DNA of 64,000 nucleotides, from positions 90,433,800 through 90,497,799 of the forward strand of contig NC_083410.1 of the NCBI RefSeq assembly GCF_020745735.1. Reading direction: 5' to 3'. Position 1 is the first letter of the stretch. Each line of letters starts with the position of its first letter. The position numbers were made by a program, and so were the translations under genes. Below the pieces are notes generated by a model. That model saw only the letters and a program-made list of their open reading frames with translations. It searched no databases and was not told where the DNA came from. Below, piece after piece: positions 1-64,000 of the stretch. This stretch comes from Hemiscyllium ocellatum (Eukaryota).

Positions 1-890
1 CTGTGTTGTACATCTTTATGTGTTTCTGTGTTGGACATCTTTATGAGTCCAACTATGCCTGGTAAGTGAGGAGCAGTTTACCAAAGGTTCCATTGTAGGT
101 GATTATCAACCTCAATTCCCTGTTAGAAATGAATCCTTGTGTTTTTGCTTGAAATGATAGGGTCTTGTGTAGGGAGTAACCTGAGATGATGTTTTGAGTT
201 CAGTGACCCATGTTTAGATGAACAAAGATTCCACTCCCTCTGTTTTTCTCCCCAAAGATGCTGCCATACCTGTTGGGTTTTGCCAGTTATATCTGATTCT
301 GTTTCATGCTTTCAGCATTCAAATCCCTTTCAGTTATTCCAATAAAATGCTTCACTTCCCAATCTTCCCCCAGACGTAATTCTTGGAATAATAGAATGCA
401 ACGATACCGAAGAGGTCCTTCATTCCACCCAGTTTGTGCTCTAAAAGCTCCACGGAATCTATACCCATTCCAGCTTCTATCACTATACACGTAGTCTCAA
501 ATACTATGATGCTTCAAGTGTTCATCCAGTTAGTTTTTAAAGTTTGTGAGGTTTCCTGCTTCCACGACCCTACAGGGAATGAACTACCACACCTTCTCCA
601 CTCTCTGGGTGAAAACATCTTGACCAGACCTCCTCCAAATCTCTTCCCTTTCATCTTAAAAACAATGTCCTCTGCCATCTGTTGATTGCCTGCCCACTAG
701 TAGTCAAACACAGGATTGAGCTGCTTCAAACAATGGGCCAGGCCATTGAAGATGTCATATTCAAACTCGATATCTGAACACTCCCAGCTGCCCCAGTTAG
801 GTGTTGAGATTTTCGGTTGCTCTCTGAACCAACACAGAGAATGTTTGATCATTAATTTCTGATTTGCATTTTCCCTCCTGTGTCTTTCAG

Positions 891-1765
891 TTAATTTCCT
901 GGTGGTTTTGGTTCTCGCACGGGGAAAATGTTACCTCTCTAACTGCACAAGGCGCTGCATGTTGGCTATGGCAACATCGGATCTCCTGTTTATTCTCACA
1001 CAGATCATTCTTAGGCGCTTCAAATACCTTTACTACCCAGGATCTTTCCTGGATATCACTCCGGTGTGCAGTGCTGTCTTTGCCTTGGCTCGTGCAGCCA
1101 CAGACTGTTCTGTCTGGTTCACTGTCCTTTTCTCCTTTGAACGTTTTGTGGCCATTTCCTGTCTGAAACTGAAGAGAAAATATTGGACAGAGAAAGCCTC
1201 GGCTGTGACTCTGGCTGCAACTGGCATTCTGCTCTGTTCAAAAAACATTCCCTTCTATTTTCGGTTTGAACCGAGGAGGATAATTGACAATGTTCAGTGG
1301 TATTGTCAAACAAAGTCAAGTTATTTGAATGATCCCAGGTGGCTGGGGTTTAAGTGGTTCGATATCACTTTAACCCCTTTAATTCCATTCGTGTTAATTC
1401 TGTTGATGAACACTCTGACGGTAAGGCACATTTTAGTGGCCAGTCGAGTACGCAAGAGCCTGAGGGGTCAGAGGAAGGGAGACAGTCACAAAGATGCAGA
1501 GATGGAGAGCCGGAGGAAGTCGGTCATTTCCCTCCTCACCGTATCCATCAGCTTCATACTTCTGTGGTTCGTGCAGGGTGCAAACATCTTGTACAATAAC
1601 ATTAAAGGAAGGAATCGTTGGAAGTACAGTCATTCCAATATTTTTGTATGCACTGGAGAAATGCTGAAGGATTTCAGCTGCAGCACAAACACATTATTTT
1701 ATGCAGCGACTCTGCCCAAGTTCAGAGCGAAGTTCAGGAATGCAGTGCACCAACTGGTCATGTAA
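891..1765 (+). CDS. GPR139-like class A GPCR, gene A, exon 2 (end of TM1 to C-terminus); exon 1 lies upstream of the window
   Basis: Polypyrimidine tract and acceptor (ttccctcctgtgtctttcag|TT AAT TTC CTG) give a phase-1 entry, xNFLVVLVLARGKCYLSNCT. The frame is open to TAA at 1765. Hydrophobic TM segments are present, with LAMATSDLL (TM2), DCSVWFTVLFSFERF (TM3), KNIPFYF (TM4), EMESRRKSV (ICL3) and SCSTNTLFY (TM7). Confidence 0.88.
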
Positions 1766-2569
1766 ATTCTTCACTTAATGAATTAGCAAAACAACTGAGA
1801 GAGCTCAAGAGGCAGCCGCGGTGTTCCCAGGGCAGGAATTGCAGATGTACAGCCAGGATTCCATCAGCACCCTCACATGGATTTGAGTATAACCCCCAGT
1901 GGAGGATGGGGAGGGCAGTAACGGGATGGGTCACCATTCACCATGCTCAAGATCATGCTGCTATCCCTGATTGACTGACAGATTTACACACACAGGGGGC
2001 ACAGAATGAGCAGCAAGAGGCCATTCAGCCCTTCGTGTCTGATCACTCTGCCAGCCCAGAAAATTGTGATTGATGCAATTGTACCATCAAACCTGCTTTT
2101 CTCTGTGCACCTGAGCACCCTCCCACATCATCCCTCAAAACATTCGCAATAATTTATCTGCATTCCCCTTCAACGATACTGAGGGACAGCAGGTAATGGA
2201 GCAAGAGGTGGGTGACTATCCAGTGCAGGGTAGGATGGAAAGAGGCTGCAGGAGTGATTCCAAATGATGGACACGCTGTGAGTGATGGGTTCAGCTGGAA
2301 CATTTGGTCTTCATGGACTGCCCTGTGGATGAGTGTTAAAGACTGTGGCAGGAGGGTTCACTGAATTTTCCTTGCAAGTGTGGAGTCGGGAGGGACAGAA
2401 ACAATCCCTCCTGCACCATGATGACTGTCAGCCTCGCTCTGTTCAGCTCACAATAGAAAGGTTCTGGGTGCTGGTGATCTTCTCATCTGAATGGGTTATT
2501 GTAACATGCACATTTTTATTTGAGTGTGTTTATTGAGTCCACCTTCTGTCTACTTCGTTCATAAGGCTA

Positions 2570-2815
2570 TTGCTGTCTCTACCTCTCTGCCTCGTTTGTC
2601 TGTCTTTGCCTGTTCCTCTGTTCCTCTCTTGTGCTGTCCCCCATCTCTCAGCTTCTTGCTCTCTCTCTGTCTCACTCTGTATGTGTCCCTGCCTGTATCA
2701 TTCCCTCTCTCTCTCTACCTATCTGTTTGTCTGTCAGTCTCTCTGTCTTTCTCTATGTCTATCCTTCTTGTCTCTCTGTCTCTGTCTCTCTCGCGTGCTC
2801 TCTGTGTCTGCTTCT
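2570..2815. repeat. CT-rich low-complexity, degenerate microsatellite
   Basis: Long (ctct/ctgt)n run; paralogous tract at about 57130-57375. Confidence 0.8.
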
Positions 2816-3062
2816 CACATTGACCATGTCAGATACTTGTTGTCTCAGTTCAGCACATGCTCACTTGCATTGACTCAAATCCCTTCATTCACTGGTCTTT
2901 CCCAGACAGTGATTTGCAAAATACAAAGTGTGCAGGTACAGCCAGCAATGCTTTGACACATTACTGTAAGTAAGTCTGCTGGAGTTTGACCATCTCCCAT
3001 TCCTCTCTCTGTGGCTGGGCGGGAAGTGTGTTCATGCGTATCCCTTTCGGTGTGTGAGGGTG

Positions 3063-3094
<32 letters not shown>

Positions 3095-3095
<1 letters not shown>

Positions 3096-3378
3096 AGTCA
3101 GGTGTTACTAGGGGACACAGCTTTAAATTAAGGGGTGGTAGGTATAGGACAGATGTTAGGGGTAGATTCTTTACACAGCGGGTTGTGAGTTCATGGAATG
3201 CCCTGCCAGTAGCAGTGGTGAACTCTCCTTCTTTATGGTCATTGAAGCGGGCATTGGATAGGCATTTGGAAGTTATTGGGCTAGTGTAGGTTAGGTAGGA
3301 TTCGGTCGGCGCAACATCGAGGGCCGAAGGGCCTGTACTGCGCTGTATCTTTCTATGTTCTATGTTCTATGTTCTATG
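3095..3378 (+). mobile_element. Young 5'-truncated CR1 LINE 3' end inserted in a (TG)n tract
   Basis: Open CR1 ORF2 C-terminus (TRGHSFKLRGGRYRTDVRGRFFTQRVVSSWNALP), 3'UTR and (TTCTATG)n tail. Absent from the paralogous site at about 57660. Confidence 0.85.
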
Positions 3379-3646
3379 GGTGTGGGGTACTTCATTGCCT
3401 TTGTGGGGATCTCCTTGTGTGTGTGTGAGGGTGTGGGGGACTTCATTGCCTTTGTGGGGATCTCCCTGTGTGTGTGAGGTGGGACGTCATTGCCTTTGTG
3501 AGGATCTCACTGTGTGTGTGTGTGTGGGGGGGGGGTGGGGTGGGGGGCTTCCTTCCCTTTGTGGGGACCTCCATGTGTGTGTGTGTGTGTGTGTGGGGGG
3601 GGTGTGCTTCATTCCCTTTGTGGGGATCTCCCTGTGTGTGTGTGTC
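3379..3646. repeat. Minisatellite, about 5 units of roughly 45-65 bp with core cttcattgcctttgtggggatctccc plus TG/G runs
   Basis: Core visible five times. Only one cttcattg unit exists at the paralogous site (about 57697). Confidence 0.75.
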
Positions 3647-3649
3647 CCT

Positions 3650-4895
3650 CAGTATTTGTCCTTGGACATGTCCCTGAGTGTGACACATTATGATTGTGTT
3701 TTTGAATGTCAGTGTGGCTTTCCCTTTGTACGTGTTGGGAAGTAGTTCGATTCATGCGTACATGTGTTTGGGAATGCTATTCCGTTTGTCTGAGATTGTT
3801 TCTGTGAAGGTGGATGTTTTTATGTTGGCGAATGTTACTGTACCTGTGTGATTGCCGAGTTGTCTGTGTTTCGCACATGTGCACCTGTTGTATTTGTGCC
3901 TGTGTGTATGCTGTTTTGGGATTGCAGTTCAATGATGCTGTGGTTTTGTGTGTGCGTATGTTCTGTGAAACGATGTGTTTGCGTCTCTGAGTGTCATTAT
4001 ATTATTGTGGGATTGGGGAGTGTGTTTCTGCCTGGCTGTGCTCTTGTTTAAGCAGGTGAGTATGTTGTTCAGACTGTGTTTGGCTGTCTGTCTGTGTGTC
4101 ATGATCTTTCTGTGCCCCCAGCAGGATCTCTCTGTGTTTGTTTCTGAGTGTCACTCTGTCTATATCTAATTGTGGCGATGGTTCTGTAAGTGTGTTTGAA
4201 TGTGTTTTTGTATATGTACAAGAAGTTGCTGTCATTCTTGTAAGTTGGTGTGTGATGTCGCTTACAAAGAGTTTGTTTATGTAAGTGTGTGAGGGTGTGG
4301 GTGTGATTCTGTGTCTGCGTTCCTATATCGCAGAATGACTGTATTTTTGTGTATGTGGATATGAGTGCATTTGGTATGTACATGGGTGTGTTCCTTTCTC
4401 TGTGAGTATGTCTGACTGTATGTGTGTACATGTGTAGTTTTGTTCAACTCTTTCAATATGACTGTATTTCTTTGTGTGTGGACATGTGTGCATTCTGTCC
4501 ATACGTGGGTGTGTTCCTATCTGTCTTAGTATATCTGTTTTCATGTGTTTATGTGTGTGAATGTGTGTGTGTGTGCATGCTCAAGCCTATGTGAGTAAAT
4601 GTGCCCCATTCTGGACTCTGATTGTATTCCTGTGTGTTGTGAGGGTATGGGGAGATTTCTTTAGTCTTTGTATCGGTGTGTTCTCACATTTCAGTTGGAC
4701 TGTGTTATTGTGCATGTGTGCATGTTTGTGAGTTGAATGTGTGCGCGTGTATGTGTTTTTATTTGTCAGTATGTTCCTATATCTCACTTTGAATGCATTT
4801 CTGTGTGTGGATGTGCTTCTGCTTGCATGTACATGTGTGTATGTGAGGGTGTGGGCGTGTTTCTGTGTCCCTCTGGGTGTGGTTCTGTCTCTGTC
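3650..4895. repeat. Degenerate TG-rich low-complexity region
   Basis: Strong (TG/TGTA) bias; paralog at about 57700-58395. Confidence 0.7.
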
Positions 4896-5384
4896 TGATC
4901 ATGAGACTTCCTCCCCTGAAAAAGGACAAGTGAACCCTTCAGCAGGTCACTGTGCACAGATTGCTCTCAATGGGGCATTGCGGCAACCTGAGAAAAATCA
5001 AAATATCAATATCTGTACCTCCTGCATCCTGATTGTGGAACTGTTCCGTCAGTTCAAGGACCTAAGCCGAATGGAAATAAACAAGACAGAGAAATATTCA
5101 ATGAAAGGCAGGATTCCAGTTGTGCCTTCCATGTTTGAACCAAGGATGTAACACATACACTTTTTCCATGTTGGAGCTGTTTGTGTCCATACATAAATGT
5201 TGTTATAGACTGGATCATTCCGCTATACAATGTAGCAGCTGAATAGGGCCATTGAGCCCATCGAGTCTGCTCTGTTATTTGATCATGAACGATCTGTTTC
5301 TCAATTCTATTCTCTGGCCTTCTCCCCAAAACTTTTGATTCCCCGACTAACCAGGAACCCATATTTCACTATTTTTAACACATT

Positions 5385-5998
5385 TGTTATGGACCAGACC
5401 CTCTAAAAGTATTTTAAGATGGTAGCCCAGACCCTAACTTTTCTATTTTTTTTTACATGTGTAAAGTGGATATTCCAGGATTAATGGAGCAGGTGAACAT
5501 TCATTGGTTTAAGTAGAACAGAGTTTATATACAGATTATCGAATGAAATACAAACAAAAGAGAACAGAAGACTGAATAACTTCACCCATCCAAAAACCCA
5601 ACAGACTGTCCCAACTTAATGATTGTTCAAAATTCCTCCAACAACCTCCATAAGCACCCAATACAGGAGAGATTTCAGAGAGAGATTCAGCATGGAACAA
5701 CTTCAACCATGTCGCTGTTCCTTTTACCTGCAGTTTAAATATCTGACAACTTCCAAACACCAACCCAAGCTAAACCAGACCAGAGGAAATCCGAGGTGGG
5801 AGAATTGGCCACCCCCCCCTTTCATTGCAGACGTTTGTATATTTGAAAGCCTTTTTGCTTGAGGCAGTTTCTGTTAGCTATCACAAAATTGGCTCTGCAA
5901 CCCATCCAAACTCGACATCCCGGAACCGTTGCATTTGCAAACACACTAAGCAAACAAACAAGGACACACAACCTTGGGAAAGGGGCAGCATCATCACA
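5385..5998. mobile_element. Solo LTR inserted into a minus-strand CR1 3' fragment (about 5215-6160)
   Basis: TG...CA termini. The start (tgttatggaccagacc...ttttaag...agcccag) resembles the LTR at 27228-27872. CR1 3' sequence (TRTRGHSLRLKG on -) resumes after it. Paralog at about 58837-59350. Confidence 0.55.
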
Positions 5999-6164
5999 CT
6001 CTCAATGTCCAGGCCCCCCTAACACTCTGAAGCAATGATTTCCATAGATGGAGCACCCTTTGGCTGGAGAAACTAATTCCTGTCTCAGTTCCAATGGTTG
6101 TTCCCTTCAGTCTGAGGCTGTGCCCTCGGGTCCTAGTCTCTCCGACATGTGGAAACAGCTTACA

Positions 6165-6945
6165 AGCAGAAGCTGAAATGGGAGGACACTTTACAAAAGG
6201 AAGTACAATGCTGGTCAGAGGCTGTGAATGACAGTCTCTGGGACTGTTTAGAATTGGTGGACTGGACCGTGTGAAAGTACTCATTGGGAATCCAGAATGA
6301 AGACACCACCACCATCACAGACATCATAGGCAAATGATGGAGGACTGTGGATTGAAGAATTCAATCTGATTGTTCCCCAAGCATAAACCTTCAGTCAATC
6401 AGGAAATCCACTCCCGACTGAAAACCAGACGAACAACATTCAAGTGGGAAGAGCCCGACCTATACAGGGAATCCAGATGTGACCTCTGCAGGGACATCAG
6501 GGATGCCAAGAGGGAGGACCAGACCACATGAGAGGGCCATACCTACTAAACAGACTCCTGCTGCCTATGGCAAGGCCTGAAGAATTCTGGGATGCAAAAT
6601 GAAGCAGAGCAAGCTAGCGGACAAAAACATGTCCCTCCCTGAGGCTCTCAGTGCCTTCTCTACTCGGTTTGAGCAGAATGCCAGCGGTGGAGTGATGCCT
6701 GTCCCAATAGTCCCAGAGACACTTGTTCCCTCTTTCACTGCTGCACACATCAGAACAGTTTTCCTGAGAGTCAACCAAAGAATCGTGACAGGCCTTGATG
6801 GAGTCCCTGGCCGTGTATTTCAATCCAGTACGGACCAACTGGCAGAGGTATTCACCGACATCTTCAACATCTCCCTCCAACAAGCTGAAGCCCACATCTT
6901 CTTCAAGAAGATCACCACCATCCCTGTACCTAAGAAAGCACATCC
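6165..6945 (+). mobile_element. Rex1/Babar-clade LINE fragment (degenerate)
   Basis: SLPEALSAFSTRFEQ...VTGLDGVPGRVFQSSTDQLAEVFTDIFNISLQQ...KKITTIPVPKK matches the Rex1 pre-RT region. Confidence 0.75.
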
Positions 6946-7814
6946 AATGTGCCAACTTGCCTTCCCTCCTAATTTTGTGTCATCTGTACATTTCACAACA
7001 GTGCATTCACTTCCTTCCTGCAAGTCCTTCATATACACATTATTTCATGTTTTATGTGTCTAATATACATTATATATTGTTATACGTTGGAGCTGTTTGT
7101 GTCTGTACAAATATTGTGCATTTGACCTTATTGTGTTTACATGTAATAATATTATGCATTTGAACTTAAATATTGTTTGCACTGGAGATGTTCAGGACTA
7201 TATCTATATATTGTTGTGTATTAGAACTGTTCATGTTTGTATGTAAATACTGTTGTGTATTGTAGTTGTTCGTATTTATGCATCAATACTGCATTAGTTC
7301 ATGATAAAGTTGTACCTTTCTTCTTCCAACCAGCAATACTGCGTCTGACCATGAGGGGCTGCTGCTGAGCTCCTCCAGTGCATTGGGAAGAAACTGTCTT
7401 TCCCAGCGTTGGCCAGAGGGGCAGCAGCACAGAGCAGCAGTGGTCCCATGTTAGAGGTAGTGGGGAATGATAAGGCAGGGATACAGAGTCTCTGGTTATT
7501 GTGGAGAGACAACACATATTCCGGATGTGGGGGTGGTGGGGCTAGAGGGCGAACATTAAAGAGCACTGGAGAAAGAGAGAGAGGTTTAAATACAGATATA
7601 GATAGCGTTAAAGATTGTAATACAGAGAGGATTAAATAGACAATAGAAGAGGTTAAGGGGAGATTAATCGGGAGAGAGCAGAATACAGAACAATGGGGAG
7701 GGTTAAAAAGAGAAAGGGAGCGGATTTAACAGCAAATAACAGAGATAAAGTCCATAACGAATAACAGTGAGAGCCCTGATTACAGGGAGAGGGTTAATGC
7801 AGGGGAAGCTGGAG

Positions 7815-8030
7815 GGATTGCAATTTGGTCAGCCAGATGGACCTTGTTGAATATGAGTTTACTGAGTGGAGCTGTTAACCTGGTACAATCAGGGAGTCCT
7901 GGCTGACAGATACAAACAGGAGTGTCAGGCATCCTGCTCACTCGAGGAACCAGCTTTGTCCTCACTGGGTCAGTGTCATGTACTATGAAATTGCAAATGC
8001 AGAGTGACTTGATGATGGGTTATCACATTT
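7815..8030. mobile_element. Short LTR-like repeat, related copy at about 47080-47300
   Basis: Both share ggtca-ccag-tgg...tatgagtt...caatcagggag. Classification as an LTR is inferred. Confidence 0.4.
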
Positions 8031-8121
8031 GTAGAACTTGAGAGGATCTAATACAGAGTAGTAGGGTAAGTGTTGAATACTGGGAGGAACATGAGTGTTC
8101 ACCGAGCTGGGAATTTGTGTT

Positions 8122-8161
8122 GCAAACGTTTCGTCCCCTGACTAAGTGATATCCTCAGTGC
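8122..8161 (-). ncRNA. Minimal hammerhead ribozyme motif (PLE family 1), partly degenerate
   Basis: gca-CUGAGGA-u-aucacuu(aguc)aggggac-GAAAC-GUU-ugc. Stem I is perfect; the first stem II pair is mismatched. Confidence 0.6.
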
Positions 8162-8910
8162 TTGGGAGCTTCCTGTGAAGCGCTTCTGTGATCTTTCCTC
8201 CAGCATTTATAGTGATTTGTACCTGCCGCTTCTGGTTGTCAGTTCCAGCTGAACGCTGCAGTGGTCAGTATACTGGGTCCAGATCGATGTGCTTATTGAT
8301 TGAATCTGTGGATGAGTGCTATGCCTCTAGGAATTCCCTGGCTGTTCTCTGTTTGGCTTGTTCTATAATAGTAGTGTTGTCCCAGTCGAATGCATGTTGC
8401 TTGTCATCTGCGTGTGTGGCTACTAAACATAGCTGGTCTGTCATTTCGTGGCTAGTTGGTGTTCATGGTTACGTATCTTTAGCTGTCTTCCTGTTTGTCC
8501 TATGTCGTGTTTTGTGCAGTCCTTGCATGGGATTTTGTACACTACATTACATCCCATGCAAGGACTACATTGGACAAACAGGAAGACAGCTAACGATCCG
8601 CATCCATGAACACCAACTAGCCACGAAACGACAGACCATCTATCCTTAGTAGCCACACACGCAGATGACAAGCAACATGAATTCGACTGGGACAACACAA
8701 CTATTATAGGACAAGCCAAACAGAGAACAGCCAGGGACTTCCTCGAGGCATGGCACTCATCCACAGATTCAATCAATAAGCACATCGATCTGGACACAAT
8801 ATACCGGCCACTGCAACGGACAGCTGGAACTGACAACCGGAAGTGGCAGATTCAAACCACTACTAATGCCGGAGGAAAGATCACAGAAGCGCTTCACAGG
8901 AGGCTCCCAA

Positions 8911-8950
8911 GCACTGAGGATGTCACCTAGACAGGGGACGAAACGTCAGC
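8911..8950 (+). ncRNA. Minimal hammerhead ribozyme motif (PLE family 1)
   Basis: gca-CUGAGGA-u-gucaccu(agac)aggggac-GAAAC-GUC-agc. Palindromic ACGU stem III; one stem I mismatch. Confidence 0.65.
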
Positions 8951-9689
8951 AACACAAATTCCCAGCTCGGCGAACAGAACCACAACAACGAGCACCCGAG
9001 CTTCGAATCTTCTCACAAACTTTGAAAATGAGTGTTCAGTAAAGGGAAAAAGGAAGAGGAGTTAACACAGAGTAAAAGAAAAAGAACGAAATAGAGAGTA
9101 ATGAGGAGAAAGTTGAATACAGCAGAGCAGGGACAGGGTTAAATACATGGGAATGGATATGTGTAAATCCGGAGTGCGGAGGATTAAATGAAGAGCAACA
9201 GTGAGAGTACTAATGAGAGAGTAATAGGGAGAATTTTGAATACAGAGTGAAAGTTAATGATTGACATGTTTGCTATTTAAGTTGAGTGGTGCAATGGAGA
9301 GTAATTGTGAGAAGATTAAAGTATTAGGAAAATGATTTAAAAGCAGACTAACAGGAAGAGGGATACATACAAAGGAAGAGAGATGGTTAACCACAAGGAA
9401 GTAGAGGAGATCAAATACAGATAGCGATCGGGTTGAGTAAAGCATGATAGTGGATGCTAAATACAGACCAATAGGGACAGGAGTAAATACAAGATATTGA
9501 ATAGAGGGAATGGGGCTAAGATGAAGGCGTAAATACACAGAGAGAGAAAGAGAATGAGAGAGAGAGAGTGAAAGACAGTGTAATCAGGGGAGAATTAAAC
9601 ATCGGGGAAGAGAGTGAATGACATACAGGGTAACAGGGATGAATAAATAACGGGTAATAGACAAATGATGAAATTCAGAGAGTAATAGG

Positions 9690-10169
9690 GGTTAGATGGA
9701 GAAGAATTTGTTAAGTGTGTACATGAAAATGTTCTGATTCAACATGTGAATGTACCCACTAGGGAAGGTGCAAACTTGACCTACTTCTCGGAAATAAGGC
9801 CGGGCAAGTGACTGAGGTGCACTTTGGGGCCAGCGACCAGAATTCTATGTGTGAAAATAGTGATGGTAGAGGATAGACCAGGTCTGAAAGTTGAAATATT
9901 AAATTGGATGACGGTTAACTTTGATGGCGTTAGGCAAGAATTTTCAAAAGCTGGTTGGGGGCAGATGTTCGCAGGTAAAGGGACGGCTGGAAAATGGAAA
10001 GCCTTCAGAAATGAGATGACGAGAGTCCAGAGATAATATATTCCTGTCGGGGTAAAAGGAAAGGCTAGTGGGTGTAGGGAATGCTGGATGACGAAATAAA
10101 TTGAGGGTTTGCTTCAGAAAAGAAGGAAGCATATGTCAGGTAGCGACAAGAGAGATTGAATGATTCCTT
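9690..10169 (+). mobile_element. CR1 ORF2 fragment (endonuclease end and linker), ending at an assembly gap
   Basis: Homologous to the CR1 at about 21925-22290 (GQMFAGKGTAGKWKAFRNE). Confidence 0.8.
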
Positions 10170-10182
10170 NNNNNNNNNNNNN
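10170..10182. other. Assembly gap (13 N)
   Basis: Run of n. Confidence 0.99.
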
Positions 10183-10800
10183 CTGTGCTCAATGACAAGG
10201 TCAGACAGCAGTGTATGAGCCTGGCTGAGAGAGAAAATCAGCAGAAAATGTGAGCCAAAGCAATGGGAGGAGGGATGCTTGAACATCCAGGTCAGCTCCG
10301 AGTGAGTAAGTGCTCTGAGAGTAAGTGGAGAGCCTGGAGATGCAACCTGGTCCAGTCCATGAGCTGGGTGTGTGGCCCTGAATGTACAGGGTCCTTGCTG
10401 CAGCGTTACAATGAGAGTTGTCAGTGCACACCAAGGGGCAGCGTTGAAGGGCAGAAAGGTCCTGTAAGATGGTTCGATATATGACATGGGGGTTTTTTGA
10501 GGCTGGCACGTGTTGGATGCCAATGTTCGTGGAGGTGGTGAGCATGTGACTGATACCCATGAACTTTACCAAGCGGTCTGTGAGCTGCATCCACGAGGTA
10601 CTCGCTCTGGTTTCCTTGTTGCGATTTCCCAGAAACTGAGCTTGTTTGTTGAGTTTGGTCAGATGTGAGGCTGAATATTAATGAGCTGAGTTGGGATGCT
10701 GACAAGGTGGTGTTTAGCCGTCACTAATGCCCATCAATCCCCATCTCCCTGCTGCCCAGTGAGAGTTTCCACACGCCACTTATCAAAAACATGAAAGGTG
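10183..10800 (+). mobile_element. PIF/Harbinger remnant, paralog of 33333-33985
   Basis: Near-colinear match to the 3' part of the Myb/SANT-bearing element at 32560-33990. Confidence 0.55.
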
Positions 10801-11379
10801 GAGCAAGACCATCTTGATGTTTAGACAGGCCTCGCTGCACTGGTCACCTGATTCTGTCACATGACTTGCCATTGCCCCAGTCACAAAGACGCTGATAAGA
10901 TTCCTCCTGAAATTTATTCCCACAGCAACCTGAAATTTACATGCATTGAAAAGCACTCACACACACACATACGTTTAGACAAACAGACACACACACACCA
11001 CACACACACACATTCACAACAAATCTTGAGAAGAGGTGTGCATTTATATTATTAACAGAAATGCAAATACAAATCACATTATACAATCTTGGGGGATTGA
11101 CTTCACTCTTGTCTATCTGTGAAAGAATGAATGAATAAGAAATGTTTGGGATTCCAGAAGAATGTGGGTGCAGATGATGGAGATGTATCTTTTTGTTGGT
11201 GGTGATAACTTTAGGGCTGTCTCACTCAATGCTTGAGCTGATGAGTTGTGCTGGCTGGGTCCTATTCTTTGTTCTGGAGGGATGGTCCCTCCAGTTCGGG
11301 TGGTTTCAGGACGGCCTTTTCCCAGGTTAGTTCTGGGAATAATGGATCAAATTTTCCCTGAGTATGACAACCAACAAGA

Positions 11380-11820
11380 AGGAAACTCTGAGCTCAAAAA
11401 CTGCATGAAGTTATGTAAAACACTGTTATCTCACTTTTTGGATTAGAATCTATCTAAACATCATGTCATAGACAGAGAACACAGGGGCAAACACCTTCAA
11501 CATATTGTCTAGCTATCACCATTGTTAACAGCTAACCTGAAAATGCAACTTTAAAAAAAAAGGTTTTGTGATTTACACAAGAAAGAAGTGAAACTATCAC
11601 TGTATTCTAACAGATGAAAGGCTTAACAGATAAACAATTTTTCAATGTATAATTTCAGTTACATCACACTGTAAATTTTTGCTATAATTGTGTGTTACGA
11701 TTGAGCCCTGATGAAGGAGCATCGCTCCGAAAGCTAGTGTGGTCCAATTGGACTGTAACCTGATGTTGTGTGACTTTCAACTTTGTACACCCTAGTCCAA
11801 CACCGGCATCTCCAAATCAT
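11380..11820 (+). mobile_element. PLE family 3 3' fragment with hammerhead-like core at about 11708-11739
   Basis: CUGAUGA-a-ggagc(auc)gcucc-GAAAGCUA followed by the ...ccagtccaacaccggcatctccaaatcat tail. Same family as 50238-50765. Absent from the paralog at about 34495. Confidence 0.7.
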
Positions 11821-11829
11821 AAAATATAA

Positions 11830-12630
11830 CAAGAGGGAAAAACATCCTTAACCTCATCCTTACCAACAATAAATCAAAAAGAAATCAAATCGAGTCACAG
11901 ATACTGATCTTCAGCTAATTTGATTCACTCCATGTGATACCAAGAAACGGTGGGACAGATTGGGTAATGGATATGGGTCCTGACAATACTCCGGCCATCG
12001 TACTGAAGACTTGTGCTCCAGACCTTGCTGCTTCCCCACCCAAACTGTTCCAGTACAGTTACAACATTAGGAATACTGCAGCAGGCAACTCTCTGCCAAA
12101 GCCTGTCCACCATCTAGACGGAACATGTCAGGAATGTACGGAATATTCCCCATTTTCCTGGATTGGTGCAGCTTCAGCTACACTCGAGAAGCTCTACACC
12201 ATCCAGAATAAAGCAGCTGGCTTGATCGGCACCGCACCGAAAAGCATCCACTCCCTCCACAACCGATGCTCAGGTGCAGCAGTGTGTACGAGCTACAAGA
12301 TGTACTGCAGAGATTCACCAAAGATCCTCAGATAGCACCTTCCAAACACACTACCCTCTAGAAGGACAAGGGCAGCAGATACACAGAAACTAAACCACCT
12401 GCTAGTTCCCCTTCAAGCCAGACACCATTCTGATTGGAAATATATTCCTCATTGTTGCAATGTCAAAATCCTGGAATTCCCTTCCTTCAAACATTATGAG
12501 TCAACCTCAGAACATGGAACGAAGTGACTCAAAACGGCAGCTCACCCCACCTTCTCAAGGGTAACTCGAGACAGGCAATAAATTCTGGGCCCAGCCAGAG
12601 AGACACACACTCCAGGAGCGAATAAAGAAA
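11830..12630 (+). mobile_element. L2/CR1-group LINE fragment with internal deletions
   Basis: GPDNTPAIVLKTCAPDLA...LFQYSY and EYSPFSW...IQNKAAGLIG motifs with a 3' tail. A longer paralog lies at about 34500-36240. Confidence 0.7.
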
Positions 12631-13005
12631 CCTGCACAACCACGAAGAACTTTAAAAATGCGTCATTGTTATAATGCAGCAGTGAATCTGTGCACAGAGA
12701 GACCTCACATTCAACAATAAGGGAAACGATCAAACAATCTGCTGTCAGTGATTTTGGTTAGAGGATAAATATTTGCCAGAAGACCATGGATGACTTCACT
12801 GCTTGTCCTCAAAGGAGGGCTGTGGGAAATGTTAACCCAATGAGGAGCGTGGACTGGTGTTGTGTTACCAGCTCATCTGAAGTGGATTTCTGTCAGCCTC
12901 AGTCATGTGCTTGGTCACATGACCCTGTGATGCAGAGGTGACAATATCTCCACAGAGACAAGACTGTTACTTGGAGTTAGATCAGTCTATGAGGACAGAA
13001 ATGTC

Positions 13006-13964
13006 CTATTCAGTTGATTGATATGAATGTTTTGTAAATTTGTTATTAGACACTTTTAAAAAATTCACACGTTTCTTAATTGCATGAAATGGAGACATTA
13101 TTGCATTTCTCAACTTTTCTCTGAATTTAGACTGAGCCAAAGCATAAACACATGTGTTTGTACAGGTGCTCAGCAGCTGAAACATATCTGCAGTGTAGTC
13201 TGCGATCAATATGGGATCAGTATAATCATCTGGCTCATAAAACGGGTTTGTAAATCTGGAAATGAGGAAAAACACAGTATATGGCATCCACAGCACGATG
13301 AAAGTGCCAGAAATGGTGAACAGTAAAGTGATAGATTTCCTTCGGCTCCGCATCTCTGGATCGTCGCTGTTCTGGGTGTTGCGTTGACCTTGCAGTGCTC
13401 TGCGGTTTCGATTCACTATCACAATGTGTCGGACAGTCAGTGCATTGAACAGTAAAATGAGAACATATGGCAATAGTGGGTTTAAAATTGTATCAAGCCA
13501 GTCGAAGGTGATCCATCCTGGTAAGATAAAGTAGTCTGGTTTTGCATGAACGCCCCACTCCACATCGTGAATAATATTGATTGACTCAAAAGTAAAATAC
13601 AAGGGAATATTTTTAAGTGAGAACACAACACACACGGTCACTATCACCACAGCTGCAGTTTCCTCCCTGCAATACTTTGCTCTCAACCTCTGGCAACAAA
13701 TGAGGACAAAGCGATCGACAGTGAAAGCGACCGTGAGCCAAACAGAGCAGTCAACAGGTGTGTAGTTGATCACCTCATTGATGGTAGTTATTGAGGTGAA
13801 GTGTAGAAATGAAAATGGGAAATAGTAGTAAAGCATGTAGTAGATTATCACATTGGAAATAATGACCAGGAGATCAATTGTCGTCATACCCACCAAATAA
13901 AGAGAGATCCCTTTGGATAGACCACAGCCTCCACGACTTAGAAGGACAATTGTCAGGAGGTTAG
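13006..13964 (-). CDS. GPR139-like GPCR, gene B, exon 2 (intact)
   Basis: Acceptor ttttcattgtag|CT AAC CTC CTG gives ANLLTIVLLSRGGCGLSKGISLYLVGM, in frame with ORF 13006-13896. Motifs DCSVWLTVAFTVDRF, KNIPLYF, DPEMRSRRKS, VLWMP and STCTNTCVY are present. Confidence 0.93.
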
Positions 13965-14599
13965 CTACAATGAAAAGAGCAGAATCCCCAGGTTAATAAC
14001 ACAGCATTGATAAAGGATTATGACACAGAATCAGGTCATTAGTCCAATAAATCTACGTTGAGGTTCACACTGCACGTGTTTCCTCCCACCACCTTCATCT
14101 GACAATATCGAAATATTATTTCTTTCAGCCTCATGTAGTTACTGAGATTTCCCATCAGGCAAACTCACAAATGTGTAGAGATATTGCACAGATTGGAAGG
14201 AAGCAAATCTCTTTCTCAAACCAGAATCCCTTTACAGAGATGGATTGACTGGATGTACCCCTCCCACATTGTCTTATGCCAGTCTATAATTAAACAGAAG
14301 GGTGGGTCCGGGTGGGAGGGGCTGCCTCCTTTGAACATTGACAAATTTACATACGCTGAAGCTCATTGTGAGTTCAATCGACCACAATTGTATGGGATCC
14401 ATTCAACTCTCGAGGTTGGACAGGGAAAACAGAATGGGGAGAGGGCTTCCAGTGGTGTTGTCAGAAGCACTGAGATGGATAAAAATCCATCAAAATCTCT
14501 CCAAGTGCAGAGTTGGATGTAGTCAATGATTTTATTCATGAAGGTGGATATTCTAATTTATTTTGACAACTTTGTGTTGTTCATTCAGCGCACTAAAAA

Positions 14600-15835
14600 A
14601 TGTACCAGAGGAGAGAGAGGGCCCTGAGGGCTCAGATTGAGCTGTTAATTCTGAGACTCAGACAGGAGACCAGGGACAGCTGTCCCCATGGGGATTGTAA
14701 AAGTAGGAGGAGATCAAGACCAGAAGGTTCAAGAGGGCAGATAGCCAGGGGCAGGTGGGCTCAGTATAACAGGGACATAATGGATCTAGTCCTGTGTGAG
14801 AAAAAGATCGACAATAGCAGCAACCTGAAAGGGAAATGTACGATCAGTGCCTTGAGTTTACAAACAGAGGGCAAACTATCTGCAGTATCTGTAGTCCCGG
14901 TGTCTGCACACAGTGTGTCTCTCCAGGAAGTCAGTGATGTCTCTTGGTGACAAATCAGTTTCAATTGTGTCTCTGGGTATTCAGTGTCTGTAGCTTCAAA
15001 GATCACCGAGGCATTGAGCTCTCGTGCCTCCAGCACTTTGTAAGCATTAGACTGATCCCTTTACAGTGGGTTGTAAGCTCCTGTACAACACTGTCTCAAG
15101 ATGGGGACATTGGCAAGGGTTTGGTGTGATCACAATGACATCACCTCAAGCTATGACCAGTGACAGAACCATTGTGAATATGGCAAAGGCAGGTACTGAA
15201 AAGGATGCTGGGACACACACCATCAACAAATCCTGGTTAGTAAACCCTCGAGTCAACATCTATCCATAAAAACAGCCAAATGAACGATTGCAATAACTAC
15301 ACATCCATCCGCATGTGCATGTATTTAATGAAGGTTATCAGCAATACCATTTGTGTAAAGACATCATACATTATACCCCGTGTTCTCCCATATGGACTCA
15401 GTGTGATTTCTTACATTGTTCCTGCCTGCTGCACTGTAGCCTTCCCCATGTGCTGCCAGTGGTCCTGTAGGCAGGCAGCTGACTCTAATATCCCTTTGTC
15501 TGGAATGGCCTTGGGGGTGGTCCTCTGCTTGGCTGAGTCTGTCTGGACCCTGACATGGTGAGGCTCTCCTGCACAGTGTCAGGAACCTCCTTCATCACCA
15601 TGGCTCTCTGAAGCACTGGTGTCAGAGGCAGAGGGTAGAGGAGTAACTGTCCCCATCAGGAGTGCCCTGACAGGTATTTTCTGATGGTGACTGTTCCTCC
15701 ACATGTCACACTCTGAGGTTCACTTGGCCCTCTCTACTTTCCTGACTAAGTGTAAATTAGCCAAAAGGTGACTTCCGATGGGTCCATCCCCCATCTTTTG
15801 CACATTGAGTTCAGTGACAGCGCAATGGATCACAC
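14600..15835. mobile_element. PIF/Harbinger remnant in the intron of gene B (deleted version of 38720-41280)
   Basis: Colinear with the gene C intron element but lacks about 39255-40570. Confidence 0.55.
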
Positions 15836-16495
15836 TAACCATAATCCTTACACTCACCATAATCCTAACCCGATCCTAAACTGTAAACCTAACCCTAGCC
15901 TCCAAAGCAAAACTTAAACTAAACCCTAACACAATCTTGAAACACTCAAGTTCAGCCGAAGCCTATTTCTAACCCTAATCATAAAATTAAAACAAACGCT
16001 AACCATAGACCTATCCTTAAAGCTAAACCTTCCTCTAAACTAAACTAAAACCCGAACTAAAACCTTATCCTCGACCGAACTCAAAACCGAAATCCACCCT
16101 CAAATCCCACTGTAATGCTAACCCTCACCCTGGTCCTTATCTGCACATTAAATCAACCCAAGTCCTAACCACAACCCTCACCAAAACCTGAGCCCTCATC
16201 CTAAAACAAATCCCAAATTAAATCCGAACCTAATCTGAACACTTTCCTTTACCCGAATCCGAAACCTAATCGTGACCCGAACCCAACTCAAATACTGATC
16301 CAAATGCTGACCCGAACCCTCACCTGAATTCTAATCCTATCTCTGGTGTAAATCTAACCCAAATCCGAACCACAACCCTCACTATAACCGTAATGTCTAT
16401 AGCTAAAAGTAATCCTAACCATAACTGTAGACCTAATACTTACCCAACTCCGAGACCTAACTCTATCCTGTCTAATTTCCACCCTGACCCAATTG
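15836..16495. repeat. Highly degenerate telomere-like (CCCTAA)n tract in the intron of gene B
   Basis: Periodic aaccct/aaccct-a/aatcct hexamers; paralog at 41281-41860. Confidence 0.7.
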
Positions 16496-16974
16496 TTATT
16501 CAGAATGCATATTCCACAGCACCTGGCTGATCAGCCCCCACCAGAGTTTGGGAGTGTTTGTGTTTGAGATGCTCTTTCGGGTATGTGAGCATGTGGACCG
16601 GGCACTATCCCATCGACCTGCCTGATCCCACTCACCAACATCAAATCCAGGCCCATGTACCAGCAACAGACCCAGACACATGACAATAAAAAACCCAGTC
16701 GGAGAGAGCTTTGGGATCCAGAAATCTGAAAGTACCTGTTCCTCCCAGACAAGGACCATTTAGCACACGTCAGGTCACAGATTCCTCATGTCCTCATGGA
16801 ACTAAACTAAAATTCACAAATTACAGCATGAGCTGTTTCTTGTAGGAACACCTGAAACTGGATCCAGTATGTGGAGAGAAAGAGGGAGGGTTTATACACT
16901 GAGAGATATATCAGGGGAAAGAACAGAGTGAAAGTGGGATTGAAAAGATAACACAACCTGCTTCAGCTTCTTAC

Positions 16975-17044
16975 CAGGAACTCCGAAGATTGCGAGTAAA
17001 TGGTAGTAAGTGAAAGCTGTCTGTTCAATTGTTGATAATTCCAT
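16975..17044 (-). CDS. GPR139-like GPCR, gene B, exon 1 (MELSTIEQTAFTYYHLLAIFGVP+G)
   Basis: 70 nt from the ATG (gaaaATGG) to the donor CCT G|gtaag. Phase 1 matches the exon 2 acceptor. The spliced CDS is 1029 nt = 342 aa plus stop. Confidence 0.92.
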
Positions 17045-17107
17045 TTTCAGAGAGAGAGGACGATGTCAATTGTTGTTGACAGGTCTGAACCATCAGACAT
17101 TCATCCG

Positions 17108-17192
17108 TTATATAAAGCAACTAAACCTCCCCTGTGATTTTGTGCAGTTGCAGAGAGAGTGAAATTACTTTACGGTCTTTGAACAAACAGGT
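17108..17192 (-). promoter_or_regulatory. Gene B core promoter: TATA box (TATATAA, 17114-17108) and upstream element ACCTGTTTGTTCAA (17192-17179)
   Basis: The TATA box lies about 65-70 bp upstream of the ATG. The 14-mer is identical in the promoters of C and E. Confidence 0.65.
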
Positions 17193-17374
17193 ACAGTTAA
17201 TTTTAATAGATATTACACAATACAATCTTCACCTACACCAAAAGATTAAAGGAGAACAATTGGGCCAGGTCCATCTTAGGCTTCTTGCTTGCTCTTTAGT
17301 GCTCTCTACATGGATGCTCACACCATCCCTGCCTTGCCTTGCCTTTCTCACTTTGTCCCCTCAACCATTTAGTT

Positions 17375-19425
17375 ATAGAATCAAATAGCTGTACAGCATG
17401 GGAACAGACCCTTTGGTCCAACTTGTCCATTCCGACCAGATACCCTGAATTATTCTAATCTCATTTGTCAGCATTTGGCCCATGTCCCTCTGAACCCTTC
17501 CTGTTCATGTCCCCATCGAGATGCCTATTCAATGTTGTTATTGTACCAGACTCCAACATTTCATCTCACAGCTTGTTCCACACATTTATCACCCTTTGCA
17601 TGAAAATATTGCCTCCTTGGTGCCTTCTAAACATTTCCCCTGTCATCTCAAACATTCGCCCTCTAGTTTTGGACTCCATTTACCTTGGAAAACAACCTCG
17701 GCTGTTCACTCCATCCATGCTTCTCATGAGTTTGTAAAGTTCTAAAATGTCATTTTCATGAACTACAATAAGCTGTGGACCCAACACCGATCCTTGCAGC
17801 ACACTCTGGCCACAGGCCTCCAGTCCGGAATTTAATCCTCCTTCAGCACTCTCACTCCCAGCATTAAGCCAATTGTGTATCCAAATGGCTAGTTCTCCCC
17901 TTATTCAATGCGATCTAACCTTGCTAAACAGTGTTACACAGAGAACTTTGTTGAATGCCTTGCTGGAGTTCATATAGATGATGTCCACCATTCTGCTTTC
18001 ATCCATCCTCATCCTCATGTCTTCAAAAAACTCAATTAAGTCAGTGACAAATAATTTCCCACTGGCAAAGCTATTTACATATCCTGGATCAGTCCTTGCC
18101 TTTCTGAATACATCTAAATCCTGTTCCTCAGAATCCCCTCCAACAACCTTTCCACCACTGATGCCAGCCTCACTGGTCTATAGATCTCTAACTTGTCCTT
18201 ACCACCTTACTTAAATAGTGACACCATATTAACCAATCTCCAGTCTTCTGGTGCCTCACCTGTGGCAATCAATGAAACAAATATCTCAGCAAAGGGACCA
18301 GCAATCACTTCCCGAGCTTCCCACAGTACCCGAGGGAACACCTGACCAAGTCCCAGGGATTTATCCAGCTTTTGTATTTTAAGATGTCCAGCACTTCCTC
18401 CTCTGTGATATGGACATTTTTCAAGATGTCATTAATTATTTCCCCATATTCTATATCTTTTATATCCTGCTCCACAGGAAATAGTATTCCAAATACTCAT
18501 TGAATATATCCACCATCTCCTGCTGTTACATATGGAGGTGGCCTTGCTGATTTTGAAGGGACCCTATTCTCTCCCTAGTTCGTTTTTTGTCCATAGTGGG
18601 TTTGTAGATTCCCTTTGGATTCTGCTTAACCCTATTTGCCAAAGCGATCTCATGTCCCCTTTCTTCCCCCCAGTTTTCCCTCTTTAGTGTACTGCTGCAG
18701 AATTTTTAATCTTCTAGGGATGCATTCGATCTCAGCTGTCTATACCTGACATTAGCCTGCTTCTTTTTCTTGACCAGTACTTCACTTTCTCCCATCATTC
18801 AGCATTGCCTACAGCAATCAGCCTTATCCTTCACCCTAACAGGAACATATTATGTCTGGATTCTCGTTATCTCATTTTTGAAGATTTCCCATTTTCCAGC
18901 TGTTTCTTTACCTGCAAATATCTGCCCCAATCAGCTTTTGAAAGTTCTTGCCCCTTTGTGGGCGGCACGGTGGCACAGTGGTTAGCACTGCTGCCTCACA
19001 GCGCCTGAGACCCGGGTTCAGTTGCCGACTCAGGCGACTGACTGTGTGGAGTTTGCACGTTCTCCTCGTGTCTGCGTGGGTTTCCTCCGGGTGCTCCGGT
19101 TTCCTCCCACAGTCCAAAGATGTGCGGGTCAGGTGAATTGGCCATGCTAAATTGCCCGTAGTGTTAGTTAAGGGGTAAATGTAGGGGTATGGGTGGGTTG
19201 CGCTTCGGCAGGTCGGTGTGGACTTGTTGGGCCGAAGGGCCTGTTTCCACACTGTAAGTAATCTAATCTATCATCCAAATTGGCCTTCCTCCAATTTAGA
19301 TCTCTAACATTTTGACCGAGTCTATACTTTACTATTACTATTTTAAAACAAATAGAATTATGTCCACTGGCTCTTAAGTGCTGGCCAACTGACACCTCAG
19401 TCACTTGCCCCGCCTTATTTCCCAA
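17375..19425 (-). mobile_element. CR1 LINE fragments (3'UTR, RT and linker), degenerate, interrupted by a SINE
   Basis: Reverse complement matches CR1 ORF2 and 3' sequence seen at 21900-24150. Confidence 0.75.
18958..19272 (+). mobile_element. Full-length, young HE1-type tRNA-derived V-SINE
   Basis: A box (tggcacagtggttagc), B box-like (gggttcagttgcc), V-domain (tgtgtggagtttgcacgttctcc...ggtttcctccgggtgctccggtttcctccc) and CR1-like tail gggccgaagggcctgtttcc...(aatct)n. Confidence 0.9.
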
Positions 19426-19429
19426 GGAT

Positions 19430-22400
19430 TTTGGGTAATCCAAGATGGAGAAGGAAAACAATTGTAGCTGTCAGAGCTGCTCCATTTTGAGGTATTTTAG
19501 GCTTAGGAGGTGATTGCCTTGAATTCCAGGAGCAACAATTTCTGTTTTATATACTGTTGCATTATTTTGGAAAAAAAGATCTGAAAAACAACACTTTAAA
19601 ATGGAGTAAGACAGATAAAGGCAGTGACCACATGGTCAGAGAAAAAAAAACTGATACTGCTGTCTGATGCAGCAGTGAATCTGCAGTTATTGATTTTGCT
19701 GTTTGAGTTCAAGCATCTCTGGATATTGGAGTGCATCCAGGAAATATTAAAAAACAACTAAATTCATAGCTGACATTGTGGGAGAGCTCACTACACAGGA
19801 ACAGATAGATACATAGTTTTTGAGTGTAGCCTTGCTTTAAATCTACAATATTGAATAGAGTGGGTTCTTTTTTGAATATATGCTTTTTTTAGGTCTGTCT
19901 CTTGATTATTTTTTAAAAAAATGTAAGCCATAATTCTTAAGATAGCCTGGAGCATGGTTTTGTTTAGATCAAAAAGATGGTGCTATGTTCTGGATCCGTA
20001 GGTTATGAAGGAGTAAAGGTAGCCTTCAGTAGAGTGATGTGCTCTTCCTGTCGGATGTGGGAGATTAGGGAGAGTTTCCATGTTACTGGTGATTATGTCT
20101 GCAGCAAGTGTCTTTGGTGTGAATCTTGTCAGATTACATTGATCAGTTGGTGCGGCAGTTTGAGGCAAAAAGGAAATTACAGGAGCTGGGGGGTGTGATA
20201 GATGGCTGTTTTCGGAAGGGAGAAATTCACAGATGCAGACAATTAGATTGGTTAACTCCATAAAATATAGCCGGGGTAGGCATGTAGTACATGAGTCTCC
20301 TGTGGCTATCCCCATCTCAAGCAGGTATGCTGTTTTGGAAAATGTTGGGGTTGATGGACTCTCAGGGGAATGTAGCATGAACAGCTAAGTGTCTGGAACC
20401 GGGAATGGCTCAAATGCAAAGAGGAATAAGTCAAGTTCCAAACGATCGACTGCGATACGGGACTCTCTAGTCAGAGGTACAGACATGCATTTCTGCAGCC
20501 AGCAGCAAGAACAGTGCAGCTGGCACGGTTCTGCATCTGGCATGGTGGCTCAGTAGTTAGCACTGCTACCTCACAGTGCCAGGGACTCAGGTTCGATCCC
20601 TGCCTCGTGCACCTGTTTGTGTTGAGTTTGCACATTCTCCCCATGTCTGCGTGCATTTCCTCACGGTGGTCCAGTTTGCTCTCACAGTCCAAAGATGTGC
20701 AGGTTAGATGAATTGGTCACGCTAAATTGCCCATGGTATTCAGGGATATGCAGGTTAGGTGCATTAGTTAGGGCAAATATCGGGTAAATGTGTTAGATAG
20801 GGGGCTACGTTGGTCATTTTTCAGAGGGTCAGTGTGGGCTTGTTAGGCCGAAGGGCCTGTTTACACACATAAGGATTCTAATTCTCTAAAAAATGAGATT
20901 AGTGTGTTGCCTCGCTGATGCTAGGAACAAGGATATCCCAGAAAGGGTGTAGAATGTTCTCAGAGGGGGAGGGATCAACAAGAGGTCATTGTACGCATTG
21001 AACAAACGACATAGGGACAGAAAAGGATGAAAGTCTGAAGGGAGAATATCCTAAGTTATGTAGGAATTTAAAAAGGAGGTCCTTACGGGAATAATATCTG
21101 GATTACTCCTGGTGTTACAACCCAGTGAGGGTAGGAATAGGAGGATAGAGCAGGTGAATGCATGTCTGAGGAGCTAGTGAAGGGGAGAAGGATTCACATT
21201 TTGGATCATTGGAATCTCTTCTGGGGTCAAAGTGACCTGTATAAGAAGGATGGATTGCACCTGAATTGGAAGGGGACTAATATGCTGACAGGGAGACTTG
21301 CTGGAGCTGCTCAGGAGGATTTAAACTAGTAAGGTACAGGGATGGGACCCATGGAAATAGTGAGGAAAGAGATCAATCTGAGACTGGTACAGTTGAGAAA
21401 AGGAGCGAGTCAAACAGTCAGGGCAGGTAGGAGCAAAGCAGAGAACAAGATTGGACTGGTAGCTAAAACTGCATTTCTTTCAATGCAAGAGGCTGACGAG
21501 GGAAGGCAGATGAACTCTGAGCCTGGTTAGGAACATGGGACTGGGTTTTCATAGCAATTACAGAGGTGTGGCTCAGGGATGGACAGGACTGGCAGCTAAA
21601 TGTTCCAGGATACAAATGTTATGGGAAGGATAGAAAGGGGGGCAAGTGAGGATGTGGAGTAGCATTTTTGATAAAGAATAGCATTATGGCTGTACTTAGG
21701 GAGGATAGTCCTGGGAATACACCCAGGGAAGCTACTTGGGCTGGACTGAGAAATAAGAAAGGGATGATCACCCTATTAGGTATGTGTTATCGACCCTCTC
21801 AGTGGGAAATTGAGAAACAAATTTATAAGGAGATTTCAGTTTTCCATAAGAATAGTAGAGTGGTTATGGTAGGGAATTTTAACTTTCCAAACATAGACTG
21901 GGACTGCCATAGTGTTAAGGGTTTAGATGGAGAGGAATTTATTAAGTGTTTACAAGAATATTTTCTGTTCCAGTATGTGGTCATAATTCTATTAGCTTTA
22001 AAGTAGTGATAGAAAAGGATAGACAGGATCTAAAAGTTGAAATAATGCCAATTTTGACAGAATTGACCAAATTGATTTGGGCAGATGTTCGCAGGTAAAG
22101 GGGCAACTGGAAAATGGGAAGCCTTCAAAAATGAGATAACAAGAGTCCAGATACAGTATGTTCCTGTTAGGGTGAAAGGAAAGGCTGGGAGGTGTAAAGA
22201 ATGCTGGATGACTAGAGAAATTGAGGTTTTGGTTAATAAAAAGAAGGAAGCATATGTCAGATATAGAAGGGAGAGATTGAATTAATCCTTCGAAGAATAT
22301 AAAGGCAGTAGGAGTATATTTAAGAGGGAAATAAGTAGGGCAACAAGGGGACATGAGATAACTTTGGCAAAAAGGGTTAAGAAGAACCCAAAGAGTTTTT

Positions 22401-24153
22401 ATAAATATGTTCAGGACAAAAGAGCAAGTAAGGAGAGAATAGGGCCCCTCAAAGATCAGCAAGACAGCCTATGTGTGGAACCACAGGAAATGGGGAAGAT
22501 ACTAAAAGAGTATTTTGCATCAGTGTTCATGTGGAGAATGACATGGAAGATAGAGAATGTAGGGAAATAGATGGTGACATCTTGAAAAATGTCCATATTA
22601 CAGAGGATACGTGGGCTGAATGGGATTTATCCTCGGATTCTCTGAGAAGCTATGGAGGAGATTGCAGAGCCTTTGGCTTTGATCTTTGTGTTTTCATTGT
22701 CTACAGGAATAGTGCCAGAAGACTGGAGGATAGCAAATGTTGTCCCCTTCTTCAAGAAGGGGAGTAGAGACAACCCTGGTAATTATAGACCAGTGAGCCT
22801 TACTTCAGTTGTGGGTAAAGTGTTGGAAAGGATTAAAAGAGACAGGATTTATAATCATCTCAAGAGGACTAATTTGGTTAGGGATAGTCAGCATGGTTTT
22901 GTGAAGGGTAGGTCATGTCTCACAAACCTTATTGAGTACTTTGAGAAGGTATCCAAACAGGTGGATGAGGGCAAAGCCATTAAGGTGGTTTATATGGATT
23001 TTGGTAAGGCATTTAATAAGGTTCCCCATGGTAGGCTATTGTAGAAAATTCGGACACATGGGATTGAGGGTGAACTGCAGTTTGGATCAGAAATTGGCGA
23101 GCTGAAAGAAGACAGAGGGTGGAGCTTGATGGGAAATATTCATCCTGGAGTTCAGTTACTAGTGTGTACTGCAAGGATCTATTTTGGGGCCATTCATATT
23201 TGTCATTTTTATAAATGACCTGGATGAGTGCGTAGAAGGATGGGTTAGTAAATTTGCAGATGACACTAAAGTCGGCAGAGTTATAAATAGTGCTAAAGGA
23301 TGTTGTAGTTTACAGAGAGAGATAGATAAGCTGCAGAGCTGAGCTGAGAGGTGGCAAATGGAGTTTAATGCAGAAAAGTGTGAGGTGATTCACTTTGGAT
23401 GGAGTAACAGGAATACAGAGTACTGGGCTAATGGTAAGATCTAGTATGGATGAGCAGGGAGATCTGTGTCCATGTAAATAGATCCCTGCAAGTTGCCACC
23501 CAGGTTGGTGGGGTTGTTAAGAAGGTGTAGGTGTGTTAGCTTTTAGTGGTAGTGGGATTGAGTTTCGGAGCCGTGAGGTCACGTGACAGCTGTACAATAC
23601 TCTGGTGTAGCTGCAATTGGAGTATTGTGTCCAGTACTGGTCGCCGCATTATAGGAAAGAAATAGAAGCTTTGGAAAGGGTGCAGAGGAGATTTACCAGG
23701 ATGTTGCCTAGTGTGGAGGGAAGGTCTTATGAGGAAAGGCTGAGGGACTTGAGGCTGTTTTTCTTAGAAAGAATAAGGTTAAGAGGTGACTAAAAACAGA
23801 CATACAAGATGATCAGAGGATTAGACAGGGTGGGCAGTGAGACCCTTTTTCCTCAGATGGTGATGGCTAGCACAAGGGGATATAGCTTTAAACTGAGGGG
23901 TGATGGATAGATGACAGATGTCAGAGGTAGGTTCTTTACTCAGAGTAGTAAGGGCATGGAATGCCCTGTCTGCAACAGTAGTAGACTCACCAACTTTAAG
24001 GGCATTTCAATGGTCATTGGATAAATATACGGATGATAATGGAATAGTGTAGGTTAGACAGGCTTCAGATTGGTTCCACAGGTTGGCACAACATCGCGGG
24101 GCAAAGGGCTTGTACAGCACTGTATTGTTCTGGGTTCTCGGTTCCATGTTCTA
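19430..24153 (+). mobile_element. Near full-length degenerate CR1 LINE (5'UTR; ORF1 with zinc finger and SGNH esterase; ORF2 EN-RT; tail)
   Basis: CSSCRMWE...YVCSKC (ORF1), RDSLVRGTD (GDSL-like), EN motifs (ITEVWL, GNFNFP) and RT (NYRPVSLTS, SQHGF, DFGKAF, KFADDTK). Many stops, frameshifts and internal deletions; may be a composite of two CR1 subfamilies joined near 22610. Confidence 0.88.
20539..20888 (+). mobile_element. HE1-type SINE inserted in CR1 ORF1
   Basis: A and B boxes (tggctcagtagttagc, ggttcgatccc), V-domain and ggccgaagggcctgttt tail. Confidence 0.85.
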
Positions 24154-27100
24154 AAAAGTCGAGGAGCTGCAGGAGAGTGCAAAGCCTGGAAGGGGCTGGA
24201 TATTGAGGTTGTGCCTGACCTCTGTAAAGACTTCCCCTCTGTGGGTAAAATTTACTCAGAAAGAACAAGGGAAGAAGGGAAAGAAGTTATAATTTTGAGA
24301 GATACAGGATCTAATCAGTCTCTCACAGTAAGAGATGAATGTATTTGCATTCTTTCTGATCTGTTACCCAAGAGTAGTAATTTGTGGGATGGATGGATAG
24401 AAATTTAGCGTTCCCCTGTGTCAGATCAGGTTGGAGAACCAACTCAACTGGGGAAGTAACAGTGGGAGTGATTGACAGAGTGTCAGTTCCAGGGATACAG
24501 TTTGGTTTTGGGAATGATTTAACAGGATCCAAGGTGGGAGTGACACCTCTTGTTGTGGAGAAGCCAAAGAAAGACCACAGAACTGAGGAATGAAAAGAAC
24601 AATACCCTGGAATTTTTCTAGACTGTGTAGTAACAAGATCCCACTACCATAAGTCACAGTAAGAAACAAAAACTGAAGAGAAAAAAGGAGTTGAGGTTCA
24701 GTTAGCAGATACCCTGTTTGATGTGATGGTGCAGGGAAAGGCTGATGAACTTACAACAGAAATACAAGACAATAAATGATATATATATTTTGAGACATGC
24801 TCAGAAAAGGAATCAATATATTCCTGAGGGTTATTATCTTAAAGATAGAATCATAAGACAAAAATAGAGACCACGGCAGGATAGTGCAGAGGAGAAATGG
24901 GCGGAACTGCACCAGATTGTGTTGCCAGTAGCATACAGGCAGAAAGGGTTACGGACAGCACATGAATTATCAGTCGATGGTCATCCAGGTGTGAGGAATA
25001 CTCAGGTTAAGGTACAAAAAGCACTTCTATTGGCCTGGACTGCACAAAGGTGTAGTTAGAGTTTGCTGTCCATGTCATACATGCCAAATGGTAGGTAAGC
25101 CACCGGCAGTAATAGACCAGCCCCTTTGTTGCCAATTCCCACATTTGAAGAACCTTTCACGCAGGTTATAATTGATTGTGTAGGTCACCTTCCTAAAACT
25201 AAACATGGTAACCAGTATTCGCTAACCATAATGGATGTGTCTACCAGATTTCCGGAGGCAATTCCATTCCAAATTACTAAGGTAAAACATTTGCTCGAGG
25301 AGTTAGTAACTTTCTTCATGTGGTCTGGGCTACCCAGAGAGATTCAGTCAGACCAAGGGTCTAGTTTTATTGCTGGGCTGTTTGAGGAGGTCATGGATAG
25401 CTGCGGCATACAGCACTTAAATCAAGTGCGTATCATCCTGAATCCCAGGGAACTTTGGAAAGGTGGCATTGGACCCTGAAGACCATGTTAAGAGCGTACT
25501 GTCAGGGTTACCTGAATGATTGGGATAAAGGTATCCCATTCGTATTGTTTGCTGTTAGAGATGCCCCAAATGAATCCACTCCGTTTACTCCCTTTGAGTT
25601 AATATTTGGACATGAAGTGAGAGGGCCTTTGAAATTAATTAAAGCGAAATTGACAGGACCAAAGTCGGAGATCTCACACTTGGATCATATATCTGAGGTG
25701 AGGGAGGGATTAAATCGGGTAGGTGAGTTAGCTAAACAGCAACTGAAGAGGGCACTGCAGAGAATGAAGCATGTGGCTGATAAAAACAAACTCTAAAATT
25801 CCGATGTTTTCCATTGGAATGATATATTAGTATTGTTATTAGAGATCCCTTCAAAGCCGGGTTTAGTGGTCCCTAGCAAACTGAGAAAACATTAAGTCAG
25901 GTAAACTATCTGGTAAAGATGTCAGAGAGGGAAAAGTAGTATTGGGTATATCATGTAAATATGTTGATACTTGATTATAATAGAGAGAGAGAACTGGAGA
26001 AACAGGCGTTAGTTCCTGGCCCACAGAGTGAGAAATCAAATCCAGATGTGATGGAGTTTGATGCACCTCAAAATACATTAAACAATGAGGAAGTCTTTGA
26101 GAAGTGGGATAGGTTAGTGAACGATCTTTCTCAGGAGCAAAGGCTTGTTGCAGCAGTATGAGGACATATGCAGAAATAAGATGGGGAGGACTAATGCTAT
26201 TGGGCATGATGTAGAAGTAGGGAATGCTGTTCTGATAAAGCAACACCCCTACAGGCTTAATCCTTTCAAAGCCACACAGGCCCAGATGGAGGTGGATGAG
26301 ATTCTCAATGAAGGTATCATTGAACCGAGTCAGAGTGAATGGGGTTCGCTGATCGGGTTAGTTCCCAAACCTGACAGGACTCAATAATTTTGTGTGGATT
26401 ATCGGAAGGTCAATGCCGTAACAAAATCAGACTCATACCTAATACCAAGATTGAAGGACTGTACAGAGAAAGTTGGACAAGCCAGGGACATCACAGCATT
26501 GGACTTACTGCGTGGTTATTGGCAGGTGCCTTTACCAGAGAAAGTGTTACAGACTAGGCCAGACAACACAAAACATTCTTAAGCAGGCAGCCCAAGTTAT
26601 AACTTTGCCCCAGTTGCTATCCCTCATGGACTGAAATTGATTCTGGAAGCCAAACTGAGTTTTATGGATGAGCTCATAATCATCAGCCCCTTCAGCTGCT
26701 AACCTTGCTGTTTTAACTCTCAGCTCTTCCACATGGTTCCTCACTAAGTTTACCCTCAGCCTTTATCTCCAGCCTTTTCAGCTGACTTTCCTTTTTAAGT
26801 GTCAATTCTTGAATTTCAAACGCTCTCTCTGTTTCCCTCTCTTCTGTTTTTAAAAGTAACTCCACCTGTTTCATTTCTGCTGCCCTTTCCTTATTTCTCG
26901 CCTCTAACTCAAGCTGCTTCATTTGCACTTGAATTCTTGCCATCTCTATAGATTCTAATGGTTTCTCCAGCAAGTTTAAATGCTGAGCTACAGCTGTAAG
27001 TATCTCTCCTTTCCCACAGAACCAGGCAGGTCCAGTTCCGGGTTCTCTGCTAATTTCTGCAATTGATCTTATTCACTTTTTGGAAGTTTTGCAAAGTCAC

Positions 27101-29120
27101 CGCATCCACACCCAGAAAAGCTCTGGCAACTGAAAGAGCCATTCCTATCCCAACTAAACCAACACCTGAAATAAAGACATTAGCACCTACCACTCGCTAT
27201 TTAAAACCATGCAAAGGGTGCCCAATCTGTTATGGACTAGGCCAGACCACTCAAAACATTTTTAAGCAGGCAGCCCAGGTCATTTTTTTCGGTAAGTGTA
27301 CAGTGAAAATTACCCGGAGTAAGTTGGCTCAGTTAACTACCAGGTTAAAAACAGACAAAAGTTCATTCACAAAACTGCACAATGAAACACAAACAACAGA
27401 ATAAAGGACCCCTACAGAACTCAGTCTATCTAAACTAGACTTAATTATGCTGTTCCGAATATACACAACAATCCCAATCAGCCAACTCTCCTTAAAGCCC
27501 AGTATAAATGGAGAACATGCTTCTAGGTTGAGGTTGAAGTTGAAGGGCAGAAAGAGAGAGAGAGAGAGAGTTTCTACACAGCTCATTGTTGAGCCCCTCA
27601 CCAGTTCAAGACTGAACTAAACTGCTAAGCGAGAGAGCTGACTGCTTCCCTTTCATTATAGATCTCACTTCTAAAACATGACCACTTTGGCCTGAAGTCT
27701 CATCTGTTTACATATAAACAAAAAGCCTCTCAAAATCCTTTTCATCTCTGTACAAAACCAGACTGATCAGAGCCTGCCCTGGTTTATTACCCCTCTGAAA
27801 AAAAAATCAGGGGCAGAGTATACTTGAACCAAGGAACAGCTGTTAGAAAATAAAGGGACTAGCTTTGTGACAAAAGTGAGAGACGTTTCTGCATTTGTAA
27901 CCCCAAATAAAAGTGATGCCTTTTGGAATGAAGAACACGCCACCCACATTCCAAAGACTTAGGAAAAGAGTTGAGACTGCATTGTGCAGTCTATCTGGAT
28001 GATGTAGTGACCTTCAATGAGTCATGGAAAGATCACATGGTACAGTTGGCAGAGCTCTTTGAATGATCAAGAGAAGCAAAACTGTTAATAAACTTAAAGA
28101 AAACCGCATTCGCGAAGGCATAAGTGATGTTCTTGGGACACAACATCGGTCATGGAAGGTTAACGGCAAGGAATGTCAAGATGAAGATCATCGAGAAATT
28201 TCCATGACCAACTACAAAGAAAGAGGTGTTTTGATTTTTGGCACTAAGTGGATTCTTCGTGAATTTTGTTTCAAACTTCAGCTGTGTGGTGGTGCCACTA
28301 ACAGATTTACTGAAGAAGAACACAAAGTTTCGGTGGACAGAGCAATGCCAGGAGGCCTTTGAGAATTTAAAAGCAGTTTTAGCTACACCAAATATTTTGA
28401 AACCCTTCATAGTTGCATTCAATGCCAGCGATATCGGAGTTGGAGCTGTACTGCTCCAGGAAGATGATGATGGAATTGAATGAACAATTGGCAACTTTTC
28501 AAAGAAACTCAACACCCACCAGAGAAAATACTCTACCATTAGAAAAGAATGATTGGGTTTGGTACTGGCCTTACAACATGTTAATGTTTATATGATGAAC
28601 AATGTGTCAGAGACAGTTATGTACATGGACCACAATCCTCACATTCTTGGAAAGACGTAAAGATAAGAATTTGAGATTATTTCATTTGAGTCTTGTGTTT
28701 TTATGTAATTCATTGTAATGGGATTAAGAAATAGGAAATAAAAATGAAGCCATCTTTTCATTACAGTGGTTCATTTTTTCCTTTGGGGGTGTTTATGTTG
28801 TTGAAGGCATGAACTGTACCTTTAAGAGCGAGTGAGTGCTGTTCCACACTCAGGGCTTGGAAGCACCTGTCATATGACCAACTAGTAGTCTCAGAGTGTA
28901 CTGGAAAATTGAAAATATGTAACATTTAGCTCTGAAATGCATACCTGAGTTGGTTGCTGTTTTGACAATAAATCGAATTTAACCAATCATTTTGAATTAT
29001 GCCTCAGGATACTAAAACCCAATCAAGTTTGAATTGATTGTTTTGCCAACATTGAACCAATGAAATGATCTGATGTTGGACATATAAAAAAAGGGAGGCA
29101 TTTTGAAAATCATTGTCACG
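24154..29120 (+). mobile_element. Gmr1-like Ty3/Gypsy LTR retrotransposon with pol order PR-INT-RT-RH, degenerate; 3' LTR from about 28795
   Basis: Protease ILRDTGS (about 24295), integrase HHCC (24961-25085) and D,D,E core (IIDCVG, SDQGSSF, ERWH), then RT (KQHPYR, DYRKVN, LDLLRGYWQV, YLDD at about 27992) and RNase H (ASDIGVGAVL). A G-rich tract precedes the putative LTR. Confidence 0.85.
26545..27872 (-). mobile_element. Nested, internally deleted LTR element (5' LTR 27228-27872, gag N-terminus, 3' LTR stub 26545-26610)
   Basis: TG...CA ends and 4-bp TSD AAAG (26541-26544, 27873-27876). The LTR end is repeated at 26545 and 27228. Gag-like reading starts at 27142 (MALSVARAFLGV) with a coiled-coil ORF at 26713-26973. 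Confidence 0.8.
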
Positions 29121-29139
29121 CTATTATTCTCATAGATAA

Positions 29140-30830
29140 CTGAGATTGACTCACAGAGATGTATAGCATGAAAAAAAGACCCTTCAGTCTAATATGTCCA
29201 TGCCAATCTGATACTCTAAATTAATCTAGTCCCATTTGCCAGAACTTGGTCTAAACCCTTCCTATTCAAATACCCATCCAGATTCCATTTAAATGCTATA
29301 ACTGTACCAGCTTCCATCACTTCCTCTGACAGCTTATTCCATACCCGCACCACCCTTTGCGTGAAAAAGTTGCCCCTTAGGTCCTTTTTAAATCTTTCCC
29401 TTAACCTATACACTGTTCTGGACTCCCCACCCTCCTAATTCCAGGGAAAAGACCTTGTCTATCCACCCTATCCATGCACCTCATAATTTTATAAACCTCA
29501 AAATAAGATCACCCCTCAGTCTTCAACACTCCAGGGAAAACAGCCCCAGCCTATTCAGCCTCTCCCTGTAGCTCAAACCTTCCAACCCTGACAACATCCT
29601 TGTAAATCTTTTCTGAACCCTTTCAAATTTCACAACATCATTCTTATAGAACGGAAACCAGAAGTGCACACAATATTCCAAAAGTGGCTAAACCAATGTC
29701 CTGCACAGCCACAACATGATCTCCCAACTGCGATATTCAATGCTCTGGCCAATAAAGGTACGTGTGCCAAATGCCTTCTTCACTCCCCTTTCTATCTGAG
29801 AATGCTTACAAATTTGCTTCTCAACTTCCCATTGATTGTTGTGGGGGTATCTATGTACAATCCCAATGAGGTGATCACCAATTTCTTATTTCGCGGTTTC
29901 ATCCATCCAGCTTCCCTGCACATACCCCCCAGAATATCTTCCCGAATTACAACTCTAATCTTATCCCTGAATCAAAAAGACCAATGCCCCTTCTCTCTTG
30001 CCGCACTTTCTTTTCTTCCTCTCGCATCAATACCCTGGAGCATTCACTGCAAGTCCTGTCCATCCCTGAGCCACATCTCTGTAAAAGCTGTGATATCCCA
30101 GTCCCATGTTCCCAACCATGTCCTGAGTTCATCTGCCTTACCTGTCAGGCCTTTCGCATTGAAATAGATGCAGGTTAATTTATTAGCCCAAACCTCATTC
30201 TCTGCTTTGTTCCTGCCTGCCCTGACTTTTTCACTTGCTCCATTCCCCAACTGCAACAGTCTCAGTCTGATCTCTTTTCTCATCTATCCTTTGAGGTCCT
30301 GACTGGTCCTCCTGACTAACTTAAGTCCTCCCGAGTTGCTCCAGAAAATCTTCCCATTGGTTTGTTCGTCTCCTTCCAATTCAGGGACAGCCCACCCTGC
30401 TTAAACAGAACACCCCGACTCCAGAAGAGATTCCAATGATCCAAAAATGTGAATCCTTCTTCCAGACAACAGCTCCTCAGCCATGCTTTTATCTGCTCTA
30501 TCCTCCTATTCCTCCTCTCACTAGCACATGACACTGTGAGGAATCTTGATATTACTACCCTAAAGGTCCTACTTTTATCATCCTGCAAAATTTATACATT
30601 GTCTCCTCAGAGTCTCATCCTTTTCACTTCCGATGTTATTGGTTCGAATGTGCACAACAACCTCCTGCTGGTCCCTCTCCCCTTTGAGAGTTCTCTTAGC
30701 CCACTCTGACACATTCTTGACCCTGGCACCAGGAGGCAACGTATCGTTCTGATGTCTCGTTATCGATCACAGAAATGCATGTCTGTGTCTCTGACTAGAG
30801 AGTCGCTTCAAGGCTCACAATACTTCTGAC
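29140..30830 (-). mobile_element. CR1 LINE fragments (3' end, EN start, ORF1 esterase)
   Basis: LRGNFFTQRVVRVWNKL; LTCIYFNAKGLTGKADELRTW...ITAFTEMWL; FTFLDHWNLFW. Confidence 0.8.
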
Positions 30831-31529
30831 GTGTCTTCCCTTGGCGCAGACACAAAGCCAGTTTATTGTGGTTTCCAGCCGTCATCAGTCAAGGGAGCGG
30901 ACATGTTGCTGTGCAGCACCGCACTACATCGATCTTACACCCGCACCATGTGACAACAGCGTCCAGTTTGTGTGAATGGTGTCATTCAAAGTGGAATAAA
31001 ATGAATGGAATGATATCAGTATCATTGACAGTCATACATCACACCCCATGGGACACACAGAGACACATCCTTGACAAGTCTTCTGTATCTAGATTGTTTC
31101 TCTCTTTGGAAAGTTAAGAGACCCCACCTACCTTGCTAGACTCGCTCGTTCTCTCTAAATATAAATTAACCGAGTCTTTAATGAAGGACAGTAGACCATG
31201 TCCTTCACAGATTCCAGCTTTGTCCTTCCTCTGTTTACTTATGTTTCTTTTTCGAACCAAAACCGACCAGTTTCTGTTTAAAGAATAGCTTCTTGCTTAA
31301 TAATTATCTCCATAGCAACCTCAGGACTGTCTTGCTTCTGGAAGCCTCTTAGCTGGGTCAAAGGTTTAAACATTCTTTATCAGCTCACACAGGCATCATG
31401 GAACTAACTCAAAACTAACAACCTCTAATCTACCTTAAACTGAATCAAATCCACACATTTTTTTTTTACCGTAATACAGACCACAGTAGAATCAGCTATA
31501 ACAATGCGTGACTTTATGAATATGTAAAT

Positions 31530-31682
31530 ATATGTTTTTGGGTTTTGGGAGGGAGCAGGAGTGCCCGGTGGAGGCCCCCACAGACACTGGGAGAACATAC
31601 AGACTGTCACCCAAGGCTGGAGTTGGGCCTGGGTCCCTGGTGCTGTGGGGCAGCAGTGCTATGCAGTGTGCCACCGCGCCAT
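31530..31682 (-). mobile_element. Degenerate HE1-type SINE 5' half
   Basis: Reverse complement ggcgcggtggcacactgcatagcactgctgccccacagc...ctccctcccaaaacccaaa. Confidence 0.7.
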
Positions 31683-32559
31683 CCCAAGGTGAAGCATTAG
31701 AGCTGGGAGAGAAATCAGAGAGCACGTTTCACACAAATGACAGCAGAAAAGGTTGATGAATCTTTGAAGGCCTGAGTGATAAATATTTATTGGGTAATTA
31801 TGATGAGAGATAAATGGAGTTGAGGAATAGGTCAGCCATGATCTAATTAAATGTTGGCAAAAGCTTGCCTCCTGCTTTCCTATGAGTAGTGCTGTGTCAC
31901 TAACTGCAGCCCAACAATGTCTCTTTCCCTGAACTCTAGTACCATGGCCCCTTTCACCTTCCCATTGCTTTCAGACAGGACCCTTCCTCAGGATCTGTTG
32001 TGCCTTTTCCAGCTCCAAGCTTCATCAACTCTGATTTCTCCAGCATCTGCAGTTCCCATTGTCTCCTTATTATTGAAGTGACTGATGCTGGAAATAAAGG
32101 AGAAGAGTGATGTGTATACGCCCTGCACTACCTTTCTGTTACTCAGTGTGTGTCTTGATGATGTGAACCTCCTGATCAACCGGAATATGAGATCAACCGG
32201 TTCCCTCCTGGTCCCATCGGTGCTGGATAATAAAATGTTTCCTGTCCTGGCCTGGAATATACACACAAAGGAACCTTTAGAAAGTTCAGCAGGAAGTCAG
32301 AGTTGAAGTGGATACCAAGCAGGTTAATCAGTCTGGATCCAGGGAAAAGGGATTTCAATTGTGTGAAGAAACCAAAGAATTTGGGATTGTTCCCTTTATT
32401 CAAAATTGTGAGACATTTTGATAGATTTGAGAGAGACAAAATCCTTTGAGAAGTGAGTCAGTAACCAGAGGTTAGATAAAATCTCTTTACCCATTCCATT
32501 CTTAATTTCTCTCCTGTACTTTCTGTGTTCTGCTTGGATCGGGACTGAATGATGAAGCT

Positions 32560-33990
32560 GTCAGTGTGGAACTGCCCTGCACAGTTGCTGATATTTGCCC
32601 CAGGAATGGCAGACAGGGGGAAATCGGTACCCCACACTGCGGGCAGGCTCCTGCTGGATGGGGGGCTGCTAACACCGGACTTTCTCCAGCTCCAGGGGCA
32701 GGAGAGGAGACCCCAACACCAGACCATGCCAGCCCTGTCTGAGGTTCCCACCCGGGTCAGTGCAGTCTCAGCCGCCTGGAGGAATGCCCAGCGCTGTCCG
32801 AAGAAGGTCAATGTCCTTCTCCACTCTGCCAGGTTACGTTGCACCATCTTCTCCCCAACACCTCACACTCACTCTGTTTCTGCTCCTGTACCCACCACCC
32901 AGTAAGGCTCATCCTTTCTCACTCTCACTATTGTCTGCAATATCTCCCCCACTGCCTGTTATCCAGCCCAACCCCCAACACCACTAACCCTGCATGCCCT
33001 CTGCACTGCCTACTCACTCAGTCAGGGCACCATGCCACACACACCAACAGCAACAGCTGTGCCATCTCGCTAAATCCCGGCCTTACTCTCATTCCAGGAG
33101 GAGAACAGCCCAAACAGGACAGAAAGACTCAAGGTGGGAGGCAGGCTGCCTGCCATTCGATAGCTCTCCCATGATAAGGAGAGGATCCTGACTCTGACTG
33201 CCCCGAGCAGGCCCTGGACTGGTACTGGAGGCTGTCCCTGACTGACTGCACAGGAAACCCCTGAGAGAAAGCTCTCTGCCTTGACTTGACTTGGGCCTGC
33301 TGACAACTCTGACAAGCTTCCTGGCTTTGTGTCTGTGCTCAATAACAAGGTCAGACAGCAGTGTATGAGCTTGGCTGAGAGGGAAAATGAGCAGATAATG
33401 TGAGCCAAAGCAATGGAAGGAGGGATGCTTGTACATCCAGGTCAGCTCCGAGTGAGTATGTGCTCTGAGAGTAAGTGGAGAGCCTGGAGATGCAGCCTGG
33501 TCCAGTCCATGAGCTGGGTGTGTGGCCCTAAATGTACAGGGTCCTTGCTGCAGTGTTACAATGAGAGATGTCAGTGCACACCAAGGGGCAGCATTGAAGG
33601 GCAGAAGGTTTCTGTAAGTGGGCTCGATATATGACATGGGAGTTTTTGAGGCTGGCACGTGTTGGATGCCAATGTCTGTGAAGGTGAGGAGCATGTGACC
33701 GATGCCCATGGACTGTGCCCTGAGATGTTGGTGTCCGGTCTCCAACATGAAGGTCTTTCAGACCAGGCTATGAGCTGCATCCATGAGTTTTGGTTTCCTT
33801 GTTGCGTTTTCTCAGAAACTGAGCTTGTTTGTTGAGTTTGGGAAGATGTGAGGCTGAATATTAATGAGCAGAGTTGGGCTGCTAAGAAGGTGGTGTTTAG
33901 CCGTCACTAATGTCCATCAATCCCCATCTCCCTGCTGCCCAGTGAGAGTTTCCACACACCACTTATCAAAAACATGAAAGATGGAGCAAG
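32560..33990 (+). mobile_element. PIF/Harbinger Myb/SANT-like (ORF1) gene remnant
   Basis: From ATG 32606: MADRGKSVP...RRPQHQTMPALSEVPTRVSAVSAAWRNAQRCPKKVNVLL resembles a Myb/SANT trihelix (W.EVA..VS....R...QC.K..NDL). It is followed by an intron-like gt...ag (about 32833-33097). Confidence 0.6.
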
Positions 33991-34153
33991 ACCATAATGA
34001 TGTTCAAACGGGCCTCGCTGCACTGGTCACCTGATTCTGTCACATGACTTACCATTGCCCACGTCACAAAGACCCCAATAAGATTCTGCTCACAGTTTAT
34101 TCCCACAACGATCTGCAATGTACATACATTGAAAAACACTCACACCCTCATGG

Positions 34154-34154
<1 letters not shown>

Positions 34155-34236
<82 letters not shown>
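34155..34236. repeat. (CA)n microsatellite
   Basis: Direct read. Confidence 0.95.
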
Positions 34237-34499
34237 AGCGACAAACACAGATGCACGCACAGAGACTCAGACACATCGACAAAGACAGACACAATGCAGA
34301 CCAATTCTCGAGAGGAAGCATGCCTTTATATAACTAACAGAAACACAAGAAGTAAATCACATTTTACAATTTAACTCTTTAAGTTGCAAGTACATTTAAT
34401 TGATTGCATACACTCTTGTGGTTTATTTATTTAAAAGAAATGAGAACTGTTTGGGTTTCTAAAAGATTCATGATGCTGTTTTGATGGAGATGTACTTTA

Positions 34500-36240
34500 A
34501 TTAACAAGAGGGAGAAAGCTCCTTGACCTCATCCGAATGAATCTCCCAGCTGCAGATGTATCTGTCCATGACATGACGGGGAAGAGTGACTCCCACACAG
34601 TCCTTGTGGAGGCGAGATCCTGCCTTCACATTCAGAATACTCTCCATTGTGTCGTGTGGCACTATCACTGGGATAAATTGGACTGATCTAACAACTCAAG
34701 ACTTGGTTTCCATGAGGCGCTGTGGGCTATCAACACAATCTGTTTTCCCTCGAGAGGGAGATTTCAAGAGTGGAGGGAATATTTTTAACGTAAAAGGAGA
34801 AACGTATCAACAAGACATGGGGACAACTTTTTTTACACAGAGTGGATAGTGTGTGGTATGAACTCCCAGAGCAAGTGATGGATGTGGGATCATTTACAAT
34901 ATCTAGAAGACATAAGAACAAGTTTATGAAAAAGAAATGTTTAGAGGGATATGGGTGAAGCACAGGAAGTTGGGACTAGTTGAGTTTGGGATTCCATTCG
35001 GCATGGATTGGTTGGACTGTAGAGTCTGTTTCTGCGCTCCATGACTCCTTGACTCCATGACTGTTTGACTGTTTGACTGTTTGACTTTACTCCAACACAA
35101 TCTACAACCTCATGGCCCTGTATATTCTCCACTCATCCATTACCATCAAGCCAAGGCACCAAACGGAAAGAGAGCATGCCGGAGCAACACCAGGTATACG
35201 TAAAAATGAGATGACAGCCTGGTAAGGCTACCAAACAGGATTGTTTACATGTCACACAGCATCAGAGCCAGTGATAGACAGAGCAAAGCAATCCCCAAAC
35301 CAATGGATCAGACCTATGTTCCATATTCCAGTCATGAATGTTGGTGGTCAATTGAACAACTCACTGGAGGAAGAATCTCCACAAATATCCCCATCTTCAA
35401 TGACAGAAGAGGCCCACACGTCTGTGTAATGATAAGTCTGAAGCATTCACATCAATATTCAGACAGAAATGCCGAGTGGATGATCCAATTTGGGTACCTT
35501 CAGTACTCCTCAGCATTACAGATACTGGTCTTCAGTGAATCCAATGCACTCCATGTGATCTCAAGGAATGATTGGAAAAGCTGGATGTTGGATATGAGTC
35601 CCAACAATATTCTGGTCATAGTACTGAAGACTTGTGCTCCAGAACTTCCCGCTCCCGCAGCCAATCTGTTCCTGTACATTTACAACATTCGGAATTCTGC
35701 AGCAAACAATTGACTCCCAAAGTCTGTCCCACCATCTGTGAATAACAAGTCAGGAATGCTATGGAATATTCCCCATTTGCCTGGATGGGTGAAGTTCCTG
35801 TAACCCTAAAGAAATGTGTCATCATTCAGGATAAGGCAGCCCGCTCGATTGGCACCACATCCACAAGCATTTACTCCCTCCACCAACGGTGCTCAGGAGC
35901 AGCAGTGTGTACTGTCTACAAGATGCACTGCAGAAATTCAACAAAGATCCTCAGACAGCACCTTCCAAACATACAACCACTTCCATCAAGAAGGACAAGG
36001 GCAGTCAACGGATGGGATCGCAAACAGCTGAAAGTTCCTCTCCATATCACACGCCACCCTGTCTTGGAAATATATTTTTCAAAATCCTGGAATTCCCTCC
36101 CTTAGGGCATTGTGGGTCAACCCTCAGCACATGGACAACAGCCGGGCAAGATGGCTGCTCTCCATCGAGGGCAATTAGGGACATGCAGTAAATGCTGGGC
36201 CCAGCCAGAGAGACACACATCCTGGGAGTGAATAAAGAAA
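34500..36240 (+). mobile_element. L2/CR1-group LINE fragment, paralog of 11830-12630
   Basis: SPNNILVIVLKTCAPELP and MEYSPFAWM...IQDKAARSIG motifs. Confidence 0.7.
34742..35092 (+). mobile_element. CR1 3' fragment nested in the LINE
   Basis: 11-bp TSD CAACACAATCT (34731-34741, 35093-35103) and a (catgactc/tttgactg)n tail. Confidence 0.8.
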
Positions 36241-37395
36241 CCTGTACAATCCACATTGTACTTTAAAAATGAGTCATTGCTGTAATGTAGCAGTGAATCT
36301 GTACACAGAGAGACCTCACATTCAACAATAAGAGAAATGATCAAACAATCTGCTGTCAGTGATGTTGGTTAGAGGATAAATATTAACCAGAAGACCATGG
36401 ATGACTTCACTGCTTGTCCTCAAAGGAGGGCTGTGGGAAATGTTACATCCAATGAGGAGCGTGGACTGGTGTTGTGTTACCAGCTCATCTGAAGTGGAAT
36501 TCTGTCAGCCTCAGACATGTGCTTGATCACATGACCCTGTGATGTCGAGATGTGAATAGACCACAGAGGCAAGACTGTTACTGAGAGTTTGTTTCAACCT
36601 CTGAAGACAGAATTGTAATAGTCAGTAGATTGATGGGAATGCTTTGTAACTTTGTTTCCAGTCATTTTTTAAAACAATATTTGACATTGTGAAAAATTTC
36701 AAGAAATTGAAACTTTATTGCATTTTTCAAATTTTCCCTGAATTTAGACTGAGCCAATGCATAAATCAATGTGTTTGTACAGGAGCTCAACAGTTGAAAC
36801 ATATCTCCAGTATAGTTTGCAATAAATATGGGATTAGTATAATGATCTGGCTCATAAAATGTATCTGTAATTCTAGAAATGAGGAAAAATATAGTATATG
36901 GCATCCACAGCACGATGAAAGTACCAGAAATAGCGAGCAGTAAAATGATGGATTTCCTTCGGCTCTGCATCTCTGGATCGTCGCTGTTCTGGGTGTTGCG
37001 TTGACCTTGCAGTGCTCTGCGGGTTCAATTCACCATCACAATGTGTCGGACAGTCAGTAGATTAAGAAGTAAAATTAGAAAGAATGGCAATAGTGGGTTT
37101 GAAATTTTGTCAAGCCAGTCAAAACTGATCCATCCTGGCAAGTTAAAATATTCTGGTTTGAAATGAGCGCCCCACTCCACATTGTTAATTATATAGATTG
37201 GCTCAAAAGCAAAACACAAAGGAATATTTTTGAGTGAGAACACAACACACACAGTCACTATCACCTCAGCTGCAGTTTCCTTCCTGCAATACTTTGCTCT
37301 CAACCTCTGGCAACAAATGAGGACAAAACGATCGACAGTGAATGCAACGGTGAGCCAAACAAAACAGTCAACAGCTGTGTAGTTGATCACCTCAT

Positions 37396-37952
37396 CGCTT
37401 CAGAGAACACCTCTGGGCCGCCCGACCAACCAACCCAACCACCCCGTGGCTCAACACTTTAACTCTCCCTCCCACTCCACCGAGGACATGCAGGTCCTTG
37501 GACTCCTCCACCGGCAGAACATAACAACACGACGGCTGGAGGAGGAGCGCCTCATCTTCCGCCTGGGAACCCTCCAACCACAAGGTATGAACTCAGATTT
37601 CTCCAGTTTCCTCATTTCCCCTCCCCCCACCTTGTCTCAGTCGGTTCCCTCAACTCAGCACCGCCCTCCTAACCTGCAATCTCCTTACTGACCTCTCCGC
37701 CCCCACCCCACTCCGGCCTATCACCCTCACCTTGACCTCCTTCCGCCTATCCCACCTCCATCGCCCCTCCCCCAAGTCCCTCCTCCCTACCTTTTATCTT
37801 AGCCTGCTTGGCTACTCTCTCTCATTCCTGATGAAGGGCTTATGCTCGAAACGTCGAATTCCCTATTCCTGAGATGCTGCCTGGCCTGCTGTGCTTTAAC
37901 CAGCAACACATTTTCAGCTGTGATCTCCAGCATCTGCAAACCTCATTTTTTA
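37396..37952 (+). mobile_element. PLE family 2 3' fragment inserted in GPCR C exon 2
   Basis: Perfect 8-bp TSD CACCTCAT (37388-37395, 37953-37960). GIY-YIG C-terminus PVAQHFNSPSH...RRLEEERLIFRLGTLQPQGMN. Confidence 0.92.
37824..37859 (+). ncRNA. Minimal hammerhead ribozyme motif (PLE family 2), intact
   Basis: auuc-CUGAUGA-a-gggc(uuau)gcuc-GAAAC-GUC-gaau. 4-bp stem I, 4-bp stem II and palindromic ACGU stem III. Predicted cleavage after 37855. Confidence 0.8.
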
Positions 37953-38719
37953 CACCTCATTGATGGTACTTATTGAGGTGAAGTGTAGAAGTGAAAATGG
38001 GAAATAGTAGGATAGCAGGCATGTAGTAGATTATCACATTGAAAATAATGACCAGGAGATCAACTGTCGTCATACCCATTAAATAAAGAGTGATCCCTTT
38101 AGATAGACCACAGCCTCCACGAATTAGAAGGACAATTGTCAGGAAGTTCGCTATGAAGAAAAGAGCAGAATCCCCAGATTAATGACACAAAATTACTTGG
38201 AAATTATGATACAAAACCAGGCCATTTTGTCCAATAGGTCTACGTTGAGGTTCACACTGCATATGTGTTTACTCCCACTGACTTTATCTTACAATATTGA
38301 GATATTATTCCTTTCAGCCTCACGTAGTTACTGAGATTTCCAATCAGGCAAACTCACAAAATGTGCAGAAGTACTGCACAGATCAGAAGGAAGCAAAATC
38401 TTTCTCAAACCAGAATCCCTTTACAGAGATGTGCAAGGCTATAATTAAACAGAAGGGTGGATCGGGAGGGAGTGACTGTCTCATTTGAACATTGACTAAT
38501 TTACATACAATTTTCTGAAGCTAATTGGGAGGTCAATTGACCACAATTGTGTGGGATACATTTTATTACAAAGGTCTCACAGGCGGGGTGTTTTCCAGTC
38601 AGGGGCACCGAGACAGATAAAAGTCCATCCATATCTTTGTAAGTGGAGATGTCCTCAGTGATGTTTCCCATGAAGTGGTAGATTGAGCTCCATTTGGTTT
38701 CAAGGATTTTGTGTTGTTC

Positions 38720-41280
38720 AGTCAGGACATTAAGAAACGTACCAGAGGAAAGAGGGGGGCTTAAAGCCTCAAAGCCTGAGACTCAAAGAGGAGACCAGAT
38801 GCAGTTGTTCCCATGGGGATTGTAAATGTGGGAGGAGGTCAAGACAAGAAGGTTCAAGAGGGCAGATAGCCAGGGGTAGGTGGGCTCTGTATATCAGGGA
38901 CATAATGGATTTAGTCCTGTGTAAGGAAACCATTGAGAATAGCAGCAGCCTGAAAGGGGAATGTATGATCATTGCATTTAGTCTATAAACAGTCTATAAA
39001 CTATCTACAGCAATTGGAGATCCAGTTCCTGCACAGAGTGTGCCTTTCCAGGGAGTCAGTGATATTCCTTTGTGACAAATCAGTTTCAATTGTGCCTTTG
39101 GGTGTTCAGTGTCTGTAGCTTCAAAGATCACCGCAGGCTTTGAGCTCTCGTACCTCCAGCTCGTTGTGAGCATTAAACAGAGACCTTTACAGTGGGCTGT
39201 TAGCTCCTGAAAACGAGTACATTTGTAAGGGTTTGATGTGCTCACACCGACATCACTTTCACCACAGATGAGGTTCACCAGGCAGGAAGATGCCACAGGA
39301 TTCAGGACTCTTGCTGAATTCTCAAAACTGGAAGGTGTCATCGATTACAAGCATGTTGCTGTTGAGGTTTCAGTGAGACAACCAGGGACATTTGTAAATA
39401 TTAAAGGGGTTCACTCGCTCAGTGTCCAATTAGTCAGCAATTATCAACAAAGGCTTCTCCAGGTATGTGTGTGTATTCCAGGGAGGGGTCATGACTCATA
39501 CAACCTTCAACACCCCTTGGTTCCATCATGGGCAATGTACCACAGCCTTTGGAGAGACAGATTCTAAGAGGGAAGGACTGTCTCTTGAAGAGATGGCTCA
39601 TGAGACTATAAGATCATGAGACATAGGAGTGGAAGCAAGGCTATTTGGCCCATCGAGTCCACTCCACCATTTAATCATGGTTGATGGGTGTTTCCATTCC
39701 ACTTCCCTGCACTCTCCCCACATCCCCTAATATCTTGATCAAGAATTTATCAATCTCTGCCGTGAAGACACTCAACGCCCCGGCCCCCACCGCACTCCGT
39801 CACGATAAATTTCACAGGTCACCACTCTCTGGCTGAAGAAATATCTCCTCAGTTCCGTTCTAAATTGACCCCCTCTAATTTTAAGGATATGCCCATGGGT
39901 CCGAAATTCCCCACCTAATGGAAACAACTTCCCAGCACCCACCCTTTCTAAGCCATGCATTGTCCTGTAAGTTGCTATTAGAATTCCCCTCAACCTTCTA
40001 AACACTAATGAATACAATCACAAGAGCGTCAGCTGATCATTGTATTTTAGGCCTACCATTCCAGGGATCATCCATGTGAATCTGCGCTGGACACGCTCCA
40101 GTGCCAGTATGTGCTCCCTGAGGTGTGGGTCCCAAAATTGAAAACAGTATTCTAGATGGGGCCTAACTAAAGCATTATAAAATCTCAGTAACACATCACT
40201 GCTTTTACGTTCCAACCCTCAAGATAAATGGCAAAATTACATTTGCTTTTTTAATCATGGACTCAACCTGCAAGTCAACCTTTAGAGAATCCTGGACTAG
40301 CACTCCCAGATCCCTTTGTTCTTTGGCGTTATTAACTTTTTCACCGTTTAAAAACTAGTCCATGCCTGTATTCTTTTTCCCATAATTGCAAGACCTCGCT
40401 TTTGCGCACGTTGAATCTCATCATCTATTTTCTGGACCACTCTCCAAAACTGTCAAAATGACCCAAGTTGAGACACAGGAGATCAGATGTTGAGTGACAT
40501 TGCAGTAACATTTACACAAGCACCAAGTCGATCTGTCAAAGGGATTAACATCCTGCTCAACACAGCACAATGTCACTTCAAGCTATGACCATTGACAGGA
40601 CTATTGAGTTTCTGGCAAAGGTAAGGTGGGTACTGAAAAGGATGCTGGGACGCACACCATCAACAAACCCTGGTTAGTAAACCCTCAAGTCAACATCCAT
40701 CCATAAGACCAGCCAAATGAATGAAAACAGTAACTACACATCCATCCTCATGTGCATGTATTTAATGAAGGTTATCAGCAATACCATTTCTGTAAAGACA
40801 TCATAAATTATTCCCCATGTTCTCCGATATGGACTCAGTGTGATTTCTTACATTGTTCCTGCCTGCTGCACTGTAGCCTTCCCCATGTGCTGCCAGTGGT
40901 CCTGGAGGCAGGCGGCTGACTCTAATATCCCTTTGTCTGGAATGGCCTTGAGGGTGGTCCTCTGTTTGGTGGAGTCTGTCTGACCCTGACATGGTGAGGC
41001 TCTTCCTGCACAGTGTCAGGAATCTCCTTCATCACCCTGGCTCTCTGAAGCACTGGTGTCAGTGGCAGAGGGTAGAGGAGTAACTGTCTCCAACAGGAGT
41101 GCCCTGACAGGTACTTGCTGATGGTGACTGTTCCTCCCCATGTCCCACTCTGAGGTTCACGTGGCCCTCCATACTTTCCAGGCAGAGGGACAATGACCTG
41201 ATGATGATGATGATGTCAGATATCTCCATCTCCTTTTCCTTTGCATAGAGTTCAGTGATAATGCAATGGATCACTTTAAC
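38720..41280 (+). mobile_element. PIF/Harbinger transposase (HARBI1-like) remnant in the intron of gene C
   Basis: GFRTLAEFSKLEGVIDYKHVAV...FVNIKGVHSLSVQLV...PGRGHDSY matches the Harbinger DDE motifs (GAIDCTH, NRKG.HS, PGS.HD). Confidence 0.8.
39607..40457 (-). mobile_element. CR1 3' fragment inserted in the Harbinger remnant
   Basis: YNALVRPHLEYCFQFW...LERVQRRFT; FFSQRVV; tail at 39607. Confidence 0.85.
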
Positions 41281-41860
41281 AACTCTAACAATCATCCTAA
41301 AGCTAACTCTAATCTTAACACGAGACCTACACCAAACCCTAATCTTAAAATAATCGTCTACACAAACCCTAACCCAGAACCTAAGGCCTCATTCTAAACA
41401 CAGCACTAACGCCAACCCCAATCCCAACCCTAACCCTAACCTTATGAAGGGCTTATGCCTGAAATGTCAATTCTCCTGCTCCTCAGATGCTGCCTGACTG
41501 GCTGTGCTTTTCCAGTACCACACAGTTTGACTCTGATCCCCAGCATCTGCAGTTCTCACATTCTCCTCATCCTTACCTTCAAGTTAATTGTTCCCAAAAT
41601 CTGAACTCAAACTTGAACTGTAAATCTAACCCTGAAGACGAATCGTAACCCGAACCTGAAAACTAATTCTAATCTCAAAAACACTCCTCATGCAAACACC
41701 TCTAATTCTAACCCTCACATGAATCTAACCCAAATTATCACCACAACCTTAACCATAACTCGAAACACTAAACATAAGCTAATCCTAACCCTAACCATGA
41801 CCTAATCCCGAGATCTAACCATAACAAAAATTGATCTCCCAACCTAACTCTATTGCAAAT
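41281..41860. repeat. Degenerate (CCCTAA)n tract containing a PLE tail (about 41441-41570)
   Basis: aaccctaaccctaacc at about 41425, followed by the degenerate hammerhead-like ttatgaagggcttatgcctgaaatgtc. Confidence 0.7.
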
Positions 41861-43299
41861 CAGCATGTATATTCCACAGCACCTGATTGATCAGCCTCCA
41901 CCAGAGATTGGGATGTGCTTGTGATCACCCCCCACCCCGTACCCCTCAGCAGATGTGCACAAACCCATCAAGATGTGATGCTTCATCAGATAAAAGCCCT
42001 AATTCCGCTGTGTAGCTCCCTGTTCCCCCTCAGTGGGCAATGCTGCTCACTGAGGACCGGTTACAGGGACCAACTGTTAATATGAAATAAAAGAACAACA
42101 GATTAGTGATCTTCATCCTCATCTGTGATCATTTAAGAGGATACAGGCCTTCTCTAGAAAATCAGCTGAACAGAGTCTGAAAAGCCGACATTTCAGAGGA
42201 GATGCCATCATTCTCCCTCTGCTAATGGTGATAACATCTCCCTTCTTCTGCCCTTCCTTCCTGGAGTAAGCTTCGTCCCTCTGAACCTTAACTCATGCAC
42301 AACCTCCTGTCTCCTCCTGCCCCTCAGCCTCCAGCCTCCCAGTGGTTCTCCAGGTGAGTGACCAACTACAACATCACCTCCTCCTCCATCAGAGTCAGTT
42401 TGGCCACACCTCCACTGATCCTCATTCTCTCACTCAGCCTTTTGCAGGACATCAACCACATAGAACAGATATGTCCATATGTACTGACCAACTCTGCTAA
42501 CTCTACCCGATAACTGAGAGAATGAGGAGGGCTCATTCCTCGGATTTGGACCTGCCCTGGACGGGGTGGATGATATCTCCACCTTGGCAAAGGAGTTTAT
42601 GAAAGATGATGCTGTCGCAGGAGACACCAGGGTTAAAGTTCACGGTCTATCCTGCTCCCTCAACAATAAAGGTTCTGAACTCTCAATGCTGCCTCCCCAC
42701 AGCTGAAGGATATTTACACAATTCCACTTCACCTCAGCTGCCTGCTCATGCCCACAGCCCTGTACAATGATGGAACTGTCTTGCTGTTCACGGCCTGACC
42801 CTTCGCACAGTGGACACCCGCCCTCACCGTGTGCTTCACTGAGGAGGGCCCTGGCACCATGTGACTTGGGTGGCCAACTCATGGTCCCACTGTGATGATC
42901 GTTCAGGTGTGTGAGCACGTGGACAGGGCGCTATCCCATCGACCTGCCTGATCCCACTGACCAACATCAAATCCAGGCTCATGTCCCAGCAACAGACCCA
43001 GACACATGGCAATAAAAACCCAGTCGGAGAGAGCTTTGGGATCCAGAAATCTGAAAGTACCTGTTCCTCCCAGACAAGGACCATTTAGCACACGTCAGGT
43101 CACAGATTCCTCATGTCCTCATGGAACTAAACTAAAATTCACAAATTACAGCATGGGCTGTTTCTTGTCGGAACACCTGAAACTGGATCCAGCATGAGGA
43201 GAGAAAGAGGGAGGGTTTATTCACTGAGAGATATATCAGGGGAAAGAACAGAGTGAAAGTGGGATTGAAAAGATAACACAACCTGCTTCAACTTCTTAC

Positions 43300-43369
43300 C
43301 AGGAACTCCGAAGATTGTGAGGAAATGGTAGTAAGTGAAAGCTATCTGTTCAATTGTTGATAATTCCAT
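43300..43369 (-). pseudogene. Gene C exon 1 (MELSTIEQIAFTYYHFLTIFGVP+G), itself intact
   Basis: 70 nt from ATG to CCT G|gtaag. TATA at about 43427-43435 and the 14-mer at 43498-43511. Confidence 0.88.
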
Positions 43370-43689
43370 TTTCAGGGAGAGACAATATCAATTGTTGACA
43401 GATCTGAATCATCAGACATTAATACATTATATATAGGAACTAAATCTCCCCTGTGATTTTGTGCAGTTGCAGAGATAGTGAAATTAGTTTGTGGTCTTTG
43501 AACAAACAGGTAGAATTAATTTTAATAGATATTACACAATACAATCTTCACCTACACCGGAAGAATGAAGGAGAACAATTGGGCCAGGTCCATCTCAAGG
43601 GTCCTTGCTCGCTGTCTTAGTGCTCTCTACACGGATGCTCACACCATCCCTGCCATGCCTTTCTCACTTTGCCCCGTCAACTAGATACT

Positions 43690-44750
43690 CATAGAAAGAT
43701 ACAGCTTGGAAACAAGACCCTTCAGCTAACTTGTCCATGACAACCAGACATCCCAAATTAATCTCATCCCATTTATCAACATTTCATCCTTATCCCTCTA
43801 AACTCTTTCTGTCAGTATCTAAATGCTTCTAAAAATGTTGTTATCGTACCAGCCTCCACCACTTCCTTTGGCATCTCCTTTCTTACACACACCACCCTCT
43901 GTGTGAAAATGTTGCCCTCTCAGTTCATTTTAAAGCTTAGCCCCTCACCTTACACCTACGGTCTCTGGATTCCCTTACGCTGGGGAAAAGACCTTTAGCT
44001 CATCACCCTACCCCTGTTCTTCATGATTTTGTAAACTTCCATAAAGTCATCCCTCAGTCTCCAATGCTGCTGGAAATTAGCACCAACCTATTTAGCCTCT
44101 CCCTATAGCTCAAACCCTCTCATCCTGGCAACATACCTGTCAATATCTTTTGAACTTTTTCATGTCTCACATCAGCCTACTCATAGCAGGGAGACCAGAA
44201 TTGAACGCAGTCTTCCAATGTCCTGTACAGCCACAACATGACCTCCTCTCAGTTCCTATACTAAATGCACTGACCAATAAAGCCAAGCTTACCTTCTTCA
44301 CTCTCCTGCCGACCTGCGACTCCACTTTCAAGGAATTATGAACCAACATTCCCAGAATTCATTGCTCCGCAACAATCCCCAGGACCTTACCATCAAGTGT
44401 ATACATCCTGACATCATTTGCCTTTCCACAATGCAATACCTCATAGTTAGCTAAATTAAACTCCATCTGCCGCTCCTCAACCCATTAGTCCACCTGACTG
44501 AGGTCCTGCTGTACTCTGAGGTAACCTCCTTGACTCTCCACCACACCAACATTGTTGGTGTCACATGCAAACGTACTAACCACACTTTCTGTATTCATAT
44601 CCAAATCATTTATAGTAATGACAAAATGCAGTGGACCCAGCACTGATCCTAGTTTCACAACACAGGTCACAGGCTTCCAGGCTGAAAAGCAACCCTCCAA
44701 AATTCCCCTCGGTCTACTACCTTTCAGCGAGTGCTTATCTAAATGGCTAG
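43690..44750 (-). mobile_element. CR1 RT/3' fragment
   Basis: GSVLGPLHFVITINDLD...FACDT; LKVESQVGRRVKK. Confidence 0.8.
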
Positions 44751-44754
44751 TTGT

Positions 44755-46075
44755 ACAGAGATGGCATGCGCCCTCAAAACTGAGGAATTTTGCGAGGAGG
44801 TTTCAGCGGGACTCGAGTATTTCACCTGTGAAGTGAGACTGGAAAGGTTTGAATTGGTTTCGGTCAAATTCACCGATGTCAACCCGGTGTTCTTCTCTGA
44901 CCACTGCCTCCTGCTGTTCAGCAAGGGTACATAGAATCTGAACGTGAAACTGCTGATCCCAGAAATCATGGAGAAGTTCAAAAGAGGTTCCACAAGTTGG
45001 AGAAACGTGAATCACCACATTGAGTCTCCCTCAGACTTCTGGGAAACAGCCAAGGGGATCATCAACATAATCTTCATTCTCGAAGGTCTTCTGAAGGTGA
45101 GAGAAAAACAGGGGAGAACTGTGAAAACTCCAGAATAGTGTGCAGATCCTACACCAGGTGTAGATAATGGGGGTTGATGTCATGGAGGATCAACAGGAGG
45201 TGAACATTCAGCAAACCTCACTCGTTACCTTCGTAGCCTCCATGGTAATATCCTGATCCAGGGTCTACACAGTGGAGCAGGATGAGACGTGCTCATGTTA
45301 GTTCTTTGAGAAGTTGCACAGGGAGAGCTCTGTGCTCAGAGCCCGAAGGGAGAAGGTGGATCTGTAAGGCTATCTCAGACTAACATCCTGAGGATCAGCA
45401 AATCGTTTCACGCTGGACTGTGTGACAGGAAGCCCACAGACAGCGTAGCCTCCCGGTCATTCCTCCCTCTCATGATAGGTCTTAGATGACAGCAGTTGGG
45501 AGAGGCTGCACCAGCCTCTATCTCTGGATGTGCTGACCAAGGCCCTCGAGTCCTCAGGAAAGAGTATTACTCCAGGAAGTGACGGCTTACCAGCCGAGTT
45601 GTATTCAATTCTGTGAGACTTGATTGGCCAGGACATGCTGGAAATGCGCAACAGAATGCCTCCAACAGGTAATTTGTGTAAATCCATGAGTAAATGTATC
45701 ATCCCCACATCTGCAATCAGAAGGTGGAGAGGGATGACTGACAACTAATTTAATTGCTGAATGGCAATTAAAATGTCCTGAATAAAGTCATCACCATCTG
45801 GGTCAGTTCTGCTTTGGGATCAGTGATTCACCCTGAGTAAAACTGATCTGTTGAGGCAGCCTCATAATACTCAGATATAGAATCACCTCTGTACAGGACA
45901 GGGGAGTTGGAAAGCTGCCTCATCAGCCTGCACCAGGAGGTCCTTGACACGATCTTTCACACATCTATGAGGGGTTTTCTCTCCAAAGTAGGCTTTGGAG
46001 AGCGATTCTACAAATGAACCATACTCCTCTACACCAACATCATGAGTGCGGCCTCAATCATTGGTTGGGAAACAG
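44755..46075 (+). mobile_element. Tx1/L1-like LINE ORF2 fragment
   Basis: Endonuclease end PVFFSDHCLL, then GTxNLNVKLL and TPGSDGLPAELYS. Many stops. Confidence 0.7.
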
Positions 46076-49000
46076 AAAGCCCACTCTCTCCTTTCCTGTT
46101 GTATTGTTGACCTGGAGGTGCCTGAATCACTCTGGGAAACAATTCAGGCATTTCTTCCTTTTAAGCAAATGTCAATCTACTGCGAACCTCTTTACAAACG
46201 TTCATCAATCCACCATTGCTCATTTATGCATCAATGGATTCAGGACCCGAGTTTCAGACTCTAGTTCTTTATTCTCCATCTTAACAAACAATTCAAGTGT
46301 TTTAAGATCACTCTTCCCCAATACAATAATATTGTAAATTCATGCTATTGCATTGTGTCTGTTTGTTTTGGAGAAAGCAAATTAACTTGCTGCATGCTGA
46401 CACCTGTTCTCTCGCATCAGTTCAAAGCTGTGAGATGTAACAGGTTAGTCCTTTTAAACTGCTATTTATTATTTATAATGATGCTTGCTCTATTTGAACA
46501 TAACAAATAAAGGTAAGATATCGACAATGACCATGTAACGTAACGCATACATTATTGAGAATATCCCGAAAATGGGAAAGCAGCACTCCAGGAAGAACTC
46601 TGTCCTTGAATCTATGAGGCATGTGAGGGAAGGGTTTGATCCTGAAGGTTCAGATTCTGAAGCAGAACACCTTCATGGATCCAGAACGTGTTTTGGTGCT
46701 TTTCTCTTTCACTCAGATTTACAACTTCAATTGGCCTGATGCATCTCCCTGCTAACTGAGCTTTATCCCAAGTTCCCAACATTCTGATAATATTGAACAA
46801 ATATTCCACAATGCCGGTAGTATGGTTCCCCAGAAGGGTAGCAATCCCCATCCAATAAAAGCAAAACCCACGTTTCCAATCTATTCAGTTTGCACCAGCC
46901 CCAGAAACCTCACCAATCATCGGTAAATCCAAAGCACTTCCTCCTGGAACTAATTCTTCTAGCCACATGTTCATCGGCCTAATGTGTACTCAGAGTAACA
47001 AGGGGATCAGCCTTTCAACTTCTTGCCTGATTTGCTGCATTTTACTGATTAATGCCAATCACTGTTGCTCCCTGCTATTGTGATTAGGTCAACCAGCTGG
47101 AACTGAAAGTGTATGAGTTCCCTGATTGGGGCTCTGAATCTGATCCAATCAGGGAGCCCTGTCTGAATTAAAAGAATGAATGTCAGGAATATTGAGATGC
47201 TGAATACCTGACTCAGTAAGAGGCTACTGTTAAAGGAGATGCATTTGTAAATAAATGGGTGATTAATGACAGGATGTCAGCCTCTGAAGCGTGATTTCAC
47301 GACCAGACATTGTTGGTATAAATGTGCAACAAGGACCACGGGCTCTTCACTTTCCGCACGTTCCCATTCCTGCTTCTGTCCCTAACCAGTAAACCCCGCA
47401 CCCCAAGATATGTTGAAGTTTTTCTGTGATGTTCTCGACCTCAGCACTGTTGAGACAATATACCTTCCAGGCTTCTGTCAAGTCAGGACTGTTGATTCTG
47501 ATAGATTCACTCAGTCACTTTATGTTTGTCCACAGCTGCCATTTGATGTTAACACAGCAACAAACTGACTTTATAAATACTGAAAAGCAGAAAAAAAAAC
47601 TGGGGAGTTGGGAGTCCATGTCTATTTGAGTGCAGGATTGATTGAGCATAATGATTGCTGGACAGCAAGGGTTCAACGATGAGGGAGTGAAATGACGCAA
47701 ACCGAGGGTTGAATTGCACAAAGTTCGAAGTGTTTGAGATGAATAAGTCTTTGAAGAGAATAATGGAAACTACTGGCACTAAATGGACCTAAAAGCTTCT
47801 TGTTGCCTCTTGATGTATGACTAGGACAAGCATCTAAATGTTTATGATGGCCTGAAATCTTTCCAAAATTGAAATGAATGAACAATGCCTCACATTTTTC
47901 TATATTATATTGCACTGACCATTGTGTGTGCATTCACTCACTGAACCTGGCCTTCCACCTCTCAGCGTTCATATGTTCTCCTTGTATTTTTCTGTCCCAA
48001 CTGACATTTTGCAATTAACAAACACATGATTCCACCATCTCAGTCATTGACAGATAATAAGTGGCTGTGTCTGGAGAAGTGGTCCTTGTGGCACTCAGTA
48101 ATACCAGCCCAACAACATGAAGATGACAGATTTATTCCTTCTCTCTGTTTTCTGTTCTTTATTAGTCCTTACGCCAAGTCCCATTTCCCCATCACTGTAG
48201 GCATCATTGACAGTATTGATACCTGCTCAAATGTTTCCAAATTTGACATTTCTGCATCCTGGAGTGTGTAAATCCCTCCCTGGCCTTACTCTATCATCTC
48301 ACTTGAAGCTGATCCATCCCATCATCAGTCAGATGTTTAGGTATCTACTGTGGACATGTGCAGTACACTGCAGGGAACAGAAAATAACTCATCCCCATGT
48401 GGTGCTGTGCAGATCGTGTGTCGCAGAATCAGCTCTGAAACCTGTCCAGGACATTCTTATCCTGGTCGGAGGATCATTATTGATTGGAACTTATGTAATC
48501 TTTGAGGGTATTTTCCAGTGACTCATTTTATTTGTTTCAATTATTGCCTGAATTGGAGAAGTTATATTTGAATCAGAAGCTGTTTCCATGCAAGGTGAGG
48601 CATTCTATTGTGACGTTAGATTTACGAAAACCTACAATGTGTTGTCTCCATTAACCAACTATCATCCCCTTCACATAACAGGGAACCAGGGAAGCCACAT
48701 CCCTCTGTTGAGGAGAACATTTCTCAGAGAGACACTTAACAACTGGGATTTAATTTCCAAATGGTCAAAGGCGAGGGAAAGAAGACACTGAAATGAAATG
48801 AGATTTCAGTGTTTGATAGATGTGCTGGGGGGTCAATGCTGGTATACAGAGTGGCACAGTGGCTCAGTAGTTAGCCCTGCTATCTCACAGAGCCAGCAGG
48901 TGGGTGTGGGTGGGATAGCCTTTGCAGGGTCGATTTGGACTGGGTGGGCCCATTGACCTGCTTCCACTTTGTAAGAATTCTATGAATTTATTCCACATGC

Positions 49001-49101
49001 ATTTTCCAATGTTTCCTACTGACCGATTGAGATTTTTACAATCCAATAAACCTAGATTCTAAAAATAGTCTGTCTCAATTGAGAGTAAACTCACCGCTGT
49101 C

Positions 49102-49163
49102 ACCTGTTTGTACAAATTCTTAAATAAATGAATTGAACCACATTGTAATGTCACAGTCCCCCA
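49102..49163 (+). promoter_or_regulatory. Relic promoter of gene D, truncated just before the TATA box
   Basis: ACCTGTTTGTACAA (1 mismatch to the 14-mer). Colinear with 60806-60867, after which homology breaks. Confidence 0.55.
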
Positions 49164-50237
49164 CATTAACTGTGAAAGCATTACTTTCACTTCAATCATT
49201 TTTGTCATTTCTTTCAGTTCCTGTAAGACCCTGAAACTGAGTGGATGTGTAGATCCGTGCTCATGTGAAGGAAATGAGAGTTTTAGTAAATTATATTGCC
49301 TTGGAATGAAAATGTTGTACTAGTCCCAGGCTGAAGTGTTGTGACAAGAAAAAGCTCTGAAGACATTGTTTAAAGCTAACTACATTGACACTCTGGTAGC
49401 TCCATGAAGGAATTTACTGCAGTTCCAGTTTAGAAGTGACAGTCACAAGTCATTTAACCAAGTGATAGATACAGGGATTCTCCTGTAAATATTCTGTGAG
49501 AGTTGTTTTATTTGGAACAGCACTGGGAGTCGTGTTTTGTAAAATATATCAAGGTCATGTCCTTTTCATTCATTTAAGGAAGTTTTGAGGGTAATGAGAA
49601 TTAGACATTTCTTCCGTGTTCATTGCTTTTGAATCTGAGTTATAAGTAAGCAGTTTGTTTCATTCTACTTACTTGTAAATTTGTTTCGCAATAAATTTCT
49701 GTTTTGTTGTGGAAATAATATTTGCAGCATTGTGTGTTTGCGATTCAGCAAGAGATCTCTTTGTTAAATCAAAACAAGTAAGGTTGTCATCCATCAAGCT
49801 GAATTTGTGTTTAGGATCTGGCTTGTTCTGTAATTAATCAGCTGGTATCAGAACAGAAGTGAGACAATTAAAGACTAATACTAACTCCTGAGGAACTGAT
49901 AAACTAACCCCACTCTTCATATAGATTGCGCCTCAACTATATCCATCCAGATCCATTATATGGCACAAACCCTGATCAGACATCCACACTGAGTTTAATA
50001 CCATATTGCCCATCCCAAAGTTACTACTCTGTCACTTTGCACAAGAGCCAACACAAAATAACTTCCCTCAGTCCCTGCCAAACCTGTAAGACTGCAGCTG
50101 CATGAGACACTGGTTGGCTCACACACATGCGGTTTTGTGTCCAATACTGGTCATCACCAAGCAGTGAGGACAGAATTACTCTGAGGCGAGTACAGAAGAT
50201 ATTTACAAGAATAGTATTAGTATGTGGGAATTCCTGC

Positions 50238-50765
50238 GTTCAAAATCACACAACACCAGGTTATAGTCCAACAGGTTTAATTGGAAGCACTAGCTTTCGG
50301 AGTGCTGCTCCTTCGTCAGGTGGTTGTGGAGTACATAGTTGTAAGACACAGAACTAATAGCAAAAGTTTACAGTGTGATGTAACTGGAGGTATACATTGA
50401 AAAATACTTTGATTGTTGAGTCTCTCATCTGTCGGAATGACCACTTCCTTCATATGTAAATCACAAAACATTTTTCGAAATTTACATTCACAGGTGAACT
50501 TTAACAATTATCTGATAATGCGTTGAAGGTGTTAGCTCCCTTTGTGCTGCTGTCTGTGCCAAAATGTTTAGACTGATTCTATTGTTAAAAATGAATTAAC
50601 AGAACATTCCATGAGTTCATGCAGTCTTTGAGCAAAGTACAACGTAACTCTGCAAGTACAATACATCTCAAACGTATCTGTGTATGTGTGCATGTGGACT
50701 CTAACCTGGTGTTGTGTGGTTTCTAACTTTGTCCACCCCAGTCCAACATCGGCATCTGCAAATCA
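50238..50765. mobile_element. PLE family 3 inverted pair inserted in a CR1 fragment (about 50100-51180)
   Basis: Minus arm 50238-50700 and plus arm 50701-50765. Degenerate 13-bp TSD tgggaattcctgc / tggaaattactgc. Confidence 0.75.
50288..50322 (-). ncRNA. Minimal hammerhead ribozyme motif (PLE family 3)
   Basis: cac-CUGACGA-a-ggag(cagca)cucc-GAAAG-CUA-gug. Palindromic AGCU stem III. Confidence 0.7.
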
Positions 50766-61859: not shown

Positions 61860-64000
61860 GATTCTAGGTAATTCTATATGGAGGACGGGCAAAGATTGTA
61901 GCTGTAAGAGCTGCTCCTTTTTTGCAGGATCTTCGGTGACAGAGAAGATCCATGAACTCCAGGAAGGGGAATTATTGTTTTATAAGCTATTGCATTGTTT
62001 TCAAAATTTGGGGAAAAGAAAGACCAAAGCAACGACGATTTAAAAAGGAGGAAGAGAGACAATGTTAGAGATCACATGGTCAGCGAAAGAGAGAAACAGA
62101 GAAACCTACACTGCTGCCTGACACAGCAGTGAATGTAGAGCGAGGTGCTGGAAAAGGACTTCCTAGAAGCAGGAAAATAGATGTTTTGGGCACAATCCCT
62201 TCATCAGGAATGTCCGAAACGTCGATTTTCCTGCTTCTCAGATGCTGCCTGACCTACTGCGCTTTCCACAACCTCACTCTCGACTCTTAATCTCCATTAT
62301 CTGCAGTCCTCACTTTTGCCACATCAGTGAATCTGCACAACTACTGCCTTCGCTTTTTGAGTTCATGTATTTCTGGGCACCAGAGGGCATCTAGGAAAAA
62401 GCAACAACACAGAAATCACAGCTGACCTTGGAGGAACCTGTGTGGGAGAATTCATGGCACAGGCTTTTACTTGTCATCTTGCAGATATTTTTTGTGTAAG
62501 TCTACCATAGTGAGTAGAGTGAGTTCTTTTTGGTTTTATGTTTTATTGAGCTCTGTCTCTTGATGAATATGTGAAAATAAAAAGGATAGGCAATAACTTA
62601 GCCTAGAGCTGTGCCTTTTAGCGCAGTAAGACTGGGATATTTTCTGGGTCTGCAGATTGCTCAGCCGCAATGGTGGCCTTTAGTAGAGTGATATAATCTT
62701 CCTGTCGGATATGGGATTTTCCGGACAGCTTCCATGTTACTGATGATGAGGATCTACAGTAAGTGTGTTTGTTTCTGGATGCCGTCAGATGGCATGAATT
62801 TGGTTGGAGAAGCAGTTTGAGGCAATAAGGAATTTATAGGAGGTCAGGGTGTGATGGATAGCACTTATAGGAAGAGAGAATAACCACAGATACAATCAGT
62901 TTGTTGGGTTACCTCCAGGAAAGGTAGGAGAGGGAGGCTCGTAGTGCAGGAGTCTCTGGCAGCAACCCCCATTTTAAACAAGCATGCTGTTGTGGAAAAC
63001 ATGAGGGGTGATAGACTGTTAGGGGAATGCAACATGAACAGCCACGTTTCTGGTACCAAGTCTGGCTCTAATGTAACAAGTGGCACGTCAGTTTCCAAAC
63101 GATCAAGGTAGTCAAAGGCTCAGATGGACGTTTCTGTGGCCAAGAGCGAAAAATCAAAATGGAGTGCTGTCTTGCTGCTGCCAGGATCAAGGATCTCTTG
63201 GAGAAGGTGCAGAATATTCTGAAAGGGGTGGGGCACCAGCAGGAGGTCATTATGCACATTGGAACTAATGACATAGGAAGGAAGAAAAGATGAAATTCTG
63301 AATGGAGAATATAAGAAGTTAGGCAGGAATTTAAAAGGGCGTCCTTGAGTGTAGTAATATCTGTATAAGTCTCAATGCCAAGAGCTAGTGAGTATAGGAT
63401 CAGGAGGATAGAGCAGATGAGTGCGTGGCTGAGGTACTGGTGCAGAAGACAAGGGTTCATATTTTGCTATCACTGGAACCTGGGGTAGAAGTGACCTGTA
63501 TAAGGAGAACAGATTGAATCTGAATTGGAAGGGGACTAATATACTAGCAGGGAGTTTTGCTAGATCTGCTCAGGTGGATTTAAACTAATAAGATAGGGGT
63601 GTGGTGGGAACGGGGAACCAGGGCAGTGGGTGGGACCCAGGGAAATAGTGAGAAAAATGTCAGTCTCAGACTGTAACATTTGGGAAAAGGAGGCGTTCAA
63701 ACAGTCAGGGCAGGCAGGAACAAGGCAGAAAACGAGTTAGGATTGATAAATTAAACTGAATTTGTTTCAGTACAAGATTCCAAACAGGGAAGACAGATGA
63801 ACTTAGGGAATGGTTAGACAAATGGGATTTAGAAATCATAGCAGTTGTGGGGATGTTGATTAGGGGTGTACAGGACTGGCAACCTAATGTTACAGAATAC
63901 AAAGGCTGTGGGAAGGAAAGAAAGGAGAAGCAAGAGAAGAGAAGTTGTGTATTTGATAAGGGATGGCATTACAGCTGTACTTACAGGATATTCCTCGGAA
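61860..64000 (+). mobile_element. CR1 5'UTR, ORF1 and EN start in the intron of gene E, with an inverted PLE insert at 62135-62319
   Basis: Colinear with 52080-53430 and 19430-21720. PLE TSD cacagcagtgaat / cacatcagtgaat. Confidence 0.78.

Follow-up and report, generated by a model that had tools for sequence, protein, structure and literature searches.

A conserved promoter word upstream of GPR139-like receptor genes in sharks

A word of 14 bases, ACCTGTTTGTTCAA, stands upstream of receptor genes in the window, the whole stretch of 64,000 nucleotides from Hemiscyllium ocellatum that was analysed. With a probability of about 0.6, this 14-mer includes the best-conserved element in a compact promoter of the TATA type, which would have been inherited from an ancestral GPR139-like gene, kept by selection and recognized by a putative forkhead-class activator. 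The invariant part is an 8-base core inside the 14-mer, TGTTTGTT (17182-17189(-) in gene B). All 12 shark promoters for which exon 1 was identified carried the motif, namely genes B, C and E of the window and nine promoters of the sevengill shark Heptranchias perlo (L001-L009), and the core was in sense orientation in every one. Because TGTTTGTT is found at the same place, about 63 bases upstream of the TATA box, in every shark member sampled, it is probably a common on-switch of these genes.

Receptor genes and sites of the 14-mer in the window

Four open reading frames of the window, 902-1765(+), 13006-13896(-), 36662-37390(-) and 55775-56759(+), gave Pfam 7tm_1 matches as rhodopsin-type receptors, and the genes are two-exon class-A GPCRs of a shark-expanded, "GPR139-like" type. 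Their homologs numbered more than 1000-2000 cartilaginous-fish proteins, nearly all automatically named 'probable G-protein coupled receptor 139'. Judged from these sequence matches, the numbers argue for a lineage-specific expansion over a single GPR139 gene, the name being a product of automatic annotation. Literature searches on the GPR139-like family in sharks returned no paper describing it, and the receptor family is apparently very large and undescribed.

Two subfamilies are represented, with 39% protein identity between A and B. Clear orthologs of the B clade come from Scyliorhinus, Heterodontus, Chiloscyllium, Stegostoma, Carcharodon and Heptranchias and are 66-82% identical, and A, together with D by the similarity of its exon 2, belongs to a large expansion with 55-72% identity. 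The subfamily of E was assigned from its duplicate D and from exon 1, whose pattern is that of the large expansion, since exon 2 of E was not found within the window. Exon 1 of B, whose product is half of the first transmembrane helix, was confirmed by the annotated N-termini of orthologs from six other sharks (MELSTIEQTAFIYYHFLAIFGVPAN...). Gene C is regarded as a pseudogene because its exon 2 is in pieces, though its promoter and exon 1 look intact; the pieces matching the B protein are 38148-38020, 38018-37953 and 37396-36680, and approximately 550 bp of foreign sequence separate 37953 from 37396.

The 14-mer was located exactly in B, C and E, and with a single mismatch in the D relic, so that the coordinates in the earlier note were correct for all four sites (Table 1). 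The distances to TATA that it had given for B and E also held, and that of C was similar. GTAAA follows the 14-mer in B and E as had been reported, whereas C has ACAAAC instead, and the gaaaATG start seen in B and E was found in C as well. When up to two mismatches were allowed, the window contained 7 matches against 1.13 expected, a number reached by none of 100 shuffles.

These sites do not represent four lineages. B and C are near-identical duplicates over the whole promoter and exon 1, and D and E are approximately 90% identical from upstream of the motif up to GTCCCCCA, beyond which D has lost the TATA box, the 5′UTR and the start codon. B/C and D/E are therefore two recent duplicate pairs, and the independent promoter lineages of the window number two. 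When the B, C, D and E promoters were simply aligned with MAFFT, the 14-mers did not come together; as the flanks are too divergent for such an alignment, promoters were anchored on the annotated ATGs.

Table 1. Promoter and coding features of the receptor genes in the window.
Feature	Position	Strand	Remark
Gene B 14-mer ACCTGTTTGTTCAA	17179..17192	-	starts 148 bp before ATG, ends 65 bp before TATA
Gene B AT-rich box 2 GTAAAGTAATTTC (GTAA part, TAAT-like part)	17161..17173	-	core-anchored display
Gene B box 3 TGCAAC	17147..17152	-	alignment and core-anchored display
Gene B O/E-like word TCACAGGGGA, one mismatch to TCCCNNGGGA	17128..17137	-	
Gene B putative TATA box TATATAA	17108..17114	-	from sequence
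Gene B 5′UTR 10-mer AATTGACATC	17062..17071	-	exact match in E, 60933-60942(+)
Gene B coding exon 1, MELSTIEQTAFTYYHLLAIFGVP plus 1 nt, phase-1 GT donor	16975..17044	-	N-terminus matches P0002, P0003, P0006, P0009, P0012
Gene B coding exon 2, intact 7tm_1 receptor body	13006..13964	-	tttcattgtag acceptor before 13964
Gene C 14-mer, same as in B	43498..43511	-	63 bp before TATA
Gene C exon 1	43300-43369	-	ATG at 43369
Gene C exon 2, broken	36680-38148	-	
D relic 14-mer ACCTGTTTGTACAA	49102..49115	+	no TATA, 5′UTR or start codon downstream
D exon 2, with stops	55775-56759	+	
Gene E 14-mer	60806..60819	+	starts 158 bp before ATG, ends 64 bp before TATA
Gene E putative TATA box TATAAAT	60883..60889	+	from sequence
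Gene E coding exon 1, MTFSIYAVWKIFITTLPFVTIP plus 1 nt, GT donor	60964..61030	+	

Three further features of the window were observed. In exon 1 of B the 14-mer recurs in inverted form as AGCTGTCTGTTCAA, at 17015-17028(+) and with 2 mismatches, approximately 150 bp downstream of the promoter copy and within the codons for IEQTA, and C has it at the matching place; it is probably due to chance because it is absent from the Heptranchias ortholog. A reading frame lies just upstream of the exon-2 acceptor in A (805-889) and in D (55805-55897)(+), where it reads MESFHCSLGRSGECLISD..., and the NCBI models of three Chiloscyllium punctatum orthologs take this frame as the N-terminus (MEIFHSSLGR...). 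In A the frame has no ATG and contains a stop, and it is either an alternative form in this clade that lacks the first exon or an artefact of the gene models. Finally, two overlapping ORFs on opposite strands at 8188-8836 encode near-identical peptides (…SRSMCLLIESVDEC…GQTGRQL…HEHQLATK) and represent a repeat element duplicated in inverted orientation.

Promoter layout in sharks and a skate

Promoters were sampled from two shark species, Hemiscyllium ocellatum and Heptranchias perlo, and from one locus of the skate Leucoraja erinacea (L005). In each related locus the annotated start codon is at position 10001 and was set independently of the present analysis. Seven distinct Heptranchias genes were counted, including the B ortholog, L001, and the other genes form at least three further promoter clades (L002/L006/L007/8/L009-11; the two tandem genes of L003; the two genes of L004).

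The ortholog of B reads TTGTTTGTTCAA, or AGTTGTTTGTTCAA in the longer reading, and its equivalent of the 14-mer starts 150 bp before the ATG, compared with 148 in B. The two promoters can be followed without a gap from the motif through CCGTAAG, TCTCTC.GCA and ATCAC.GG to TATAAATAACGGATG. In L002, both genes of L003, both genes of L004, L006, L007 and L009, CTGTTTGTT was found in the sense direction at the same place, and the Heptranchias genes other than L001 all read AATCTGTTTGTT(C/G).

In a display anchored on the core, the layout of these promoters is as follows. Box 1, (A)ATCTGTTTGTTCAA, is followed 4-8 nt later by an AT-rich box 2, which is GTAAAG in B, GTAAAT in E, GTAAG in L001, GTAAC in L003 and L004, ATAAAA in the L002 clade and CTAAAA in L009, and which often continues with CTAAT. 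TGCAAY comes approximately 40 bp downstream of the first base of the core word (CTGTTTGTT), at the same offset in most promoters. After it come an O/E-like word in some clades, TATA(A/T)A, the 5′UTR and (G)AAAATG, which opens an exon 1 of 22-28 codons plus one base. Almost every shark member has retained the (G)AAAATG context, also between subfamilies whose proteins are 39% identical; the skate has CACAATG.

In the shark promoters the equivalent of the 14-mer starts 142-169 bp before the ATG, and TATA starts 66-94 bp before it. From the end of the 14-mer equivalent to TATA there are 59-65 bp, mostly 62-65, in 11 shark promoters, and L009 fits when it is anchored. The earlier note had staked its proposal on positional fixity in other family promoters, and this is what we found, with the motif in sense orientation and 59-65 bp upstream of TATA throughout the shark sample. 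From box 1 to TATA, the usual 62-65 bp amount to about six helical turns, and helical phase may play a role.

The O/E-like word, which departs from TCCCNNGGGA at no more than one base, was present in three of six promoter clades (B/C, L002/6/7/9 and the skate), compared with a background rate of 1.4% for each 45-bp window before TATA. It is located approximately 15-30 bp before TATA, and approximately 40 bp in the skate. Within the 45 bp before TATA, the best words of E, L001 and L004 have 3 mismatches and that of L003 has 2.

In the tandem genes of L003, the whole promoter module is tandemly duplicated approximately 133 bp upstream (5716-5990, 9724-10000), and the duplicated unit begins with the TTGTTTGTTCAT box, continues with GTAAT and TGCAAC and ends at a TATA-like GATATACATATGGG.

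The skate promoter could be compared at the homologous place (9829-9856), which was set by the landmarks AATCT and C(A/T)ACCTCAA common with the L002 type. It reads AATCTCTGTTCGTGACTTGTAAACA, in which box 1 is degenerate (AATCTCTGTTCGTG) and box 2 is a perfect forkhead word, GTAAACA. In this one gene, the decay of box 1 together with GTAAACA in box 2 may represent turnover of a binding site. No further Leucoraja proteins were among the best 120 homologs listed, and exon 1 of a second, broken skate gene in L005 was not found.

Two other words noted earlier did not extend to the family. The E-box CACCTG is limited to E and D, the corresponding bases being TACCTG in B and C and AATCTG or AGTTG in Heptranchias. 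The 10-mer of the 5′UTR, AATTGACATC, is indeed exact in B and E, which are its only such copies in the window, but it fails as a family feature: C reads AATTGATATT, and no Heptranchias relative has a matching word at the aligned place. We treat the identity of B and E here as a partly homologous 5′UTR plus luck.

Conservation of the core and its flanks

Since the promoters are homologous, the presence of the 14-mer in each of them does not count as an independent event, and the argument for function is that it is conserved where the flanks are saturated. When eight shark promoters were aligned with MAFFT, TGTTTGTT was the longest stretch without any change, a length reached in none of 100,000 column shuffles, and the next-longest runs were TATAAAT and AAATG. 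Between clades, the 14-mer was 79-100% identical, compared with 41-57% for the 100 bp upstream and 42-58% for the interval from the motif to TATA. Random or unrelated 100-mers showed 44 ± 5% identity, and the flanks are thus at the random level.

The enrichment that the earlier note had expected among upstream regions of the family was borne out by a de novo word test on six divergent regions of 300 bp, in which TGTTTGTT was the only common 8-mer and the only common 6- and 7-mers were parts of it. Among 2000 random window sets, a common 6-mer occurred in 0.1% and a common 7- or 8-mer never. In 260 kb, comprising the window and the non-redundant loci, 15 of the 37 exact matches to TGTTTGTT were at family promoters. 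Among the shark copies examined, the core is substituted only in the D relic (TGTTTGTA), which is a dead copy. Taken together, the conservation, the k-mer test and the dead copy indicate an island under constraint in otherwise saturated sequence.

The earlier note had taken the full 14-mer as a family-wide signature. The positionally fixed signature across deeply divergent subfamilies stands, with 12 shark promoters from two species, but constraint on all 14 bases does not, as the constrained part covers about 9-12 of them. Across the family the outer 5′ bases are AC, AT or AG, and the outer 3′ bases are CAA, CCA, CAT, GAA, CAG or CGA. Because these positions vary, the 14/14 identity of B and E overstates the constraint and is partly a matter of luck or specific to the species.

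The binding factor, alternative readings and known systems

The forkhead assignment proposed earlier agrees with the core, since all intact shark copies have ACAAACA on the bottom strand, in keeping with RYMAAYA. The general forkhead core is RYMAAYA and the stringent consensus of FOXJ1 (HFH-4) is WDTGTTTGTTTA (PMC4168999); the FOXD3 consensus is NAWTGTTTRTTT, and FOXE3 binds GATTGTTTGTTT in EMSA (PMC8369840). The FOXJ1 and FOXD3 consensus sites both contain the 8-base core of the family. The form TCTGTTTGTTCA (L003 and L006, and L009 with A after it) matched the FOXJ1 consensus at 10/12 positions with different flanks, and ATCTGTTTGTTC matched the FOXD3 consensus at 9/12 counting N, with an identical core and, again, different flanks. 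Specifically, the family has C before TGTTTGTT (CTG) where FOXJ1 has D, and C after it where both have T. Since the FOXJ1 match is 10/12 and the core is common to many forkhead proteins, the match does not single out one of them. As far as the bases can tell, a forkhead-class activator is the best guess for the factor at box 1, with about even odds.

It is tentatively conceivable, though rather unlikely, that box 1 is a real, selected promoter site for a factor of another kind, such as an HMG/SOX-type protein, a composite that reads box 1 with the CTAAT/GTAA box, or some other protein. The conserved word (A)ATCTGTTTGTTC is longer than the forkhead core, box 2 is at a nearly fixed offset from it, and the letters by themselves do not name the factor. 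Against this, RYMAAYA is present in every shark copy, and the two candidates compared failed: the SOX/HMG site WWCAAWG requires G where the bottom strand, AACAAAC(A/C), has C, and the glucocorticoid-receptor-like (GRE) half-site TGTTCT is not conserved, its last positions being variable (TGTTCA, CC, GA, CG).

The exact identity of B and E could also reflect gene conversion over a short tract, or parallel change specific to the species, on top of the conserved core. This would be compatible with an inherited, selected box 1, and we consider it unlikely. It draws on the 5′ edge, which is ACCTG in B and E, compared with AGTTG in the Heptranchias ortholog of B and ATCTG in the other Heptranchias genes; however, two positions only are concerned, and B and E have nothing else in common in their promoters, which are 42-48% identical outside the 14-mer.

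It is very improbable that the word is functionless and owes its identity to shared ancestry plus chance. All promoters do come from one ancestor, and the 14-mer was picked after a scan of 64 kb, in which many chance 14-mer repeats are expected; yet the core is invariant while the flanks are at the random level across clades at 39-60% protein identity and two shark orders, the position is fixed, and the sole mutated core belongs to the dead gene D. That the 14-mer is part of a transposable element before both genes is hardly credible and was rejected: although repeat-like sequence occurs upstream of both promoter types, the distances to TATA and ATG are fixed in every gene, the flanks are unique and non-alignable, and the other exact matches to TGTTTGTT lack the flanks of the promoter copies, with the exception of the duplicated modules of L003.

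Under the preferred reading of an inherited and selected box 1, the ancestral gene of the shark-expanded GPR139-like family would have passed its promoter to its descendants, and selection would have kept box 1. With transcription presumably starting approximately 30 bp after TATA, box 1 would lie near -95. The activator that binds it would confer a common cell-type specificity on the whole family, and would, at about even odds, be of the forkhead class, given that ACAAACA fits RYMAAYA and that the top strand is similar to the published sites of FOXJ1 and FOXD3.

A promoter word shared by a receptor gene family is a known kind of thing, and the TGTTTGTT element and its family appear to be undescribed. 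Sharks have very few classical odorant receptors, and they carry hundreds to thousands of GPR139-like genes. A common promoter word predicts that the family is co-regulated by one factor class, and TGTTTGTT offers a handle for unannotated first exons and promoters genome-wide, for the expressing cell type and for asking whether each cell chooses one gene, as with other chemoreceptors. A more speculative and quite unlikely possibility is that the box and its partner boxes select an unrecognised sensory receptor repertoire of cartilaginous fish, driven by a forkhead factor in one dedicated cell type, e.g. a chemosensory one. If so, each cell's choice of one or a few receptors would act on the compact common promoter.

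The promoters of odorant receptors, with their HD and O/E (EBF) sites, resemble the present ones in that a large receptor family has short factor-binding words fixed just upstream of the transcription start site, here a putative one, TAAT-like words are common, and an O/E-like word with one mismatch occurs in three of six clades here. They differ in that the dominant invariant element here is the forkhead-type TGTTTGTT, which to our knowledge is not part of the odorant receptor promoter code, that the O/E-like word is not universal, being absent from E, L001 and L004, and that the receptors here are GPR139-like and not odorant receptors. Another comparison is provided by the V1R and V2R clusters, in which tandemly duplicated vomeronasal receptor genes carry the proximal promoter along and keep common motifs. 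Promoter conservation in those clusters is mostly among close paralogs, whereas here an island of 8 bases has persisted in subfamilies whose proteins are 39% identical and in different shark orders.
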